In this document: piece after piece, positions 1-64,000 of the stretch | Layout of the letters: the number at the start of each line of letters is the position of its first letter | Position numbering within the stretch: position 1 is the stretch's first letter | Virus record (IMG/VR): IMGVR_UViG_3300025120_010481 | Coordinates: 1 to 64,000 of that record | Reading direction: 5' to 3' (one strand) | Origin: a virus | Length of the DNA: 64,000 nt | Notes under the pieces: model-generated | What the model was told of the DNA's origin: nothing | Databases searched by the model: none | What the model saw: the letters and a program-made list of their open reading frames with translations, nothing else | Translations under genes and position numbers: made by a program

Positions 1-2
1 CT

Positions 3-89
3 GTTAGTGACGGTCTTTTACCAATGATCGCAAACCAGATTCAGGCACAAATAGACGCTTCGGCAAACACATTTAACGCAGGAGGATAA
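3..89 (+). CDS. 3' end of an upstream gene (partial; ...QIQAQIDASANTFNAGG*)
   Basis: Frame 3 is open from the window start to TAA at 87-89. Its last codons (GGAGGA) serve as the RBS for the TTG at 94. Confidence 0.6.
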   Translation, partial: VSDGLLPMIANQIQAQIDASANTFNAGG

Positions 90-93
90 TAGA

Positions 94-813
94 TTGGTTT
101 TATTTCCCGAGGCTGTATCATTTTTAAGCTCTAGGCAGAGTTCCATGTCACTGTCTATGACTGGCCCACCAGCTATAGCGGCTAGGCTATTCTTGAACGG
201 CCCAATACCAGTAAATAATAGTGGCACTTTGTTTATTCAAGGCCCAGAGGCAATATTTGGAACTTTGCAAGTTGGTCAAGATATTGATCAAGCTGGAGCG
301 ATACCATTATTTATTTCGGTAATACAAGAACCTAGTGACCCAAATGCCACCTTGTTTGAGTTTCCCACGACAGTACATATATCTGGTGGTGGAAATGAAC
401 AATTCGCTAGTGGGGCAACTTTAACTGTAATGTCTCCCCTAATTGGAACTCCGTCCAATGAAATGACTTTATGTGCTGTAACTGATCCTGTCCCTTCAGA
501 CGGGATATTTTTTGGTTCTGGCAATATAAATGTAGCAATTAGCGGTGGAAACGCTGGAAATGTGTATTCACCTCAAGATGCTTTAGCTTCATTGTTTATT
601 GAAAATCAAGCCAGTGCCAACTCTGGGGTGCCTTTGTATATTGAAAAACCAGACAATGCAAACATTCCATTGTTTATAAAAAGTCAGGATGCAAGTGGAG
701 TTACTCCTTTGGCTGTTGATGGTGCTTATTTAAGTAATTCTGGTGTCAGTTTGTTTGTTAAGTCGCCTTCAAATGGTTTAACGTCTATATTTACGGAAGG
801 GTATTCGGAGTAA
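94..813 (+). CDS. Probable virion structural protein with repeated short beta-strand (PLFI-like) motifs
   Basis: GGAGGA RBS 7 nt before TTG; rich in G/S/P/T with recurring xLFI motifs; lies in the + strand structural block. Confidence 0.55.
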   Translation: MVLFPEAVSFLSSRQSSMSLSMTGPPAIAARLFLNGPIPVNNSGTLFIQGPEAIFGTLQVGQDIDQAGAIPLFISVIQEPSDPNATLFEFPTTVHISGGGNEQFASGATLTVMSPLIGTPSNEMTLCAVTDPVPSDGIFFGSGNINVAISGGNAGNVYSPQDALASLFIENQASANSGVPLYIEKPDNANIPLFIKSQDASGVTPLAVDGAYLSNSGVSLFVKSPSNGLTSIFTEGYSE

Positions 814-816
814 AAA

Positions 817-2436
817 ATGGGTATTATATTTCAGCCATATTACGATAACGCACCAGATATTATAATTGGTGGCGTTAAAGATAGCACTGCTTTTAGCGGC
901 AACAAGACGGGTGTTACTGGGCCGTTTCCTAGATATTCTATTAGCAGAGAAGACTTATCATCTGGCGATGGAACCTACTTGCGTTCTAAATACAGTATTA
1001 CCGTTACTGGTACGGCAACCATCAAGTCGAACACCGCCCAAGACGCAACAGTAAAAGGTGAAAGACAAAACGCAATTCAAGGAGAGGCGATCATCGTCTC
1101 AAATCTTAACTTGCAAGAAGCTGCACAGCAAGGAAATGGTAAGCTGACAATAGCATCTTACGGTGGTCAAAACAATAAATTAATATTCTCAGATGCTAGA
1201 TTGCTGTCCGTGGAAATGCCTGAGCAAACAGAAGAGTCTCTAGGCGTGCAAAACTTAGAATACTCATTGTCTTTTGAGGCTTATTTAAACTCAAGTAACG
1301 CAAACAGTCAAACTGGTTCTGCTGATGCTGACACGGACGTGCTAAATGTTTCTTCAGCCGAAGAAAGTTGGGAATTAACAGCAAATGAGGGTGTCTTTTC
1401 TTTTAAGAATAACGATGTCTCAGACACCCCGTACAAGACTTTTACTTTAACTCATAGCTTGAACGCAGTGGGCATCAAAGTTTTCGGTGCTTCCGCGACT
1501 ACAACTGCTTGGAAGTCCGCTCAGGATTGGGTTAAATCAAGAATGTGCAAGGATGTTTCATCAGATATTGCATCAGGTGTAAACAATGCTACGAGTGCTA
1601 CGAGACCAGATACCACATTTAATCCCTTAAAAATGGGTGATGATAATTCACTTATGAACTTGGGCGATTTTAAAGGTTATAATCTCATAAGAACTTTTTC
1701 TTCAGATGTTGCTGGCGGCTCTTACAGTGTCACAGAAACTTGGCTGATTTCTGAAAAAACTCAAGCTGTTACGCACGAGGTAGACGTTAGCATAGAAAAC
1801 TCGCAAGAGGCACCAGCGGCCTCAGTTACAGTTAACGGAACAATTCAAGGACTAGAAGATGTTTCAACGAGTGTTTTGCCTATAACAACAACAGAAGGTA
1901 AGTACGCAAACGCCGTAGACGCTTTATCTGCCGTGTTAGGTAAGGCTTACACGCTTGCTAATAGTATCTACAGTACTTCTGGAATTGGTGGAACTCTAAG
2001 AACTATAGAAATTAACAAAACTATTGGGCATAATAAAGTTACTGGGACTATAACATGGAGTGTGACTTTTGATGACTTAGTGGTTGAATTTCCAAATGCT
2101 GTTCGAGAAGACATAAATGTAACTTATGAAAATGAGTATGGCACAAATCAAGTTGTGGCTATTTTGGCTATACTTGACAAGGCTGACGGCCCAATCATTC
2201 AAGATATAGGAACAACACAGGAGAGAAAAGTTAGCGTATCAATTGATTTAACTATGGAAAAAGCTTTTAGAACCACGAAGCCAAGCAAAGGGGATGACGC
2301 TCAAGAGCTAGAAGACTTGGCTAATAGCCACAAGCCAACCGCAACTACGGGCAATGTCTATCAGGAGTCTAGGTCGGAAACTTGGAATCCAAAAGCTGGT
2401 ACTTTTAATCTTAGTATAGGATGGGTGTATATATAA
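817..2436 (+). CDS. Probable tail/baseplate structural protein
   Basis: 539 aa, S/T-rich, predicted all-beta (SVTETW, ITWSVTF); TAATG-coupled to the next gene. Confidence 0.55.
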   Translation: MGIIFQPYYDNAPDIIIGGVKDSTAFSGNKTGVTGPFPRYSISREDLSSGDGTYLRSKYSITVTGTATIKSNTAQDATVKGERQNAIQGEAIIVSNLNLQEAAQQGNGKLTIASYGGQNNKLIFSDARLLSVEMPEQTEESLGVQNLEYSLSFEAYLNSSNANSQTGSADADTDVLNVSSAEESWELTANEGVFSFKNNDVSDTPYKTFTLTHSLNAVGIKVFGASATTTAWKSAQDWVKSRMCKDVSSDIASGVNNATSATRPDTTFNPLKMGDDNSLMNLGDFKGYNLIRTFSSDVAGGSYSVTETWLISEKTQAVTHEVDVSIENSQEAPAASVTVNGTIQGLEDVSTSVLPITTTEGKYANAVDALSAVLGKAYTLANSIYSTSGIGGTLRTIEINKTIGHNKVTGTITWSVTFDDLVVEFPNAVREDINVTYENEYGTNQVVAILAILDKADGPIIQDIGTTQERKVSVSIDLTMEKAFRTTKPSKGDDAQELEDLANSHKPTATTGNVYQESRSETWNPKAGTFNLSIGWVYI

Positions 2437-5132
2437 TGGGAATTTCAGGGGGAGGTTCAGATAACAAGCCTCCAGATACAGATCAGGACGGAAACGTATT
2501 AGACGGCGATGGAAACATTGTTTTAGTTTTCGATCCTACTGATGACGGCGGTGATGACGGGGGTGACGATAGTAATACATTTGGTCAACCTAGTCCACCT
2601 TCGGGCAGAACCCCTATGATGTTTGGTGCTTACATAGCAAGTATAAGTACTTCGATTGGTTGGGGTGGTCAAGGTGGAACGTGCCAGTTGACTTTAGTAG
2701 AAGACCCACCAAACGGAATTAATATTGACCTTCCAGAAGTAGGAACCGCTTGCTACTTAAAGTATTACGGTTTTTACTTTGGCGGCGTATTTCAAAGATA
2801 TACCTACAAGCAGTCAACTTCAGGTAGGACTTACGATATTGTCCTTGAGTCTCCAACCAAGTTACTCGATGGAGTTCAGGTTATCATGGATGAAATGCAA
2901 GGTACTATATTTGGTAGATTCGATAGGTTTAATCCTTACGATGCTGCTGTTCTGACTACGCAAGTTAGAAACGTCTATAATCCTTTTGGTCAATTAGAAA
3001 ATTATCAAAATGTTCCCCCTAGCGAAAACATCGCACACTTTGGAAACTCGGATGTTAACAGTGCTGGATTTCCCTCGCTTTCTTTGCTGGAACAAATACA
3101 AAGACTTTCTACGGGCAACTTTACTTTTGGAGCAAAAGCTTTTTTTGGTGAGAGTGAATACATTATCGACTTGCAAGAGTTGTATGACGCTACAAATGAA
3201 ACCGCCCCACACCTTAGAACCAAGGGGCCAGTACAAACATTAAATGGTATATTGGGTGACATTTCAAGTTCTATACAGGTTGATTATTTTGTGCAGCTTA
3301 CTACTGACGATGATCTTGCAGATTATAATGGTGGTGGTGTACTCAATAACCCAATAATGAAAGTAAGAGTTTGTGATCGCAGAGAGCCTCCAACGCCAAA
3401 TGCTGTTTTTGAATTTGTTGAAAACGCTAAAAACAGTACTCCAAACACTCTAATGTCTGCTGACGTAGGAAGAGAGCTACAGGATGTGGCTACTCAAAAG
3501 ATCGTTATTGGTGGGCCAGCAAGTAGATATTTCAAATCAAGTACTATTAATATGTACACTGTGTGGAACAGAAATGCTAACAACACCTATCAAGTTGGTG
3601 CCCCCCTTTCTTCATACAATCTTGGCAGTGAAATACCAATCAATATGTCTGGTGCTTTTACAACAGCTTGGGTTGACAATCCTTTTGTTATAAATAGCTT
3701 GATATTTGGTTTTTACAAAGCTACTTACTTTGAGCTAAGAATGGCTCTAGCTGGCAAAGAATCTTGGGAGACATTCAAGGCTTTTCAGGTTATGGCTAAT
3801 GTGGAGCCTAATGGTGGAACTTGGAATGATCCCTCTCGGTGTCCTTGGCTTGGTAAAATAGCTGCAAGTGCAGACTTTCTAGCCACTTTCGTCACAGACA
3901 AAAGAAGTGCTATAGAGCTAGCTAACACGAGTTCTACTTCCGCTAATTCTGCTTTCTTGGCGAGCATGAATAGAGTTTCAGAGATGATATTTCAAAGAGT
4001 TCAAAAGATAGCACAAGAGTTTTACAACAAGGTTTTCTTGGCTCCTTTACCAGTAGAGCCGGGAGGCATAACAAACAACCTAAAATACATAACAGATGAA
4101 TACCAGTTCGAGTCGGCTTGGGATGTTGTTGCTTCTGCTTTTGATGAAACTCAGCCCATTTTTGATGTTAGTTTTTATGATGGTGAGGGAAGATTAAAGT
4201 CTGCGGCATTTTTCCCTCAAAGTGTAAGTAGAGGAATTAACAATCAGGCTATAGATTTTAGCGAACTTGGGGCAGATTACGCACCTTCTGCACTACCGGG
4301 ATTTCCAAGTTTATTAGCGACAAGTAGGGGCGGCCCAGAAGGAGAGTTGATATGGCTGAATGAGATACCTCATATCATATGTAAAATGGGTGCCACTGTT
4401 AGGAATTTTGATCAAATAACAACACCTTCATTTGGGTTGACTGTGTTGTCTGCTTACTTTTTCCCTAATTTATTCCCTACTGGTATACCTCCAGAGGCTT
4501 ACATGCGTCCCGGCTTTCAAAGTCTTCAGTTTCAGATTCCACCTGACGTAATGGCTCCGCTAGTTTTCGGAATACCTCAACAAAGTAGCAGATATAAATG
4601 GGGGCCGTGGTACGCTTACAACGCTTTAAATGGTAAGGCTGAAGTTGTAAACGACGACAGTTTAAAGCCAGAAACCTTTGGTGGTTTTGGGCCTTTAGAC
4701 CAAGCTGCTTTTTCCCTTACTTTTACTGGCTTATCCGCTATGACTTCAGTTGAAAGCGGAATGATTCAAGTTGCTGAATTTCCTAATTTTAATGTTGGTG
4801 ACAGATTTGCTGATTCTGGGCCGTATGTCACAAATATGGATATAAACATCAGTGATGCAGGTGCTACTGTTACCTACAAATTTAACACTTGGACTCCAAA
4901 CTTTGGCAAGTTAGCAAAGTATAATGTAGACAGAATATCAAAGATTAACAAGGCCAGTCTCGCCTTTATGCAAAAAGAGAGAAGTAAATTTTCAAGAGTA
5001 CCATTTAAAAAGCTTGATTATGGACAGCAAGATTTTTCAAATAAGCCAGCCGATTTTGCTGAAAGGTTTTCGGAGCAAGATTTGCAGTTTATTATGGGTT
5101 CAATATCAGCGGAAAAGAATATGAGGAATTAA
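2436..5132 (+). CDS. Large tail/baseplate hub-like structural protein
   Basis: About 900 aa; start taken at the TAATG overlap (2436); N-terminal IGWGGQGGTCQLTLVED and C-terminal NFNVGD...VTNMDINI resemble tail hub proteins. Confidence 0.5.
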   Translation: MGISGGGSDNKPPDTDQDGNVLDGDGNIVLVFDPTDDGGDDGGDDSNTFGQPSPPSGRTPMMFGAYIASISTSIGWGGQGGTCQLTLVEDPPNGINIDLPEVGTACYLKYYGFYFGGVFQRYTYKQSTSGRTYDIVLESPTKLLDGVQVIMDEMQGTIFGRFDRFNPYDAAVLTTQVRNVYNPFGQLENYQNVPPSENIAHFGNSDVNSAGFPSLSLLEQIQRLSTGNFTFGAKAFFGESEYIIDLQELYDATNETAPHLRTKGPVQTLNGILGDISSSIQVDYFVQLTTDDDLADYNGGGVLNNPIMKVRVCDRREPPTPNAVFEFVENAKNSTPNTLMSADVGRELQDVATQKIVIGGPASRYFKSSTINMYTVWNRNANNTYQVGAPLSSYNLGSEIPINMSGAFTTAWVDNPFVINSLIFGFYKATYFELRMALAGKESWETFKAFQVMANVEPNGGTWNDPSRCPWLGKIAASADFLATFVTDKRSAIELANTSSTSANSAFLASMNRVSEMIFQRVQKIAQEFYNKVFLAPLPVEPGGITNNLKYITDEYQFESAWDVVASAFDETQPIFDVSFYDGEGRLKSAAFFPQSVSRGINNQAIDFSELGADYAPSALPGFPSLLATSRGGPEGELIWLNEIPHIICKMGATVRNFDQITTPSFGLTVLSAYFFPNLFPTGIPPEAYMRPGFQSLQFQIPPDVMAPLVFGIPQQSSRYKWGPWYAYNALNGKAEVVNDDSLKPETFGGFGPLDQAAFSLTFTGLSAMTSVESGMIQVAEFPNFNVGDRFADSGPYVTNMDINISDAGATVTYKFNTWTPNFGKLAKYNVDRISKINKASLAFMQKERSKFSRVPFKKLDYGQQDFSNKPADFAERFSEQDLQFIMGSISAEKNMRN

Positions 5133-5133
5133 T

Positions 5134-6234
5134 ATGGGTGCAGAAAAAGAAGACCCGAAGCAAAACATAACAAAACTTAACTTCGGCATGTCAACAGCAC
5201 AAGCTGCTGGAGGTACTGTAGCAACTCATTATGCTAATGCTGCCGGACAGAGCATGGAGCAAATTTGGAACCCCGTTCAAATAGTTAAAGGCAAGCCGCA
5301 AGGTCAAACTCCAACTCCCGGTTTTGAACCTCTAAGTGGTGGAGGGGATGAATCAGGTACTTGGGGTTCATTTCAGCATGTTGGGCCAACTTCTTTAGAG
5401 TTAGACCCTTATTTCAGTAATATACTTGCAGGAGATGATGGCACTGAGTTTTTTGCGGGAGTTGACTACAATTTGGTTGTACATGAAGATAGCACAGGCA
5501 CAACTACAGATTTAAACATAAAGAAAATAGAAAACAAAAAAGACGTTCAAAAGATAAGGGTAAATGCCCATAGAGCACCTTTGATTTTAAGTGGCTGGGG
5601 TTTTGATCTCGGTGACAGACCAGTTCCTAGAATGGGGCCAACCTTTCCAGAGATTTTTAAATTCGACACTGAAGTTGCTCACAATAGAGCTTCTTGGAAA
5701 AGCGGGCCGTTGGCGGTGGCATGGGATGATGAAAGACAGGTTTGGGCCGGAGGCCCACAAATCGTATGTGGTATAGCCCTAGGAGAGATTAAAGCACCAA
5801 AAACTCCATGCGATCCAACTTACTTTAATGTTCAGCTATTTAGAAAAACAACAGATCAATTTGTTTCTGACACTGACCCAGAAAATACTGAAGACCCAGT
5901 TGACGAGTTTAACCCCAGTAATTACAAAATAACAACAGAACTAGATGACGCAATAAGAGATGAAAATGGTGAAATTATTAAAACTCTTGAAGGTGGATTA
6001 GATCGGATAAAAGTAGCAAACAGAGACCCTAGCTTAGAACAGGCTTACGTTAAAAATGCTATGTTTGTCATAGCAATAAGGCTAAACTACGAATGGCTAC
6101 CTCTATGGGTTGGCTGTCCAGAGGATGATATTCCAGATGAAGACGTTCCTTGTATTATTCAACCAGAGGAAGAAGAAGAGGAAACTGATGGCGGTGATCC
6201 ACCAACAGACGACCCTGACCCAGTGATAGACTGA
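5134..6234 (+). CDS. Probable virion/tail protein with acidic C-terminus
   Basis: 366 aa ORF directly following the hub-like gene; position in the structural block. Confidence 0.45.
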   Translation: MGAEKEDPKQNITKLNFGMSTAQAAGGTVATHYANAAGQSMEQIWNPVQIVKGKPQGQTPTPGFEPLSGGGDESGTWGSFQHVGPTSLELDPYFSNILAGDDGTEFFAGVDYNLVVHEDSTGTTTDLNIKKIENKKDVQKIRVNAHRAPLILSGWGFDLGDRPVPRMGPTFPEIFKFDTEVAHNRASWKSGPLAVAWDDERQVWAGGPQIVCGIALGEIKAPKTPCDPTYFNVQLFRKTTDQFVSDTDPENTEDPVDEFNPSNYKITTELDDAIRDENGEIIKTLEGGLDRIKVANRDPSLEQAYVKNAMFVIAIRLNYEWLPLWVGCPEDDIPDEDVPCIIQPEEEEEETDGGDPPTDDPDPVID

Positions 6235-6320
6235 TCCTTTCTTTATCGACTAAATATAACTAAAATAATAACAAAAATGTGTAGGTAATATATACCCACC
6301 AAAAACACAGGAGATTAAAA

Positions 6321-7283
6321 ATGGCTGAAATTAGATTTCAATTACTTCACAATGCTAACGGAACCGCTACACTTGATGACTTTAACGGCTCAGGTTTGGC
6401 GTTTTATGGTTCTGCTGCTGGTTCATCAGTTCAAATAGGTGCGTACCAAGGCATGACCAGAGTTGCTAGTGCTGACGGCAGTGCTTTCAAGGATGAAACG
6501 AACAACATAAAGTACGTAACAGGCACCTTTCCAAGTGGTCAATGTATTATAAGCGGCCAATATGGAACCGCACAAGCTATTGGGCTTTCTGGGGTAAAAA
6601 CCTTCCAAGGTACTTTAGGTATAGAATTCGGCCATACTTCAGCGGTAAAGGTGCAGAATTGCCAATTAAGAATTTACGACCGAGCCAATATCAACAATCC
6701 AGCAAGTGGTGTCAACACTAAAGCGGCAGAAATCATCAACCATAACGGTGGAACTTATGCAACTCAAGGCACTTTAGGTTCTACCTCTAATGTTGTTGGA
6801 AGTGGAGATATTTTGTGGTGGGGAGAGCCTTGGCCTGCTCAAATGGTAACCAAGAATTACTACACTAGCAGCACTGGGGTAAAGTACATAAATGGTTTAG
6901 ATTCTGAGACAAATATTAACGGCGACTCTAGATTGAGTGCCGCTGGTTTGACTGGTTCTTACGATACCGTTGGTGGTACAGGTATTGTAGTTCCTTTGTC
7001 TGACAGTCCGGGAAGCGGCCAAAAGAACCTATCTTTGGCTACCTCGGCTTTGGTTTGGCCTAAGTGGACTCAGTATGTTAACTCTACTGTAAATCAAGCC
7101 CTGTTCTTTGGTAACGGCCAGCAAAACTTTGGTGATGGAACAGCCGTTTCTGATATCGGCAAAACCTTTGGCGGGACAGGGCTAGATACCCACCACACAT
7201 GGTCAATTGCTCTTTCTGCTTCACCGCTATCTATTGGTTCAAAAGAGCAGTATGGAGTTTATGTCTCGATGGAATATCTATAA
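6321..7283 (+). CDS. Gly/Ser/Thr-rich probable virion protein
   Basis: Strong AGGAG RBS, own intergenic leader, composition typical of structural proteins. Confidence 0.5.
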   Translation: MAEIRFQLLHNANGTATLDDFNGSGLAFYGSAAGSSVQIGAYQGMTRVASADGSAFKDETNNIKYVTGTFPSGQCIISGQYGTAQAIGLSGVKTFQGTLGIEFGHTSAVKVQNCQLRIYDRANINNPASGVNTKAAEIINHNGGTYATQGTLGSTSNVVGSGDILWWGEPWPAQMVTKNYYTSSTGVKYINGLDSETNINGDSRLSAAGLTGSYDTVGGTGIVVPLSDSPGSGQKNLSLATSALVWPKWTQYVNSTVNQALFFGNGQQNFGDGTAVSDIGKTFGGTGLDTHHTWSIALSASPLSIGSKEQYGVYVSMEYL

Positions 7284-7286
7284 TCT

Positions 7287-8060
7287 ATGGGTTATAAAAA
7301 CCTAACAATCAGAGGTAAAACGGACGGCTTTGGTTGTCAATGGAACGCAAAGCTGTCGGGCATGGCAGTCTGCTACAACAGTGGTGGCAGGCTGAGGTAT
7401 GTTCATACTCCATTTACTAATGTTGGTCATGGCTGGCGTGGTGAGTCAGAGGCTAGGGCTATAAATGAGTTTGTTGGAGTTCCAGACAATAGAATAGGCA
7501 AAAAGATTCATGTAGTCCAAAGGTTTAATCCTAAAGTTTTTGCAAATCCATCTGGTTACTATAGTGACTATGTGCTAGATAAAATTAGGTCTCATTATTG
7601 GTCAACTAAAAAGCCAGAACCTTGTGATTGCGAAATAGTGGTGCATGTTCGCAGGGGCGATGTCCAGCCACATCGTGGCGGCGATAGACGACAGAGACAC
7701 ATGAAAAACGATTGGTATAATCATCATATCCCAAGAATAGCACAAAAGTATCCGAGTCATTATAGGATAGCTATATACTCTGAGGGAGAAGTTGAAGAGT
7801 TTGCATCCATTATAGAGAGTTGGCCCAAAGACTTAATAGAAAGAACTGCTTTTAGATTGGCGAATCCAAATATTTCATTTCAAGAGTTTGATATGATTAC
7901 AGCCTATCATCACTTCGTTACTGCAAAAGTTTTTATGATGTCAAAAAGTGGGCTTTCATATACTGCTGGAATATTCAACGAAGGTGATGTTTACTTTGTG
8001 GGTAGTCGGGCAAGAGGGCAAAAGTTTCCACTGAGGCACTGGATAAACGATTGGCAATAA
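7287..8060 (+). CDS. GT11/NodZ-like fucosyltransferase-type glycosyltransferase
   Basis: N-terminal DGFGCQ, VHVRRGD GDP-fucose-binding motif, C-terminal SKSGLSY. Confidence 0.75.
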   Translation: MGYKNLTIRGKTDGFGCQWNAKLSGMAVCYNSGGRLRYVHTPFTNVGHGWRGESEARAINEFVGVPDNRIGKKIHVVQRFNPKVFANPSGYYSDYVLDKIRSHYWSTKKPEPCDCEIVVHVRRGDVQPHRGGDRRQRHMKNDWYNHHIPRIAQKYPSHYRIAIYSEGEVEEFASIIESWPKDLIERTAFRLANPNISFQEFDMITAYHHFVTAKVFMMSKSGLSYTAGIFNEGDVYFVGSRARGQKFPLRHWINDWQ

Positions 8061-8082
8061 AAATTTTAAAGTAGGGACTTAA

Positions 8083-8838
8083 ATGAAGGACAAAAAAGAC
8101 TTTGAAGGTTTGATTGAGTATAACAATTCTTACCCTAATGGTGTGCCATATATCTCTATTGTTATAGCTACCTTTAATAAGGCATCTTTACTAGATAAAA
8201 CATTGACAAGTATAAGGGCCAATGAAACAGATATACCTTATGAGATTATAGTTGTTGATGATGGTAGCATTGATAATACCTTTGATATTTGCAAAAAGCA
8301 TCAAGTTATATACATTTGGGTGAATGGTGGAGGGTATAGAAATCCCGCAGTGCCTAGAAATATTGGATGCAGAACCGCCCGAGGTCAGATATTGATAATG
8401 CAATCAGACGACGTGTTGCACGAATCTATATATACTATCGCCAACCTAGCCGATGTGCAAAGGGGAGAGGCTCACTTTGCTTGTGTTTGGAATGTAGACG
8501 CTAACCGGAACAGGTTGGGAATTTGTAACTATAAAAACAGTAGCGAACGAACAAACGTAGTAGCGATATGCCATCCCGCTGAAGAGCCTGCGGCTCATTT
8601 CTTTTTGGGTTCAATGCACAAGGATGATTTTTGGTCTATCGGTGGCAACGATGAAGATTTTACATTACCGGGTTATGAAGATAAGTATTTAGGCGAATTA
8701 ATAAAAAGAAAATATAAAATTTGCTGGAGAGTGGACGTAACAGGATTGCATCAAGATCACAAAAGGCCCGAAAACGTTTCGGGTTTAATCCACTCGTCTC
8801 ATCAGTTGTATTTAAAGAAAATGAAGGAATTAGAATGA
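8083..8838 (+). CDS. Glycosyltransferase family 2 (with GT7 C-terminal-like motif)
   Basis: ISIVIATFN, IIVVDDGSID, RNIG, GGNDEDF..GYED. Confidence 0.9.
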   Translation: MKDKKDFEGLIEYNNSYPNGVPYISIVIATFNKASLLDKTLTSIRANETDIPYEIIVVDDGSIDNTFDICKKHQVIYIWVNGGGYRNPAVPRNIGCRTARGQILIMQSDDVLHESIYTIANLADVQRGEAHFACVWNVDANRNRLGICNYKNSSERTNVVAICHPAEEPAAHFFLGSMHKDDFWSIGGNDEDFTLPGYEDKYLGELIKRKYKICWRVDVTGLHQDHKRPENVSGLIHSSHQLYLKKMKELE

Positions 8839-9935
8839 CGGCATATTCATCAGGAAAGGTGTTTCATCACAGAGACAAAATAGATCAGCTAAAAGCTGGA
8901 GAACAAACTGTTCCTCTACAAGTCCATTTAATCATCTCCGATCTTTGCAATCAGGATTGTTCTTTCTGTGCGTACCGCATGTCGGGTTATACTACTAATG
9001 AGTTATTTAAAGTAGTGCATCCTGAAAGCGGTGAGGTTAATAACAACCCAAACCGTAAAATTCCTTACGAAAAATGCCTTGAAATTCTAGACGACTGTGC
9101 AGAGATGGGTGTTAAGGCAATCCAAATTACTGGTGGTGGCGAGCCTTCTGTTCATCCTGACCACACAAAGATTTACCAAGCGGTGTTGGATCGCGGTATG
9201 GAATTGGCACTTGTTAGCAATGGTGTGATCTTCAAGCCTGAAACGATTCCTCTTTTGCTACAATCCACTTGGGCTAGGTTCTCTGTGGACGCTGGCAACC
9301 CTGAATCCTACACACGCATCCGAAATGTGTCCGCGAAACACCATGAAAGAATGTGGAACAATGTTACAGAGCTTGCGGCAGAGAAGAAACGAACAGGTTC
9401 TAATGTCACAATTGGGATGGGCTTTGTTGTCACTGACGATAACTGGTCAGAAGTTGGGCAGTTTGCGGAACTTGCGAAGAAAGCTGGCGTAGATAACATA
9501 AGGATTAGTGCAGTATTCCAGCCAGACAATGAAAAGTATTTTGATCAGTTCTTTGATAAAGCTGCCGAGCTTTGCAGAAAAACAAAAGAAAAGTATGAAG
9601 ATGAGAACTTTATTGTGTTCAATAACTTTGGTGAGCGTTATGCTGATCTTGTTCAGGCCGTTCCTGATTACTCGTTCTGTGGTTATCAAGAGCTTACGAC
9701 TTACATTGGCGGCGATCTAAATGTGTATAGGTGTTGCGTTACTGCCTACAATCAACAGGGAATGGTGGGTTCATTAGCAGATCAGAGGTTTAAAGACTTG
9801 TGGAACTCAGAAGAGAAAAAACAAAAATTCTCTTGCTTTGATGCTAAGAGTTGTGATAGATGTATGTTTAACAATAAAAACAAGACCATACTGTACGCCA
9901 TAGATAGTGATCCGCAGCACGTCAATTTTGTATAA
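8835..9935 (+). CDS. Radical SAM protein with SPASM/twitch domain
   Basis: CNQDCSFC motif, TGGGEP, C-terminal C..CC..CDRC; start at the ATGA overlap (8835). Confidence 0.9.
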   Translation: MTAYSSGKVFHHRDKIDQLKAGEQTVPLQVHLIISDLCNQDCSFCAYRMSGYTTNELFKVVHPESGEVNNNPNRKIPYEKCLEILDDCAEMGVKAIQITGGGEPSVHPDHTKIYQAVLDRGMELALVSNGVIFKPETIPLLLQSTWARFSVDAGNPESYTRIRNVSAKHHERMWNNVTELAAEKKRTGSNVTIGMGFVVTDDNWSEVGQFAELAKKAGVDNIRISAVFQPDNEKYFDQFFDKAAELCRKTKEKYEDENFIVFNNFGERYADLVQAVPDYSFCGYQELTTYIGGDLNVYRCCVTAYNQQGMVGSLADQRFKDLWNSEEKKQKFSCFDAKSCDRCMFNNKNKTILYAIDSDPQHVNFV

Positions 9936-9952
9936 AATGAAAGGATTTTAAT

Positions 9953-10807
9953 ATGTCTACTGTATACCTATCTCCAGAAAACGCTAGTGGCTTAGGCGAA
10001 GACACTTTTTGGACTTGGTTTCATAGGGAAACTAATAATTCCGAATGGTACACATTCTCTTCCGATGTTTATTTCAGTGATAATGCTCTTTTAAGATACT
10101 CTACCTTTGGAGAGATAGCCTCGGACTGTACATGCAAGACATTTGCTTTGTGTTGGGAGCTTTTGCCGGAAATGAAATCCAAGTTAGGACGCAACGTTTG
10201 GGACGATAGGATAAATCTTACATATCAGTGTGCGGAGTCTGCCCAGTATAGAGTTGTGGCGACACCGCTTTCTATTCCTTATTATAAACATTGTGGCCCT
10301 ATAGACGTATTACCTATAGCTGTAGATACAGACCTTTTTAAACCTACAGACAATAAAGAGCAGCTTCGACAAAAATATGGAATACCCAAAGACAAAAGGG
10401 TTGGATTCTGGATGGGTACTAACCATCAAATGAAAGGGTTTCAAAATCTACAAAAGTATGCTAAAGAGAATCCAGAAATCCACTGGGTAATTGTGTGGAA
10501 AACCCCATTTGAAAGGTCTTTCTTGCATGGAGCCACTGAATACTGTCATATACCCCAAGAACATATATCTGAATTAATGAATTGCTCAGACTTCTTTTTG
10601 GTTTGCAGTTTGTTAGAACCTTACTTTATGATTGAATATGAGGCTATGTCGTGTAACTTGCCAATGCTTAATATAACAAATCTAGAAAAAGATTTTGATC
10701 TTGGTGAAAATCCTCGCGATAAGATATTTGAACTTGGTTGGGATCGTAAATCAGCCTTAGATACTTGGAAGGATTATCTCGGCAACAGAGGGGTGGTGGT
10801 AGAATGA
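9953..10807 (+). CDS. GT-B (GT4-like) glycosyltransferase
   Basis: PIAVDTDLFKP, KGF, SLLEPYFMIEYEAMSCNLP (Ex7E motif). Confidence 0.85.
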   Translation: MSTVYLSPENASGLGEDTFWTWFHRETNNSEWYTFSSDVYFSDNALLRYSTFGEIASDCTCKTFALCWELLPEMKSKLGRNVWDDRINLTYQCAESAQYRVVATPLSIPYYKHCGPIDVLPIAVDTDLFKPTDNKEQLRQKYGIPKDKRVGFWMGTNHQMKGFQNLQKYAKENPEIHWVIVWKTPFERSFLHGATEYCHIPQEHISELMNCSDFFLVCSLLEPYFMIEYEAMSCNLPMLNITNLEKDFDLGENPRDKIFELGWDRKSALDTWKDYLGNRGVVVE

Positions 10808-11577
10808 TTACCATAGTTTGCTTAGTTTACAAATCAATAGAGTATGCAGACTTTACGATAGAAAATATATACAAGTACACTCCGATGCTTAAAACAGGTG
10901 AGGCAGAATTTATTTTCATTGCCAACAATGCAACAGACGAAGTTAAAAAACACTTAAAAGAAAAAAATTATAATCACATAGTTAGAGATTACGAATGTCC
11001 TTCGGATCAAACTTTAAACCACTGGGGATTTGCCAAGCCCGCATATATACATGAGGTCTATTCTGCTTACAATTTAGGTATAGAAATCTCTAAGGATATT
11101 GTTTGCCTAGTTGCCACAGACATGGCATATAGCCCAGACTGGTTAGAAAATCTTTTGAAAAGACTCAAATATAATACTGTTGTTACTTCTAAACTGGTAG
11201 AAACTACAGAGAATAATCCCTATGGAGTGTTTCGTAATCCTCGAACTGGAAGCGGTGCTCATTTTGGGTTATTTGGCGGTCGTATTTCTGATTTTAGAGA
11301 AGAGGAATTTTTAAAATTTGTTGAAGAAAAAAAGATCGACGACACCGAGATTGGTGGCGGTCATCAACCGCTACTGATGTATAAGTGGCAGGCCGAGCTT
11401 GTGGGAATGTACCCAGAGGGAAATTTAGCAGGTTATAAAAGAAACTGGAATCGCGTTGAACAATATGGCGATGACAACTTAATGACAAAGCTGCTTAGTA
11501 ACGGTATAAATTTTATAACCTCTCTTGATTCTATTGTGTATCATCTCAAAGAGGGTGAACAGAGGGAGGCGATATGA
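10804..11577 (+). CDS. GT2-like (GT-A) glycosyltransferase
   Basis: ITIVCLVY, IANNATD, AYNLG, TDM..SPDWLENL, VYH; start at the ATGA overlap. Confidence 0.75.
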   Translation: MITIVCLVYKSIEYADFTIENIYKYTPMLKTGEAEFIFIANNATDEVKKHLKEKNYNHIVRDYECPSDQTLNHWGFAKPAYIHEVYSAYNLGIEISKDIVCLVATDMAYSPDWLENLLKRLKYNTVVTSKLVETTENNPYGVFRNPRTGSGAHFGLFGGRISDFREEEFLKFVEEKKIDDTEIGGGHQPLLMYKWQAELVGMYPEGNLAGYKRNWNRVEQYGDDNLMTKLLSNGINFITSLDSIVYHLKEGEQREAI

Positions 11578-11713
11578 AAACAATAGTATAAAAGAACATG
11601 AATAAACAAACAAATTTAATCAACTTCTCACGGAAGAAAATTTCAGAGATCACAAAAATACTATTTGTAAATACGCGGAGATTACTTATAATGGAAGTTT
11701 TTTTAGCGAATAA
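11574..11713 (+). pseudogene. Possible deletion scar (gene start MKTIV* plus an orphan 3' end)
   Basis: An RBS-backed, ATGA-coupled start stops after 5 codons; a start-less 35-codon frame (11606-11713) overlaps the next gene start. Confidence 0.3.
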
Positions 11714-12482
11714 TTCAGGCTTGGGTGATTACATCCTAATGAATGGGGCGACTAGATATGTTGCGGCCCAGCCAGAAGTTAATCGGGTTCATTTACTTTG
11801 TGTTGGTACGCACAATAAATTTACTCAGGTTGAGTGGATGTATCGAGACAATCCCAATATAATCGTTTACGGAGAGCCTGCGGCTAATTCTTTTCATCAG
11901 GGAAGAAAAAAGATGAGAACGCGTTATAAACGTATGAAAAAAGAATTTTCTGATTTACATAAAAGAGCTTTCTTTTGGGGGTATAAAACTTGGCAAGAAA
12001 TGATGTCACGTTATCAATTAGACTGTGAAAAAAATTGCTGGCCTGAATTGTTTTACGCTGCTCATGGAGCACCTTATTCTGCGAGACATGAGAATTTTTA
12101 CTTAGAAAGAGACCTAGATAGAGAAGATAAACTTTTGAATAGCTTAAATCTTCCTTCTGAATACGCTTTTTGTTCTAACACTTCGTCGAAGGGTAGTCAT
12201 GCCATAAAACCAAACACTAAACTTCCTGTTGTGAGTCCTCGTGACGTGCCTGATGATTTGATATTTGACTGGATGGGCGTAATAGAAAATGCAGTGGAAT
12301 TGCATACTGTAGACACTTCATGGCTCCATCTAATTAAGCAAATGAGACTAGACAAGCCAAAATATTTTTATCACGTTAGAAACTATTCTGCTTTGCAAAA
12401 TCTTTCTACTAGCTGTTACATAAACGATGAGCACGATAATGGTTGGGAGATTTTAGACGGAAACGGAAAGGTCTTTAAGTAA
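11691..12482 (+). CDS. GT9-like/GT-B glycosyltransferase (GLGD motif)
   Basis: N-terminal SGLGDYILMNG, C-terminal ELHTVDTSWLHL; GGAG RBS before ATG 11691; paralogue of 12475-13308. Confidence 0.65.
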   Translation: MEVFLANNSGLGDYILMNGATRYVAAQPEVNRVHLLCVGTHNKFTQVEWMYRDNPNIIVYGEPAANSFHQGRKKMRTRYKRMKKEFSDLHKRAFFWGYKTWQEMMSRYQLDCEKNCWPELFYAAHGAPYSARHENFYLERDLDREDKLLNSLNLPSEYAFCSNTSSKGSHAIKPNTKLPVVSPRDVPDDLIFDWMGVIENAVELHTVDTSWLHLIKQMRLDKPKYFYHVRNYSALQNLSTSCYINDEHDNGWEILDGNGKVFK

Positions 12483-13308
12483 GCCACCAGTTTGGTTTGC
12501 CTTTCTTGCTCCAACTTCCAGAGACCAACTCCCACCCGTCATCATACCCATCATTTAAAAACTCTATGTTTTGCTCACAGAACTTAACAGTTCTAGCCGG
12601 ATAGTAAAATTTTGGAGTCTGCAACTGCATAGTTCTAGCTAGGTGGAACCAGCTTGTGTTTAACGTATGAATCTCGTCTGCAAGTTGCATAACGGTCTGC
12701 CAGTCGTAGATAAGAGTGTCTTTCCACCAAGGGTAATCCAAGGGGTTGACTATGACTTTATCCGTCTTTATTTTTAGGTTATATTTAGATGATCTAGAGT
12801 CGTCAACAACAAAAACAAAGGGTTCGGCTGGTAACTGTAATTTATTATAAACGCGTGACTCCCTTTCAAGGTTTCTTGGGATTTTTTGAAAGTTGTACCT
12901 TTTGTTGTAATCAACGCCCATGATCGAATAGAATACGCGTGGAAAAATAACATCGTTAGGCATGTTAAATTTATTCGCGTATCTCGCCCAATCTTTTGGG
13001 TCGCAATAATAATATCTTTTGTAAGGTTGTATTTCATACTCTGGGTTTGACTCTACGATCTCTCCATGAGCAGCCAGCATCCTCAACATGCCCTGTTTAG
13101 TGCTCTTGATATTCGGCTTTGTGTAAATCTCAATATTTGGGCAGTCTTTGTAAAGATATTCAGCGTGCCTTGCTCTGTTTTCCCAAGTGACAAACCAAAC
13201 CTTATCATAGCACTCAGCTAAGTACCTAACCGCACCATTCATTACAATCTGGTCGCCAAGTCCTGTGTTGTGACCTATTACTATTCCCCTTGCTTTTGTG
13301 GACTCCAT
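12475..13308 (-). CDS. GT9-like/GT-B glycosyltransferase (GLGD motif), paralogue of 11691-12482
   Basis: TGLGDQIVMNG, EIHTLNTSWFHL, DDGWE shared with the convergent neighbour. Confidence 0.65.
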   Translation of the reverse strand: MESTKARGIVIGHNTGLGDQIVMNGAVRYLAECYDKVWFVTWENRARHAEYLYKDCPNIEIYTKPNIKSTKQGMLRMLAAHGEIVESNPEYEIQPYKRYYYCDPKDWARYANKFNMPNDVIFPRVFYSIMGVDYNKRYNFQKIPRNLERESRVYNKLQLPAEPFVFVVDDSRSSKYNLKIKTDKVIVNPLDYPWWKDTLIYDWQTVMQLADEIHTLNTSWFHLARTMQLQTPKFYYPARTVKFCEQNIEFLNDGYDDGWELVSGSWSKKGKPNWWLT

Positions 13309-13311
13309 AAA

Positions 13312-13710
13312 TCACTTATATCCCTTTTCTTCTCCTATGGATGACTTTAGGTGTGAATCTATCTTAGACTTTATTCTGTGTCTAGCGTCGTTTAGCGAGG
13401 TTAGCTTTTGGTACGTTTTCAAGTTAGCTTTCTCATCTGCTGTATCTTCACTAGGCTCTTGTTTTCTTACTTCCTCTTCCAGAACCCATATATCTTTGTT
13501 TACTTCCTGCAATGCAAGATACATCTTCCTAATGTATGTGTCACCATTCATAATGTTGAACTGCCCTAAGTTGCCCACAAACAAACAAACCTTGGCCTGT
13601 CTAACTGCATTTTTCTTTTTTTCATCACTAAAGTTTTCAAGTTTGATGTTCAGTATAGAAAGTCTATCCAAAAAGTCTGCTGGAGAAATTTCAACCTTTA
13701 TCTTTTTCAT
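13312..13710 (-). CDS. DUF6165-like protein
   Basis: IKVEISPADFLDRLSILNIK, VNKDIWVLEE, LNDARHRIK..I, EEKGY pattern. Confidence 0.7.
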   Translation of the reverse strand: MKKIKVEISPADFLDRLSILNIKLENFSDEKKKNAVRQAKVCLFVGNLGQFNIMNGDTYIRKMYLALQEVNKDIWVLEEEVRKQEPSEDTADEKANLKTYQKLTSLNDARHRIKSKIDSHLKSSIGEEKGYK

Positions 13711-13882
13711 TGCCGCCCCTTTCTGCGTTTCTTAGATTTTTAAGTATTTCTCTAACAACGGTGTTGTCGTCTGAGTCGGGAAACTTATTTCTAACAACTT
13801 CAGTATGAAGTATTCCTTTTTTAATCACACTTTTAACAAGTATGTATTGCTCTGTTGACTTTGGTAGCCACTTTTTATCCAT
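13691..13882 (-). CDS. Hypothetical small protein
   Basis: AAAGG RBS before ATG 13882; overlaps the next gene. Confidence 0.5.
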   Translation of the reverse strand: MDKKWLPKSTEQYILVKSVIKKGILHTEVVRNKFPDSDDNTVVREILKNLRNAERGGNEKDKG

Positions 13883-13894
13883 CGTAAACCTTTC

Positions 13895-13922
13895 AAAAAA
13901 AAGAAGGGGGTTTCCCCCCTCC
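13895..13922 (-). terminator. Rho-independent terminator
   Basis: GGAGGGGG-GAAA-CCCCCTTC followed by T8 on the - strand. Confidence 0.9.
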
Positions 13923-13940
13923 ATGATTACCGCTAAAGTA

Positions 13941-14282
13941 TTACTCTAGGCATCCCTTTTCTTTGTTCCATCTCATCCAGCCTTGGTCTGGTAGCCATTT
14001 TCTATCGCTACCTTTTCCTTCAGACCTTTTAGGGAACATCGCTCCACCTTTTTTCATGAGTCCGAAAGCCAATTTAGCTCCACAGTCCTCACACCTAATC
14101 TCGTAAAACGCATCATCGTCTTTATTCGTTCGAACTATGTAACGAAGATTTTCGCTGCCACACTTGCCGCAATTAGTCTCTCCGAAAACCTCTTGAAACG
14201 AAGCTAGTTGAGAAAACAAATCTACGTGCGTTTCTGCCTCTAGCTCGACTGTCATTTTACCTACTTGATGTTTTACTTTCAT
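13941..14282 (-). CDS. Zinc-ribbon hypothetical protein
   Basis: CGKC...CEDC; GGAGG RBS. Confidence 0.7.
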   Translation of the reverse strand: MKVKHQVGKMTVELEAETHVDLFSQLASFQEVFGETNCGKCGSENLRYIVRTNKDDDAFYEIRCEDCGAKLAFGLMKKGGAMFPKRSEGKGSDRKWLPDQGWMRWNKEKGCLE

Positions 14283-14284
14283 CT

Positions 14285-15094
14285 CTACCTCCAATTTGGA
14301 TTATATTTGCCTAAATCTGTTTTATCACCTTTTCCGCTTTGAATCTTGTTAAGATGTTCGATCATTTTTAAAGCCTTTTGCTTGGATACTTTAGAGATAT
14401 CCTCAATGGGTTCTTTACCCATATTTAAAAACGCTTGAACGTCAATATCTGCTTGTTGACACTTTCTGTCAATAAAATTAATTTGAGCAGAGCTAATAAC
14501 AGATTCACCACTCCAGTCGTCTTCCAATGTCGTTTGAACCTTTTTAGATGTTTCTACTGACATTCTGACAATTGAAGCTACGTCCTTTTTAGCGAGTTCC
14601 TCAGCCGCTAAACACTTAATCCTTAAAGCCTTTCTCAAGGCTCGTCCTTCTGCTCTAGTACTTGCTGTGGCTACTGGATGGGCACAGAATAGATCATCTG
14701 TGTTTCCATGCCACACATCAGCAACGTCAGAGAATGTCCTCATTCTGCCTGAATTAAACCAGTCTATCGTTACTTCAAATACTACAGTTGCTCGTCCGGG
14801 TCCATCTGTGTCCATCGCAGGGAAAACCTGACTTGGGCGACTTACAACGATGTCACCAAGCAGTTCTTCTGCCACTCTCCTAAGTCCAGCACATGAAACG
14901 GTTGGTTTCCCGTTGGGCATAGAAAAAACTTCACCCTTTTTGAACTTAGACATTACAAAGTCATCCCATTCATCACTTCCGTATGCGGGCATGGTATTGC
15001 TTTCTCCAAGCTCTAACGATTCATCACTTTCGATAGATGCTACCATAGAATTACTTGGATCGTCTACAAAAATACTTGTCGTTTCATCACTCAT
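14285..15094 (-). CDS. Rad52/Erf-like single-strand annealing protein
   Basis: ATASTRAEGRALRKAL motif and C-terminal ISSAQINFI helix; GGAG RBS before ATG 15094. Confidence 0.6.
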   Translation of the reverse strand: MSDETTSIFVDDPSNSMVASIESDESLELGESNTMPAYGSDEWDDFVMSKFKKGEVFSMPNGKPTVSCAGLRRVAEELLGDIVVSRPSQVFPAMDTDGPGRATVVFEVTIDWFNSGRMRTFSDVADVWHGNTDDLFCAHPVATASTRAEGRALRKALRIKCLAAEELAKKDVASIVRMSVETSKKVQTTLEDDWSGESVISSAQINFIDRKCQQADIDVQAFLNMGKEPIEDISKVSKQKALKMIEHLNKIQSGKGDKTDLGKYNPNWR

Positions 15095-15866
15095 TGTTAA
15101 TCTCCAATTCAATAAATCTTTTTCCTTTAGATGGGAACTTGTCCTTGATTTTCCCAATTTCTTCCAATACGAGACTCCACAGCTTACGCTCCACACTTTG
15201 AGATAAGTGCTTGCACATATATTTAACTCTGATGACGCAATAGCCAGCAGCAACCAACAGTCCGTTTTTGATAGCGTCCTGTTTGATTGTTTTCTGTAGC
15301 TTTACTTCACCAAATATAGGCTTAAAATGTTGAGGCCCGTCTATCTCTATTATAGTCTTAATCTCAGGTAAAAACAAGTCAATTTCGTATTTTCCTTGAA
15401 TTAAATTCTTCTTGTGTAGCACTACCTCAAAACCTTCAGCTTCTAAGTTTTTCTTCAAAGACTTCTCGGCCTTTGAACCTTCTATTGTAGTCATCCTCAA
15501 GGCTCTACCAGCACTTTCAAGCATCTCGCGTTTTTTCTCAGCGGGTATATTGTCCCATCTTTCTTTTGACGCTTCAGATACGGCCTTCCTGTCTTCTTTT
15601 GACATGCTCTTCCAGTGCTTTGCTTTGCCTTCACTAATCTTACGCTTTTGCTCTTCTGACCTTTCTGTTCCTTCTGTTGGGTGCTTGGCACGTCCAGACT
15701 TAATAGCTAGAGCTTGAGCCTCTGATCTAGACCTTAATTTTACTCCATTCTTTTTTAGAATTCTTTCTATTTTTTTAGGATAGGTGTCTAGTTCTTTTGC
15801 TATAGAGTAGGTGCTAAAATTTTCACCGTACTTTTTAACCACATAGCTTTCGTTAATTTTGCTCAT
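15087..15866 (-). CDS. Free-standing homing-endonuclease-like protein (HTH + NUMOD3-like repeats + DUF559/Vsr-type nuclease)
   Basis: RSEEQKRKISE repeats; EIDLFLPEIKTIIEIDGPQH catalytic motif. Confidence 0.75.
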   Translation of the reverse strand: MSKINESYVVKKYGENFSTYSIAKELDTYPKKIERILKKNGVKLRSRSEAQALAIKSGRAKHPTEGTERSEEQKRKISEGKAKHWKSMSKEDRKAVSEASKERWDNIPAEKKREMLESAGRALRMTTIEGSKAEKSLKKNLEAEGFEVVLHKKNLIQGKYEIDLFLPEIKTIIEIDGPQHFKPIFGEVKLQKTIKQDAIKNGLLVAAGYCVIRVKYMCKHLSQSVERKLWSLVLEEIGKIKDKFPSKGKRFIELEINNE

Positions 15867-16320
15867 TGTTTACTCCTAAAAATTCTTCTAGTTGATTTCT
15901 GTTCCAGTCCTCGACTATTGCATCTACCTTTACGTTGTACTTATTTTCTAGCAACGCTTTTTGGTCAAGGCTTCTGGTGGCTATTTTAAGTCTTTTATCG
16001 TTTAACATCCTGCAAGTCATATCAAAATCAGTGGGAAAGTCAAGCTCCCACAAGTAAAAGTATTTGTCACAAGATGTGTGCGAATCTAATATAAACGCAA
16101 GATCGGAAAAGTTGGTAGCCACTAGCTTACCAGCAAAATTTGAAACAAACGATATATTTTTACATGAAAACATAGGCTTGATTACTGGCGGCGAGGGCTG
16201 AAGCGTAAAGCAAGAAACAGACCTTTTTGGGTTTTTTGCTATTTCGTTAAATTCTTTTATCATGCAAAAGTTATTCTGTGATGCTGTTAAACTTCTGACT
16301 ATTGTAGCTATTTCTTTCAT
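15853..16320 (-). CDS. Hypothetical protein, possibly a degenerate GT-B half-domain
   Basis: LVATN, KYFYLWELD and IATRS resemble GT-B N-domain segments. Confidence 0.4.
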   Translation of the reverse strand: MKEIATIVRSLTASQNNFCMIKEFNEIAKNPKRSVSCFTLQPSPPVIKPMFSCKNISFVSNFAGKLVATNFSDLAFILDSHTSCDKYFYLWELDFPTDFDMTCRMLNDKRLKIATRSLDQKALLENKYNVKVDAIVEDWNRNQLEEFLGVNNEQN

Positions 16321-16331
16321 TTTGTCAACTC

Positions 16332-17114
16332 CTAAAATTTAAAATACTCTGATCTCCACGTTCTTCCACCCGCCCAGTGTCGTAATATGGTGTTTTCTTT
16401 AATTGTTGGGTTTATGTAAAACTTGTCCGACCCGTCTTCTTCTGGTATGTGAGTAACGTTCCATTCTGTTGGGAAAACTTCTACGTTTTCTAGCAATTCA
16501 TCAACAGAGTATATTGTCTCAGACGAGGGATTTGAGTTAAATCCGTAGTTTGGTAGTTTTGCAAATGGCTCCCAGCTATGCAGTGGCAACCCAGTCATTG
16601 TGTACCACGATGCCTGCTCTCTAAAAATCTCCCACATGGGTAGCTTTGATATGGGGTGAAAGTGTTCGGGGGATGAATTATTTTTCATTCTTTCATAGAA
16701 GTCTTCATCTAGCATATTTCTAAGCATTTGTCTTGACCACTCATTAACCCTTATAGTGTAAGCACCCATACAGTGTGTGTTACACGAGTCAATAGCGTAC
16801 CCAAAAGACTTACCTTTACTTGGCTCAAATGACTTTGTAAAATCAGCAATTGCTATGTCAGCATCTATGTGGGACACTATGTCGCCATCTTTTACAAATC
16901 CTTCTTCAATCCAATCATGTACTATCTTATGCTTTAACCATGTAGGGTTTCCCCTCCAAAAACTTCCGTCTTCTTCTCTTGGGAGCTTTAAAAACTCTAT
17001 ATATTCAAACCCGTGAATATCTGAGTATATTTTATTTGCCTTCGACATGTAGTTTACAAAAAATTGTTGCCTTGCATCAGGGTATTCTGCCATGCAAAAG
17101 AATATTTTTTTCAT
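16332..17114 (-). CDS. GT34/MNN10-like (GT-A) glycosyltransferase
   Basis: YSDIHGFEY, WLKHKI, HIDADI DxD motif, EQA, ILRHWAG. Confidence 0.7.
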   Translation of the reverse strand: MKKIFFCMAEYPDARQQFFVNYMSKANKIYSDIHGFEYIEFLKLPREEDGSFWRGNPTWLKHKIVHDWIEEGFVKDGDIVSHIDADIAIADFTKSFEPSKGKSFGYAIDSCNTHCMGAYTIRVNEWSRQMLRNMLDEDFYERMKNNSSPEHFHPISKLPMWEIFREQASWYTMTGLPLHSWEPFAKLPNYGFNSNPSSETIYSVDELLENVEVFPTEWNVTHIPEEDGSDKFYINPTIKENTILRHWAGGRTWRSEYFKF

Positions 17115-17148
17115 AGTTTTTTCCTTATTTATTGATTGCTGTCATAAC

Positions 17149-17934
17149 TCATTGTATTCCCATTTCCTTCTTGATGTATTCTGCTACCTTTTTTCCGCGA
17201 ACACTTTCAGCGTATTCGTAGTATCTATCGTTGGTAATTTCTTCGTTGTTTATTTTGTTAATAATATTTTCTATCGAGGCAAGAGAAAACTCTTCGACTC
17301 TAGCTTCCTCCCATTGCTTTACGGTTCGATAAAACCAAAAGTCTGGCAAGTCGTAATTCATTAACGGTAAGCATCCAAATTCCATAGATTCAAAAAACCT
17401 AAATGTTTCTGGACTTGCAGTCCCGTGAGGGCATATCGCAATTTTGGCATTGCTCATGATCTCGGAGTAGTCAAACTTTGAAAGACCGTTGTTAAATCCT
17501 TGGTAAAACCAGAAGAAGGACTTTAACGAACTGTTATCTAACTCATTCGCTAACTTGGGTATATCTAATCTATTATATGCTATCTGACCTAAAAATACCA
17601 CATCTAATTTTCTATCTTTTAAATTAGTTTTGCTTTGAACCTTTATGTCTTTAGATGGGCCGAGAGGTATAGGTCTCAGTTTTGAATTGTGCTGATAATC
17701 AGGGCAATATTGCTTAAATATCATTTTAACAGAAGGGTCTTTAACTTCTTCTGGTGTCCTATACTGCTCGTCAGCGTTCATCAGTATTATTTTGTCGCCC
17801 TCTATTTCCGGCATCGGGTCTCCAAAGTTTTTTGCGATGACCGTATAAGGAGAGTCAGCTAGATTTTGCGATATTTCAGAAAACAGATATTTTTCAAAAT
17901 TATTTTCTGGGATTAAATCAATGTAATCACCCAT
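17149..17934 (-). CDS. Exostosin (GT47)-like glycosyltransferase
   Basis: MSNAKIAICPHG..PETFRFFESMEFGCLP. Confidence 0.75.
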   Translation of the reverse strand: MGDYIDLIPENNFEKYLFSEISQNLADSPYTVIAKNFGDPMPEIEGDKIILMNADEQYRTPEEVKDPSVKMIFKQYCPDYQHNSKLRPIPLGPSKDIKVQSKTNLKDRKLDVVFLGQIAYNRLDIPKLANELDNSSLKSFFWFYQGFNNGLSKFDYSEIMSNAKIAICPHGTASPETFRFFESMEFGCLPLMNYDLPDFWFYRTVKQWEEARVEEFSLASIENIINKINNEEITNDRYYEYAESVRGKKVAEYIKKEMGIQ

Positions 17935-18934
17935 GATTGACGACCTCCGATTTTAAAACGTTTATGTAGTATTCTACGACTTCTTTAATTATTTCGTCTG
18001 TAGACTTTGTGGGAGTCCAGCCCAACCCATGTTTGATCTTTTCGCTGTTTGGAATTTTTTCAGGTGCTTCAGAAAACATATCGCCATGCAGTACTTTAGG
18101 GTCTACGTGTGTTATGCTAGAGCTAGACTCAGTAAATTCTTTTACTTTTTGTGCCAGATACAAAATAGTTTCTTCGTTTTTCTCGTTGCCTATATTCCAC
18201 TCTTGGTTCCAGTTCGACCCTTCTTCTGCTTGAGAACACAGCCAAATACCGTTTACAATATCTTTAACCCAAGTAAATGCACGTATTTGAAGGCCATTAA
18301 AATAAACTGTTATATCCTTTTGTCTCAATGCTTGGTCTGCAAATCTAGGCAAAACAAACCCACCATCAACTAGCTGTCTTTCTCCGGTGACATTAAACGG
18401 TCTGATTATTTGATATTTAAAATCTTTATCAACTCTACCAGTGTTAAAGACTGCCAGTTCAGCTAATAGCTTTGCGATAGCATATTCGTTTCTAACAGTG
18501 AATTCGCCGTGAAGAACTTTATCTTCATGCTCTTTAAGGTAGGTTTTTTCTTCTCTGTGACCATAAATTTCTGAGGTTGACACAAATATTAATGGACATT
18601 TATTTATTTTAGCCCCTTCAATAACCTTGTATATATCGTCAATTATAATCTGTGCCATCTTACCAGAGTGTTTTAATACTCCAACTGGCCCAACGGGTGA
18701 CGCAAGATGTAGAATCATATCTAATTCTCCAATCGAGTCCCAGTCTATATCCATTAGGTCGATAAGGCTCACCTGACACTTTTGAGCGATTTCACTATCT
18801 TCGCTTATACTGTTGGAAGTTTTATTGTCCACTACAATTAAATCCCAACCTTCTTCAATGCCCCATTTCTCTATGCAGTGACTACCGATAAAACCTAACC
18901 CTCCAGTTATCAAGGCTCTTTTTGGTTTACTCAT
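17927..18934 (-). CDS. NAD-dependent nucleotide-sugar epimerase/dehydratase (UDP-GlcA decarboxylase-like)
   Basis: LITGGLGFIGSH, HLASP, STSEIYG, YAIAK (YxxxK), RPFNV. Confidence 0.9.
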   Translation of the reverse strand: MSKPKRALITGGLGFIGSHCIEKWGIEEGWDLIVVDNKTSNSISEDSEIAQKCQVSLIDLMDIDWDSIGELDMILHLASPVGPVGVLKHSGKMAQIIIDDIYKVIEGAKINKCPLIFVSTSEIYGHREEKTYLKEHEDKVLHGEFTVRNEYAIAKLLAELAVFNTGRVDKDFKYQIIRPFNVTGERQLVDGGFVLPRFADQALRQKDITVYFNGLQIRAFTWVKDIVNGIWLCSQAEEGSNWNQEWNIGNEKNEETILYLAQKVKEFTESSSSITHVDPKVLHGDMFSEAPEKIPNSEKIKHGLGWTPTKSTDEIIKEVVEYYINVLKSEVVNHG

Positions 18935-19694
18935 TAGTTTTATCCCTTACCTCTCTGTATTGAATTGAATTATTTATAAGAAAGTGATGCGTTCTAGACG
19001 GCCCTTGGTTGGGTCTTACTCCAAATTCTAGCCCTATCACTGAGTCATTCCAGCTTTTCCAGCTATCGACGATATCAGGTCTACTGTCGCCCAAGTCGAG
19101 AACCCTATTTTCTTCTGCTATAACTTTTGTAATCGAACCCAGCCCGTTTACTTTGTTGTGATCGTCAATTACCCATTTTTTCCTGAAGAACGCTCCAGAT
19201 TTTTCACCCTTTAAACCGTCTCTTGGCTGTAAAGGTGTTTTCCAGTGATAATCATACTCTGCCTCGCATGATTCATAGTAAGCTAAATTTGCTAGCTTTA
19301 ATCTTAAAACAAAGTCGTCGTCTTCCCAGCCACCACCATAAAATCTTTGATCCCAACAGCCAATGGTTCTAAGTAGTTGTTTGGAAAAGCCCATAAATCC
19401 AACACTGTACTGGGTCGCAGCAGCAAATCCATTATCTAGGTATTGTATTATTTTTTCTACTTCGTGCGGCTTTGGGTGCGTTCTATCATTGATTAATATT
19501 ACGTGCTCGGTTTCTGATGTTACCATAGAGTCATTTATTAGTTCAGAATACGTATCGTACCACTCGCGTCTATCAATTCTATTATTCCATTTTACGCTAA
19601 ACTTTTCTTCAAGTGGCTTTAAAGCCTCCATTTGATTTTCGACAATAGTTTTATCGCACCCACAATGCAAGCATATTGTAAATTCGTTAATCAT
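18927..19694 (-). CDS. GT2/GT7C-like glycosyltransferase
   Basis: IGCWDQRFYGGGWEDDDFVLRL; GAGG RBS before ATG 19694. Confidence 0.75.
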   Translation of the reverse strand: MINEFTICLHCGCDKTIVENQMEALKPLEEKFSVKWNNRIDRREWYDTYSELINDSMVTSETEHVILINDRTHPKPHEVEKIIQYLDNGFAAATQYSVGFMGFSKQLLRTIGCWDQRFYGGGWEDDDFVLRLKLANLAYYESCEAEYDYHWKTPLQPRDGLKGEKSGAFFRKKWVIDDHNKVNGLGSITKVIAEENRVLDLGDSRPDIVDSWKSWNDSVIGLEFGVRPNQGPSRTHHFLINNSIQYREVRDKTNE

Positions 19695-19728
19695 TTTATT
19701 TCCTCGTTGATAGAGTTTATTTCTGTTT
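19691..19728. repeat. Direct repeat copy B (gene end + RBS + ATG) flanking the methyltransferase gene
   Basis: tcattttatttcctcgttgatagagttt matches 20319-20346 at 25/28 nt, with further similarity beyond. Confidence 0.8.
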
Positions 19729-19738
19729 TTACTCTCAT
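19691..19738 (-). CDS. 15-aa mini-ORF MRVKTEINSINEEIK, ATGA-coupled at both ends
   Basis: Its ATG overlaps the TGA of the methyltransferase; its TGA overlaps the ATG of the next GT. Confidence 0.35.
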   Translation of the reverse strand: MRVKTEINSINEEIK

Positions 19739-20322
19739 TTAATCCAAGCTCCCCAAAATACATGCTTTAACTCTGTGTGGTATTCGTATTTTTTTAGCTC
19801 TTGCTCTTTTATCAAATCTTCAATATGATCTATCGCTATCTCGTAATCGAACTTCCAGCCTAAGCGACTTGCGTGTTGGTCAAATTCTACACCCGTTTCC
19901 GCGTAATCGTGAGCCATAATTACATCACTGGGCTTTAAATGCTTGCTGAATGTTTGAAACTCTTTTATTTTATCTCCACCGTCACACAGTAATAGGCATC
20001 GTTTTCCTTTTTTTATTTGGTCTGCGATCTTTGCCTCCATGTCAAAGCAAGAACCTAAAAAGAAATCTATATTATTTGATTTAAACACATTGTTCACGTC
20101 TGGAATTACATCGGTGTCAGTTCTTTGGCTTGGGTTTATTAAGTCGTATGTTAATATTTTTGCGTTCGTTTTGTCTCTCATCCATATTGTTAAGCCCCCT
20201 ACGTAAGTGCCGATCTCTATGATTGTATCAAAATCTTTTAGAAATTTTTCAAATACTGGCCCAATTTCTTTTGGGTGACTTATGTGTACGCCCTTATACC
20301 AATTATGGTATTTTTTCGTCAT
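19735..20322 (-). CDS. Class I SAM-dependent methyltransferase (CmcI/Methyltransf_24-like)
   Basis: IIEIGTYVGG, LLCDGG, LKPSDVIMAHD. Confidence 0.8.
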   Translation of the reverse strand: MTKKYHNWYKGVHISHPKEIGPVFEKFLKDFDTIIEIGTYVGGLTIWMRDKTNAKILTYDLINPSQRTDTDVIPDVNNVFKSNNIDFFLGSCFDMEAKIADQIKKGKRCLLLCDGGDKIKEFQTFSKHLKPSDVIMAHDYAETGVEFDQHASRLGWKFDYEIAIDHIEDLIKEQELKKYEYHTELKHVFWGAWIK

Positions 20323-21220
20323 CTTGTTTCCTCTTTGATAGAGTTTCAATTATCTGTTTAGCTCTAGCTTCTGCGGTTCCATATTTCAATAGCCATTCTC
20401 TTTGATCCTTGATTCCCTCAAGATATAAGTCTGTTGGCTTATTATTTACTATAAGTTTATTGACGATATGCTCAAGTTCTTCTTTGGATGAATAAGAGCC
20501 ACAAGGCATATTTACCGGAGAGCAAGTCTTAGGCTTTTTATCGTAATCCCTAAAAAGCAAATACGCACCACCTGCCATTATTTCGTAGTGCCTCAAAGAA
20601 TCCCAACCACCCTTCATGCAGGTTAAACCAAAAAAAGAAGTCTGTATATCATTATAATAGTCATTTTCTTCAGAAAAAACATATAAATTTCTAGCTGCTG
20701 GCCCTAATATTTGAGGCCCAAATAAAGCGTATGGTGGTGCAGTTTGTGCGAATAGTTGGGTTTTTCGATTAACCGCTATCAGCCTTATCCTGTGACTAGG
20801 AATACCAAAACCTATAGGGTATACGTTGTCCTGCTCAGAAAAAAGCTCTCTTTTAAAACATGGAGTCCTAGATATATTTGAATGATCGTGTCCATCTAAA
20901 TACCACACTCCGTATTTTGCTAGTTTATCTATCTCTGGGTAATTCTTGACACCGTAAGCGTCTGTAACACCATATAACACAAAATCTATATCAGATAATT
21001 CTCTACTTGCAATATCTTTTATAGGTTCTGTAAGCAAGCTAAACCCCCAACCGTGAAGTTCGTTTTTGGGCGACTCTGAAAAGTCTCCGTACATAATTTT
21101 CTTCCTAGGGTAGTCTATGCAGTCGTCTCCCAGAACTTTTCTTAGCCCGACCAATGTAGACACCTCTTGGTAATCCCCTTGAGATTTAGGGTCTGAGGTT
21201 GTTATGTAGATAATTCTCAC
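20303..21220 (-). CDS. GT-B glycosyltransferase-like protein
   Basis: YLDGHD, FKREL, SFFGLT.MKGGWDSLRHYEIMAGG; GTG start with GGAGG RBS. Confidence 0.75.
   Translation of the reverse strand: MRIIYITTSDPKSQGDYQEVSTLVGLRKVLGDDCIDYPRKKIMYGDFSESPKNELHGWGFSLLTEPIKDIASRELSDIDFVLYGVTDAYGVKNYPEIDKLAKYGVWYLDGHDHSNISRTPCFKRELFSEQDNVYPIGFGIPSHRIRLIAVNRKTQLFAQTAPPYALFGPQILGPAARNLYVFSEENDYYNDIQTSFFGLTCMKGGWDSLRHYEIMAGGAYLLFRDYDKKPKTCSPVNMPCGSYSSKEELEHIVNKLIVNNKPTDLYLEGIKDQREWLLKYGTAEARAKQIIETLSKRKQDDEKIP
20319..20359. repeat. Direct repeat copy A flanking the methyltransferase gene
   Basis: tcatcttgtttcctctttgatagagttt; partner at 19691. Confidence 0.8.
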
Positions 21221-22046
21221 CTAGCACCTCCATTATATTTTTAGCACAACCCTCAAAAGAGTAATATCCTTGATAAGCTTCTCTTCCCTTAGAAAGCATC
21301 GTGTTTATCGTGTCATTATCGTAACTTTTTAATTTGGTTAACAGGTCGTCAATTTCTTCAACGTGGCAAAGAACTCCATAATCAGAAAAATTAACTCTGT
21401 CTTTAAATGGAATCCAAGGTTCGTCGTATATGTATACCGGAATAGCCCCAGCCTGTAATGCTTCACATATTCTAAACGAGGTCTTTCCGTAACCTCTAGG
21501 ACATAAAGCAAAAACTGAATCGCTCATCAAAGAGGTGAAATAACCCCTTGGAAGTTTCTCCGACCTTTCCATGACCAAAATTTCATCAGAGCCTTGAGGT
21601 ATTTCTCTGCTCCACATCCACATTTTTTCGCGTACAGAATGTCTCCCAAAGATAGCACCTATAAAAGAAGCTAAAAATCTTTTACTTTTATTTTCGGGGT
21701 ACGCTTGCTGGTTGCAATTAAGTGGTATAGCATAGTCTCCGACACCGCCTGAGCTAAATGTAACCAAATCCAAATGGCTAACATCGTGCTGTATCCCATC
21801 GTCCCATTGGCAGATAGTATAATACTTTTTCGATGTGTCGAGTTGATTCAAGTAGTTTTGAAGATCGCTCATATCTAGATTGCAATAAGATTTACTAATA
21901 TAATAATTAGTCCAAAAAACATCAAGGTAATATCTTTGACTTTTCTCATGAAGTGCCGGAGGATTATAAACATTCCCAAAATATTCTTCAAATATACAAT
22001 GGTTTGTTGGCGGGTTCTCATGATTTGTTGCAGTTCTGAAATTCAA
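21186..22046 (-). CDS. Exostosin (GT47) family glycosyltransferase
   Basis: LASFIG, SVFALCPRGYGKTSFRICEALQAGAIPVYI; likely TTG start at 22046 (ORF track extends to 22085). Confidence 0.85.
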   Translation of the reverse strand: MNFRTATNHENPPTNHCIFEEYFGNVYNPPALHEKSQRYYLDVFWTNYYISKSYCNLDMSDLQNYLNQLDTSKKYYTICQWDDGIQHDVSHLDLVTFSSGGVGDYAIPLNCNQQAYPENKSKRFLASFIGAIFGRHSVREKMWMWSREIPQGSDEILVMERSEKLPRGYFTSLMSDSVFALCPRGYGKTSFRICEALQAGAIPVYIYDEPWIPFKDRVNFSDYGVLCHVEEIDDLLTKLKSYDNDTINTMLSKGREAYQGYYSFEGCAKNIMEVLGENYLHNNLRP

Positions 22047-22912
22047 AGGGTTTCTCCCATGTAAAATTTTGTATTCGGTTGCCAACTAGAGTGCCAAAGG
22101 TGACACGCCATACTGTGATGTTTTAGGTATTTATTTATAATTTCTAGGCTCACTTCATTTCTATAAAAAGCGGGGAAAGGATGAAATGTTTGAGATGGCA
22201 TAATTAAAATGTCGTCTCTAAAAGCGTCACCGTTAAGGTATTTTAGCATAGATCGAGTTAGAAGCCAAGGCCCAGTTTGAAAAAGAACCCTACTTTGATC
22301 ACATGAGATAGAACTATAACCCTTTTCTAAGTCCGGTTTACTTACTTCTTCTACGCACATTTTTACTATTGGATGATTAGGACTGGATGCCATAATTCCA
22401 TTATTTAATTGTACGGGTCTTTCTAGGCATATACCAGCATAAAAAGACCAACTGTCATGCAGGTATTTAAACTTTTCAGAGCAAGTGCATAAAAAGTCAG
22501 TATCTACGTAAAGCCCTCCCATCTCTAGGAGTATCTCATACCTAAGTATATCAGATTTAATCCCAAAACTTTTAGCGTTTGAAAAATTACTATAAGATGA
22601 TTTGCTCTTCATAAAGGCTTCTGAGTCTTCATTGCCCCACAACTTAAATTCAAATGAAGGGTTTTTAGATTTCCAGTCTTCTATGTTGCCCTCATAAAAT
22701 TTAGGAATATCATTTCCGAGCCATATAAAGTGAACAATTTTAGGTATAGGATTTTCAACTGCATCCTGTTTGATTTTAGCGTTGTCAAAAATCTGCGATA
22801 TTTTAATCCAGTCTGGATCGTCCATAGCGTATCTAGGATTAAACAAAGAGGTTTCTATAAGGCATTTGTTTAAAAAGTTTGAAAAAAATTCATTGTTTAA
22901 CATATAAAGCAT
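22043..22912 (-). CDS. GT32 (Och1-like) glycosyltransferase
   Basis: IPKIVHFIWLG, SDILRYEIL..GGLYVDTD, TGPWLLT. Confidence 0.9.
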   Translation of the reverse strand: MLYMLNNEFFSNFLNKCLIETSLFNPRYAMDDPDWIKISQIFDNAKIKQDAVENPIPKIVHFIWLGNDIPKFYEGNIEDWKSKNPSFEFKLWGNEDSEAFMKSKSSYSNFSNAKSFGIKSDILRYEILLEMGGLYVDTDFLCTCSEKFKYLHDSWSFYAGICLERPVQLNNGIMASSPNHPIVKMCVEEVSKPDLEKGYSSISCDQSRVLFQTGPWLLTRSMLKYLNGDAFRDDILIMPSQTFHPFPAFYRNEVSLEIINKYLKHHSMACHLWHSSWQPNTKFYMGETL

Positions 22913-23507
22913 CCCCCCAACTTTGAGACTGCCAAACAGCTTTAACTCTTGTAAAGCCTCTTTGGTCTAGAAAGTGATCAACCTCTTCAATTTGGCAGCA
23001 GTTTTCATAAACTTCATCTCTGTTAACTTCCACAATCAAAGAATCTACGTTTAGTAAGGTTTTTTCAGAGCCTTTTAATACGTGAAGCTCGTAGCCTTGA
23101 ACGTCAATGTTCATAAAGTTAGCGTCAAAAAACTCGTAATCGTCTAAAATGCAAACCTTCACGGTTTCCGTGTGCGTAAACGTCACCTCTGGGTGTTCCG
23201 TCAGGTGAACTTTCGGTTTTAATAATGAGCTAGATGCACCATCCCCGTTCTCAACTCCACCAGAGCGATGAGAAATATTTAATTCCATTTCGCCTTTCTC
23301 GCAACCAAGTGCTACATTGTGAACTGATTCAGTGGGTGTCAACTGACTTTTTATTATCTCGTACATTCTTTTTTGGGGTTCAAACATAATTGTGTCTTTA
23401 ACCCCTATTGAGCGATACGATTCTAGCTCTTCACCTCTAAATCCCCCAACGTGAATTACTTTATTTATTGGAACTATTCTGTTAATTTCAGCAATGTTAA
23501 AAACCAT
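22890..23507 (-). CDS. FkbM family methyltransferase
   Basis: HVGG, FEPQ, NIDVQGYELHVLKG, WGDALY. Confidence 0.9.
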   Translation of the reverse strand: MVFNIAEINRIVPINKVIHVGGFRGEELESYRSIGVKDTIMFEPQKRMYEIIKSQLTPTESVHNVALGCEKGEMELNISHRSGGVENGDGASSSLLKPKVHLTEHPEVTFTHTETVKVCILDDYEFFDANFMNIDVQGYELHVLKGSEKTLLNVDSLIVEVNRDEVYENCCQIEEVDHFLDQRGFTRVKAVWQSQSWGDALYVKQ

Positions 23508-23509
23508 AT

Positions 23510-24385
23510 TTAAATTACTCCTTTCATTATGTCAATTTCTGTGTGTGGGCAATCTATATGTCCTATTGGAATCTTTGAGAAGTCGATTCTTTTCCCCTGT
23601 TCGTATAGTCGAAGCATCTCATCGGGAGAACAGTAGTAAGTGTCTCCTGACGAGTTACTCTCAAAATTTCCCGAAACTCTATTGTTTGGACTGTTAACGT
23701 AAGAGCTTTCAAGTGAGCTAGACATCCACTGAGTTGTCGAACACCAAACCGCTTGTAGTCCAGCTTCGTAGTCGTTTGGCGTTTGGCACTTCAACCCATT
23801 ATGGACTGATAGGGTGCATATCGAGTTAGTCCAATCAAAAATATCATTATGCCTAAAGGCGTGACCGTCAACAGAGTGAGAATAAGACCAGTAGTTACCG
23901 TAGAAGTGTGCAGTTTTATCCCAATACAAGACTCCATTTTCCAAGTCCACTCTAGACTTTTGTGGAATTTTACAAACTTGGTCAGGAGCACTCTGCCCCT
24001 GATGCTCTCTACGTACCACATTTAAACCCATACGCATAGAATAAGTTACAACATTAGTATTTTGCATAACCTTTTCTATAATTCCAACGTCTTGCTCTTT
24101 AAACATTATTCCGTCATCAGTAAAAAAGCACACAAGAGGGTTTTTGTTTTCTTTTGAAAGTATAGACCACGTACATTTAAACAGGTTTTTATCTGTCTGC
24201 TGCGAAAAGTTAACCTCTGGATGTTCAGTCTTTAACGTTTCAATGCTGTTCCGATATTTTTCTGAGTAGTTTTCTATTACAGTTATAGTAATTGCGTCCG
24301 AGCCTACAAGGTTTTTCTTTATAGACTTCAGGCAGAGATCGAGTTGCAAAGGTCTGTCTTTGCTAAATATAATCGTAGTAATCAC
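23510..24385 (-). CDS. GT2-like (GT-A) glycosyltransferase
   Basis: IIFSKDRPLQL, FFTDD, SMRMG. Confidence 0.7.
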   Translation of the reverse strand: MITTIIFSKDRPLQLDLCLKSIKKNLVGSDAITITVIENYSEKYRNSIETLKTEHPEVNFSQQTDKNLFKCTWSILSKENKNPLVCFFTDDGIMFKEQDVGIIEKVMQNTNVVTYSMRMGLNVVRREHQGQSAPDQVCKIPQKSRVDLENGVLYWDKTAHFYGNYWSYSHSVDGHAFRHNDIFDWTNSICTLSVHNGLKCQTPNDYEAGLQAVWCSTTQWMSSSLESSYVNSPNNRVSGNFESNSSGDTYYCSPDEMLRLYEQGKRIDFSKIPIGHIDCPHTEIDIMKGVI

Positions 24386-25316
24386 TTAATCTTTCCTTGT
24401 TTGCGTAAAACCATTCAATTGTGTCAACCAAGCCCAAATCCAAAGGTTTTGCCGCTTGCCATCCCAGTTTTTCTTTTGCTAGACTTACATCTAGACACCT
24501 TCTAGGTTGACCATTTGGCTTTGTGTTGTCAAAGTCAATAATCCCTTTGTAGCCCATAATTTGTGCTATCTTATTTACCAAGTCTGAGATGGATATTTCT
24601 TGTCCTGTTCCTAGATTGATTGGATCAGGAGATGTTTCTACTTCCACTGCTTTAACGATTGCGTCAGCACAGTCAGATGCGTACAAAAATTCTCTACTGG
24701 CAGTTCCATCGCCCCAAATTGTGATCTCTGGGTCTACCATTGTGTCCATTGCTTTTGCAATTTTTAAAATTAGAGCAGGAATAACGTGGCTACTTCTTGG
24801 GTCGAAGTTGTCGTCCATTCCATACATATTAACTGGAATTAAATTACAAGAGTTGAACCCGTATTGATTTTTATACGCGATAAGCATTTCCATCAGGGTT
24901 TTCTTGGCGATCCCGTATGGTGCATTGGTTTCCTCTGGGTAGCCATTCCAAAGATCGCTTTCCTTGAAAGGAACGGGCGTGAATTTAGGGTAGGCACAAA
25001 CAGTGCCAAGCATTACAAACTTTTCTGTTCCGTACTGCCTACATCCTTCAATAAGGTTCATACCCATAGCCAAGTTGTCGTATAAAAACTTTCCGGGCTG
25101 CTCCTGATTGATTCCAATTCCCCCACAAGTTGCAGCTAGGTGGATAACCTTTTCTGGCTTTGTTGAGGTAAGAGCATGAAACACTTGCTTCTTGTCTGTT
25201 AAGTCAAACTCTCTTTTGCCGTTTAGTGGAATCACATCGTGCTGGGCATTTTTTAAAGCCCTGCAAACAGCCTTTCCTAAAAATCCATTTGCCCCAGTTA
25301 CTAATACTCTAGTCAT
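24363..25316 (-). CDS. fcl: GDP-L-fucose synthase
   Basis: GANGFLG, HLAATCGGIG.N, GTVCAYPK, PEETNAPYGIAKK, SHVIPALI, WGDG..SREFLY, GQPRR. Confidence 0.92.
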   Translation of the reverse strand: MTRVLVTGANGFLGKAVCRALKNAQHDVIPLNGKREFDLTDKKQVFHALTSTKPEKVIHLAATCGGIGINQEQPGKFLYDNLAMGMNLIEGCRQYGTEKFVMLGTVCAYPKFTPVPFKESDLWNGYPEETNAPYGIAKKTLMEMLIAYKNQYGFNSCNLIPVNMYGMDDNFDPRSSHVIPALILKIAKAMDTMVDPEITIWGDGTASREFLYASDCADAIVKAVEVETSPDPINLGTGQEISISDLVNKIAQIMGYKGIIDFDNTKPNGQPRRCLDVSLAKEKLGWQAAKPLDLGLVDTIEWFYANKERLSDYYDYI

Positions 25317-26305
25317 CTATTCTTAAACTCCTTTAATATTTCCATCACCCTAACTTGATTAGAGTGATTTTTCAAAACAAAATCCTTACCCTTCGAGGCA
25401 ATAGCATTTCTCTCAGAGTCATTTTTAAGGTAATGATCAACTTTCTCTTTAAAGTCTTTTGGGGATTCTGCGATTACAATGTTGTCACCAAACATTTTAT
25501 ATCCCTCTACATTATCGCTAATACAGAACCCTCCAGCACATAAAACTTTAAATATTCTTTCATTTACATCAAATCCAAACTTCTGTGCGTGAGGCTCAGA
25601 AAGATTAGGACAGATTTTAGCTGAAGCAAATAAGTCTTTTACTTTATCGTCTTTGATTAGCCCACAATATTGATTTACATACCAGTTTTGATTTCCAAAA
25701 ATTTTAACATTGTACTCGCCAACATTTTTAAGCAATGGGAAAAGGTAAGGTTCTATTACTTGCCCCTTGTAAGGCCAGTACCCGCCAACAAAACCAATGT
25801 CACAGGCGTAGTTAGGGTCTAAAGTTGGGCTGGCGTAAGAATCTACATCTGCACACATCATTATAGAAGCGGCTCTAACCCCGATGCTTTCGTAGTGATT
25901 GTGAGTTTGTTCCAGTGCCTCTTTTGGGTAATGAATATGAACGAACGAAATTTGACCAGTTTCACCTTGCAGTCTTTTCAAGGTTTCAATTTCACCTTTC
26001 GTCGCGTAAAGTATATTGTAAATGCTTTTGTCTACTTCTTTTTCATGGTCTCCCCAGTCTCCTGCACGTAGGCCAACTTTTAAATGCGGTCTTTCTTTTA
26101 TACATTTAATAACTGCTGGAGTCAAGTTATATAATTGCCCCAAAAAAATATCTGGCTCAAAACTATCGAAAGCGTCAAACGCTGGAACTGCATTGCAGTC
26201 CCACAAAGCAACTGACACTCCATGTATATTTGAAAGTGCGTTAGCCCAAGACTGCCTCTGGTAGTAATGAGCGTGGTATCCATCGCTAGAAATTAATATC
26301 TTCAT
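25313..26305 (-). CDS. CgeB-like (Glyco_trans_1_2) glycosyltransferase
   Basis: DIGFVGG, SAKICPN, NERIFKV..GGFCISD, ERNAIASKG..VLKNH. Confidence 0.85.
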   Translation of the reverse strand: MKILISSDGYHAHYYQRQSWANALSNIHGVSVALWDCNAVPAFDAFDSFEPDIFLGQLYNLTPAVIKCIKERPHLKVGLRAGDWGDHEKEVDKSIYNILYATKGEIETLKRLQGETGQISFVHIHYPKEALEQTHNHYESIGVRAASIMMCADVDSYASPTLDPNYACDIGFVGGYWPYKGQVIEPYLFPLLKNVGEYNVKIFGNQNWYVNQYCGLIKDDKVKDLFASAKICPNLSEPHAQKFGFDVNERIFKVLCAGGFCISDNVEGYKMFGDNIVIAESPKDFKEKVDHYLKNDSERNAIASKGKDFVLKNHSNQVRVMEILKEFKNR

Positions 26306-27011
26306 TTTTTGCGTCCTTTATTGTGTCGATTTCCAGTATTTTCATGTGTTTAGGCTCTATACATTTAAATGAGCCACCCTCAGAAATGATTTGATTTATT
26401 AGTTCGAATGACAACATCTTTTTGTCTGTTTCGTTAAATTTATTAAATATATTTCTTAGCAGATACAATTCCTTGCCAGTAAAGAACGCTATCTGACACC
26501 ATTTTTTTTCAAGACCATAAGATAAAACCGAGAGCCTGCCATCAACTTCAACCAAGCCAACTTCGTTTTTCTTCATCATTCCCGTTGAGTCTACGACCAC
26601 AAAAGATTCATGGTAATTTATTTCAGCCAATAAGTCCCTATTAAAAACTAAATCTCCGTGAAGGAAAATAAAGTTAGAAGTTACAGAGGCGTTAAATGCC
26701 AACCTTAAACTTTCTGAATTGTTAGTAGTTTCGTAAAGTTGATTTTCAACGATTCTGACCTTTTCTCCTATTTTTTTAAAAACTCTATGAGGCTTGCAGC
26801 CCACAACCGTCACAATATCAGGCTTTTCAAAGGCAAATTTTATAGCATCCAACTGCCAATCAATTATAAGTTTATCTTTAATCTTTATAAGACTTCTCGG
26901 CTCGCATGATTTTATTCTAGCTCCCAGCCCAGCGTTAAGAATGGCGACTGATACATCCTTTAGTTTTTTTGAGTCCTTGGAGGGCAATATTTTTGCTGTA
27001 TTTCTATCCAT
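26286..27011 (-). CDS. Nucleotidyltransferase (LicC/phosphocholine cytidylyltransferase-like)
   Basis: ILNAGLGAR..PRSLI, NNSESLRL, HGDLVF, EIDT.KD. Confidence 0.75.
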   Translation of the reverse strand: MDRNTAKILPSKDSKKLKDVSVAILNAGLGARIKSCEPRSLIKIKDKLIIDWQLDAIKFAFEKPDIVTVVGCKPHRVFKKIGEKVRIVENQLYETTNNSESLRLAFNASVTSNFIFLHGDLVFNRDLLAEINYHESFVVVDSTGMMKKNEVGLVEVDGRLSVLSYGLEKKWCQIAFFTGKELYLLRNIFNKFNETDKKMLSFELINQIISEGGSFKCIEPKHMKILEIDTIKDAKNEDINF

Positions 27012-27735
27012 TGATACCTCTTATAACCTTGGCGTTTTCATTGAATATTTCTGATGTCATTTTCATTGATTGATTTCTACCATGCTGATTTGCATAACCT
27101 AAATTTTCAGGCACATGAGTCATTAAGCAAACGTTTGAAAGCCTCAACCATAAATCGTAATCTTCTGTACATCCTATAAATGGCTGACTGGCTGGCCCAT
27201 GTAATTTACTATTGTAGAATTCTCCATTAGGTGAAACAATCATTTCTAAATATTTTTTCTTAATCAAAGAATTACTGTGAACGATACATTCATGGTGAAG
27301 TAACTGCTTGTCGTAGGCTTTTTTAAATTCGCGTTTAGTGTAAGTAGGAAAAACATTTTCGTAATCAGCGTATGCCACTCCGACCTCATCGTGAGCGACA
27401 AGTTTGGCTACCAATTTTTCTACTTTTTCTGGGCGATAGCCATCATCAGCATCTAGTACGCCAATAATATCAGCCCAGTCCCAACACATTCTAATCGCCA
27501 CATTACGGGCGACACTAGCACCAGAGTTTTCTATATTTAAGATTTCGACTTCAATTTTGTCAGTATTAAAATTTCGTATCTTCTCCCAAGAATCGTCGGT
27601 TGAACCATCATCTACGACATACAGGCGAAGCTCACCTTTGTATGTTTGGCTTGCAATGCTTTCCATAGCCTCAATAATATAGTCACTATAGTTATAATTA
27701 GCACAAATAATAGCAACTTTAGGTAAATTATTCAT
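27004..27735 (-). CDS. Glycosyltransferase family 2
   Basis: VVDDGSTD, GASVARN, LDADD, EDYDLWLR. Confidence 0.92.
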   Translation of the reverse strand: MNNLPKVAIICANYNYSDYIIEAMESIASQTYKGELRLYVVDDGSTDDSWEKIRNFNTDKIEVEILNIENSGASVARNVAIRMCWDWADIIGVLDADDGYRPEKVEKLVAKLVAHDEVGVAYADYENVFPTYTKREFKKAYDKQLLHHECIVHSNSLIKKKYLEMIVSPNGEFYNSKLHGPASQPFIGCTEDYDLWLRLSNVCLMTHVPENLGYANQHGRNQSMKMTSEIFNENAKVIRGING

Positions 27736-28546
27736 TGTTGAATTTCTCCCATGTGAGAAGACACTCTTCATTGCTTCTACTTGCGGCATCTCTAACCTTT
27801 TCGACGAACGGTCTACTGTCAGAATATTCGTCGTTAAAAACCTTTGTTTTATTTCCGTTCAGAAACTTAAACAGGGGAGTGTGAAACAACATGCCATCTG
27901 ACTCGCTGTAAGGCTCAACAAGCGACAATCTTTTAAGTTCTATGTTTACCCGATTATGAACCCTTTTGATCAAGTCTCTAGCTACAGGCTCGCCAGAAGT
28001 AGTCACGTAAAGCCATCCGTTTTTAGCATGAGTAAATGCTTCGTCCACAACTCTATCAACATTTACAAACTTAGCTTCCATTTGCACTATGTGAAACTCT
28101 GTAATGTCCCAAGTAAAATTGGATGTTAGAACGCCAAAAATTTCTTCGTTGTATTCAACTCTGTCGTTAATTACGGCGATATATCTTGCTGGCACTTCTT
28201 CTTGATTTGCGATATCTTGAACTGTTTTTTCTAAGTCCACAATGGGATTTTCGGATTCTGCATTAAACTTTAGAAAAAATCCAACGCGAGGATGTATTTC
28301 TTCTAGTACGTGAGATTTAGGGTCTTGATAGTCATCTATTTCATCTAGCCAGTCTTGCGGCCTATAGGTTGTGCAAAATCTTTCTAGTTTGAACCAATCT
28401 TTTTTTTCTTGGATTCCTAGTTTTTCAGCCCTGTTTAGCTCACATCCCGCTTGAACTTCATTTTCATCTAGGACTGCAAATACGCAGCCATCGCAACTTG
28501 AGTGGACTTGTAATTCCTGAGTTGTTTTATTTTCTGGTTCGCTCAT
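27728..28546 (-). CDS. Hypothetical protein with a Cys-rich N-terminus and possible degenerate GT-A fold
   Basis: CDGC..C..C cluster followed by alpha/beta segments; coupled within the operon. Confidence 0.45.
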   Translation of the reverse strand: MSEPENKTTQELQVHSSCDGCVFAVLDENEVQAGCELNRAEKLGIQEKKDWFKLERFCTTYRPQDWLDEIDDYQDPKSHVLEEIHPRVGFFLKFNAESENPIVDLEKTVQDIANQEEVPARYIAVINDRVEYNEEIFGVLTSNFTWDITEFHIVQMEAKFVNVDRVVDEAFTHAKNGWLYVTTSGEPVARDLIKRVHNRVNIELKRLSLVEPYSESDGMLFHTPLFKFLNGNKTKVFNDEYSDSRPFVEKVRDAASRSNEECLLTWEKFNNE

Positions 28547-29028
28547 TAGTTTCCTCCCGACTGAGATAGACCTGAAACTCTTTGCATAGTTACTTGAACA
28601 ATAGGTTCAGTGCTAAAATTGACTTGCTTTTCAAGCCGTACACCTAATTGGTTTTCAATTGACTCGATGTAAGACAAAAGTGTCTCGTAATCAATGCCAA
28701 AGGAGCGACACTGTTGAATATCTGAAAATATAAAATTATTAAAGTCGTTTAAGGTGATATTGCCTTTTGTCATCTCCCTAGAAAGTCTAGGAATATCAAA
28801 TGTGTTGATTTGCAGTATTCCACCTAATCTTATTTTAGACACAAGGTGAGCAAGTAAATCTCTGAAGTGTTCGGGCTTGCAGGCCGAGAAAAAATTGTCG
28901 CAGACTAAAAGCCTACATTCTGAAGGCTCGCACTCCATGTCTAGTTCTGCAAGGCTGTGAACTACCTTCTCCGTGACCTTCCGAAGTTCCGCAGTTTGTA
29001 AATTATATGGGGTAATAGTAATTCTCAT
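28546..29028 (-). CDS. Degenerate SAM-methyltransferase-like protein
   Basis: LVSKIRLGGILQINTFD resembles LkpGG.l.i..pD; no clear GxG motif I. Confidence 0.45.
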   Translation of the reverse strand: MRITITPYNLQTAELRKVTEKVVHSLAELDMECEPSECRLLVCDNFFSACKPEHFRDLLAHLVSKIRLGGILQINTFDIPRLSREMTKGNITLNDFNNFIFSDIQQCRSFGIDYETLLSYIESIENQLGVRLEKQVNFSTEPIVQVTMQRVSGLSQSGGN

Positions 29029-29041
29029 TATGTATTCCTCG

Positions 29042-30022
29042 TTAGTTTTTGGTGACAATTTCTTTAAAGTGTAAATTCCAATCGCTTACAAATCTCTCCA
29101 TGTTGAAGCATTTATTTACCGTTTCCTTCGCTTTTAAGCCCATCTGTTGAGCTTTGTCTTCATCTTGCAATAACTCTGCACAAAAAGATATTAGCTCATT
29201 TGGATCGTTGCTTAGATATCCATTTACGCCATGTTCGATAATCTCTGGGATCATGCAGTTGTTGGTTGAAACAATCGGTAGCCCGCACGCCATAGCCTCT
29301 AGCATTGAAGTTGGAACGGGCGAGACTAAAGAGGTGTTCAGGTAAAGAGACGCTTCTTGGTACAGAAATCTTAGATGCCCTTTAGATTCAGCGGCACTTG
29401 AGAAGTTGGGGTGAGATGTGCATTTTCCAACAACCCCACACGGCACGCTCTCGCTAATCGCACGCCACAAATTAAAACCACAACACCAATCTCTTGTAGG
29501 AAATTCGTTTACCACTGAAATACAGTGAGGTTTTTTGGCCGCACCAACTTCCTCGCCCCAAAACCCTACATCAATTCCATGCTCGATAACTTTAGCAAAG
29601 GGATCAACACCCCATTCGTTCTTGCTGTAATTTGATATAAAAACATTTGAATTAGGCCATTTAAACATTTCCAAGTTTTCATTCGAATTTGGCTGTGGTA
29701 AAATATGCGTTAAAAGAATTACGGGTGCTCCAAAGTTTTTAGATATTTCCATAGCGGCAGGCATATGGCTTTGGTGTTGAGCTAAAATCAAATCAATCTT
29801 TAGAGTGTTGGGAATCATTTTAATTTGATGGTAGTTACTAGGAACTTCCCCGTATTCAGTATCCCAAGTTTTACCGCCTATATCCAAGGAGTAAAAATTG
29901 TGACCAGTTTTACAAAGTCCTTGCTCATATCGCTCGTGAGTAGCGAATGTCAAAATATTCAACTCGCTCAAATCTTTGCGAAACATGTAAGAGCTAATTG
30001 TTTCATGTGTTGCGTTATACAT
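29042..30022 (-). CDS. GT4 glycosyltransferase
   Basis: IEHGID, PTSMLEAMACGLPIV, PEIIEHGVNGY. Confidence 0.9.
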   Translation of the reverse strand: MYNATHETISSYMFRKDLSELNILTFATHERYEQGLCKTGHNFYSLDIGGKTWDTEYGEVPSNYHQIKMIPNTLKIDLILAQHQSHMPAAMEISKNFGAPVILLTHILPQPNSNENLEMFKWPNSNVFISNYSKNEWGVDPFAKVIEHGIDVGFWGEEVGAAKKPHCISVVNEFPTRDWCCGFNLWRAISESVPCGVVGKCTSHPNFSSAAESKGHLRFLYQEASLYLNTSLVSPVPTSMLEAMACGLPIVSTNNCMIPEIIEHGVNGYLSNDPNELISFCAELLQDEDKAQQMGLKAKETVNKCFNMERFVSDWNLHFKEIVTKN

Positions 30023-31115
30023 TTTTTCCCTTTAGTAAGTTTTCAATGTTTTCTTTCATTGCATTGCCCACAGATTGTAAGCTAAGTAGGGCGTGCCAGC
30101 TAGAATCCGCTTTTTCTATTGGGGTTTCGTACCGTTCTCTCATAGCTTTTCTCAGTTCTGTAACGTCGATTTCATTCCAAGTTTGATGTGCTGTCTGCAA
30201 AAACGGCATAGTGTCCAACGCACCAAAACAAGGCTCGACCCTTGACGGAACAAACTTCATTAGTTCGTTTTCGTGAGGTATTAACTCTGTTCCCTCTGCT
30301 GATATAACAGGGATATTTAAAGCCATAGCCTCCCAAGCTGGGATGCACCATCCTTCTGCTCTACTTGGAACTACCAAGCAATTACACTGAGATAAAACGC
30401 CATAGTAATCTTTTTCTTCCATCATGCCTGCTACGAAAATTTCTTCAATGTAGCGGTTTCTAATTTTTAAGCCCGCTTTGATTTGATTTGCGTACTGCTT
30501 CAAGGTATCTATATCTACGCCAGATGTTTTTATAAATAAGTTAACAGGCTCGCTTGGGTCAAACTCTGCATGAAAGGCTCTTAAAAGTGCTTTTAAATTT
30601 TTTCTTTCTACAAACTCACCTACGAACCCGAAGTTAAAACGATCAACCATTCTATCTATTTTTCCACCCATTCCAGATAGGTACAATATTTTGTCTGCGT
30701 CAAGAGGTATTGGGACAACCTTGATGGGTGTAGTTACGCCGCTGGCGATTGCATCTCTACGGTTTTTGTTCGTAGCAACCCAAAGCTCGTCCATCATATT
30801 TAGCTGTTTGATCCACTCGATTGGAACAGAGTTGGCCTCAAAATAAAACACTCCAATATTTTTATATCTACTATCATAGCTATAAAGATTCGGAAGCGTG
30901 TGTTGAATACAAACATCTGGAGAGCCGTCAAGTTTACCATTTTTGGCTTGTAGCAGAAGCAAAGCCTCGTTTTTAGTTTCGTAGCTACCGTTGAATGTTA
31001 TGCCTTTAGGGTAAACCTTAACTCCGTCTGCCATTGATAAGGATAGAATATTGGCCCTTGCTGCGTTTCCCCAGCCAGTGCCGTCATTGTAATTTCCTAT
31101 ATACAAAACTTTCAT
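30015..31115 (-). CDS. GT4 glycosyltransferase
   Basis: TGWGNAAR, ERKN, PSRAEGWCIPAWEAMA. Confidence 0.9.
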   Translation of the reverse strand: MKVLYIGNYNDGTGWGNAARANILSLSMADGVKVYPKGITFNGSYETKNEALLLLQAKNGKLDGSPDVCIQHTLPNLYSYDSRYKNIGVFYFEANSVPIEWIKQLNMMDELWVATNKNRRDAIASGVTTPIKVVPIPLDADKILYLSGMGGKIDRMVDRFNFGFVGEFVERKNLKALLRAFHAEFDPSEPVNLFIKTSGVDIDTLKQYANQIKAGLKIRNRYIEEIFVAGMMEEKDYYGVLSQCNCLVVPSRAEGWCIPAWEAMALNIPVISAEGTELIPHENELMKFVPSRVEPCFGALDTMPFLQTAHQTWNEIDVTELRKAMRERYETPIEKADSSWHALLSLQSVGNAMKENIENLLKGKNV

Positions 31116-32761
31116 TGTGAGAACTTCCTTTGGTTTGATTGGTGTCTGGCTGACTCCCAGCCATTTAACTGATTCCTAAAGTTAATCATTTCTTCTAGTG
31201 CTTGATCAATTGAAAACGGCTGCATACTTCCGTGACTTTTGTTGTGTGACTCATTAAAGTAAAAGTCTTTGCTGAGATTTTGGCATTTATATCCAAACGT
31301 GCAATCCTTTATAACTTTTCTCCAAAAGAAACTTCCTATCCATTCCGGCTTGTGAAGAACGTCAGTAAACAAAAAGTTAACCTTATCTAAAACAGATACT
31401 ATGTTTTCCGGTATCTGTCTAGCAGGCTGAAAGATTTTCGGTGGAGATAGCCAAGTGCTTTCTATTGGTGTTAGCTGTATTTTTTCAAAGTGAGACTTCC
31501 ACTTTTCTGCTGTTTCCTTCCAGCTATACACTTTCAAAGCGTTTCCTCTAATCTCAAGTCCACGCTTTGCATTACCCTGCTTGCCTAGTCTAATCAAGTT
31601 TGTCATAACTTCAATAAACTGTTCGTTGTCTGGTATCGCCCTATCACAACCAGTTTCACATTCCTTGTAAAACGATAAAGGCTGAATTGGAATTCCGTCA
31701 ATGTTTTTAATGACAGACTCCATTGCCGAATAGTTAATCGAAACAACAGGTAGTCCACAATACGCAGCTTCTAGTTGAGGCATACCAAAACCTTCGCTGT
31801 TTGCGTACTGAACGTAAACGTCAAATAGGTTATAGATTCCAGCCAACTGATTGGAGTCTATGCTATTTGAGATGCCAGCGAGTTGATTGGTAAAGTTTCC
31901 ACACTTTTTGCAGACTTGAACGCCATCGTTAAAAAAGTCAGTAGTAATTGCACCACAGGTTTTACATTTGTATGTAAACAGCACTCTACTTGACAGATTG
32001 TAATCATTTAACAAACTTGGGATATCCCATCCGATATCTGGGTAGTATGTATGGCAATACAGAAATACATCATCTCTGTGCGTTTTGTCTAGTATTTTTC
32101 TAAATGACGCAAATAAATCTGGGTATAGCTTTCTTTTCTGGTTCCTCATAACTGTGCCGATTATAAAAGAATCCCCAGACATACCAAGGGATTCTTTATG
32201 CTCGTGCTTATTTAGCGGCTTGAAAATTTCGGGGTCTGCCGATGGAGATGCTATATCAATAAACTTAATATCGTCACACTGGCTTTGCAGTACGTCTCTA
32301 CCAAATTCAGAATATGTAAAAACTGAATCAGCAGAAGCGTAAGTGTTTACCCATTGAGGGTCTTGAGGTTGAGCGTCAACCGTTGGCATGATAGACCAGT
32401 GGAAAAAGTCTCTAAATGGAGACCTTTGCTCAAATTCGAACATCCACCAATCTCGAATATCCATGACTACATCTGGCTGAAAATCTAGCAAAACAGCATT
32501 GAAAGTCTGATCGCCAAACTGAGATGCTGGATTCCCAGAGTAAGCAGCAAATTCAGCGTCCTCTTTTAACGGCTTGTTGGGATATACTTTCCACGGCACG
32601 TTCTTGATCGCTTGATTGTTTCTGTCTACGTAGCAGGATAATTCGGCCACTTCAAAGTGAGGGACTTTAGACAAGTAGCCAAGTACATTTTTTGTGTAAA
32701 CGGAATACCCTGTGCTTAACTCGCTAAACTCTGTAACGAATAATATCTTGGTTTTTCTCAT
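31112..32761 (-). CDS. GT4 glycosyltransferase with inserted Zn-ribbon
   Basis: STGYSVY, MRNQKRK, CKTC...CKKC, SEGFGMPQLEA; start at ATG 32761 (MRKTKIL). Confidence 0.9.
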   Translation of the reverse strand: MRKTKILFVTEFSELSTGYSVYTKNVLGYLSKVPHFEVAELSCYVDRNNQAIKNVPWKVYPNKPLKEDAEFAAYSGNPASQFGDQTFNAVLLDFQPDVVMDIRDWWMFEFEQRSPFRDFFHWSIMPTVDAQPQDPQWVNTYASADSVFTYSEFGRDVLQSQCDDIKFIDIASPSADPEIFKPLNKHEHKESLGMSGDSFIIGTVMRNQKRKLYPDLFASFRKILDKTHRDDVFLYCHTYYPDIGWDIPSLLNDYNLSSRVLFTYKCKTCGAITTDFFNDGVQVCKKCGNFTNQLAGISNSIDSNQLAGIYNLFDVYVQYANSEGFGMPQLEAAYCGLPVVSINYSAMESVIKNIDGIPIQPLSFYKECETGCDRAIPDNEQFIEVMTNLIRLGKQGNAKRGLEIRGNALKVYSWKETAEKWKSHFEKIQLTPIESTWLSPPKIFQPARQIPENIVSVLDKVNFLFTDVLHKPEWIGSFFWRKVIKDCTFGYKCQNLSKDFYFNESHNKSHGSMQPFSIDQALEEMINFRNQLNGWESARHQSNQRKFSQ

Positions 32762-32769
32762 GGCTGATC

Positions 32770-33087
32770 CTAGTGAATTATTTTGAAACTTGTAACTCGG
32801 AAGTATGTCACTGGCGACTCTTCTCCATTGCCATGTAATTGAACGTGGTCGTTGCGTGCAACAGACTCTACGGCCATCAAAGTTCCCGCTTTTGCATATT
32901 TTTGAATAGCAAGGGCAGCAGAATCCCAAGCCTCAAGCTCTACATAGGTTACATTTCTCTTTTTCTCTCCACCAGACGACCTTCTAAACTCTTCTATTTC
33001 TAGCTCGAAGTTTACGACTGGGACACCATTTTCTTCATGTAGGTCGATTTCGTTCGAAACCAAACCCAAAAAACTACAATTATTCAT
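32770..33087 (-). CDS. ssb: Single-stranded DNA-binding protein
   Basis: MNNCSFLG..., TYVELEAWDSAA..I..Y.KAG..MAVE OB-fold pattern; no acidic tail. Confidence 0.75.
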   Translation of the reverse strand: MNNCSFLGLVSNEIDLHEENGVPVVNFELEIEEFRRSSGGEKKRNVTYVELEAWDSAALAIQKYAKAGTLMAVESVARNDHVQLHGNGEESPVTYFRVTSFKIIH

Positions 33088-33096
33088 AAAAACCTT

Positions 33097-34725
33097 TCAA
33101 ATTTGTGAAACTTTATTCAATATAAGGGAGTTACCATCTCTACTGGACACTGTTCCGTTTATAAGAACCGTGTTTCCTTCAGTCAGCAAGTTTTTGTTCT
33201 TGCTATAATCCTCTGGGAAGGCAGTAACATCTAAAGACCCACTGCTGTCTTCAACTGACAAAAACGCCATAATGCTTCCGGCATTTTTACCCTTTTTTGT
33301 TTCATACTCTCTTACTGAGGCTATAGAAACAGCAATAGAAGTTTTACCAATTATAGTACTATTATGTACATCTTTGCACATATTTTTTGCTAAATTTGAT
33401 TTTATTGAACCATCTACCACACTGCAAGTTAAAGAGCATCCAATTATTCTATTTTCTAAGTTCGCTATAGTCCAAGCGTGATCCTCTGTCGAGTAAGGGG
33501 GGTTTTTCAAAGACTCGACTAAATCAAGTAATTCTGAAACCTTTTTGGGTTGAACGATTATCCTGCCCCCATCACATTCTTTTGCTATGTATTGATATTC
33601 TGACGAATCTTTGATAGAAACGTATTTATATTCTAGTGCTAATGAAATCCAAGCGTGTAAATCATCAAACGCCCCAGAGTAATGTTTGTACAAATTAGCA
33701 ATGTGCTTTTTGATTGATGCAGATAAAGAGTTCCACACCCCGTATTCATAAAGCATTTTATTTCTTTGCGTTTTATTGTTTTTGCCATTAAACGCACCAA
33801 TTGAAATCAGTGACTCAATAGTTCTTTTGCCTAGCTTTTCACCTTGTTTAACCCCGCCAAACGTAAATAAACAGTCAAGCCAAGTAAAAGAAGGAATATC
33901 TTTTGTTTTACCTAGCTTTTCTATGACCTGCACATCTACCGCAGAAACATTTTTAGCGTTAGAAATACCAAAATAAATAACACTCTTATCCTTATCCATA
34001 GTAAAGTCAGGGAACAACCTTGAAAGCGAAGGGGGATAAACTTCAATACTGTGATTCTTAGCATCCATAACAAATTCTTTTACGTCATCGCTATCTTTTG
34101 CGTGATTTAAATAAACCTCAAAAAATTTCAACGGCCTATGAGCCTTGCAGTAAGCACTTTGGTATGTATTAACAGCGTAAGCAATGCCATGAGATTTATT
34201 AAATGCGTATCTACTTGATTTTTCAATCCAAGAAAAAATTTCTTCAGCTATTTCTTCCGAGACAATGCCTTGCTCTCCAGCACCAGAGATAAACCTTTCT
34301 TTAACTTCAAGCATCAACTTGGCTTTCTTTTTACCAATCGCTTTTCTTAGGTTGTCAGCTTCTTTCAAGTCGAAGCCAGATAAAACCTTGGCTATCATCA
34401 TGGACTGTTCTTGGTAAACCAAAACACCATAAGTCTCTGAAAGGGTAGACTCCAAGGACGGATGATGGTACTTAGAGGGTTCCTTGCCTGACTTTCTGTC
34501 AACATAGGTTTGAGTCATAGACTTGCCATCCATGATAGCCTTCAAGCATCCCGGTCTAATCAAGGAAATCAAAGCCGATAACTCTGTAATACTTCTAGGT
34601 TTAACCTTTTTAGCCCAACTGGAACCAAGCTGACTTTCAAGTTGAAATACGCCCTTGGTTCTTCCTTCGCTGATTAAATCCCAAGTTAATTTGTCATCAA
34701 AATCATTAATATTAAAATCGTTCAC
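33097..34725 (-). CDS. dnaE: DNA polymerase III alpha subunit, C-terminal half (fingers/HhH/OB)
   Basis: TKGVFQLES, LIRPG, YGVLVYQEQ, ADNLRKAIGKKK, YAFNKSH, MAFLSVEDSSG; GTG start. Confidence 0.92.
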   Translation of the reverse strand: MNDFNINDFDDKLTWDLISEGRTKGVFQLESQLGSSWAKKVKPRSITELSALISLIRPGCLKAIMDGKSMTQTYVDRKSGKEPSKYHHPSLESTLSETYGVLVYQEQSMMIAKVLSGFDLKEADNLRKAIGKKKAKLMLEVKERFISGAGEQGIVSEEIAEEIFSWIEKSSRYAFNKSHGIAYAVNTYQSAYCKAHRPLKFFEVYLNHAKDSDDVKEFVMDAKNHSIEVYPPSLSRLFPDFTMDKDKSVIYFGISNAKNVSAVDVQVIEKLGKTKDIPSFTWLDCLFTFGGVKQGEKLGKRTIESLISIGAFNGKNNKTQRNKMLYEYGVWNSLSASIKKHIANLYKHYSGAFDDLHAWISLALEYKYVSIKDSSEYQYIAKECDGGRIIVQPKKVSELLDLVESLKNPPYSTEDHAWTIANLENRIIGCSLTCSVVDGSIKSNLAKNMCKDVHNSTIIGKTSIAVSIASVREYETKKGKNAGSIMAFLSVEDSSGSLDVTAFPEDYSKNKNLLTEGNTVLINGTVSSRDGNSLILNKVSQI

Positions 34726-34733
34726 GTTAACCT

Positions 34734-35435
34734 CTAAGTTATATCAAAATTTCCGTTAGCAAATGCGTTCTTGAATTGAACCTTATTGTTGTCAATAATA
34801 TTTCTTTGGAGCTTTAAAAATCTAATTAGAATATTCGCAGTATCTTTTACGTCTTGCAACGCATCATGTGCGTTTTCGTTAGGCATACCAAAGTACTCTC
34901 TTAGATAATCCATGTTATACTTATTTACTTCGGCGTGATTTTCAAACCAGCAGTAAATATGCTGCATCAAGTCGATTTTGTGAATTGGGTGGAATATTTT
35001 TTGCTCCCCATTTTTATCGCTTGTTGGGCCGTACTCTTGACAAAGCCTGTCTACGATCTTCATATCGAACCCATTAATATTGTAACCCGCAGCTATTGGT
35101 GCATACCAAGGAGTTTTCTTGAAGTTAAACTGATCGCAAAACTTAGCGAAGTTTTTCCACACAGTCTTTGGCATTGGCCCTTTAGCAAGACTAGCTCTAG
35201 TTCTTTTTGTTACTTCTAGAGCACCTTCCTCGATTGGGTCAAAACCAGCGGCAATAGCTTTATCATCATTAGTTATGCACCTCATGGTACTTTCGAAAAT
35301 GCCGTTAGGCTGAATCTTGAGCTTTCTTGCATGGATAGCTACGGCAGCAATTTGAGTGGGTTGACACTTTTCTGCGTTTCTTCCTGTGGTCTCAAAGTCA
35401 AAAACAATTATATCACGATAATTCATATTAGCCAC
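34734..35435 (-). CDS. DEDDh 3'-5' exonuclease (DnaQ/epsilon-like)
   Basis: FDFETTG (ExoI), YNINGFD (ExoII), HDALQD (ExoIII). Confidence 0.9.
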   Translation of the reverse strand: MANMNYRDIIVFDFETTGRNAEKCQPTQIAAVAIHARKLKIQPNGIFESTMRCITNDDKAIAAGFDPIEEGALEVTKRTRASLAKGPMPKTVWKNFAKFCDQFNFKKTPWYAPIAAGYNINGFDMKIVDRLCQEYGPTSDKNGEQKIFHPIHKIDLMQHIYCWFENHAEVNKYNMDYLREYFGMPNENAHDALQDVKDTANILIRFLKLQRNIIDNNKVQFKNAFANGNFDIT

Positions 35436-35658
35436 CCTTTTTTGAAATTTTTATAAATAAATCTGTAGCATCACCTAAGTCTTGGAACAATTCGTAAACC
35501 TTTTCTTTTTCACACCAAACTTGGTATTTACCCTTGGGAGTGTAATTCCCCATTATAACATCCTCCAAGTTGCATATAGATGCACCCTTTCTATTGACAA
35601 CGGAATACCCGTGATAAACAACAGACATAATGTCTTCTTTGCCGCTAATAACTTTCAT
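35428..35658 (-). CDS. Small hypothetical protein between the DnaE halves
   Basis: Fills the gap and overlaps both neighbours; alternative start at 35628. Confidence 0.6.
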   Translation of the reverse strand: MKVISGKEDIMSVVYHGYSVVNRKGASICNLEDVIMGNYTPKGKYQVWCEKEKVYELFQDLGDATDLFIKISKKGG

Positions 35659-37279
35659 CGCAAATCTCCATAATTTTAGTTAAAACATTTAAACCTAGAA
35701 TATCAAACTTAACATGCCCTTGGCTTTCTAAATCTTGCATTTCAAATGCCGCCACTGGATCACCAGATTTATTATCAATTACCGGACATATATCACTCAG
35801 TTTGTTTTTTGATATAACGACACCACAAGCGTGGGTGCTTTTACTCTTGATCGCCCCCTCTAGCTTAATCGCTAAATCAAACTCGTGAGACAAACCACCT
35901 TGAAGTTCGTCATCGCTGTTAATAAAACACCAAGACTTTAAATTGTCTGGGTTGTTTTTTAAAGCCCACATAATAACTGAGCTTTCTCCAGAAGCAGAAA
36001 TCTTGTCTGAAATTTCTTGAGTTTCTGGAATCTGATCTGTGATTTCATTCATCTCTGAGAAACCCACAGAGCCACACACACGCAGAGATTCTTTTAGTGC
36101 TGACTTTCCCTGAAGTCTACCAAAAGTAATCACCTGTGCCACTTTATCTTCCCCAAACAGGCTCTTGATGTAATCAATAACTTCATCCCTGTGAGAAGGA
36201 GGAACGTCCAAGTCAATATCTGGCAAGGAAATATTATCTTTGGTGTTTCTACCCTCGTTATAGAATCTTTCAAACAAAAGATCGTTCTTGATTGGGTCTA
36301 CATTAGTAATTCCTATAAGGTATGATACTAGCGAACCCGCAGCAGAACCCCTTCCGGGGCCAACAATCCAACCTCTTTCCCTAACGTATCTAACAATATC
36401 TTGAACGATTAAAAAATAACCTGACAGTTCAGCGTTAAATATAACACTCATTTCTGACTGTACTCTATCAAGATAAGCCCGCTTGATTTTTTCTGTGCTT
36501 AAAACATCAGGAGTCAACTTAGATGCCCAGCCTTCTCTGCATAATTGTTTAAGGTAATCATCCTGAGACATTCCGTCTGGACATTTAAATTCTGGAAGCA
36601 TGGGCTTTGCTGTGATTTCATAGTCTTCGCAGGATTCAACAATTTTAGATATTTTACTAAACTGATCTTCCTGTGTATTTGCCCCTAAGTAAAAATTACT
36701 AGAATCAAAAAACCTTTGATTGTTAGACTCTTCCCATCTTTCCTTGTTGATTGATCTCATCTTTTTAAAGTTAGTTTTCATCCCAGAAAGAATCATAACT
36801 CTGTGAGCTTCCGCATCAGTTTCGTCAACATAGTATGTTCCAGTCTCTACGATTTCATGAAAGTTGCTTTTAAACATCTTACTTAAAACGTTTGACAGAT
36901 TGTCCTTGGGTTTATCAGACTGACAGTCTCTAAAAACCACACACGCAATATTGTTTTTGGATGCCATAATCTTTAAGCTGTCTAGCTTTTTAAAATTTTC
37001 TGATTGAAAATCTGAAGTAAACTGAATCAACTCAAAATAACCCTGCTTGTTTTTAGCAAACAAAGAGAAGTCATTGAAATCGCAACCAATTATTGGCTTG
37101 ATTCCGTTGTCCTTGCAAGCCTTGTGAAAAGCTGGCACGCCCGACACGTTCTCGATATCGTTAATTGCACATGCTTGATAGCCATTTTCCTTGCATCTCT
37201 TTGCAATATTGTCGCATTGACAAAATCCTTTCTGGATGCTGTAGTCAGTTTTGACATTTAGTGGAGTATATTCGCTCAT
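35645..37279 (-). CDS. dnaE: DNA polymerase III alpha subunit, N-terminal half (degenerate PHP + palm)
   Basis: IKPIIG, GPGRGSAAGSLVSYLIGIT, LLFERF, PDIDLD, HACGVVI, KFDILGL. Confidence 0.92.
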   Translation of the reverse strand: MSEYTPLNVKTDYSIQKGFCQCDNIAKRCKENGYQACAINDIENVSGVPAFHKACKDNGIKPIIGCDFNDFSLFAKNKQGYFELIQFTSDFQSENFKKLDSLKIMASKNNIACVVFRDCQSDKPKDNLSNVLSKMFKSNFHEIVETGTYYVDETDAEAHRVMILSGMKTNFKKMRSINKERWEESNNQRFFDSSNFYLGANTQEDQFSKISKIVESCEDYEITAKPMLPEFKCPDGMSQDDYLKQLCREGWASKLTPDVLSTEKIKRAYLDRVQSEMSVIFNAELSGYFLIVQDIVRYVRERGWIVGPGRGSAAGSLVSYLIGITNVDPIKNDLLFERFYNEGRNTKDNISLPDIDLDVPPSHRDEVIDYIKSLFGEDKVAQVITFGRLQGKSALKESLRVCGSVGFSEMNEITDQIPETQEISDKISASGESSVIMWALKNNPDNLKSWCFINSDDELQGGLSHEFDLAIKLEGAIKSKSTHACGVVISKNKLSDICPVIDNKSGDPVAAFEMQDLESQGHVKFDILGLNVLTKIMEICDESY

Positions 37280-37293
37280 TTTCTACCTTAATA

Positions 37294-38334
37294 TTATCCG
37301 GGAGCCTCGTAAAAACCAATATTGAAATCAGGTGCAGTATATTTTTCTAAAACAACATCCATTCCATCTTCTTTAAGTGATTGCTCTACAGACTTGCACA
37401 TGCAAGAGCTTTCACCTTCAAACTTATTTTTATAAAAATGACACAAGTACTTACATTTTGGGTCTCTCCGAGTAGGGTCAACAGGCTTTGGAGAAAGGTT
37501 ATCTTTAATTTCCCCCACTCTGTTTTTGAGCATGTTTAAAAACCTTTCTTCGTCACTTTCATCAAAGCAAAAACTGTAAGGTACTGGGTCTGGGTTGCCT
37601 TCTGTGTCCTTGTAAAAGAAGATGCTCATAATTCTGTATTTAAAGTCTGGAAACATTTTAGACATCGCGTAAAAGTAAAGCAATAACTGTGGGTCATTCT
37701 GCATCTTTTCATACGTCTTTTCTTCTCCTGTCGCCCAGTCTAAACGACGACCACTTTTCCAGTCAACAACTTCGATTGTATCTTTGTTAACTAACGTTAC
37801 AAGGTCAATAGTGCCCTTAATCGCCAGTTGTCCCTTCTGTTGAGTGCCTTGTGCGTCAATAAAATCAAACTTAGCCCATTCTTCTTCGATTGGTATATCA
37901 AAGTGAGGCTCTGGGTAATAAATATTTCTCAATCTTGGGTCAAACTGACCATCATTCCAAGTTAAAAAAGTTTCTACGGTCTGCCTAATTTCTGCTCTTT
38001 CCTTGCGGTAAAATTTATGTCGCGAACCCTTTGCGTAATCACCTATAGCCTTTTCTGTCAACTTATCAACTAGCTCACCCGTATGGAGCTTGTCTTTATG
38101 TTCTCTTATTTTACCACACTTGTCGTCATTTACAACTAGATATTTCTTTCTTGGGTTATCTTGTTGGAATTTTTTTAGGCCAGCCAAAATTTCCATAACC
38201 TTATGAGCCATAGTTCCCATATCTGCTTTCTTGCCGCTATTGGATCGCCAACCTAAAACATAGGTTAGAAAATACTGCATTTGGCAAAAGTCGTAATTAT
38301 TATACGACGAACTTCTGATGTATGTTACTATCAT
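37294..38334 (-). CDS. PD-(D/E)XK nuclease, Cas4/AddB-like with probable Fe-S cysteines
   Basis: C near the N-terminus, GTMAH, KGTIDLV, VVDWKSG, QLLLY, C-terminal CKYLC..C. Confidence 0.85.
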   Translation of the reverse strand: MIVTYIRSSSYNNYDFCQMQYFLTYVLGWRSNSGKKADMGTMAHKVMEILAGLKKFQQDNPRKKYLVVNDDKCGKIREHKDKLHTGELVDKLTEKAIGDYAKGSRHKFYRKERAEIRQTVETFLTWNDGQFDPRLRNIYYPEPHFDIPIEEEWAKFDFIDAQGTQQKGQLAIKGTIDLVTLVNKDTIEVVDWKSGRRLDWATGEEKTYEKMQNDPQLLLYFYAMSKMFPDFKYRIMSIFFYKDTEGNPDPVPYSFCFDESDEERFLNMLKNRVGEIKDNLSPKPVDPTRRDPKCKYLCHFYKNKFEGESSCMCKSVEQSLKEDGMDVVLEKYTAPDFNIGFYEAPG

Positions 38335-39140
38335 TATTTGCTTTCTTGGTTTGCTGTTATGGATACATTTTCCTCAAGCCATCCCCATTTCTCAATGAAC
38401 TTCATAACTTCCATGCTCGTGTCTAGAATTGACAAGCCCGAATTATCAATAACTGCGTCAAATTTATCCAGATGATTACCCAACTCATTTTCCGAAGAAT
38501 GGCTGTCCTTAGAGCCTTCATTTCGATTTAAGTAAATAACTTTTCCCCCAACCTTTTGAATGGCTTCTAGTTCATTTAAAAATCGAACGTCGTCAATTGT
38601 TGCGATTAGAGATTCTTCAGACTCAATGCTGTCAATGCAGTATTTAGTCCAGATATCTTTGTACATGTTACGCATGATGTCTGTGCCCAAAAACTGTAAA
38701 AACTCGCGGGCGGTCATTAACCCCTTTTTCTTGCCGAATTTAGTTTTTGATTTTGGCATGTTCTCCCACCGCAAATGTTCTTGTTTTTGTTTTTTCTGTT
38801 CGCCAGTCCCGTACAAACACTCTTCGGGTACGTTAAAAAGATTAAGAACCAATTGCTTGAGAGGTTCAGCAAAAGAATAATTCTTGATAAAGGGCCACAT
38901 GCTATAAGCTGCCCATTCCGCAAATTCGTAGTCCTTTCGATTAACGTCGATCATGGCAAGTTTTTGCTCTATTTCTTTTTCACTTTTCATGTCCTCTGTT
39001 TGAACGAGCAGCTTTCCTTCTTTGCTCAACCCAAAATCGCTAATGATTCCTTGTGCTCTCATCTGGTATCCGTGTAGGAAGTTCGCACATGTGCTTTTAC
39101 CAGACTGCTTCTTACCCGCAAACGCTATAATGTTCGTCAT
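38334..39140 (-). CDS. Deoxynucleoside monophosphate kinase
   Basis: AGKKQSGKST, SFAEPLK, REFLQFLGTD, DDVRFLNE, HSSE. Confidence 0.88.
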   Translation of the reverse strand: MTNIIAFAGKKQSGKSTCANFLHGYQMRAQGIISDFGLSKEGKLLVQTEDMKSEKEIEQKLAMIDVNRKDYEFAEWAAYSMWPFIKNYSFAEPLKQLVLNLFNVPEECLYGTGEQKKQKQEHLRWENMPKSKTKFGKKKGLMTAREFLQFLGTDIMRNMYKDIWTKYCIDSIESEESLIATIDDVRFLNELEAIQKVGGKVIYLNRNEGSKDSHSSENELGNHLDKFDAVIDNSGLSILDTSMEVMKFIEKWGWLEENVSITANQESK

Positions 39141-40236
39141 TGATTATTCCTTTTAGTGATGGATAAATTTCATTTTTAATTTCTTGAACTGTCATGCTGC
39201 CCACATCCCACTCGCTCTGGGGTAGCCCTGTAGACTTAAACCAGTCTTTTAAGTTTGGTCTAATATAGTTAAATCTTCTTCCGCATTTATTGACTATATC
39301 TTTGTAGGCTGTATCACCAGCTTCATCGTAGTCAGTCAATATCACAACGTTGAAAGCTCCTGATTTTTCTAGTACTATTAGCTGCTTGTCCGACAAAGAG
39401 CTTCCAAAAATCCCTACAGACATAGCAAGCCCAGACTCGTAAAGCCTCCAAACGTCTGATTGGCCTTCAACCAATATAACTGTTCCAGAGCTTAATATAT
39501 ACTCTGATGCAATGTTAAACCCGTATAGATTAGCGGACTTAGAAAAGCCTTTACTGTTTCTCCATTTTGGGTTTGACTTCGAAACTTCAGTTTTAGTCCT
39601 GCCAACGCAACCAGAGTAATTACAATGTTCATCGTATATTGGAACTACCACCCGCCCAAACATTGACTGTTTAGAATCCTTGCAGTCACCAATATCAAAA
39701 GTGTCCAATGCTTCAGCCGAAAACCTTTTACGTTCGTCTTTGTTGTTTAGGTAGTACACTGAAGGAATTTCAAGTTTTCCCCTGATCAAATCTCTAGATA
39801 TAGTAGGGGTCGAGTCAGTTAAACTTTCTTCGTTAAATATTTTAAACACTTGATTAACTCTACCCTTGTCATAGTTAGATTCTTCTACTTTTGCCACATC
39901 CATTTTTAGAAAATCGCAACAAAATTTAAGAGCCTTATGGAACGAATTTTCTTCGCACCCGTTTCTCTCCATCCATCCACGAACAAGGCCAATCAAAGAG
40001 CCTGAAAACTCTTCTTCGCAGTGCCTAGTCCAGCAATGCCAATTTCCCTTAGCTGAATTGCCATCCGTAAATATGCAACAAGCCTCTGGATTGTCACCCC
40101 CATGAACTGGACAAGGAAATGCAATTCTATTAGGGTACTCAATAAAATCAATATCCATGTGAGTCAAAAACTCAGGTAGCTGCTCTAGTAATTCTTCGCA
40201 AATTTTAGAAATTTGTTTCTGTGTTAGACTCTTCAT
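39112..40236 (-). CDS. dnaG: DNA primase
   Basis: CPVH..WHC..HC Zn finger, GRVVVPI, LVEGQSD, DYDEAG Toprim. Confidence 0.9.
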   Translation of the reverse strand: MKSLTQKQISKICEELLEQLPEFLTHMDIDFIEYPNRIAFPCPVHGGDNPEACCIFTDGNSAKGNWHCWTRHCEEEFSGSLIGLVRGWMERNGCEENSFHKALKFCCDFLKMDVAKVEESNYDKGRVNQVFKIFNEESLTDSTPTISRDLIRGKLEIPSVYYLNNKDERKRFSAEALDTFDIGDCKDSKQSMFGRVVVPIYDEHCNYSGCVGRTKTEVSKSNPKWRNSKGFSKSANLYGFNIASEYILSSGTVILVEGQSDVWRLYESGLAMSVGIFGSSLSDKQLIVLEKSGAFNVVILTDYDEAGDTAYKDIVNKCGRRFNYIRPNLKDWFKSTGLPQSEWDVGSMTVQEIKNEIYPSLKGIINDEHYSVCG

Positions 40237-41647
40237 TTGATTTGAAACCTTCCTGATCTTCTTTACCTTTATAGTAAATCTGATTTCTTGTCATCTTCTG
40301 TACAACTCTACCATACTCACCATCAACTTTTAAACTCACATAATCGCCTTGATCCATAAGCCCACCATGCCTAGCGTGTAGAGGCACTAATTTTGTATTT
40401 CCCTGATCTCCATCAACCTGATTGTCTTCAGCCAGTTCTTCAGGAGACTTTAATTTAAACAAACTCAAGCTGGTACAAAGCCAAACGAGCCTGTCAGAGC
40501 CACTAATAACATCAGACGACTCTTTCGTTACTCCGTCCCTGTTCAACTGTACAAATGCCAGACACGGACAAGCGTACTTAACCATAAAGTTGTGCAGCTT
40601 AGTAATCTGAAACCCAAGAACTTGATACTCTTGCATAGAAGAAGAAATACTGTCACCGTCCATCAGCTTTAAATAGTCATAGATAATAACACAGTCTTTG
40701 GTTTTTCCGTCTTCGTCAAACCCAACGTGCTGATAAATCCACTTTCTCATTTGAGATAATATTGAATCGAACGACTGACCAGCAATACTAAGATAGTGGT
40801 AAGGCAATTCATGTAACTCCTTCGCGGCCTCTCCTACAGCGTGTGACTTAGAAGGTGTTTTTGCAAATAATCCAGTTTCTATTTCTTTGGTTTTTATATT
40901 TGATAAACTAGCCAATATTCTATTGTAATGATCTTCCTTGGACATCTCGGTGTCTAGCATTAAAACGGGAACGCCCTGTCTTGCAATATTGATACCCACA
41001 GAATCACCAAGCATAGACTTTCCAGTTTTTGGTCTAGCTCCAATTAAGTCAACGCAGCCCTTCCTGAGACCTCCACCGATGGCGTTGTCCCACTCCGAGA
41101 ATCCTGTTGGTACACCTAAAGTCTCCCTTACGTTTTCAGAAAGGTACTCTATATAATCAAAAACGTCCGCACCAAGAACTTCCGTTTGATTTGAACTTCC
41201 AGAGAAAGCCTCTCCCGTTACATCTAGAATAGGTTCTTCAACTTTAGATATAATGTCCGCTAAATCCTCTGAGCCATTTAACTTTTTTAAATCATTCTTG
41301 CAAATAGTCAGAGTGGAGTCTAAAGTTCTAATGGTTGCTAGTTTAGCAAGTTTTGCAGCGTGAGATGGGACATTGCTTTTCGAGATAGGGAAATTAATTA
41401 ACGAGCGAATAAACGCCATTTCGTTCTTATCTATTGCGTTGCCAAGGTTGTTGGCCTCAGATAAAATTGACGAAACCTCAACCTCTCTACCTTCTGAAAG
41501 TATACTAGATATACAGTCAAACAAAAACTGATTCTGACTGTCAACAAAGCAGTCAGCAGTCAAAAAATCTAATTCCATGTAAACATCTAAGCCAAATTGT
41601 ACCAACGCAGACAAGACTGCTCTTTCTGCTGCTAAATCTTTTATCAT
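40205..41647 (-). CDS. dnaB: Replicative DNA helicase
   Basis: AERAVL, GARPKTGKS, DTEM, YDYLKLM, VQLNR; start at the ATGA overlap (41647). Confidence 0.92.
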   Translation of the reverse strand: MIKDLAAERAVLSALVQFGLDVYMELDFLTADCFVDSQNQFLFDCISSILSEGREVEVSSILSEANNLGNAIDKNEMAFIRSLINFPISKSNVPSHAAKLAKLATIRTLDSTLTICKNDLKKLNGSEDLADIISKVEEPILDVTGEAFSGSSNQTEVLGADVFDYIEYLSENVRETLGVPTGFSEWDNAIGGGLRKGCVDLIGARPKTGKSMLGDSVGINIARQGVPVLMLDTEMSKEDHYNRILASLSNIKTKEIETGLFAKTPSKSHAVGEAAKELHELPYHYLSIAGQSFDSILSQMRKWIYQHVGFDEDGKTKDCVIIYDYLKLMDGDSISSSMQEYQVLGFQITKLHNFMVKYACPCLAFVQLNRDGVTKESSDVISGSDRLVWLCTSLSLFKLKSPEELAEDNQVDGDQGNTKLVPLHARHGGLMDQGDYVSLKVDGEYGRVVQKMTRNQIYYKGKEDQEGFKSNEESNTETNF

Positions 41648-42099
41648 CTTCTTGAGCACCTCCGGCAAGTGTACATTGACCCCGTTGCGTGTATTTTATT
41701 TACTCTTTCTGCCTTGCTGCACTTGGAGCAAGTTCTCTCAATTAAATTTGATTCCCAATCTTGACGTTTTCTTGGGGACGGCTTGACAGATGGTGTCCTG
41801 TCATCTTCCTCTTGAAATAGACTTCCGTCATCAACAAACTTATTCCCTTTGATCATTTTGTGAACTTCTTCAACTGACTCATCTTCTTCTTGAGAGCCAC
41901 CCCAATCATTGTAATCAATATTACGTTTTGTTGGTGGGTCGAGTGCCGCTTCACTCGCAACAACAGCTTCAGTGGCGTTGAGGAATTCTGTGGCGTTATT
42001 TAGTTTATCAATTTTTTGGTCTATTAACTCGATGGCCTTTTTAATATCCATCATTACGCTTGTCAAAGACTCTATTACGTTTCTGTCCTTATTGTTCAT
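41644..42099 (-). CDS. Hypothetical protein with C-terminal Zn ribbon
   Basis: CSKC...CRRC; N-terminal coiled coil. Confidence 0.65.
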   Translation of the reverse strand: MNNKDRNVIESLTSVMMDIKKAIELIDQKIDKLNNATEFLNATEAVVASEAALDPPTKRNIDYNDWGGSQEEDESVEEVHKMIKGNKFVDDGSLFQEEDDRTPSVKPSPRKRQDWESNLIERTCSKCSKAERVNKIHATGSMYTCRRCSRR

Positions 42100-42566
42100 T
42101 AGTATTTTTTCCTTGATAAGTTGCTCAAAACGTCTGCCATTCTCATTACTCTTTCACATTTTCCTTCTAGTATTTTAACCTTTGATTCAGCATAGTTTTT
42201 TATTTTTAGTATCTCACTAGCTAAGGGATTTTCTTTTATGGCAGGGTAGTATTTAACTTGCCACTTGGTGAACTTGTCCCCATACTGATCTAAGGTTCCA
42301 CTAATTATAAACCAAATAGACGACTCTGCCCAGTCTAAAATGTTTTTTTGTTTGGCTTTTTCAGTCTCAATGTACTCAGCGTAAGCATAAAGTTGATAGG
42401 CGGCAGAACTGCACTCCACAGCCGTCAGCTTTTCAAAGTCAGAAAATTGGAAATTTAACAAATCTGAAATATTTTGGTTTTCTTTTACCTCGCTCAAGTG
42501 AAGTGATTTAGTGTACCTATCAATATTCTCTAAAAATTCTGATAAAATTTCTTCTCCTCTACTCAT
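42099..42566 (-). CDS. Helical protein, possibly a UvsY-like recombination mediator
   Basis: All-helical coiled-coil composition, next to recA; start at the ATGA overlap. Confidence 0.4.
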   Translation of the reverse strand: MSRGEEILSEFLENIDRYTKSLHLSEVKENQNISDLLNFQFSDFEKLTAVECSSAAYQLYAYAEYIETEKAKQKNILDWAESSIWFIISGTLDQYGDKFTKWQVKYYPAIKENPLASEILKIKNYAESKVKILEGKCERVMRMADVLSNLSRKKY

Positions 42567-42961
42567 ATTTTTTCTCTCCACTCTTCTTCGGTTTCGTTAA
42601 AGTTCAAATTAACTAACTTTATATCGTTTATCTCACACCAATACGCCTTGTCTCTGTCTCTGGCTTGAGCACGAAAAAAATCTAACTTTCTTTTAAAGTG
42701 AAAAGAGTTAAATTTAAAGTGCTGCTCTCCATTAGCTTCAACTATTATAGACCTTAGTGGCAACCAAAAGTCAGCACGAAGAAGACCCCCGAAGGACGAG
42801 GGCTTTTTAGTACCAGCCAGAGTTACTTCTTCCAGTATTCTATCATGCGGGAAACACTTGTCAAGGAATTTTCTAACTTTATTGTGAAGTTTTGATCGCT
42901 TGCCTTTGTTTGACTTTGGATTCCAGTTATAGTACTTATCGTCAAGTCCCAGCACTTTCAT
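42563..42961 (-). CDS. DUF559/Vsr-like endonuclease
   Basis: ILEEV, LRADFWLP..IVEANGEQH, RDRDK..WC..N.IKL. Confidence 0.75.
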   Translation of the reverse strand: MKVLGLDDKYYNWNPKSNKGKRSKLHNKVRKFLDKCFPHDRILEEVTLAGTKKPSSFGGLLRADFWLPLRSIIVEANGEQHFKFNSFHFKRKLDFFRAQARDRDKAYWCEINDIKLVNLNFNETEEEWREKI

Positions 42962-44055
42962 TAAAGTAAACTCTCTTTAATTAGCTTTTCTAAACTTTTA
43001 ACTAACTTTGGGTTTTCATCAAACAAAGTCCTCAAATTTCTCATTCCTTGATATTTAAAACTTTTTTCAAACTCTTCAGCATTATCAAGGTCTACTTCTG
43101 GCTTTATCTCTTTGGCAACCTTTTTCATGTCTGCCATAAACAAGCAGTTAAACCAAGCACCTCTTTGTTCAATTAGCCCCAAGTCTAAACATAGATCGAG
43201 AACTTCCTGAGTTTTGTCAATTCCGTGACCGTAGCGAATATGGCTTTGAATATTTCCTCCCGGCGGCCCCATAGAAGAGCAAACTACACGCCAATTAATT
43301 TTTTGACCCACTTGATTACCATTGTCATCCACTACGGCTTTTACGGCAGGGTTGCCTTCGCCGCCATGTGCAATCTCCAACCTCGTGTCAGCTTGGTATT
43401 GAATCTTAACTCCACCGTCTGACATTTTAGACTTTCCAAAACCAGAAGTGTTAGAGATATAGTGCGTAATCGCAATAATCAAACCCCTTTGACTAGGAAG
43501 CAACTGACCAACCTTTTTTGTGAAAACAGAAAGTATCTTAGGTAGACCCGCTCTTCTTGGAGAAAAATCCCCATCCAACTCTTTTTCTGAAATCAATGAA
43601 GATATAGAATCTATGATCAATATAGCTCGGTGATAATCTGGATCGCAAAGCATTTTATAGGCCGTTTCAAGCAGTAGCTCGGCAGACAGAGGCTTGTCCA
43701 CAGGGGCTATAATGTCCATGTCTGAAGGGTCGAGTCCTACTACTTGAAAATTCAAATCTTTTAATCTACCCTCAGCGTCAATGTAAATAACTTTTCTGCC
43801 TTCTTCTATGCAGTTAGCCGCTATTTGCATTGCGGTCGTAGTCTTGCCGGATTTCGGGTCTCCTGTCAAGGTTAGCCAGCAACCCTCCCTTACTCCACCA
43901 CCCAAGCCAACGTCCAGAGCGGGACTAATTGAGATAATTCCATAGTCTCCTTTTTCTTCAAGGACTTTGTTACCCTTCTTGATTATTTCTCCGTACTTCT
44001 TTACGGTGTCCTTGAGGTAGTCTGGAACTTTTTTACTCTTTGTTTTCGTTGTCAT
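42961..44055 (-). CDS. recA: RecA/UvsX-family recombinase
   Basis: ALDVGLGGG, GDPKSGKTT, YIDAEG, IIDSISSL, GHGIDK. Confidence 0.9.
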   Translation of the reverse strand: MTTKTKSKKVPDYLKDTVKKYGEIIKKGNKVLEEKGDYGIISISPALDVGLGGGVREGCWLTLTGDPKSGKTTTAMQIAANCIEEGRKVIYIDAEGRLKDLNFQVVGLDPSDMDIIAPVDKPLSAELLLETAYKMLCDPDYHRAILIIDSISSLISEKELDGDFSPRRAGLPKILSVFTKKVGQLLPSQRGLIIAITHYISNTSGFGKSKMSDGGVKIQYQADTRLEIAHGGEGNPAVKAVVDDNGNQVGQKINWRVVCSSMGPPGGNIQSHIRYGHGIDKTQEVLDLCLDLGLIEQRGAWFNCLFMADMKKVAKEIKPEVDLDNAEEFEKSFKYQGMRNLRTLFDENPKLVKSLEKLIKESLL

Positions 44056-44497
44056 CTATTTCCCTTATCTTTGAAAATCTATTCTTTTTGTAACTACCTT
44101 TTCTGGGCTTGAATTCTTTATTATCGTGAAATTCAATCTCTGGCTTTTCTTCCAAAGCCTCTTTCTGTAGTACATCATAGCACTTAGAGACTCCATCTTG
44201 CACAAAATAAAGAGGCAATACATACTTCCCGCTTTTATGAAGAAACCCCAAAGAGTAAATATTTTTACCTTTGGGGCTATTTATATATCTAACGAGTGCC
44301 TGTTCGTTGAATTTTTTTATCAGTTTCCACGCTACTTTGATCTGAGTTTGGTATTGATCTTGGTGTGATTTACTCCAGAATTTATATTCTAGGCTACCTT
44401 TATTCTCTCTTTCGCGTTTCCTGATACAAACTATCTCCGCTACAAATTGTGCGGCATTACAAGGCTCCCCCGTAGATATACTTTGATAATTCTTCAT
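44033..44497 (-). CDS. Hypothetical protein
   Basis: 154 aa ORF overlapping neighbours in the operon. Confidence 0.65.
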   Translation of the reverse strand: MKNYQSISTGEPCNAAQFVAEIVCIRKRERENKGSLEYKFWSKSHQDQYQTQIKVAWKLIKKFNEQALVRYINSPKGKNIYSLGFLHKSGKYVLPLYFVQDGVSKCYDVLQKEALEEKPEIEFHDNKEFKPRKGSYKKNRFSKIREIDDNENKE

Positions 44498-44996
44498 TTT
44501 TTAACTTTTCTGATCCGTTAGCAAAAATCATGTCCTTTAAATTGTCCACAGACAAATCCCTTTCAGACTCGCCAGTCTCAAAACTGTTGTGAGGCCAAAG
44601 ATACTTTGAAACCTTTATACCTGAACAGTCGTCCTTTAGTAAAAGAACTGTTAATGACTGATAAAGCGTAGAGGTTGACCCATCCATTAACTGATCTTTA
44701 GCCGCACCCCTCATAATACAAACGCCATCTAAACCGTTTTCGTCCTCGAAAAAAACTTTTTCTTGAGCACCAAGCATTTGTAATTGAATTTTGGCAGGAA
44801 GAACATTGTGTTTTTTACAGTATTCTTTTAATCTAAGCCAAGGATTCATTGCGTCGGGTCTTTCATAGTCTCCATAAACAACTTTGAAAACTTCTGGGTC
44901 TTCACTTTCTGTGAGAGTGACCTTCCAAGACATGTTAACCTTATTATTTACATAATCCTTAAAATGCGGATCAGGAGCACTTAACGGCTCAATCAT
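44457..44996 (-). CDS. Hypothetical protein
   Basis: AAAGG RBS before ATG 44996; operon-coupled. Confidence 0.6.
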   Translation of the reverse strand: MIEPLSAPDPHFKDYVNNKVNMSWKVTLTESEDPEVFKVVYGDYERPDAMNPWLRLKEYCKKHNVLPAKIQLQMLGAQEKVFFEDENGLDGVCIMRGAAKDQLMDGSTSTLYQSLTVLLLKDDCSGIKVSKYLWPHNSFETGESERDLSVDNLKDMIFANGSEKLKNEELSKYIYGGAL

Positions 44997-45396
44997 TTTT
45001 GGCCTTTCTAATAGTCGTTGTACAGTCGCTATACCTATGAGTACTAGCATCCTTAACTCTTTGTTTTCTGCTGTCGTCGCCTGCTTCAGACGCTTGTGCG
45101 GTCATTACGGTCACTCCGTACTTTTCGTTCCTAGCAAATAACTCAGAAGTTCTAGTTCTAGTAGCAGTTTCTTCTTGGGGTTCTGCTGTGTCTGCTTCAT
45201 CTGTTTCGGTCACGGTAAACTTATCTTTGGCTACAGAGTTCGCGTCAACAAACTTTTTAATGATGTCCGGTGAACGATTTAGCCGTGTTGCGATAGCCGA
45301 AATATCTTCTTCTTTGCTCATGCAGTTTAAGATATCTGACTTTTCAGAATTAGACAGTGGCCCTTTTTTAATTTTTTTCAGTTTTTTATTTTTCAT
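44989..45396 (-). CDS. Hypothetical protein with possible HTH
   Basis: ISAIATRLNRSPDIIKKF helix-turn-helix-like segment. Confidence 0.6.
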   Translation of the reverse strand: MKNKKLKKIKKGPLSNSEKSDILNCMSKEEDISAIATRLNRSPDIIKKFVDANSVAKDKFTVTETDEADTAEPQEETATRTRTSELFARNEKYGVTVMTAQASEAGDDSRKQRVKDASTHRYSDCTTTIRKAKND

Positions 45397-45809
45397 GCTG
45401 ACTCCATTGCTGTTCTTCTTGCTTTAGTAAAATATAAAGTGTTTCTAGTTTCAAGGTATTTAGAGAAATTACTGAAAGTGTTTTCGTCAACCTTTCTAAA
45501 TTTTAAGGTTTTTAGCCTTTGGTCTCTTGCACTGGGACTCATGTTAAAAGGGTCTACCAAGCCGGAACCCCCAAAAAGAACCCAGTACTTTTCGCTACCT
45601 TTATTACCCTCGTCGTCCTTCAACCAAGAGCTAATAGCGAAAGTTGTCCTTGAAGTTTTTTTCAGTATTGACTTCATTGAGTAGTCGTTCATTGAAAAAA
45701 CAACATCCCAAGAAGCAGACTTGTTTTTGCTGTCAAGCTCAATATAGTGAGCGTACATCTGCTTGTTTTGTTTTTGATATTCTTGACCATCAAAAGTGTT
45801 TTCATCCAT
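45393..45809 (-). CDS. Hypothetical protein
   Basis: 138 aa ORF, ATGA-coupled to the next gene. Confidence 0.6.
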   Translation of the reverse strand: MDENTFDGQEYQKQNKQMYAHYIELDSKNKSASWDVVFSMNDYSMKSILKKTSRTTFAISSWLKDDEGNKGSEKYWVLFGGSGLVDPFNMSPSARDQRLKTLKFRKVDENTFSNFSKYLETRNTLYFTKARRTAMESA

Positions 45810-46035
45810 TTAATCTATCTAGCCTTTCTTTTACTTTGTTTATGCAGTCGGCTTCATCAATTCCGCTAATCAATAACTGAGCCTTTTCCGACATTCCGTA
45901 CTTCCTAAGTAACTTATTCCCCATAGGCATATAATCTAAAGTTCCATCTTCGTTTATTTTTCTTATGTCTACTTTGAAAGTTATAGTAGCGTGATGGGGA
46001 TGGTCTCTACAATTAGTCTTACTATCCATTTTCAA
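45802..46035 (-). CDS. Hypothetical protein
   Basis: Fills the operon gap and overlaps both neighbours. Confidence 0.5.
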   Translation of the reverse strand: MKMDSKTNCRDHPHHATITFKVDIRKINEDGTLDYMPMGNKLLRKYGMSEKAQLLISGIDEADCINKVKERLDRLNG

Positions 46036-46360
46036 TCCATTTTATTTTTTCTTGAGGTGTCATGCTATTTATTTTATTATTTAGTTTAACCTTTTCTTTT
46101 TTTGCGTTTCTTTCCTCGATCTTGTCTTCCTTCATCTTGCTTTGAAGTTCATAAGTCCCCATGTTCTGGGTGTTTCTTTCAGCTAGATGTTTTACTGTTT
46201 CTGGCTCGCCTCTAACAGCTATATACGGTGCTGTAATAAAAACTTTTTTAAGTGTGGGCTTATTGCAGTGGGGACATTCTAGTATTGCGGGGTCGTTAAT
46301 ACCCTGCCTTATCTCCGTGTAAAAAGCACAAGGCTCACATTCAAAATCATAAAGTGGCAT
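46022..46360 (-). CDS. FmdB-family zinc-ribbon regulatory protein
   Basis: MPLYDFECEPC...CPHC..LKKV; GGAG RBS. Confidence 0.85.
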   Translation of the reverse strand: MPLYDFECEPCAFYTEIRQGINDPAILECPHCNKPTLKKVFITAPYIAVRGEPETVKHLAERNTQNMGTYELQSKMKEDKIEERNAKKEKVKLNNKINSMTPQEKIKWIENG

Positions 46361-46413
46361 ATTTACTCCGTAGTTTAAAGTTTGGCAACAAGAGTTGTCA
46401 CCTAATCAAATGT

Positions 46414-46452
46414 AGCTATTGTATTATATATCAAAGACGTATGTTTAGCACA
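46414..46452 (-). promoter_or_regulatory. Promoter TGTGCT-N10-CTTTGA-N2-TATAATAC (copy 1), upstream of the replication/recombination operon
   Basis: Perfect TATAAT; 20 fixed positions shared at identical spacing with 60846-60885. Confidence 0.7.
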
Positions 46453-46467
46453 ATTAATTCAAATTTA

Positions 46468-46593
46468 TTATTCAGACAACCTTTTACGCAAATCTTTCTG
46501 TTTTTTAACAAACTCTATTCTAGCTAGAGCTTTGTCATTTAAGGGTTTTATTTTCGCAAAAAGCCTTTTGATCCATCTAATGAAGTTTAACAT
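46468..46593 (-). CDS. Small basic amphipathic peptide (41 aa)
   Basis: AAGGAG RBS before ATG 46593; MLNFIRWIKRLFAKIK. Confidence 0.55.
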   Translation of the reverse strand: MLNFIRWIKRLFAKIKPLNDKALARIEFVKKQKDLRKRLSE

Positions 46594-46626
46594 AAAGCTC
46601 GCTCCTTTTATTGACCGTATCAACCC

Positions 46627-46676
46627 GATGAATAGGGGCGGCTTCCCACAAAACGCAAGAAGCCTACCCATTTATC
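46627..46676 (-). other. Long G-U-rich RNA hairpin downstream of phoH
   Basis: GGCTTCTTGC/GTGGGAAGCC 10-bp stem plus GATAAATGGG/CCTATTCATC lower stem; no U-tract. Confidence 0.55.
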
Positions 46677-46680
46677 GTCA

Positions 46681-47361
46681 CTAACCTCTTCCACCTGTCC
46701 TTGCCATAATTCTGCCAATGATAGGATTTCTAACAATATCGCAAGCCTCAAGCTCACAAATGCCTACGCCCTCTAAGTCTTCTAGTTCGTCCATCAATTG
46801 GTAAAACGCACCAGCTTCTCGACCTTTAAGGTCTGTTTGGTCTGGGTCTCCATTGATAACCGCAGTAGAGTGCATACCCAGTCGCGTAATAAACATAATG
46901 ATCTGTTCGTAAGTAGCATTTTGTGCCTCGTCCAAAATTGTAAAGGAGTCATCGAACGTGCGTCCCCTCATAAATTCTAGTGGGCAAATCTCAATTGTTT
47001 TTGTTGCTCTCATAGAATTGTAAGTATCTAAACCTAAATACTTTTTCATTTCTTCTAGCACTGGAATCATGTAGGGGTGGACTTTTTCGTTTAGTCCTCC
47101 CGGAAGATGCCCCAGTCCTCTCCCCGCTTCAATTGCGGGTCTAGCAACAACCACGTTATTTATCTTGTTATTCAGCAACCAGTCACAAGCAAGCCCCACG
47201 GAGCAAGCTGTTTTGCCTGACCCTGCTGGCCCAGAGCAAAATGTAACATCACATTCTATCATTGACTCAATATAATCTGACTGGTTTTCGCTTTTGGGTT
47301 GTAGTTTTTTCCTTTGTGGTCTAATGTTTTGTTTACGTTGTTTATGTTTTCGTTTAGACAA
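46681..47361 (-). CDS. phoH: PhoH family ATPase
   Basis: GPAGSGKT, RPAIE..LGHLPG, PLEFMRGRTF, ILDEAQN, GDPDQTD, DIVRNP. Confidence 0.95.
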   Translation of the reverse strand: MSKRKHKQRKQNIRPQRKKLQPKSENQSDYIESMIECDVTFCSGPAGSGKTACSVGLACDWLLNNKINNVVVARPAIEAGRGLGHLPGGLNEKVHPYMIPVLEEMKKYLGLDTYNSMRATKTIEICPLEFMRGRTFDDSFTILDEAQNATYEQIIMFITRLGMHSTAVINGDPDQTDLKGREAGAFYQLMDELEDLEGVGICELEACDIVRNPIIGRIMARTGGRG

Positions 47362-47373
47362 TTTCAGTCTCCG

Positions 47374-48612
47374 TTAAAATGGTGATGTTGGTTTATCAAA
47401 ATCCCTCACTTGAGTATCCTTGACTGGCACGAAATCACTAGCATCATTTTGATAAGACAAAGTGTATTCTACCAAGCCTCCGTCTGTATCGCCTCCTGAT
47501 TGCGATATTGCAGTCAGGTAGTTGCTTTTGCCCAAATCCCAAATAAAGTGTTGAGTACTTGGAGGTGATGGAAACTTTTTGGCGACAAGTCTAATTTCTC
47601 TATCGACTTTATTCCAATCTGTGGCAACCCTTGTTCCGTCTCCCTCAGCTTGGGAAAATCTTATATCATTATTTAGTATCGAGAATGGATAAAGTTGTCG
47701 AGCGTTGCCTGTGAACGAGCACGTTACCTGAACAGGTAAAACAACGCTAGTCCATATATTTCTGTACTTTTTGTAAACAGTGTTTGAATCCCCGTCTTTG
47801 TAATCAAAGTCGGAGTCATACAAATTCGAATAGTCAATAGTTGCTTGAATGTCTATAGATTGCAAACCTAGTATCCTTTGGTTTCTTTCAGCGGACTCTT
47901 GACCTGCACTATTTTTTGCGTTAAACATTTGCTCGACTTCGTAGGGAAGTACAGAATCTCTAGAGGTATTCAGTAAGTCAAAGTCCTCCCTCTTTAGTAT
48001 ATTAGCACTTTGAGGTAGGTTAGCATCGTCAACAAAGTCTTCAAGCGAATAAGATGCGTTATATTCAAGTTCTTTAGATGTTAAAGTTATTGACTCGGTT
48101 ACTCTGTCTGCTGATATTGAATAATTTATAGATGTTACCAAGCATTGTTTTAGAGTTGCAGCCAAAACCTTATCGGCATCACCCCCTGAGCCAGAACCTA
48201 AGTGCTTGAATTGGTCTGATCCTACCAATATTGTTATATCGTAATTTCTTAAAGATTTATCGTCACCGTCTGACGTTCCAGTCATTCCTATGTTGTGAGG
48301 TGCTAGAATGTGAGAAGATTCATACGTTAGATATTTCGTGTCAAGAACGTGATAAAAGAAGTTACTGCTTTGATCAATAACTCTGTCTATAGTGACAGAG
48401 AAAGATTGTGGGGAATAGTAGTGAAACTTTCTTTGAAATCTACCAATGTCAGGAAGTGACACAGACGGTAAGTCTCCATCTAGTCCAATATTTTGAACGC
48501 CCGTCAAAAACTCTCCATCGACTGGGGAGTCGCTGTCAAAGTTAATATTTCTACCTTTAAAGATAACGCCCATACAGGCGTAAAAAACTCTATTATTAAT
48601 ATCGTTAAACAT
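47374..48612 (-). CDS. Probable tail-tube-like structural protein
   Basis: Beta-rich; TGVQNIG, SINYSISAD..TESIT, LGLQSID, SGGDTDGG..EYTLSY patterns; start at ATG 48612. Confidence 0.4.
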   Translation of the reverse strand: MFNDINNRVFYACMGVIFKGRNINFDSDSPVDGEFLTGVQNIGLDGDLPSVSLPDIGRFQRKFHYYSPQSFSVTIDRVIDQSSNFFYHVLDTKYLTYESSHILAPHNIGMTGTSDGDDKSLRNYDITILVGSDQFKHLGSGSGGDADKVLAATLKQCLVTSINYSISADRVTESITLTSKELEYNASYSLEDFVDDANLPQSANILKREDFDLLNTSRDSVLPYEVEQMFNAKNSAGQESAERNQRILGLQSIDIQATIDYSNLYDSDFDYKDGDSNTVYKKYRNIWTSVVLPVQVTCSFTGNARQLYPFSILNNDIRFSQAEGDGTRVATDWNKVDREIRLVAKKFPSPPSTQHFIWDLGKSNYLTAISQSGGDTDGGLVEYTLSYQNDASDFVPVKDTQVRDFDKPTSPF

Positions 48613-48616
48613 AATT

Positions 48617-48856
48617 CTATTTCTTAAATTTGAAGTGTATATCTTTAATGTGAATCGTGATAAATGTTTCATCTCCGATTTCTTTGACTGAGACATTTTT
48701 TACAACACTGTTGATGATTTCAGTTACACCCTTAACAGCTTCCTCTGTGATACCGTAACGATTAAGAATGTCATCAACGAAGTTATCAACAAAACCCGTA
48801 GATACAGGCTCGTTTTTTGGTGTTTGCTTTTGACCACCTCTCCACCAATTATTCAT
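48617..48856 (-). CDS. Hypothetical protein
   Basis: GGAG RBS; 79 aa. Confidence 0.6.
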   Translation of the reverse strand: MNNWWRGGQKQTPKNEPVSTGFVDNFVDDILNRYGITEEAVKGVTEIINSVVKNVSVKEIGDETFITIHIKDIHFKFKK

Positions 48857-49475
48857 TAATTTCTCCGTTTAATATGGCATCAATTAAATTGACTTTTTGT
48901 GCAAATTTTACAGGTTCTAGTACAGCTTCGCCCATTTTACTGAAAGAGAAATGAATTGTATTTTCTGTATCGCAAGGCAAAACTCGATTCCAAGGTCTGG
49001 CAAACAGAAAGGACTTTCCTCCAGCTTTATGAAAATCCACGCAATTTTGAAACTTGTCGTCAATTAGAGCACAGTTTACGTTGGCGAACTTACTTTTTAA
49101 CTTGCTGTCAGAAACGGTAATCAAAGAATCGCCAAGTTCAGGGAAATGTTTGTTAACCCACAACTGTTTACCCACTCGACAGTCTTCGGATACAGAATGA
49201 GACAAAAACATAATTCTTTCAACATTTAAAAAATCAAAACCTTCGGTTAAACGCTCGATTAAATCAAAAGCCCAAGACGTTGGGGTCAAGTTACTCCAGA
49301 AACTTATAGGTAATGAAGTAATAGACCTATAGAAGTCTTTTCTGTCTAGCCCATAATCTTCTCCAAAGTTCCACTTCGTTACCGTCTTTCTGTCTTGAAT
49401 GGAATAATGATCCATCCAGCCTTCGATAAAGTTAACCAAAACTCCATCCAAGTCTACGTAAAGTATTTTTTCCAC
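48849..49475 (-). CDS. 5'(3')-deoxyribonucleotidase (NT5C, HAD superfamily)
   Basis: YVDLDGVLVNF, GKQLWV..HFP, ALIDD..N, RPWN. Confidence 0.88.
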   Translation of the reverse strand: MEKILYVDLDGVLVNFIEGWMDHYSIQDRKTVTKWNFGEDYGLDRKDFYRSITSLPISFWSNLTPTSWAFDLIERLTEGFDFLNVERIMFLSHSVSEDCRVGKQLWVNKHFPELGDSLITVSDSKLKSKFANVNCALIDDKFQNCVDFHKAGGKSFLFARPWNRVLPCDTENTIHFSFSKMGEAVLEPVKFAQKVNLIDAILNGEINE

Positions 49476-49484
49476 GGCTGTCCT

Positions 49485-50330
49485 TTACTTGTAAGTATTA
49501 ATATATCCGTAAGTGCCAGTCCAATAATTGTTAATTAAATGCCATTCTGTCGCAGCCAACCCTAGTGGAATTTTTTGTTCTATTATTTCATAAAGGTTGT
49601 CTAATACTTCAGATTGTTTCTCTGCTCTATCTCCGAGGTCTGTTAAAGAGTCTCTCTCGACAATTAACCTATCTCTAACTTCATGTAAAGCATGGTGTTC
49701 TGCTTCTAATTCTCTAAATTTATCTCCAGCTAATTTAAGTGTGGCAGGAATAAACAGAACGTCAGGTTTACCGTCACGAGGTTTTCGTTGACCTGTAGAG
49801 TTATTCATTCTATCTTTGTGTTTGCCAAACCTTTTCTGTAAATTATACACATCTGTTTTATTAAAGTACTTAGGTATGTCATAAGCGTGCATTATACTTC
49901 CGGGCACTAAGCTATGCTTCCACCTAAACATATGTAGTGTTTCGTGCTGTGTAACACTTTGCACAAATCTGTTACCCCGCTCCGTGTTTAACCCTATTTT
50001 TCTAGTACTATTTAACAGTATGTATCTTTTACTGGCGTAAGCCAAGCCTAAAGCCCCATACTCCATTTCGCTTTGTGGGCGAAAATAATAACGGATTTTA
50101 GCTTTTCTGGAGTCGCTAACCTTGATAAACTCAATGTCACAAATTGCTTCCATTTCATCAAGAGCTTCATCAATTCTTCTATGAGTTTCCTGTGAAGATA
50201 TTTCAGCCATATGACCGTTTGGCTCCAGCCAGTATTTTACCTTTTGAGCCTGTAAATTACAAGTAAACAATGAACAAAAAGCGAAAAAAAGTAAGAATCT
50301 AAACACGTCAGACCTCGAATAAATAGGCAA
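49485..50330 (-). CDS. Secreted matrixin-like (metzincin) metalloprotease
   Basis: Signal peptide; LGLA; HETLHMFRWKH zinc motif; SIM Met-turn; D...LQ..FG. Confidence 0.8.
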   Translation of the reverse strand: MPIYSRSDVFRFLLFFAFCSLFTCNLQAQKVKYWLEPNGHMAEISSQETHRRIDEALDEMEAICDIEFIKVSDSRKAKIRYYFRPQSEMEYGALGLAYASKRYILLNSTRKIGLNTERGNRFVQSVTQHETLHMFRWKHSLVPGSIMHAYDIPKYFNKTDVYNLQKRFGKHKDRMNNSTGQRKPRDGKPDVLFIPATLKLAGDKFRELEAEHHALHEVRDRLIVERDSLTDLGDRAEKQSEVLDNLYEIIEQKIPLGLAATEWHLINNYWTGTYGYINTYK

Positions 50331-50366
50331 ATTAAATCCTAATGTTTATCCTTCCTGAAACAATTC

Positions 50367-51437
50367 TTATAGTATTCCACCAAAATCCATATCTTCCATA
50401 TCATTTTTACTGGCTCCAATTTTATAACTGGTGATTTCATGCTCTTGCGGGGCTACTTGAACGCTTTCGCTGCTCATCCATGCTTGAGTCCATCCAGCTA
50501 TTGGGTTTTTGCCAACATTCTCATAAGGTAATCCTATTGCTTTCCTTCTACTCATACACAACCATTCAATGTATTGATGCAATACTTGCTCATTTAAACC
50601 TATAATTGAGCCATTTTTAAATAGATAAGTTGCCCACTCTTTTTCTTCTTTGGCTGCACTTTCAAACATTTTAATTGCATTTTCTTGACATTGCTCGGCG
50701 GTTTTGACGAAACCCTCTGATTCCTCGGAGTGCAATATCTTCAGTATTTCTTGTGTGTTTGTAAGATGTAGGGCTTCATCTCTCTTGATTAGCTTGATAA
50801 TATCCGCATTGCCTACCATCTTTTTGTTTTCGGCAAACGCAAAAGAGCAGATAAAACTAACGTAAAATCTAATAGCTTCTAGTATATTGATACTTACAAT
50901 AGTCATATATATCTGCTTCTTAACGTCAGCTACCTTATTGCTACCAGAGGCCATACCCATTAGATTATTGTAATCTTCTATGGCTGTATTGGCTCTTTTC
51001 ATAATTTCTTTATCTTCGTAGATACCGCCAAACACCTCGCTGCTGTCAGCATATACGTTTTGGATAATATAGCTATAGCTTTCACTGTGGATTTGCTCGA
51101 AAAACATCCATGTAATCAGACATGCTTCAAGCTCGGAATTGGTAACGTAGTCCAAAAGGGTGGGAACCCCACGACAAATTACACTATCAAGCATAGTTTG
51201 GTACTTCAGGTTTGAAGTAAAAATGAACTTTTCGTTGTCTGTCAACGTGGCAAAATCAGCCCTGTCTTTTTTCAATTCGATTTCTTCGGGAGACCAGAAG
51301 TTTTCTTTTTGTTTTTTTGTCAACTTTTTGAAGACGGGATACTTGAGAATGTCGTACCTTTGCACTCCAAGGTCTTTACCAAGAAATAATGGTTGGCTCA
51401 TAGGGTCTACGTTTTTTGTATTAAATATTGTTTTCAT
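50367..51437 (-). CDS. nrdB: Ribonucleotide reductase class Ia beta subunit
   Basis: FWSPEEI, LDS, FEQIHSESY (radical Tyr), LEAIRFYVSF, RDEALH, APQE.EI..Y. Confidence 0.96.
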   Translation of the reverse strand: MKTIFNTKNVDPMSQPLFLGKDLGVQRYDILKYPVFKKLTKKQKENFWSPEEIELKKDRADFATLTDNEKFIFTSNLKYQTMLDSVICRGVPTLLDYVTNSELEACLITWMFFEQIHSESYSYIIQNVYADSSEVFGGIYEDKEIMKRANTAIEDYNNLMGMASGSNKVADVKKQIYMTIVSINILEAIRFYVSFICSFAFAENKKMVGNADIIKLIKRDEALHLTNTQEILKILHSEESEGFVKTAEQCQENAIKMFESAAKEEKEWATYLFKNGSIIGLNEQVLHQYIEWLCMSRRKAIGLPYENVGKNPIAGWTQAWMSSESVQVAPQEHEITSYKIGASKNDMEDMDFGGIL

Positions 51438-51547
51438 TTTTCTTTCTCTTTTTCTTTCTCTCTACACTCTGGGCATTTGATTGATTTTGAACTCTCGTAC
51501 TCATCCGTTACCTTGCCGCAGTCTGGACAGTGCCACCAAGTAACCAT
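51434..51547 (-). CDS. 37-aa rubredoxin-like/Zn-ribbon microprotein
   Basis: MVTWWHCPDCGKVTDEYESSKSIKCPECREKEKEKEK; GAGGA RBS; TGA overlaps the nrdB ATG; below the ORF-track cutoff. Confidence 0.7.
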   Translation of the reverse strand: MVTWWHCPDCGKVTDEYESSKSIKCPECREKEKEKEK

Positions 51548-51709
51548 CTAAGAGTCCTCTCTTTGCATTTTTTCTAGCTTAACTTCCTCGCCCGTTAGCA
51601 CATTACGCAGGCTACTTTCCTGTGGGCTATTGACCCCACAGACTCGCAAGACTTTTCTGTGCATCTTCTTCAAAATCTCTACATAATCTTGCTGTTGTTT
51701 GATATTCAT
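51548..51709 (-). CDS. 53-aa hypothetical protein
   Basis: ATG overlaps the nrdA TGA; TAG abuts the next ATG (MNIKQQQDYVEILKKMHRK...). Confidence 0.6.
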   Translation of the reverse strand: MNIKQQQDYVEILKKMHRKVLRVCGVNSPQESSLRNVLTGEEVKLEKMQREDS

Positions 51710-53961
51710 ATCGCACACGCTCCTGACTCGCAGCCCATATCTTTTTCTTCTGCCCCGTCACCATCTGGGGTATTACAGTAGTAAAAATTCTTTAGTCCAT
51801 ACTTGTAACCGTAAATCTGATCTTTAATCAACAAACTTAACGGAATATTTCCATCTTCATAATGATCGTAGTTATAGTAAAGATTTGTGCTCATACTCAT
51901 ATCCACAAACTTTTGAATAACGGCGGCGGTATCTAAAACCGCCTTATTGTCTTTCATGTCCCAAGCTAAAGTGTAAAAGTTCTTTCTATTATAATAGTTT
52001 GGAACCAACTGTTTTAGCACTCCATTTTTAGCTTTTTTGTAAATCAATAAACTTCTAACTGGCTCTTGACCGTTTGTCGAGTTTTGAATAACGCTAGAGG
52101 ACTCACATGGCATTATAGCAGATAGGGTAGAGTTCCTCAACCCAAATTCTTTAACTCTGCCTCTTAATTCTTCCCAATCCATTTTGTGATTTGGTTTCAC
52201 TATTTCGTCTACGCTTTTTTTGTACCAGTCGATAGGCAGCAAGCCTTGAGCGTATTTAGTGTCTTCAAATCGACTACACTGACCTTTTTCTTCTGCCAAT
52301 CTACAACTAGCGTCTATCAAGTACCATTGAATTTTTTCCATAGTTTCATGCACTAAACTCAATGCGTCTTCTTCTCCGTAGAACATTTTATTCTTCGCTA
52401 GAAATCCAGCCAAGTTTGTGATCCCAACACCCAAAGACCTTCTGTTTACAGTAAAGTTTTCTCCAGCCGCAACTGGATAATCTTGGTAATCAATGATTGA
52501 ATCTAAAGATCGAACCGCAACGTCACACGCGGTTTTAAAGTCTTTATCGCCTGTCAACTCAAGTAAGTTTAAAGCCGACAAAATACATATACCTATCTCC
52601 CCCTCAGCGTCATCCACTGATGTGATTGGTTTTGTTGGATGTATAATTTCTTGACATAGATTACTCATGTAGCAAGGTATACTCCACGATCCATGTTCAT
52701 TAGCAGAGTCGATGTTCATAGAGTATATTCGGCCAGTTTCTAGTCTTTCTTTAGCGAAAGAAGATGCCAATTTACTTGCTTGAATTTTCTTCTTGAATTT
52801 TATAGACCTAGAGTTTTCGTATTTCAAATAAAGTTTCTCAAACTCTTCATTATTCCCGAAAGCCTCATAAAGACCTTCTGTTTCGTGGGGTGAAAACAAA
52901 GTGATACTTTCATTCTTAATGAGTCTATCGTAAAACAATTTACAAAATTGAATACTGTAATCTAGCTTACGAACGCGATTGTCGTCCGTTCCAGCGTTGT
53001 TCTTTAGTACCAGCACATCTTCAATCTCGTAATGCCAAAAGGGTACGTGAACCGTGGCACTGCCGCCCCTAATGCCATTCTGAGAGGTTGATTTTACAGC
53101 AGACTCAAAGTTCTTGAGATAAGGAATAAGCCCTGTGTGGATCACCTCTCCCCCTCTAATGGGAGAATTCAAAGGTCTTACCCTTCCTATGTTTAAGCCT
53201 ATACCCGCCCTACGTGCCGTATAACGCCCCACAGCATGTACGCTGCTAAAAATAGAGTCCAAAGTGTCATCAACGTCAACCAGAACGCAAGAAGCAAACT
53301 GCCGTATGCTAGTTCTAACACCAGCCATAACGGGCGTAGGGAGATTAATTTTAAAAGTTGAGTAAACATCGTAAGCATTTTTTACATCCTCCACATTATC
53401 AAACAAACACATAGCAATGCACATATAGGCAAATTGTGGCGTTTCGTAAATTTTGCCCGTACTTCTATTTTTAACAAGGTACTTGTCAACCATTTGTTGC
53501 AACCCAGCGTAGGTGAATTGGTCGTCACGAGAGTGGTCGATATACTTCTCTAGTTCTTCAACCTCTGATTTCGACCAAGCGTCTTCGGCAGAAGAGTCAT
53601 TTTTACTCGGATTTAACTTTTTGTCGTAAACACCATTGTCTACGTTGTTCTGTAAAAAAGTAACAAAGTGAGGAGGGTTTTGTCCAGAACCCCAAACCTC
53701 TTTACGTAGCTGCATGTTCAAAAGTCTAGCAGCAACATATTGATAGTTAGGAGCGGATGTTGAAATTAGATCGTTGGCTGATTTTATTAGAACTTTATGA
53801 ATCTCAGAAGTTTTAATCTTGTCATAAATTGATAAATTTGCGTTCATCTCGATGTCAGAAAAAGAAACACCCTTAATATCGTTCGTTGCCCACTCTACCA
53901 CTTTATGGATTTTTTCAACGGAAAAGTCCTCGAATGTTCCGTCAACCTTTGTTACTTTCAT
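51706..53961 (-). CDS. nrdA: Ribonucleotide reductase class Ia alpha subunit with ATP-cone
   Basis: VTKVDG ATP-cone, PTPVMAG, QFASC, SNLCQEI, MPCESSS, YY, C-terminal CESGAC. Confidence 0.96.
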   Translation of the reverse strand: MKVTKVDGTFEDFSVEKIHKVVEWATNDIKGVSFSDIEMNANLSIYDKIKTSEIHKVLIKSANDLISTSAPNYQYVAARLLNMQLRKEVWGSGQNPPHFVTFLQNNVDNGVYDKKLNPSKNDSSAEDAWSKSEVEELEKYIDHSRDDQFTYAGLQQMVDKYLVKNRSTGKIYETPQFAYMCIAMCLFDNVEDVKNAYDVYSTFKINLPTPVMAGVRTSIRQFASCVLVDVDDTLDSIFSSVHAVGRYTARRAGIGLNIGRVRPLNSPIRGGEVIHTGLIPYLKNFESAVKSTSQNGIRGGSATVHVPFWHYEIEDVLVLKNNAGTDDNRVRKLDYSIQFCKLFYDRLIKNESITLFSPHETEGLYEAFGNNEEFEKLYLKYENSRSIKFKKKIQASKLASSFAKERLETGRIYSMNIDSANEHGSWSIPCYMSNLCQEIIHPTKPITSVDDAEGEIGICILSALNLLELTGDKDFKTACDVAVRSLDSIIDYQDYPVAAGENFTVNRRSLGVGITNLAGFLAKNKMFYGEEDALSLVHETMEKIQWYLIDASCRLAEEKGQCSRFEDTKYAQGLLPIDWYKKSVDEIVKPNHKMDWEELRGRVKEFGLRNSTLSAIMPCESSSVIQNSTNGQEPVRSLLIYKKAKNGVLKQLVPNYYNRKNFYTLAWDMKDNKAVLDTAAVIQKFVDMSMSTNLYYNYDHYEDGNIPLSLLIKDQIYGYKYGLKNFYYCNTPDGDGAEEKDMGCESGACAI

Positions 53962-54003
53962 TCTTCATCCCTTATAAGTTTATGTTAATATCTATGTATA
54001 GTT

Positions 54004-54032
54004 ATTATAACTGTTATACCCCAAAAAGGCAA
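54004..54032 (-). promoter_or_regulatory. Sigma70-type promoter for nrdA
   Basis: TTGCCT-17 nt-TATAAT on the - strand. Confidence 0.7.
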
Positions 54033-54051
54033 GCTCAATCTGTAAATGTGT

Positions 54052-54084
54052 AAAAAAAAGACCCGTTTTTAAAAACAGGTCTCT
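54052..54084 (-). terminator. Rho-independent terminator
   Basis: GAGACCTGTTT-TTAA-AAACGGGTCTT followed by a T-run. Confidence 0.85.
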
Positions 54085-54120
54085 TTCGGCCCGCAATAGC
54101 AAGCCACAGGCAATGCCTGA

Positions 54121-54441
54121 TTATTTGTTTTCCATAGAGCTAATTAAAGTCCCTATTTTGTCTTCAACCCTTCTCGTGTTCGAATTAAGCTCCGAAAAGT
54201 GAAGTTTAAAATCTACAATGTTACTATCTATTCTGTCGATTTTTTCTTCAACTTCGCCAACCGTCTTCTCAAGAGAAGTCATCCTATTATTTAAAGAATC
54301 GTTCACTTTCTGCTCCAGTATTATTATCTGTTTACCTTGCTGTATTAAATTGAAAACAACCCAACTAAACAATGGTATTGCAAACATGCCGACCAATCGG
54401 GCGATTGATTCTATAAATTCCCATGTCTCATTCATTACCAT
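54121..54441 (-). CDS. Single-TM + coiled-coil membrane protein (holin/XhlA-like architecture)
   Basis: Hydrophobic LVGMFAIPLFSWVVFNL followed by heptads; GGAG RBS. Confidence 0.55.
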   Translation of the reverse strand: MVMNETWEFIESIARLVGMFAIPLFSWVVFNLIQQGKQIIILEQKVNDSLNNRMTSLEKTVGEVEEKIDRIDSNIVDFKLHFSELNSNTRRVEDKIGTLISSMENK

Positions 54442-54452
54442 TTCTCCACATT

Positions 54453-54485
54453 AGAAAAGAAACTCGCCCGCAAATGCAGGCGAGT
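54453..54485 (-). terminator. Rho-independent terminator
   Basis: ACTCGCCTGC-ATTT-GCGGGCGAGT followed by TTCTTTT. Confidence 0.85.
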
Positions 54486-54500
54486 AAGTGAGGATGAGGA

Positions 54501-55169
54501 TTACATTCCAGTGATAGGTTTGTAGTTGAAGAAGTTTCCACCAGTTGCTATTGATAGATCAACAAAGTCAACCAACATTACCAACTTACCCGGAATTGCT
54601 CTAGTTGGATTAGCTGCAACGTCAGACCTTCTGACCGCACTATCCGCATTAGGATTCCAAGGAAGGAGACCAGTTTTGGTGCCCGGTTTTTCGACTGCTG
54701 TACCAGCGTTATTCAACCAGATCAATCTAGACTTAGTTGGGTTTCCATTTCTAAAGAAACCAGTTAAAGTGTAATGATTTTCTCTGAGTCTTGTCTGTAC
54801 CTTAGCACCAAAGTCGTTCATAAACTGATGGATAGCATCTAGCTGACCACCTTGACCAGTGATAAGCATCTTGTTCGTGTCTACGCCAGATAAAGAAGTG
54901 GCTGAAGCCATAACAACATACTTTCCTGCTGCTTGGAACGCGAAAGTACCGCCAGCCAAAGCCTTTGCGTTACCAACTGATCCATTATTTAGTTCTTTAG
55001 GTAGATTGCCGGAAGCGGAATCTTTAGCATTGTCTTGCAAGCCTAAAGCCTTAGTGATAACCGAACCTGTGGTTTGGTTGCCGAGAAGTGTACCACCTTC
55101 ATTAGCCTTAACAAAGACTCCACCAGTGGTATTTCTTAGATAAGCCGAAGCTGAACTAGGAACTGCCAT
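54501..55169 (-). CDS. Probable abundant virion protein
   Basis: AGGAG RBS, A/G/T-rich, own leader and terminator; start at ATG 55169. Confidence 0.5.
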   Translation of the reverse strand: MAVPSSASAYLRNTTGGVFVKANEGGTLLGNQTTGSVITKALGLQDNAKDSASGNLPKELNNGSVGNAKALAGGTFAFQAAGKYVVMASATSLSGVDTNKMLITGQGGQLDAIHQFMNDFGAKVQTRLRENHYTLTGFFRNGNPTKSRLIWLNNAGTAVEKPGTKTGLLPWNPNADSAVRRSDVAANPTRAIPGKLVMLVDFVDLSIATGGNFFNYKPITGM

Positions 55170-55235
55170 AATATATACTCCTACAAAATAAAACAAATTT
55201 CCAATTCATCCAAAAACGCAATCCAAGTCCAACCC

Positions 55236-55248
55236 TATATACACAAAA
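55236..55248 (-). promoter_or_regulatory. Candidate phage-sigma (late) promoter TGTGTATA
   Basis: The same octamer is intergenic upstream of the serine protease gene (61621-61628). Confidence 0.4.
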
Positions 55249-55256
55249 GTTTTTAA

Positions 55257-55826
55257 TTATTGCAACTTTCTACAAAATTTAATAGCTGAATTAATTCTTC
55301 TTCTAGCCGTTTCCCTGCTGTAGCCGTTAGCTTCGCCAATTTCTTGCATTGTCATATTGTAAAGGTATTTTTGCTCCAGTATAAACCTTACATCTGAAGG
55401 TAAGTCCATGATGAAGTCTTTAGCCATTCTTGGGGACTCACTTGAGGTTAAATAACGACCATTGACTGATTCTGTTTTTTTTCCTGCTCCCTGACTAAAC
55501 TTACCTTCGCTAGTATCAAAACTTCCCATCGACCTAAATTTATCCCTTTGCCGCTTTCTTAGCTCAATCTTTAAACCGTAAATTACCTGATTAAACAAGT
55601 ATGACGTAAATTTAGTGTTTGGAAATTTCTCGCTGTCAAATTTTCTTATAGCGTTCCACAACCACTGTAGCTTTACAGACTCCAACTCATCCTTCGTAAA
55701 GCTATTCCTGTAAGAAGAAGATGCCTTAGTCATAAGGCTTTGAATACTACTGTCCCGATAATAAGACTCAAAATCATCCCCGTACATTTCAAAAAAACAA
55801 GTTCCAACTCTATTCTTTTCAACCAT
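55257..55826 (-). CDS. Phage sigma-70 family RNA polymerase sigma factor
   Basis: Region 2 LWNAIRKFD..KFTSYL; region 4 MTMQEIGEANGYSRETARR. Confidence 0.88.
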   Translation of the reverse strand: MVEKNRVGTCFFEMYGDDFESYYRDSSIQSLMTKASSSYRNSFTKDELESVKLQWLWNAIRKFDSEKFPNTKFTSYLFNQVIYGLKIELRKRQRDKFRSMGSFDTSEGKFSQGAGKKTESVNGRYLTSSESPRMAKDFIMDLPSDVRFILEQKYLYNMTMQEIGEANGYSRETARRRINSAIKFCRKLQ

Positions 55827-56454
55827 TTTCGCTCCTTAATACAATTCCACCAAAAGATTCTTTTTTAACTACCAATTTATTAACATCACGCAAATAACTC
55901 AAATCCATAGAATCTGAAACGCAATAATCAATGTTTCCATCAGTCCCAACAAATATAGACCAAAACGGCTTGTCGGCAACCTGATTCTTAACTTCTTCGA
56001 CGGCAATCTTAACGTTGCTATCAGACAATATTTCACTTTCAGTATAGACACAAGAAACTTTTTCTATCTCCTGCCTAACATCTCTAATGTTAAAAAGTTC
56101 TGCAACACCAATAAAAAAGGTATATCTACCAATAACTTTTAATCGCTCCACTCCAGCAACTTCTTCTATCTTGCTTTGCAGGCTGTATGTAATATCAAAA
56201 TTTGTAAGACCCACCCAGCAATCCCATCTATTGCTTGGCAAAAAGTAGGAATCTTGCGGGAATACACCTATTGGGGTTTGAACCATTAGCGGAATTGGCA
56301 CATTATTTAATTCCTCAAAATGCCTTCCTTCTTCTTGATCGAAAGGCTCCTCCTGTTCCGGTCTTGTTATTTCAAACAGGAAATTGCTATTTTTTTCTAT
56401 AATCCCAGACTCAATCACATTCCAGCTTTTCCACGTTATTTTCTTGTGATTCAT
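55819..56454 (-). CDS. Hypothetical protein
   Basis: 211 aa, overlaps the sigma start. Confidence 0.65.
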   Translation of the reverse strand: MNHKKITWKSWNVIESGIIEKNSNFLFEITRPEQEEPFDQEEGRHFEELNNVPIPLMVQTPIGVFPQDSYFLPSNRWDCWVGLTNFDITYSLQSKIEEVAGVERLKVIGRYTFFIGVAELFNIRDVRQEIEKVSCVYTESEILSDSNVKIAVEEVKNQVADKPFWSIFVGTDGNIDYCVSDSMDLSYLRDVNKLVVKKESFGGIVLRSENG

Positions 56455-56468
56455 TGAACCCCCCAGTA

Positions 56469-56840
56469 TTATTGAAAGTACGGATCGCTTAAAGGTGAAA
56501 CGACAACCGAGTCACCCACGCCCCCTGCGTTCTCAGCAGTTCCAGCGTTCCGCTCTCTAAGTAGTTTGGTTAAAATTAAAAGAATTTGCTCAAATTCTTC
56601 TGCTTTACCAGTCTTTACACACTCTTGTTCCATATCGTTTAGAATGTCGTCAAGTAAATTGGAGTAAGCCATTGAGAAAAACATTCTAGCGAAGTTCTCT
56701 ATTCCCTTGCTCCAGTCTGCATTATAACCCATCTCTCCATCTTTGTCAACAAATAAAAGGATAAATGATTCAATATTGTCCATAGACTCGCCTGATTCCT
56801 CTTGCTGCTTGTATTTTTCTATGTCTTCAAATCTATCCAT
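56469..56840 (-). CDS. Hypothetical protein
   Basis: AGGGG RBS before ATG 56840. Confidence 0.6.
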   Translation of the reverse strand: MDRFEDIEKYKQQEESGESMDNIESFILLFVDKDGEMGYNADWSKGIENFARMFFSMAYSNLLDDILNDMEQECVKTGKAEEFEQILLILTKLLRERNAGTAENAGGVGDSVVVSPLSDPYFQ

Positions 56841-56841
56841 T

Positions 56842-57243
56842 TTAAAAACCCCTTGATTTTGATGATAAAACTTCTTGATAAAACTCTTCAATCTCTATAC
56901 CTGCATTGTCAATTTCTTGCTCTGTGAAGAAATAACCTGACCTCTCTGAACCTAGAATTACAGGCATGTAAGAGGAGTATACCAATTCAAATACGGGAGT
57001 TTTAAGCTCCAGAGATTCTTTCTGTAACTTTCTAAACCCCCGTATTTCTTTTGGAAGCCAATTGAAATCAACCCTTAAAAACTTATCCGACAACTCTTTG
57101 AGCGTGTCAAACTCGTCTTTCGTGGATATATACTTAGATGGAAAATTCATGTTGTCGTCTAGCAATACCCGAAATCGGTTAGGGTCTGAAATATTAGTTC
57201 TTTTGTCGCACTGTACTACAATAAAAGTTATTTTTAATTTCAT
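56842..57243 (-). CDS. Hypothetical protein
   Basis: 133 aa in the operon. Confidence 0.6.
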   Translation of the reverse strand: MKLKITFIVVQCDKRTNISDPNRFRVLLDDNMNFPSKYISTKDEFDTLKELSDKFLRVDFNWLPKEIRGFRKLQKESLELKTPVFELVYSSYMPVILGSERSGYFFTEQEIDNAGIEIEEFYQEVLSSKSRGF

Positions 57244-57266
57244 TCAATTTCTTTCTTGACTTTTAA

Positions 57267-57485
57267 TTACTCTGACTCTTCATTGACTGCTGGCTCTTGA
57301 TTCGAACTTCTAATGATTTCATCTATCATCTTTAGCTTTTGCACGTCAACAACGTAGTCACTCAGCAAATCATCAAGTTTAGACACTGAGTTTTCTTCGG
57401 GAGAGCTTAAAATAGCCTGTAGTTTAAATGCCATGCCTCCCAGCCTAGCTTGAATTAAGTTTTTTAAAATTTCAACCATATTCAC
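57267..57485 (-). CDS. Hypothetical helical protein
   Basis: GAGG RBS; 72 aa. Confidence 0.55.
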   Translation of the reverse strand: MNMVEILKNLIQARLGGMAFKLQAILSSPEENSVSKLDDLLSDYVVDVQKLKMIDEIIRSSNQEPAVNEESE

Positions 57486-57486
57486 C

Positions 57487-57939
57487 TCACTTTGAAAAAG
57501 ACCAAGACAATCCTTGGAAATCTGAACTTAAATCCTGCAACTCCGCAGGTGTAACAATATGATCTTCGTCTCCTAATGTATCAGACATTAACCCCGTAAG
57601 GTTGTCAGCGAGATTACTATACTTACCCTTTAGCCTCTGACCAAAAAAAATCTTAGCAGAATCAGTATAAATATCATTTATTTGCTGTGCTTTCACGTCA
57701 GAGTAGTCTAGAACCCTTTCAGAAAAAACATTATTGAAAACAGCTAAATTCAATCTATCCATATCATCGACAACTTCAGACGATATGCTTGAGACTTTTT
57801 CTTTTATTTCTTCAGAAGGCTCCATAATATCTATAGATGGCTTTGAAGGAATAGTAAAATCAGGAATCCGTTCCTGAATTTGAGACCAAAATAAACCTAT
57901 GACTAACAACGCCAAGCCAATTATAGCTTTAGTCTTCAT
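57487..57939 (-). CDS. N-terminally anchored membrane/periplasmic protein
   Basis: KTKAIIGLALLVIGLFW transmembrane segment. Confidence 0.65.
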   Translation of the reverse strand: MKTKAIIGLALLVIGLFWSQIQERIPDFTIPSKPSIDIMEPSEEIKEKVSSISSEVVDDMDRLNLAVFNNVFSERVLDYSDVKAQQINDIYTDSAKIFFGQRLKGKYSNLADNLTGLMSDTLGDEDHIVTPAELQDLSSDFQGLSWSFSK

Positions 57940-58249
57940 TTGCAATGCCCCCCTTTTTCGTGGGTGCTAACAAAGGAAATACTTTTTCTAATTCTTTGCA
58001 GGCAGCAACGCAACCCGCTTTATCGCAAGAACTCATTAAGTCATCCCACTTAGCTACTAATTGAACTAAGCTATATCCTCCAATATCTTCATTGCTTGAA
58101 GCTGGCAAATCAACATCATTACTATTTGAGAATTGGTTTTTGAACCATTCTAATAGCTGAGAAAAATTCATAGTGCCAGAAAGCAACATATAGATACCAA
58201 TTCCTATAATCGCCCATTGGATTAAACTTAAACTTGACAGAAATTCCAT
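57929..58249 (-). CDS. Membrane protein
   Basis: N-terminal TM; GGAG RBS. Confidence 0.65.
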   Translation of the reverse strand: MEFLSSLSLIQWAIIGIGIYMLLSGTMNFSQLLEWFKNQFSNSNDVDLPASSNEDIGGYSLVQLVAKWDDLMSSCDKAGCVAACKELEKVFPLLAPTKKGGIANED

Positions 58250-58260
58250 AGGTTAACTCC

Positions 58261-58449
58261 TTAATTTTCCTCTATCTTGGTTTCACGAATAGTGTCACCA
58301 ATGATCCAAGTAACAACAAGCGTTACTACGCCAATAAGTTGGTCTTGATCAAGTGTCACTCCAAATAGATCGGATGCAACAACTGCCGCCAATCCAACAC
58401 TTGCTGCCCAAAAACGACGACTTGTAAGTAGTGATTTTACTTTACTCAT
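58261..58449 (-). CDS. Two-TM holin-like protein
   Basis: 62 aa; SRRFWA.. followed by two hydrophobic helices and a charged C-terminus. Confidence 0.55.
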   Translation of the reverse strand: MSKVKSLLTSRRFWAASVGLAAVVASDLFGVTLDQDQLIGVVTLVVTWIIGDTIRETKIEEN

Positions 58450-58457
58450 AACTTCTC

Positions 58458-58853
58458 CTAATTAAAAAACAATCTTTCTAAAAAACCTCTACGCTTTGGA
58501 TAAACATATATCTTAGCGTTCGGTTCGGAATACTCTAAATCTGACTCTACTACCTGTTCTTTTTTCCCATGATAAGGACACTGAGTAATGTGACCATCAC
58601 CCTGAATAATTTCGCCAGTACCACCGCAAATACATTTAGCTGGGTCTGGGTCTATACCTTTTGGAATATTAGGTTCTGGCTCAACGCCTAAAACCTGTAA
58701 CTCCGCTTCATCAAATGCTTCATTCACTTGTACTATAATAGCATTGATTTCGTCATTTGACATAACATTTTTTGGTAATTGTGGTTTTACTTGATAAAAA
58801 ACCATAAAAGCAATCAAGCCAGTCCCTACCATTAATTTTTTCGAAGTGTTCAT
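58458..58853 (-). CDS. Membrane-anchored protein with Cys/His metal-binding motif
   Basis: N-terminal TM; CICGGTG..GDGH..CPYH. Confidence 0.6.
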   Translation of the reverse strand: MNTSKKLMVGTGLIAFMVFYQVKPQLPKNVMSNDEINAIIVQVNEAFDEAELQVLGVEPEPNIPKGIDPDPAKCICGGTGEIIQGDGHITQCPYHGKKEQVVESDLEYSEPNAKIYVYPKRRGFLERLFFN

Positions 58854-59779
58854 TAAAATACCTCATCTATTGTATAATCAATTTCTCTAGCTGGGAATCC
58901 TTCTACGTTTGAGAATACCCATCCACCACCCTGAGATAACATTCCGCGAGCATCTTTCTCGCGAACCCAGAAACTTCCTTCTGGCTGTCCGTGAACTTTT
59001 GGCCCAAAGTTAAATATGCCCCAACTATTTTGAATAAGGAATAAAGTTTCGTTGAGGCGTTCTCGCGTATCATCACAGGCTATCCATGCCATATCGTGAT
59101 TCCAGCCCTTGCTTCGAGCAGCAATTCCGTTTTTGTCTCGCTTAGAGCTAAAACCGTAACCAGAACAAACGCCCAAAGCGTAACCATTTGCTAGTGCATC
59201 TCTAGCCTCTTCAACAGTCCTAATATTAGAAACAGTCTTGACTTGATGTTTTTGAGCTTCGTCACCATAAATTTGGCGAGGTATCATTTTTCTAGCCCCT
59301 AGTTTTGAATTGTAAACAGAAAGGTCTACCATTCCATAATCCTTGCGAATCAAAATCCCCCCTTGCTCGCTGACATATCTAGCAGCACCAGAGCATGTCA
59401 TCCCTTGCTCGCTCCAAGGTCTGGACTGATAAATGGCTTCAGTGGCTCCACGAGCAACAAAATCTTCTCTTTGACCATCAATGTCTATCTCAACCGCCCG
59501 TGTAACATCTATAGCGTTGCGTGTAGCGTGAGCCACGCAGTCTCCCGTTGTTTGTGCCTCACTTGGCCCGAATGTAGGGTCAAACTTTAAAAGCGATTTA
59601 AATGGCAATGAGAGCTTGCCTTCACCAGCACCAAAAAGATCGTGAGCGGCAGCACCAAAAACAGGCATTGGCAATTCACCTAAAAGTTTAGCTGTGTCTT
59701 CGTGATCACAAACACTCCCAATGAAACCACCCCTGTAATGATTTAAAATCTTTCTAGGTGACTTAAAGTTTAAGTCCAT
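58853..59779 (-). CDS. Papain-like (C1) cysteine peptidase
   Basis: QTTGDCVAHA (Q/C), NHDM (H), IQNSWG (N), GSFWV. Confidence 0.85.
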   Translation of the reverse strand: MDLNFKSPRKILNHYRGGFIGSVCDHEDTAKLLGELPMPVFGAAAHDLFGAGEGKLSLPFKSLLKFDPTFGPSEAQTTGDCVAHATRNAIDVTRAVEIDIDGQREDFVARGATEAIYQSRPWSEQGMTCSGAARYVSEQGGILIRKDYGMVDLSVYNSKLGARKMIPRQIYGDEAQKHQVKTVSNIRTVEEARDALANGYALGVCSGYGFSSKRDKNGIAARSKGWNHDMAWIACDDTRERLNETLFLIQNSWGIFNFGPKVHGQPEGSFWVREKDARGMLSQGGGWVFSNVEGFPAREIDYTIDEVF

Positions 59780-60818
59780 TTAATAGCTCCTTTGCTGAAT
59801 TTTCCCATGTAAATTTATTTGCTGTTTCTATACCTTGTGTGTTTGAGTGTTGACTGGCGGGGCGTTCAAAGTGATTGAGTCTCATGTGTTCTATTAGTGC
59901 GTCCTTTTCTTCCTGCTCAAACGAAGCCCAATAACCTTTACTTCCATCAAAAAACACGCCATCATATGCCCTTTCTCTTTTATTCATATTTATCAAAAAC
60001 GAATTGGCGGGGCTGCAAAACTCGGTGTGAGCAGAGTAATTTGTCGCAATAACGGATTTCCCACAAGCCATCATCTCTAGCAATTCTAAATTCCAACCCT
60101 CTGCTCTTGCTGGGAACACGCCACAATCTACTCTACGCATAATATTATACACATCTTCGTGAGTTTCTTGTCTCGGAATAAACTTTATCTTTTCGCCTAA
60201 TCTGGAGTTTTTATAAAGGTTTTTCCACTGATCGTTCATTTTCCCAATAAACGGATTGTCGCACATCATCCATAGCTCTACGTTGTCTTTTGGCTCAAAA
60301 GCCGCGTTAAAACATCGAAGTAAAACATCGTGACCTTTTCGAGTTTCCCATTTTCCGCAATTGAAAAATACTGTTTTATCGTCATTTCTCGAAGGTGCTG
60401 GTTTGAAAATCTCAGTATCTACCCCCAAAGGTACTACATGAATATCTTCTGGGTTTTTAATATTGTTTTCAATCAAAACTTCTTTAGCCCATTTTGAGCA
60501 AACAAAAAGCCTATCGCAATGCAACATGCTCAACTTTTCTTCATCGCTAAATTCTGTTAGCTCGAAGATGGGAAAGCCAATATGCTCCCCTTTTCCTATG
60601 TGGGCGTGAACATCGTTCTGATGCCACATTTTTACAGATGGAAATAAACTTGTACTTCCTCGATTTCCCAACCCTTTTGCAATATCGTCATCAGTAAATT
60701 CTGGCGTAGAAATAGGGTACAAAGCAGCGGATGGATGAATCTTTATAATCTTTTTAAAAATATTGTATCCAGCTACTCCATACCCCAAGCTATTTATTGG
60801 AGCTTGAAAATTTATCAT
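59763..60818 (-). CDS. GT4 glycosyltransferase
   Basis: LGYGVAG, GKWETRKG, PARAEGWNLELLEMMACG. Confidence 0.9.
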   Translation of the reverse strand: MINFQAPINSLGYGVAGYNIFKKIIKIHPSAALYPISTPEFTDDDIAKGLGNRGSTSLFPSVKMWHQNDVHAHIGKGEHIGFPIFELTEFSDEEKLSMLHCDRLFVCSKWAKEVLIENNIKNPEDIHVVPLGVDTEIFKPAPSRNDDKTVFFNCGKWETRKGHDVLLRCFNAAFEPKDNVELWMMCDNPFIGKMNDQWKNLYKNSRLGEKIKFIPRQETHEDVYNIMRRVDCGVFPARAEGWNLELLEMMACGKSVIATNYSAHTEFCSPANSFLINMNKRERAYDGVFFDGSKGYWASFEQEEKDALIEHMRLNHFERPASQHSNTQGIETANKFTWENSAKELLNGLKL

Positions 60819-60845
60819 TGCGTGCCCTTTGTTTGTTTTGTTATA

Positions 60846-60885
60846 AGCTAATAGTATTATAACTCAAAGGGTCGCTTAAAGCACA
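60846..60885 (-). promoter_or_regulatory. Promoter TGTGCT-N10-CTTTGA-N2-TATAATAC (copy 2)
   Basis: Matches 46414-46452; upstream of the GT4-peptidase-membrane-sigma operon. Confidence 0.7.
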
Positions 60886-60889
60886 TCAA

Positions 60890-61585
60890 TTATACTTCTT
60901 TTGTAATTTTCTTTCGCTCGTAGTTGTCTATGTAGAATCTAACCCTGTCTATGTTAGTTCCATGAATTGGCCCAACTATATACCTGTCGTTAAATCTTTC
61001 CAAAGCCGTACCAAAGCATATAACGCCTATTATTTTACCCTTGTAAAGAATTGGCCCGCCTGAGTCACCCTGTATAGCCCAAGAAAAAATAACGTGACCG
61101 TCTTGGGGGATTGAAGAGCCTGCGTATTTAGCGTTCCAGTGACGCAAGGAACCCGTTGCATATCCACACATTTCCACTTGCTCGCCACATTTTACTTTCT
61201 CGTCAGATATATTGCAAGTTTCCACTACTGGTATTTCGTCAGGTATAAGAGCCTCGATTAACGCGACATCATTATAGTTTTCAAACATGTACATAGAATT
61301 GTAAGCAACTATGCCTCCCTCAGATTTTTTTCCACCTGAGAAAAAGACATTAAACAAAGTACTTTTACCTTTAACGCAATGGCTGGCAGTAAGAATTAAA
61401 CCAATGTAATTTTCCCCAGCATCCTCAATAAATTTTACAACTGTACCAGAGCCTTGGAGTCCGTCACCTTGAAGTAAAACAACTCCCTTTTGATAATCTT
61501 TTTCTGGTGATATATCCCAACTTTGAGCTTGGCAAAACTGAGGAAATAAAACAAAACCTAAAAACAGAAAAAATAGCCTAAACAT
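60890..61585 (-). CDS. Secreted trypsin-like serine protease
   Basis: Signal peptide; LTASHC, DVALI, GDSGGP catalytic triad. Confidence 0.92.
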   Translation of the reverse strand: MFRLFFLFLGFVLFPQFCQAQSWDISPEKDYQKGVVLLQGDGLQGSGTVVKFIEDAGENYIGLILTASHCVKGKSTLFNVFFSGGKKSEGGIVAYNSMYMFENYNDVALIEALIPDEIPVVETCNISDEKVKCGEQVEMCGYATGSLRHWNAKYAGSSIPQDGHVIFSWAIQGDSGGPILYKGKIIGVICFGTALERFNDRYIVGPIHGTNIDRVRFYIDNYERKKITKEV

Positions 61586-61674
61586 AATATAACCTTTCTT
61601 TGTAAAACACACCAAAAGATTATACACACTTATTTTAAATATTTAGTTTTATATTTAAATTGACACCCTTTTCA

Positions 61675-62889
61675 TTATACAAACAACTCTTTTATAATTT
61701 TTCCTGAGTTTGCTATCTTCATAGGTCGCCCACCGTTGCTTGTATAAGTGGTCTCCAACGAAATGCCAAGAGCATTACAAATCGACACCATTACATCTTC
61801 CGAAGAGTGGCTTTCTGTTTCTACTTTTGTTCCGTCTTCGTTTGTTGAACCTACAGATATACCACCATTCATACCAGCCCCACCCACAACCACACTCCAG
61901 CTTCTTGCCCAGTGGTCTCGTCCGGCGTTCTGGTTGATTTGTGGTGTTCTACTAAACTCTCCCATCCATATGATAGCCGTGTCGTCAAGCAGTCCTCGCT
62001 GCTCTAGGTCTTCTATTAACGCACTCATGCCTTGGTCTAGCATGGGTAACTTTGTGTCTTTTAATGTTGGAAAAATATTCTGATGGTTGTCCCAGCCGTT
62101 TAGCCCGACCTCGATAAATGGAACGCCAACCTCAACAAGCCTTCTAGCCATTAGACATCCCTTGCCAAAGCTGTTGTCCCCGTATCGTTCCTTAACGGAA
62201 TCTGGCTCTACGTCCACCTTCATTGCGTCCATCTCACTACTGGTCAAAACATCAAATGTTTTTCGCAGTATCTTTTGATGTTCTTTAGCGAGAGACCCTC
62301 TATTGTTTTTTATGAAGTTGTTTTCCATTAAATGTAGGGCTTGTGCCCTTTGACGGAATCTATCATCTATTTTTAAGTCTAGATTTCTAATTCTACCATC
62401 GCTGTTTACCACGAACGGAGAATATTCAGCACCTAAAAATCCACCTCCAGCACTTGGCCCATTAACTGACACAAACTGAGGTATCAAAAGGTCTTCTCTC
62501 TCTAGCTCTTTAGAAAGAATAGCTCCGTAACTTGGGTGAACCATATTTGGATTAGGCACATAGCCTGTGTGCATGTAGTAACGACCCCGCATGTGGTCAG
62601 CTTCACGGGTACTCATGCTTCGCACAATAGCCATGTTGTGCATCTGCTTTGCCATTAGCGGCATATGCTCACAAATTTCTACATCTCCGGTTGTACTTAT
62701 GGGCTTGAATGGGCCACCAGTTGGTGCGTCTGGTTTTAAGTCCCATATGTCCATCGTTGACGGGCCACCTCCCATCCAGAGAAGTATGGCCGATTTGCCC
62801 TTTTTCTTTAATTCCTTCTCGTTAGCCTTGAGGGTTTGCGTTAAAGCGGCAAGCCCAGCTAGTGATGATAAAAACTGTCTTCTTTTCAT
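61675..62889 (-). CDS. DUF1501 family protein with Tat signal
   Basis: RRQFL; ILLWMGGGPS..D.WDLKP; GCLMARRLVE.GV; GWDNH; GEFSRTP; GRDHW. Confidence 0.92.
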   Translation of the reverse strand: MKRRQFLSSLAGLAALTQTLKANEKELKKKGKSAILLWMGGGPSTMDIWDLKPDAPTGGPFKPISTTGDVEICEHMPLMAKQMHNMAIVRSMSTREADHMRGRYYMHTGYVPNPNMVHPSYGAILSKELEREDLLIPQFVSVNGPSAGGGFLGAEYSPFVVNSDGRIRNLDLKIDDRFRQRAQALHLMENNFIKNNRGSLAKEHQKILRKTFDVLTSSEMDAMKVDVEPDSVKERYGDNSFGKGCLMARRLVEVGVPFIEVGLNGWDNHQNIFPTLKDTKLPMLDQGMSALIEDLEQRGLLDDTAIIWMGEFSRTPQINQNAGRDHWARSWSVVVGGAGMNGGISVGSTNEDGTKVETESHSSEDVMVSICNALGISLETTYTSNGGRPMKIANSGKIIKELFV

Positions 62890-62907
62890 TTTTCTTGTAT
62901 CCTTATC
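62832..62907. repeat. Direct repeat copy 1 (RBS + Tat-leader codons)
   Basis: 70/76 nt identical to 63581-63656. Confidence 0.92.
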
Positions 62908-62942
62908 CTGAATATTTTTGCTGTTGTTTTACTTTTACCGTG

Positions 62943-63638
62943 TTACTTGCGATTGTCAGGGTAGCGAAGAAACATGACTAAATCGTCACCGCACTCTGAA
63001 AGAGTAAGTTCACTGACTTCATTCTTTCCCGGTTTCATGTTCGCGATGTCATCGGGAGTTTCAATCTCCCCATTTGGCCCCGCTGAAACCACGCGAATGA
63101 ATTTGGATTCTGTTTGATTGATGATTCCGTCTTGGTCAAAATCGACCTGTAACTCAAGTTCATTTCCCCAACCATCCACGATTGTTGGTTCACCAGTTTC
63201 GTTTCGCCCCGTCGCACGCACATAGGGGCCATGCCAGCCAATTTTGTTGACCGGATCGTAGTTTTTAAGTTCGGGGGCGGCTTCTTCCATGTGGGCTGGT
63301 GCATCCTCTTTGAGGAGATCGTTGATTTCTCTTGGAAGAGCATTTGTCTTGTGTGACAGTGACTCAATAACACCGTCTTCCCCCGCCATCGCTTCACGAA
63401 CGGTATTCAGCGTAGCCTGCGTAGCAATTTCGACAGGGCTGTTGGACTCACCAGAAGGCGAGGTGATATCAATATTGTTAAACGTGGTGAATATGAGGGC
63501 GGTCGCGATTAAAATCACCAATACGACTAATAGTTCGAGGAGCGTCAAACCACGTTGATTTAAGTGATGACGCGATCCACGGGTTTGAGTTAAAGCAGCA
63601 AGTCCAGATAGCGATGATAAAAACTGTCTTCTTTTCAT
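62943..63638 (-). CDS. Chimeric prepilin/pseudopilin (type II secretion G-like) protein with a borrowed Tat leader
   Basis: RG|LTLLELLVVLVIL class III signal, GWHGPY, DGWGNE, VSAGPNG, DDLV; visibly GC-richer than its flanks. Confidence 0.8.
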   Translation of the reverse strand: MKRRQFLSSLSGLAALTQTRGSRHHLNQRGLTLLELLVVLVILIATALIFTTFNNIDITSPSGESNSPVEIATQATLNTVREAMAGEDGVIESLSHKTNALPREINDLLKEDAPAHMEEAAPELKNYDPVNKIGWHGPYVRATGRNETGEPTIVDGWGNELELQVDFDQDGIINQTESKFIRVVSAGPNGEIETPDDIANMKPGKNEVSELTLSECGDDLVMFLRYPDNRK

Positions 63639-63656
63639 TTTTCGTGTATCCTTATC
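63581..63656. repeat. Direct repeat copy 2 (RBS + Tat-leader codons)
   Basis: 70/76 nt identical to 62832-62907. Confidence 0.92.
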
Positions 63657-63692
63657 TTTATATTCCTGCTTATTTTTTATTTTGTAAATCCG

Positions 63693-63721
63693 TTAGCGTG
63701 TCAAACTGACACAATTACCAA
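63693..63721 (-). promoter_or_regulatory. Candidate bacterial-type SECIS hairpin
   Basis: After the UGA: lower stem UUGGU/GCUAA, upper stem GUGUC/GACAC, loop AGUUU with G at +21. Confidence 0.5.
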
Positions 63722-64000
63722 GCTCGTCACGACCAATATCTGGCTTTCCATTTAGGCCCCGGAGTTTCGCATTTATGCCTAGCTCTAAATGACTTTCTCC
63801 TAGCTGGATCAGACTTCTTGATTCTCATATTTGGATCGCCAAAGTTAACCTTTACTACGTTACCCTTTTCGTTTTTAACATAAACAGATCGTTTTTTCGG
63901 GCCATCTGGTGTTAGAAACGGTTTCCCTAGTTTAACTTTTCTACCTTGATATTCTGCTGCTCTTACGGGAACCAAGTTCCTGCCATCCTTTGTGTAAATA
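63715..64000 (-). CDS. Basic large-phage protein (RRKSFRARH..C..ARYWS motif), 5'-partial; possible Sec readthrough of UGA at 63727-63729
   Basis: Frame is open to the window end; TGG TCG TGA CGA GCT TGG TAA. Without readthrough the CDS ends at 63727. Confidence 0.7.

Follow-up and report, generated by a model that had tools for sequence, protein, structure and literature searches.

The locus described here is probably, taken as a whole, a functional and mobile cassette flanked by direct repeats, in which a host pilin gene has been joined to a phage leader. It lies in a 64,000-nt stretch of viral DNA (the window), which belongs to a contig deposited in IMG/VR (IMGVR_UViG_3300025120_010481). 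This viral contig encodes RNR, DnaB, a split DNA polymerase, a UvsX-like recombinase and thymidylate synthase, and it is called a phage because of these replication genes and its IMG/VR classification. The contig, which represents about half a genome (CheckV, 51% complete), yielded no recognisable structural genes; in the PHROG scan (20 proteins) the matches were to replication and nucleotide metabolism only. Neither the pilin nor the adjacent DUF1501 protein has a match in deposited phage records, and none of the 50,697 deposited phage records searched is a counterpart of the phage group. The source is likely an uncultivated marine phage of Mariniblastus or related Pirellulaceae, the host being assigned from the similarity of just two captured genes, the pilin and DUF1501.

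The genes of the locus lie on the minus strand. The insertion site is preceded, as its left neighbour, by a phage gene for a 418-aa protein, whose 3′ end occupies 63727-64000 and which extends to 64983, past the window. Its product is 97% identical in amino acids to those of two related contigs (L003 and L004), where DUF1501 comes directly next. The intergenic region upstream of the pilin (63639-63726), compared with L002, L003 and L004, is the native DUF1501 upstream region of this phage lineage (lineage A), with 5 nt in place of about 44 nt relative to these empty-site relatives. The prepilin gene itself (62943-63638) is an ORF of 231 aa matched by PF07963 and TIGR02532. Its chimeric leader of 30 codons (63549-63638), delimited by comparison with host copies and DUF1501, precedes a mature coding region of 201 codons (62946-63548), which begins L-T-L-L-E and includes a GspG/PulG-like head domain. 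The hydrophobic alpha1-N segment covers 21 residues (63486-63548; mean Kyte-Doolittle hydropathy, KD, 2.73; Glu at +5), and residues 166-177 (63108-63143) form an EF-hand-like loop, DxDxDGxIxxxE, a candidate Ca site by analogy with GspG-type pseudopilins. The stop codon and right (3′) junction (62937-62945), located by comparing the 3′ flanks of host and phage loci, are followed by a 53-nt spacer (62890-62942) that reaches to the DUF1501 ATG, accompanies the cassette into a second phage lineage (lineage B) and is shortened in contig L016. The phage DUF1501 gene (61675-62889; 404 aa; PF07394, 1e-102) has its own Tat-type signal and, at 69% identity to its Mariniblastus orthologue, is by sequence an older host-derived gene. 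Profile matches indicate that both ORFs are real. A consensus scan of 62700-64000, which carries little weight for a planctomycete phage, gave no sigma-70-type promoter or intrinsic terminator.

The two genes share a 76-nt direct repeat, whose copies at 62832-62907 and 63581-63656 are 749 nt apart and 70/76 identical. On the minus strand each copy reads GATAAGGATAC..AAAAATG followed by 19 codons, so that copy 1 (63581-63656) spans an RBS region, the ATG (63638-63636) and pilin codons 1-19, and copy 2 (62832-62907) the corresponding region, the ATG (62889-62887) and DUF1501 codons 1-19. One of the six differences between them falls in the RBS region and five in codons, four of these being synonymous (TCA/TCG, GGG/GGA, GCC/GCT, ACG/ACT) and the fifth being A11S. 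The repeat over RBS and first 19 codons, and the synonymous nature of four of the five coding differences, agree with the initial annotation, which had also reported weaker similarity over about 30 bp further upstream. That extension is out of register and at best marginally above chance, being reached by 9-75 of 500 shuffles, depending on the window compared, and it is not retained. Within 2.5 kb, one other direct-repeat family is present, a 17-mer. Elsewhere in the same genome, at 19682-20346, there may be a second, smaller case of a translated repeat acting as adaptor and recombination arm.

Sequence comparison identifies the phage pilin as a captured host gene, derived from a type IV pilus operon. 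The cellular members among 157 pilin homologues belong to Planctomycetota (Mariniblastus, Pirellulaceae), carry native leaders and have the same mature length (202 aa). In Mariniblastus/Pirellulaceae genomes, three prepilin genes head a locus with PilM/N/O-like, PilT, PilB and PilC genes, and the donor is the middle one; the downstream part encodes PilT (TIGR01420, 376 bits, cut-off 319), a PilB/GspE-like and a PilC/GspF-like protein. The mature phage protein is 90-95% identical to named Mariniblastus alleles and 96-98% to its nearest host allele, that of locus L009. At the DNA level, the identity to L009 is 93.2% for the window copy and 97.9% for the copy in phage contig L001. The proposed capture of a host gene is thus borne out by the Planctomycetota homologues, the pilus locus and a DNA identity of up to 93-98%. 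A transfer in the opposite direction, from phage to host, is rejected for the whole family, whose operon is conserved across Pirellulaceae down to 69% nucleotide identity; the recent exchange between L001 and L009 may have gone either way. No alignment column separates phage from host pilin alleles, and the few recurrent changes in phage pilins (H to R/N, T to I/M, P to T) are not fixed. GC content is 39.1% for the contig, 44.5% for DUF1501, 47.1% for the pilin coding sequence (GC3 of 0.50, in frame) and 48.0% for its host-derived part. Pilin GC is host-like, yet just about 3 points above DUF1501. The pilin is therefore richer in GC, as had been claimed, but not markedly so (47.1% vs 44.5%), the earlier contrast of 57% vs 35% having come from unrepresentative 60-mers.

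The leader of this pilin is a composite of two sources. Codons 1-19 (63582-63638) duplicate the beginning of the phage DUF1501 gene, with its RRxFL motif and h-region, and codons 20-30 (63549-63581) are the kept end of the host leader, ending in ..QRG. A Tat-like fused leader is absent from all of the roughly 20 cellular pilin loci, so that cellular homologues already carrying it, which the initial annotation had named as a refutation, did not turn up, and the host DUF1501 orthologue (69%) bears a different, longer signal. Since host pilins are without such a leader and the host DUF1501 signal differs, the leader front derives from the phage gene, in line with the original reading. The left (5′) illegitimate junction, ..ACC|CGT.. 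(63579-63584), was defined by comparing the window, L001, L016 and L021 with host L009 and the DUF1501 copy. It shows 1-3 nt of microhomology and is base-identical in every fused copy seen (the same four), and for this reason an independent capture by each phage lineage was rejected. At the right junction, TAACAC after the ORF is the sole sequence shared by host and phage.

Prepilins insert via SRP/Sec with the leader in the cytoplasm; typical leaders have 6-26 aa, and some tolerate shortening without adverse effect on processing (PMC4471445). Host pilin leaders of this family are hydrophilic and about 16-40 aa long. The chimeric leader, with 30 aa and a net charge of +4 to +6, falls within the native range (20-40 aa, +3 to +6), and no in-frame alternative start was found upstream of Gly-1. 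Its borrowed part contains a semi-hydrophobic patch (maximum 11-residue KD of +1.5 to +1.7) that is missing from native leaders, which reach at most +0.6, and normal processing is therefore an assumption. The sequence ..QRG|LTLLE.. followed by a 21-residue hydrophobic helix with Glu +5 matches a class III signal peptide. A Tat signal is not complete: RRQFL and a 13-residue h-region are there, but the c-region (LKA) was not copied and a transmembrane helix comes next. The h-region carries D in several fused alleles, and an NCBIfam scan at E of 0.01 or better gave no Tat-signal family for the pilin. The notion of two incompatible export signals in tandem is not established: Tat signals and prepilin leaders both hold the N-terminus in the cytoplasm, and the borrowed part replaces the most variable stretch of a naturally long leader.

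These features bear directly on a different reading, which we consider unlikely, in which it is the chimeric leader that brings a new function and diverts the prepilin to Tat, or turns it into a substrate that the prepilin peptidase or platform handles poorly or is blocked by, leading to a dominant-negative shutdown of pili and superinfection exclusion. This comes near to the jamming of pili or a T2SS that the initial annotation had suggested as a possible function. Retention of the RRxFL motif in all fused alleles and the hydrophobic patch not seen in native leaders would fit such a role, as would the fact that type IV pilus assembly is a known phage target for exclusion (PMC12952977). The h-region of the fused copies, however, lacks the conservation expected of a functional Tat signal: residue 11 varies between A, S and D, and the changes T19I and R20C are seen too, whereas the DUF1501 copies all keep A11 and T19, with two conservative h-region changes in one lineage-B allele. 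The cleavage motif and c-region (LKA) are lacking, and the far more hydrophobic alpha1-N helix (KD 2.73) favours SRP/Sec (PMC4471445). Strong, host-like purifying selection on the mature part would moreover be needless for a mere plug. An extended form, in which the leader makes a dominant-negative switch of a host subunit that is normal in other respects, and the leader duplication is also a homology arm that spreads the weapon between unrelated phages, appears similarly improbable.

The state of the protein argues instead for a working host-type subunit. Among phage pilin copies, dN/dS is 0.05-0.07 over dS of 0.28-0.53, no copy is disrupted, and Gly-1 and Glu+5 are intact. From these intact residues and the strongly purifying selection, we infer that the prepilin is functional, that its expression begins at the borrowed start and that a peptidase of the host processes it. 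Two or three A24 peptidases are present in all five Mariniblastus/Pirellulaceae genomes searched, and none was found on the phage contig, itself only about half a genome. Prepilin motif models score above their cut-offs (PF07963, 24.0 bits against 21.2; TIGR02532, 20.1 bits against 16.3). The AF2 model (mean pLDDT 85) has a pilin fold, with a long N-terminal helix on a beta-sheet head, and the best structural matches in an exhaustive VIA search are, with few exceptions, pilins or pseudopilins (EpsG Z 7.3, PulG Z 7.0, PilA1 Z 5.6), EpsG and PulG being the closest solved chains. Support from the fold is moderate because Z stays below 8. Foldseek against the PDB gave weak GspG/PulG rows only (best E 0.05), and in a profile search of PDB sequences the N-terminal helix alone was matched. 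The GspH equivalog (TIGR01708) is not reached, with an N-terminal match of 17.7 bits against a cut-off of 80, and the GspG model (TIGR01710) gave no hit for the pilin; in the predicted structure, the resemblance to GspG/PulG is one of fold only. It is quite improbable that the ORF is a neutral hitch-hiker, that is, decaying captured DNA useless to the phage. Close relatives do manage without the pilin, and the IMG/VR viral collection holds just one other contig with the fused junction. The ORF is nonetheless intact in every copy, with the low dN/dS and conserved Gly-1 and Glu+5 described above, and the cassette is held in two lineages and many samples.

Comparison among related phages suggests that this conserved gene also moves. 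Empty sites, in which the leader occurs once and the pilin is missing, had been proposed as a check in the initial annotation and were found in three close relatives (L002, L003 and L004, with flanking genes 91-98% identical in amino acids to those of the window) and in two lineage-B contigs (L005 and L006). The identical junction occurs in several metagenomes and in the second phage lineage, in three different upstream contexts. That lineage shares little with the window phage apart from the cassette; upstream of the cassette the sequence is lineage-specific, and L016 retains the native lineage-B DUF1501 upstream sequence. In L001 and L016, DUF1501 is 98-100% identical to the window gene over the first 90 nt, 77-83% over the following 180 nt and, for the gene as a whole, 87.5-88.6%. 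Being present or absent among close relatives and common to distant phages, the cassette behaves as a repeat-flanked accessory gene. The copy-1 leaders of the window, L001 and L016 have two to three common synonymous states (TCG, GGA, mostly GCT), unlike all copy-2 leaders, so the repeat copies diverged before the cassette spread. The native lineage-A RBS region in the window's upstream copy points to a lineage-A-like phage as the probable origin of the fusion. The capture had been called recent, a description not supported in view of four synonymous differences in 19 codons and of the distribution of the fusion over two phage lineages and many samples. Estimates of prevalence exclude runs with about half of the sampled words, which could be empty-site relatives or hosts.

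Very little probability attaches to a one-off, very recent capture in situ by tandem duplication, without mobility of the cassette or subsequent exchange with hosts. This account would suit the native lineage-A RBS region and the close relatives without an insert; it is contradicted by L001, L016 and L021, with the same junction in lineage B and several metagenomes, by copy-1 synonymous states distinct from all copy-2 leaders, and by a dS of 0.28-0.53 among phage pilins. In a set of 20 pilin alleles, the phage copies are not monophyletic (606 columns, AU p = 0.026, for a group named after the first tree was viewed), which suggests continuing exchange with host alleles.

An assembly chimera of host and phage reads, for which one might cite breaks in Logan unitigs at the repeat's identical 29-nt core, is practically negligible, since contigs or unitigs from three separate studies bridge both host/phage junctions, depth in the source run is even across flank, cassette and flank (30.4, 29.8 and 27.3), and independent assemblies (L001, L016, L018 and L021; proteins P0001-P0005 and P0009) have the same junction. 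The read-based junction check proposed earlier thus argues for a genuine locus. A 778-nt unitig bounded by the 29-mer is compatible with an excised circle. In RNA run X15, contigs cover the pilin body and both neighbours, with none across the leader junction; the run is discounted as evidence of expression because the library may contain DNA carried over.

The mobile-cassette explanation can be set out as follows. An ancestral phage would have taken one gene of the host type IV pilus locus by illegitimate recombination at 1-3 nt of microhomology, the host fragment beginning 11 codons ahead of the prepilin cleavage site and ending a few bases past the stop codon. Insertion in the 5′ end of the phage DUF1501 gene would have duplicated the RBS, start codon and first 19 codons, leaving DUF1501 intact and supplying the promoterless, startless host fragment with a phage translation start. 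The predicted product consists of the phage Tat n/h-region and the last 11 host leader residues, followed by the unchanged Gly-1, hydrophobic helix and Glu+5. Such a prepilin would be inserted N-in via its very hydrophobic alpha1-N helix and cleaved by a host A24 prepilin peptidase, giving a mature subunit that hardly differs from the host's. Its supply by the phage during infection may alter the dosage of one pilus subunit; possible roles are to perturb pili and keep out pilus-dependent competitors, or to maintain the filament. A variant-decoy mechanism is unlikely and a dosage effect more plausible because phage pilins are nearly identical to host alleles. The two leader copies may double as homology arms for cassette transfer and may also permit its precise loss, and the phage-borne pilin would continue to swap sequence with chromosomal alleles.

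If this explanation is true, the recently described carriage of pilus subunits by phages extends to an uncultivated marine planctomycete-phage system, in which the near-identity of phage and host copies points to the dosage or timing of one subunit as the lever, and not to a decoy surface. The domestication of a promoterless internal operon gene would then be unusually clear in public data, with host donor allele, microhomology junctions, empty sites, filled sites and second-lineage transfer all visible as stages. A translated repeat that serves both as expression adaptor and as recombination arm would offer a simple general route for moving auxiliary genes between phages. From the captured gene pair, Mariniblastus can also be predicted as the host of a phage group without a counterpart in the deposited records searched.

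Several known systems share parts of this arrangement. Some phages are known to encode homologues of FimU and PilA, and pilus assembly is reportedly disrupted when FimU alone is over-expressed (PMC12952977); pilus dynamics are governed by the minor-to-major pilin ratio (PMC13249403). In phages of Pseudomonas and Xylella, P-FimU (a FimU encoded by prophages) and PilA-like proteins (Sztanko et al., Cell Rep 2026, PMC12952977) are likewise homologues of a host type IV pilus subunit, and the advantage proposed or shown for them is that pilus-dependent phages are kept out; some carriers are virulent (PMC12952977). P-FimU is highly diverged from host FimU and acts as a non-bindable mimic with extra loops, whereas the window pilin is nearly host-identical and lacks a diverged surface. 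The P-FimU system also has no counterpart to the chimeric leader or repeat-flanked cassette of the window, whose host is a planctomycete. With type IV prepilins and GspG/PulG/EpsG pseudopilins, the window protein shares the Gly-ending leader, the 21-residue helix with Glu5, the N-methylation motif, the head fold and the DxDxDG-type loop. Its mature form is about 70 aa longer than GspG, its leader is partly a remnant of a Tat signal, unlike other class III leaders, and the host pilin locus contains PilT, typical of T4aP and not of T2SS. In T4-type phages, the PeSL mobile regulatory cassettes (Arbiol et al. 2010, PMC2839356; PMC4122927) likewise have accessory genes between short repeated expression signals, which account for insertion, deletion and replacement differences among close relatives and for gene exchange between phages (PMC2839356; PMC4122927). 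The PeSL repeat is an intergenic promoter-plus-terminator, whereas the window repeat comprises an RBS, a start codon and 19 signal-peptide codons that are translated into the captured protein.

At the end of the window, two minus-strand genes share nearly the same beginning. A prepilin gene (62943-63638; 231 aa; PF07963 at 24.0 bits against a cut-off of 21.2, TIGR02532 at 20.1 bits against 16.3) is followed by a DUF1501 gene (61675-62889; 404 aa; PF07394, 1e-102), and a direct repeat (62832-62907 and 63581-63656) gives both the RBS-like GATAAGGATAC, an ATG and 19 codons. The copies are identical at 70 of 76 positions, as the initial annotation had described; of the six differences, one falls in the RBS region, four leave the codon's meaning unchanged and the last is A11S, which agrees with its count of four synonymous changes among five coding differences. 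The weaker similarity it placed about 30 bp upstream of the repeat is not in register and is marginal against shuffled sequences, and the pilin is not markedly GC-richer than its neighbour: it has 47.1% GC (48.0% in the host-derived part, a host-like value) versus 44.5% in DUF1501, with a contig mean of 39.1%. The last 2 kb form the GC maximum of the window (44%). Downstream of DUF1501 lie a trypsin-like peptidase with a signal peptide (60890-61627) and a GT4 glycosyltransferase (59763-60818), and 59763-62889 is a string of envelope or secreted-protein genes. Elsewhere on the contig, a 37-nt direct repeat (19682-19718 and 20310-20346; 81% identical), which includes an RBS-like GAGGAAA and a start codon on the minus strand, flanks another gene, a smaller case of insertion between duplicated translation-initiation regions.

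The virus record is 79,203 bp long, and the window covers its first 64 kb; the record has an estimated completeness of ~51% (CheckV) and is nearly the same size as the sister contig L006 (79,574 bp). The record encodes ribonucleotide reductase, DnaB, a split DNA polymerase, a UvsX-like recombinase, an exonuclease and thymidylate synthase. Because no structural genes were recognised on the 79-kb record with PHROGs, the label "phage" rests on these replication and nucleotide genes and on the collection's classification. In tblastn against 50,697 deposited phage records, both the pilin and DUF1501 gave no match. An assembly chimera is ruled out for practical purposes by bridging unitigs, even depth and independent assemblies: Logan unitigs of the probable source run break solely at the repeat's 29-nt identical core, their depth is 30.4, 29.8 and 27.3 across flank, cassette and flank, and unitigs of three separate studies span both host/phage junctions.

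A search of 5.8 billion proteins returned 157 pilin homologues in two groups. Six proteins (P0001-P0005 and P0009; 95-97% identity) carry the same MKRRQFLSSL.. leader as the window pilin. Every other homologue whose N-terminus was read has an unrelated hydrophilic leader (16-40 aa) ahead of G|LTLLE and a 202-aa mature part; this group includes P0006-P0008 (90-94% identity) as well as named proteins of Mariniblastus and Pirellulaceae. In genome and metagenome DNA, the donor pilin is the second of three adjacent prepilin genes (mature lengths 245, 202 and 277 aa in order). Behind them come genes for two membrane or assembly proteins that are not pilins, then for an ATPase of the PilT/PilU family (376 bits; cut-off 319), for a second ATPase that is PilB/GspE-like and has an MshEN domain, and for a PilC/GspF platform protein. 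The donor locus is of type IV pilus type, with a retraction ATPase, and Mariniblastus is the likely host genus. The 8 kb around the host pilin locus contain no DUF1501 gene.

The proposed capture of a host gene behind a phage leader is supported, and both of its junctions could be mapped. The phage pilin is collinear with the closest host allele, L009, starting 11 codons before the cleavage site (host ..GRSSRHHLIQRG; phage ..TQT-RGSRHHLNQRG), and upstream of this point its leader equals the DUF1501 start. The 5' DNA junction, ..CAAAC(C/T)|CGTG.., has a microhomology of 1-3 nt and does not vary among the four fused DNA copies available (window, L001, L016 and L021). On the 3' side, TAACAC after the ORF is the sole sequence shared by host and phage. 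The Mariniblastus DUF1501 orthologue is 69% identical to the phage protein and has a longer, different Tat signal; the borrowed leader is thus the phage's own version. Cellular homologues already bearing this leader would speak against capture, and none was found among ~20 cellular pilin loci examined.

The predicted empty site with a single leader is present on three contigs of very close relatives (L002, L003 and L004; neighbouring proteins 91-98% identical), which belong with the window to lineage A. There, a 418-aa upstream gene, a 131-nt spacer and DUF1501 follow one another without a pilin, and the window region upstream of its pilin is this spacer with ~44 nt swapped for 5 nt. The 418-aa gene ends in the window and L002-L004 as ..KARYWS-TGA (63715-63729, minus), then in-frame R-A-W-TAA. 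A second lineage, B, differs in synteny, and its replication proteins reach only 30-70% identity to those of the window; the lineage-B homologues of this gene read ..KARYWS-C-R-(N/A)-W-stop (L001:5540-5560, L006:5975-5995), so the window TGA aligns with their Cys codon, an alignment that bears on the idea of selenocysteine or read-through.

Lineage B includes empty (L005, L006) and filled members (L001/L017, L018, L016, L021). In L016, native lineage-B DUF1501 upstream sequence precedes the fused leader; in L001 and L021, an extra 113-aa ORF does so. On the downstream side, a spacer and lineage-A-type RBS accompany the pilin, and the DUF1501 genes of L001 and L016 match that of the window at 98-100% in their first 90 nt; identity is 77-83% in the 180 nt that follow and 87.5-88.6% for the full gene. 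The pilin element, common to two phage lineages, is probably a mobile cassette. On the simplest view, the fusion arose once, in a phage resembling lineage A, and the unit leader-pilin-spacer-RBS-leader later moved into lineage B. Such transfer would have occurred by homologous recombination, with crossovers in or beside the two leader copies, and the repeats would also permit precise cassette loss. Lineage B additionally has a second, divergent DUF1501 paralogue (L005:4164-5372, L006:3513-4775; ~28% identity), which carries an RR leader of its own and lies a few genes further upstream than the conserved copy.

The capture had been taken as recent; it is older and more widespread. The pilin-side leaders of the window, L001 and L016 have two or three common synonymous states absent from all DUF1501-side leaders, so divergence of the copies preceded the spread of the cassette. 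For the mature pilin, synonymous divergence (dS) is 0.28 between window and L001, 0.36 between window and L016 and 0.53 between L001 and L016, but only 0.056 between L001 and host allele L009 (97.9% nucleotide identity). In a maximum-likelihood tree, three phage copies and the cellular L009 and L015 form one clade (support 99/97), within which L001 pairs with L009 (99/98). A constraint that groups the phage copies lowers the log-likelihood by 28 units (AU p = 0.026), which is moderate evidence because the group was named after the first tree had been seen. Together with the single shared junction, this non-monophyly points to patchy, continuing recombination, in one direction or the other, between the phage-borne gene and chromosomal alleles; mosaic difference tracks are consistent with it.

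The pilin ORF is undisrupted in every phage copy, with dN/dS of 0.05-0.07 versus 0.01-0.03 for similarly diverged host pairs. The alignment has no column that sets the phage alleles apart from those of hosts. Recurrent phage changes at host-invariant positions are H to R/N, T to I/M within the DxDxDG loop and P to T, the last adjoining a one-codon deletion of the window's allele directly after the hydrophobic helix (63486-63500). This codon is present in most of the remaining phage alleles and in every host allele read, and contigs from other runs show a 3-nt insertion at 63491 or 63495 relative to the window. The predicted structure (mean pLDDT 85; leader <50) has a pilin fold whose nearest matches among major pseudopilins are EpsG (Z 7.3) and PulG (Z 7.0), and the protein falls below the GspG and GspH family cut-offs. 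Residues 166-177 (63108-63143) form a canonical 12-residue EF-hand-type loop, DxDxDGxIxxxE, whose position 7 is T in all host alleles and often I or M in phage alleles.

Gly-1 and Glu+5 are retained, and no alternative in-frame start precedes Gly-1. At 30 aa and a net charge of +4 to +6, the fused leader resembles native ones (20-40 aa; +3 to +6), although it has a semi-hydrophobic stretch that they lack. The stretch does not show the conservation of a Tat h-region (A, S or D at position 11; T19I and R20C occur), whereas DUF1501 copies retain A11 and T19, with two conservative h-region changes in only one lineage-B allele; the Tat c-region is absent from the copied leader. Prepilins are inserted through SRP/Sec with the leader remaining cytoplasmic, cleavage depends critically on the Gly alone, and shortening of the leader is in some cases harmless to processing (PMC4471445). 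Each of the five Mariniblastus/Pirellulaceae genomes searched encodes two or three A24 peptidases. The intact, constrained ORF, a leader native-like in length and charge, host peptidases and this literature thus suggest that the borrowed part is mainly a tolerated expression adaptor, and a normal mature subunit is predicted.

The cassette can be rated as belonging to two known kinds, phage-encoded pilus subunits and repeat-mediated modular shuffling. For the first, the closest precedents are FimU of prophages and PilA homologues of phages, which give protection from phages that depend on pili (PMC12952977). These mimics have diverged strongly, whereas the window pilin is little diverged, and a decoy-surface role is therefore unlikely. 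FimU over-expressed alone is reported to disrupt pilus assembly (PMC12952977), and pilus dynamics in Vibrio are governed by the ratio of minor to major pilins (PMC13249403); one subunit made from a phage start could perturb or sustain host pili during infection. For the second, the cassette is similar to PeSL-mediated shuffling in T4-type phages (PMC2839356), with the difference that its repeat is translated.

Follow-up and report, generated by a model that had tools for sequence, protein, structure and literature searches.

A UGA codon in place of a conserved cysteine, followed by a SECIS-like hairpin, in a probable selenoprotein gene of marine phages

Insertion of selenocysteine (Sec) has been described for cells and for a few viruses of animals. 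No phage-encoded selenoprotein was found in the full-text literature searched. Phages and viruses go unmentioned in a 2026 review that includes a list of prokaryotic selenoproteins (PMC13188914), and a marine trace-element survey reports few or no viral sequences in selenoprotein families. The locus described here raises the question of whether an in-frame UGA close to the end of a phage gene is a stop codon or a codon for Sec. The window, as the term is used below, is the whole stretch of 64,000 nucleotides that was analysed. It corresponds to positions 1 to 64,000 of a virus contig from IMG/VR, 79,203 bases long and approximately 51% complete.

The gene end and its protein family

The gene and all of the features described for it lie on the minus strand. 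The whole open reading frame (ORF) occupies positions 63730-64983 of the record, comprises 418 codons and extends past the window edge. Its 3' part inside the window (63730..64000) encodes a conserved basic C-terminal module, ...FRARHKCETPGPKWKARYWS. The gene end reads ...KARYWS-TGA-CGA-GCT-TGG-TAA, just as an earlier note on this DNA had described it (RYWS-TGA-CGA GCT TGG-TAA). The serine codon at 63732-63730 specifies residue 418. It is followed by the in-frame UGA at 63727..63729, codon 419 and the proposed Sec codon, which corresponds to the cysteine column of the homologues and has the context UGA-C. Three further codons, CGA GCT TGG (63718..63726; Arg-Ala-Trp), lead to a TAA at 63715..63717, the proposed true stop of a 422-residue product. 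A first conserved cysteine, Cys405 of the motif R-H-x-C (here RHKC), is encoded by the TGC at 63769..63771, 14 residues upstream of the UGA. Two bases past the TAA, an upper stem-loop begins, GUGUC-AGUUU-GACAC (63698..63712), in which GUGUC (63712-63708) and GACAC (63702-63698) enclose the loop AGUUU (63707-63703). Counting the U of UGA as 1, the loop G is at +24 and the loop U at +25. The whole predicted SECIS-like hairpin, UGA included, spans 63689..63729 and is composed of a weak lower pairing, an internal loop and the upper stem-loop. Most of it lies 3' of the TAA, and the lower pairing uses the coding segment.

Elsewhere in this phage TGA is an ordinary stop, which closes 27 of the 94 ORFs of the record. 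Genome-wide recoding of TGA was considered and rejected, as reading TGA as sense does not lengthen the genes of the record. A further gene combining UGA with a hairpin was found neither in the 79,203-base record nor in related loci. Eight large ORFs of the record gave no PHROG hallmark matches, and it is therefore assigned to viruses on the strength of its IMG/VR classification and of the gene family.

Over its C-terminal 90 residues the protein matches phrog_7595 (E = 6.2e-11, profile positions 6-91 of 96), and Pfam and NCBIfam models returned no match to this module. A search of 5.8 billion proteins yielded more than 8000 related clusters at 90% identity, and an exhaustive HMMER search yielded 3592 clusters at 50% identity. 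Protein-atlas clusters retrieved with the truncated module as query are 94-100% viral; they are annotated as viral 'hypothetical protein', with DUF5754 in 25% of the members of one cluster. The gene family appears to be viral only. Proteins of cultured phages (Pelagibacter and Roseobacter phages, and Phage C48C1) are 45-72% identical.

Comparison with homologues identifies the position that the UGA occupies. Cysteine stands at the UGA column, directly after Y-W-S, in 119 of the 120 best homologues, and among these a C-[R/K]-x-W ending is near-universal (CRAW 37 times, CKAW 36 times). The ending ARYWS-C-(R/K)-x-W, which the earlier note had given, is thereby borne out. All 271 distinct non-TGA alleles that were fetched as DNA carry TGT or TGC at this codon. 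The homologue alignment thus places the TGA exactly on a near-invariant Cys codon, and the next three codons spell the family ending as R-A-W. The column of the first conserved cysteine, Cys405, is invariant in alignment A3. An AlphaFold model of the Cys homologue P0007 has a mean pLDDT of 63, falling below 50 across the two-Cys region. For this model, Foldseek found no PDB structure at E up to 0.001, and PDB sequences likewise yielded no match in a profile search. Because of the low-confidence model and the absence of a PDB match, no fold, function or Cys-Cys distance is assigned.

UGA alleles and their hairpins

Further UGA alleles were sought with a degenerate DNA pattern for K-A-[R/N]-Y-W-S-TGA-[R/K]-x-W. 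Besides the window record, they occur on six IMG/VR contigs and 17 JGI/TARA metagenome contigs (23 in total); about 20 independent marine assemblies carry the UGA allele. None was present in 185,579 reference bacterial genomes, in which all three pattern matches proved false. At the locus itself, Logan contigs assembled from four sequencing runs in four different studies, including one RNA-seq library, span 63683-63763. These contigs include variant letters upstream, and none at the TGA or the hairpin. Control scans returned no TGA alleles at the first conserved Cys codon in IMG/VR and none at the Trp two codons before the UGA, which argues that nonsense alleles are not generally tolerated nearby.

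In a codon tree of 298 distinct sequences, the UGA alleles occupy three separate positions among the Cys forms and so have three independent origins. Clade 1, to which the window belongs, contains 13 distinct sequences (support 0.90), and clade 2 contains three (support 0.96). The third origin is a singleton, L212, a UGA allele without such a hairpin, from which it follows that occasional plain truncations occur. Clade 1 proteins range from 212 to 418 residues and have differing N-terminal modules. Across the final 74 codons they differ by as many as 69 of 222 nucleotides (31%) and 15 of 74 residues, and 67 of the 74 third-codon positions upstream of the UGA are variable among the 13 distinct members. 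From TGA to TAA, one of 15 bases varies in these same members, a synonymous GCT/GCA exchange, and the TAA is invariant. The 25 bases 3' of the hairpin are just 37% identical. The block from the TGA to the hairpin is a strongly constrained island: upstream of it synonymous sites are near saturation, and downstream of it the sequence is free.

Most clade 1 members have the 5-bp stem GUGUC/GACAC. Variants of it are GUAUC/GAUAC in L211 and L215, GCGUC/GACGC in L220, and GCGUC/GACAC, with one C-A mismatch, in the sub-lineage of L224, L226 and L228. Over 10 distinct rows the helix is 98% paired and includes two compensatory double changes, U-A to C-G and G-C to A-U; column shuffles scored as high in 7 of 500 cases. 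Across the 13 distinct sequences the loop AGUUU is invariant bar a one-base shortening to AGUU in one sub-lineage. For all members, RNAfold predicts the same upper hairpin, from +17 to +33. In the lower pairing that it adds, the 5' side is the conserved coding segment CGAGCUUGGUAA, whose 3' partner is non-conserved and differs from lineage to lineage. Every part of the hairpin proposed in the earlier note is present in the window, but the lower stem UUGGU/GCUAA with its AAUU bulge is specific to this sub-lineage. Taken alone, the window hairpin is thermodynamically not unusual (-8.3 kcal/mol, z = -0.2, RNAfold), and for single hairpins the folding energy does not improve on that of shuffled sequence (z from -0.2 to -2.7). 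That the hairpin is more than chance is concluded from comparison with relatives, not from single-sequence folding energy. No terminator-like site or T-run occurs in 63400-64000, in agreement with the earlier statement that the absence of a U-tract sets this hairpin apart from a terminator. Many relatives have a separate terminator, consisting of a GC-stem and a T-run, 10-25 nt beyond the hairpin, so that the small hairpin is not the terminator.

The association of hairpin and UGA was assessed with a fixed rule: a stem of at least 5 bp that starts from +13 to +24 and includes at least two G-C pairs, and a G at either of the first two bases of the loop. A hairpin passes in 16 of 18 distinct UGA alleles versus 4 of 271 Cys alleles (Fisher, 1e-20, over 289 alleles); the alleles are related, so that in effect they represent about three independent events. 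Among the first 191 distinct alleles to be fetched, the mean folding energy of the 48 nt that follow the codon is -9.9 kcal/mol for UGA (17 alleles) and -4.6 kcal/mol for Cys (174 alleles). In the nearest Cys relatives, which share 91% identity over 74 residues, there is no hairpin and the next gene follows directly. When IMG/VR was scanned for the clade 1 tail and hairpin with the codon given as TGN, only TGA alleles were returned. Among Cys forms with a C-terminal extension, a 'fossil' hairpin is weakly enriched (47%, versus 34 +/- 6% in synonymous shuffles).

Clade 2 combines a second hairpin with a longer tail. The protein that its members encode stands alone and has 83 plus 13-14 residues; the contigs have a G+C content of 32-34%. 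The hairpin, GUC[A/G]GAA/UUCUGAC, has a GGU triloop, which becomes A-G-G-U-U if the closing A-U pair is opened. It stands at the same distance from the UGA as in clade 1, but inside the post-UGA codons, and one A-U pair of its stem is changed to G-U. The frame after the UGA is open for 13-14 codons. It reads R-[M/L]-W-[A/S]-G-[Q/R]-K-V-S-D-[I/M]-[L/I]-... and matches the C-[K/R]-F-W-[Q/E]-S-[R/S]-K-[S/T]-V-[T/S]-D-L-L of sister Cys forms. Two members, L233 and L007, differ at 29 of 74 upstream residues. The Arg that follows the UGA is encoded by AGG in one of the two and by CGT in the other, and W, K, V, S and D are kept. Judged by this pattern, the clade 2 tail is under protein-level selection, in codons that a true stop would leave untranslated. 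The base next to the UGA is C in clade 1 and L233, and A in L007 and L230.

In the consensus model for bacterial SECIS (bSECIS) elements given by the 2026 review, a stem of 4-16 bp carries a loop of 3-9 nt; at least one of the first two loop bases is G, usually in the pattern N1-G-[G/U]-N-N2 with N1 and N2 pairable; the UGA-to-loop spacing is 16-37 nt; and the MFE is -7.5 kcal/mol or lower (PMC13188914). The window element agrees with this consensus on all four points. Its loop AGUUU is carried on 5 bp, or, as RNAfold draws it, a GUU triloop on 7 bp. The corresponding clade 2 structures are GGU on 7 bp or AGGUU on 6 bp. The loop pattern is A-G-U-U-U in clade 1 and A-G-G-U-U in clade 2, N1/N2 being A/U. 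UGA-to-loop spacing is 18-20 nt in all members and 19 nt for the window element and for clade 2, with the stem starting at +17 or +18. Over 47 nt, the MFE is -8.3 kcal/mol for the window, -7.6 for L007 and -8.1 to -13.4 for the others, values that singly are no better than those of shuffles; energies in clade 2 are -7.6 to -11.1 kcal/mol. The marks of a Sec/Cys pair are present as well, namely a UGA aligned to Cys, conservation downstream of it and UGA homologues in other genomes. Rfam SECIS families (RF00031, RF01988-RF01991) gave no match at E up to 10 in 63560-63860. This negative result carries little weight, because bacterial SECIS elements are poorly represented in Rfam according to a preprint. 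A snoRNA match in a permissive Rfam scan of the same interval was dismissed as chance.

Selenocysteine insertion and competing explanations

The gene most likely encodes a selenoprotein. This reading is built on a Cys/UGA pair, many UGA genomes, conservation after the UGA and a covarying consensus hairpin absent from Cys forms, which together make up the usual computational signature of such a gene and are present in two independent clades. The UGA is probably a selenocysteine codon, at which Sec would be inserted by host SelB and tRNA-Sec. The mechanism proposed is as follows. During infection, the mRNA would fold into a bacterial-type SECIS, with an upper stem that starts 14 nt downstream of the UGA and carries the loop A-G-U-U-U. 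Host SelB with Sec-tRNA(Sec) would bind this loop and deliver selenocysteine at the UGA-paused ribosome. Translation would then add Arg-Ala-Trp and end at the TAA. The product would have 422 residues, with U419 where the family has its near-invariant C-terminal Cys. The host would be Sec-competent. U419 is presumably redox-active and might form a selenylsulfide with Cys405 of the R-H-x-C motif. A broader proposition, also considered probable, though with more reserve, is that marine phages make selenoproteins, and that a C-terminal Cys was converted to Sec at least twice in a widespread module known only from viruses, each time with a bacterial SECIS located partly or wholly past the stop.

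The Sec interpretation had been put forward in the earlier note, with a Cys/Sec pair or a C-terminal switch dependent on selenium as possible roles. It gains support from the Cys column, from other genomes with TGA and hairpin, from the variant-free contigs and from Cys relatives that are free of the hairpin. The note had proposed a search for further genomes with TGA and a covarying hairpin, and these exist as two diverged clades from about 20 assemblies. Evidence for the TGA itself, which it had also suggested collecting, comes from the contigs of four runs, which bridge the site with no other letter. Close Cys relatives with the same hairpin, combined with a lack of other TGA alleles, would in its view have spoken against Sec, and the close Cys relatives do not carry it.

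One competing explanation, held here to be unlikely, is that the UGA is a true stop. The protein would then lack its last four residues in clade 1 or 14-15 in clade 2, and the downstream block would be some other RNA element, which might protect the 3' end, serve as an RNase site or regulate the gene that follows. Retention of Cys in 119 of 120 best homologues and in all 271 Cys alleles implies, however, that its loss should be costly, and nonsense alleles are absent at the neighbouring codons scanned. In favour of a true stop, the hairpins are small and thermodynamically unexceptional, and the three post-UGA codons of clade 1 are conserved even at synonymous sites, which is what an RNA-only constraint predicts. 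The tail of clade 2, by contrast, is conserved as protein (Arg as AGG or CGT) and matches the tails of Cys relatives. Plain UGA truncation does exist, as L212 illustrates, and Sec machinery was not found when five fragment records were scanned for tRNA-Sec. A true stop nevertheless sits poorly with two independent origins that share both the UGA-to-loop distance and the N1-G-[G/U]-N-N2 loop, and with the separate terminator that follows the hairpin in relatives.

Sec-independent read-through is judged quite improbable. A near-cognate tRNA (Trp or Cys) would decode a leaky UGA-C, perhaps aided by the hairpin, and produce a mixture of short and full-length protein. The Q-beta coat protein is a precedent for read-through, and UGA-C is a weak termination context in E. 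coli. This context is found in clade 1 and L233, but L007 and L230 have UGA-A. The conserved post-UGA codons are in line with read-through. Against it, the Cys of the homologue column is the hallmark of Sec, and loop motif and spacing fit the SelB-type consensus. No bacterial read-through signal is known to require a G-U loop at fixed spacing. Finally, an error of sequencing or assembly is scarcely credible, as is a pseudogene that arose by very recent inactivation. The change from TGY to TGA takes a single base and the record is a metagenome assembly, yet the TGA recurs in about 20 independent assemblies, is free of variants in contigs of four runs from four studies and is kept across near-saturated synonymous divergence. 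The simple nonsense change or sequencing error that the earlier note had named as its own alternative is excluded by the depth of divergence over which the TGA has been kept.

The selenoprotein reading assigns Sec decoding to the host. A scan for tRNA-Sec in the window record and four related records, all fragments of 8-51% completeness, gave none above cut-off; tRNA-Asn and tRNA-Thr alone were detected in the phage records, below cut-off. No close cultured relative was found: when contigs of both clades were compared with cultured phages by blastn, the only matches were to ribonucleotide reductase genes or to the module. Clues to the host within the record are in conflict. It carries an alphaproteobacterial-type permuted tmRNA (RF04321, 97 bits; RF01849, 56 bits) and also a DUF1501 gene, typical of Planctomycetes. 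According to a preprint, 135 Pelagibacter genomes are without selC, and Actinomarina has the full Sec machinery. The hosts of the UGA clades should thus not be Pelagibacter, since selC is lacking there; yet Cys forms of the module occur in pelagiphages.

Significance and relation to known systems

The mechanism is the known bacterial one. What is new is the phage carrier, the protein family, the recurrent Cys-to-Sec conversion and a SECIS placed largely behind the stop. If the selenoprotein reading is correct, gene callers truncate or miss such phage genes. Alternation of Sec and Cys would provide a first functional handle on a very large phage family, because Cys-to-Sec replacement typically takes place at catalytic redox-active cysteines (PMC1794560). 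The C-terminal Cys would be expected to be redox-active or catalytic across a family of about 3600 clusters. Phage fitness would be tied to selenium supply, making selenium a possible factor in marine phage-host dynamics. The UGA allele would also be a host-range clue, marking Sec-decoding hosts and excluding, for example, Pelagibacter. The locus would, moreover, supply a compact natural bacterial SECIS placed 3' of a stop, of interest for the engineering of C-terminal Sec tags.

With regard to the protein, the K-A-R-Y-W-S-C-[R/K]-x-W module of marine phages in phrog_7595 is the same as that of the window gene. The cultured-phage members matched are Cys forms, or were compared as proteins, whereas the window clade has UGA and a hairpin. 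With bacterial selenoprotein genes, whose prototype is E. coli fdhF with Sec140, the locus shares a UGA at a Cys column, an apical loop that starts 19-20 nt past the UGA, the UGA-C context and compensatory changes in the stem. In E. coli fdhF, the bases contacted by SelB, G23 and U24, stand at nearly the same distance from the UGA as G24/U25 here. The N1-G-[G/U]-N-N2 loop is also that of fdhF-type SECIS elements, with G at +23 or +24 and U one or two bases later. Unlike fdhF-type genes, the present gene is carried by a phage, and the upper stem-loop of clade 1 lies past the true stop, in the 3' UTR, because Sec would be the fourth residue from the C-terminal end. The upper stem, of 5-7 bp and without a bulged U, also differs from that of fdhF-type SECIS elements.

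Placement of Sec near the C-terminus has parallels. A SECIS 3' of the stop codon works in E. coli if spacing is kept, as engineered thioredoxin reductase demonstrates. Arner et al. reportedly produced the mammalian enzyme in E. coli in 1999, using the fdhF SECIS after UGA-Gly-stop. A natural bacterial protein with Sec at the extreme C-terminus is SaoC, which ends in Cys-Sec-COOH (NF040734; PMC13188914). In these proteins, as in the reading proposed here, Sec is located within a few residues of the C-terminus, and the SECIS has to overlap or follow the stop while keeping its proper spacing from the UGA. The phage protein, by contrast, is of an unrelated family with no sequence similarity to them (the NCBIfam scan was empty).

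Selenoproteins of eukaryotic viruses are represented by the glutathione peroxidase homologues of molluscum contagiosum virus and fowlpox virus. In common with these, the marine phages would have a virus-encoded UGA-Sec and, as proposed here, depend on the Sec machinery of the host. In the molluscum contagiosum and fowlpox cases the SECIS is of the eukaryotic kind, within a long 3' UTR, and the gene was captured from the host and has a known function, whereas the element described here is of bacterial type and the gene family is apparently viral only.

Hairpins in cysteine-encoding relatives and the third UGA allele

Small hairpins are also found in relatives that encode cysteine at the UGA column. 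In Cys forms with a C-terminal extension (L159, L163, L165, L168, L171–L178, L048, L092, L118 and L119), the coding stretch for K-S-V-T-[K/N/D]-... folds into such structures about +21 to +40 nt past the Cys codon. Their arms covary at synonymous positions: for instance, GTTAC/GTAAC is found alongside GTGAC/GTCAC, and TCAG/CTGA alongside TCTG/CAGA. Hairpins of at least 5 bp occur in 47% of the extended forms, compared with 34 ± 6% in synonymous-codon shuffles, only a modest enrichment. A hairpin of this kind could have been the pre-existing source of the SECIS-like hairpin carried by clade 2, the second group of UGA alleles. The hairpins of the extended forms could also have arisen by chance.

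The lone third UGA allele belongs to a separate lineage (contig L212, 2375–2404, minus strand) and reads ...KARYWS-TGA-AGA-AAG-TGG-TAA. No SECIS-like hairpin follows this UGA, and the next gene begins immediately. The likely origin of the L212 UGA is a simple nonsense mutation or a mistake in assembly.

Neighbouring genes and a divided polymerase

Directly downstream of the UGA gene lies a gene for a prepilin-type protein with an N_methyl motif (62943–63638, minus strand). Its neighbour is a DUF1501 gene with a Tat-like leader (61675–62889, minus strand). This leader is duplicated in the first ~19 codons (MKRRQFLSSL...) of the prepilin-type gene, and in this region (62832–63690) a 103-nt stretch recurs at 86% identity. 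Elsewhere in the window, DNA polymerase III alpha (DnaE) is split over two ORFs on the minus strand (33097–37279). The PHP and NTPase part (35645–37279) and the finger and OB part (33097–34725) are separate minus-strand ORFs, between which lies a 233-codon ORF on the same strand (34734–35435). An intein, the insertion of a homing endonuclease or a genuinely split gene may account for the arrangement.

Host clues

Past the window end, the record carries a circularly permuted tmRNA on the minus strand (record 68180–68414, L237 4180–4414; RF04321, 97 bits; alpha_tmRNA, 56 bits). This phage-borne element adjoins tRNA-Thr and tRNA-Asn, and its tag peptide is ANASFAMAA according to ARAGORN. A similar tmRNA element, with the tag AEPSFAMAA, is present on another contig of the same UGA clade (L215, 3790–4272). 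The permuted tmRNA possibly points to an alphaproteobacterial host. This clue is in conflict with the DUF1501 gene, which is typical of Planctomycetes.

The C-terminal module across the family

Throughout the family (P0121–P0269), the module surrounding the UGA column nearly always forms the very C-terminal end of the protein. The proteins that bear it have many different N-terminal parts, and their lengths vary from some 85 residues to almost 900. In the protein of the window's UGA gene, the middle region has a weak match to DUF5824 (24.8 bits). Homologues are also present in archaeal viruses, the spindle-shaped viruses of Nitrosopumilaceae.
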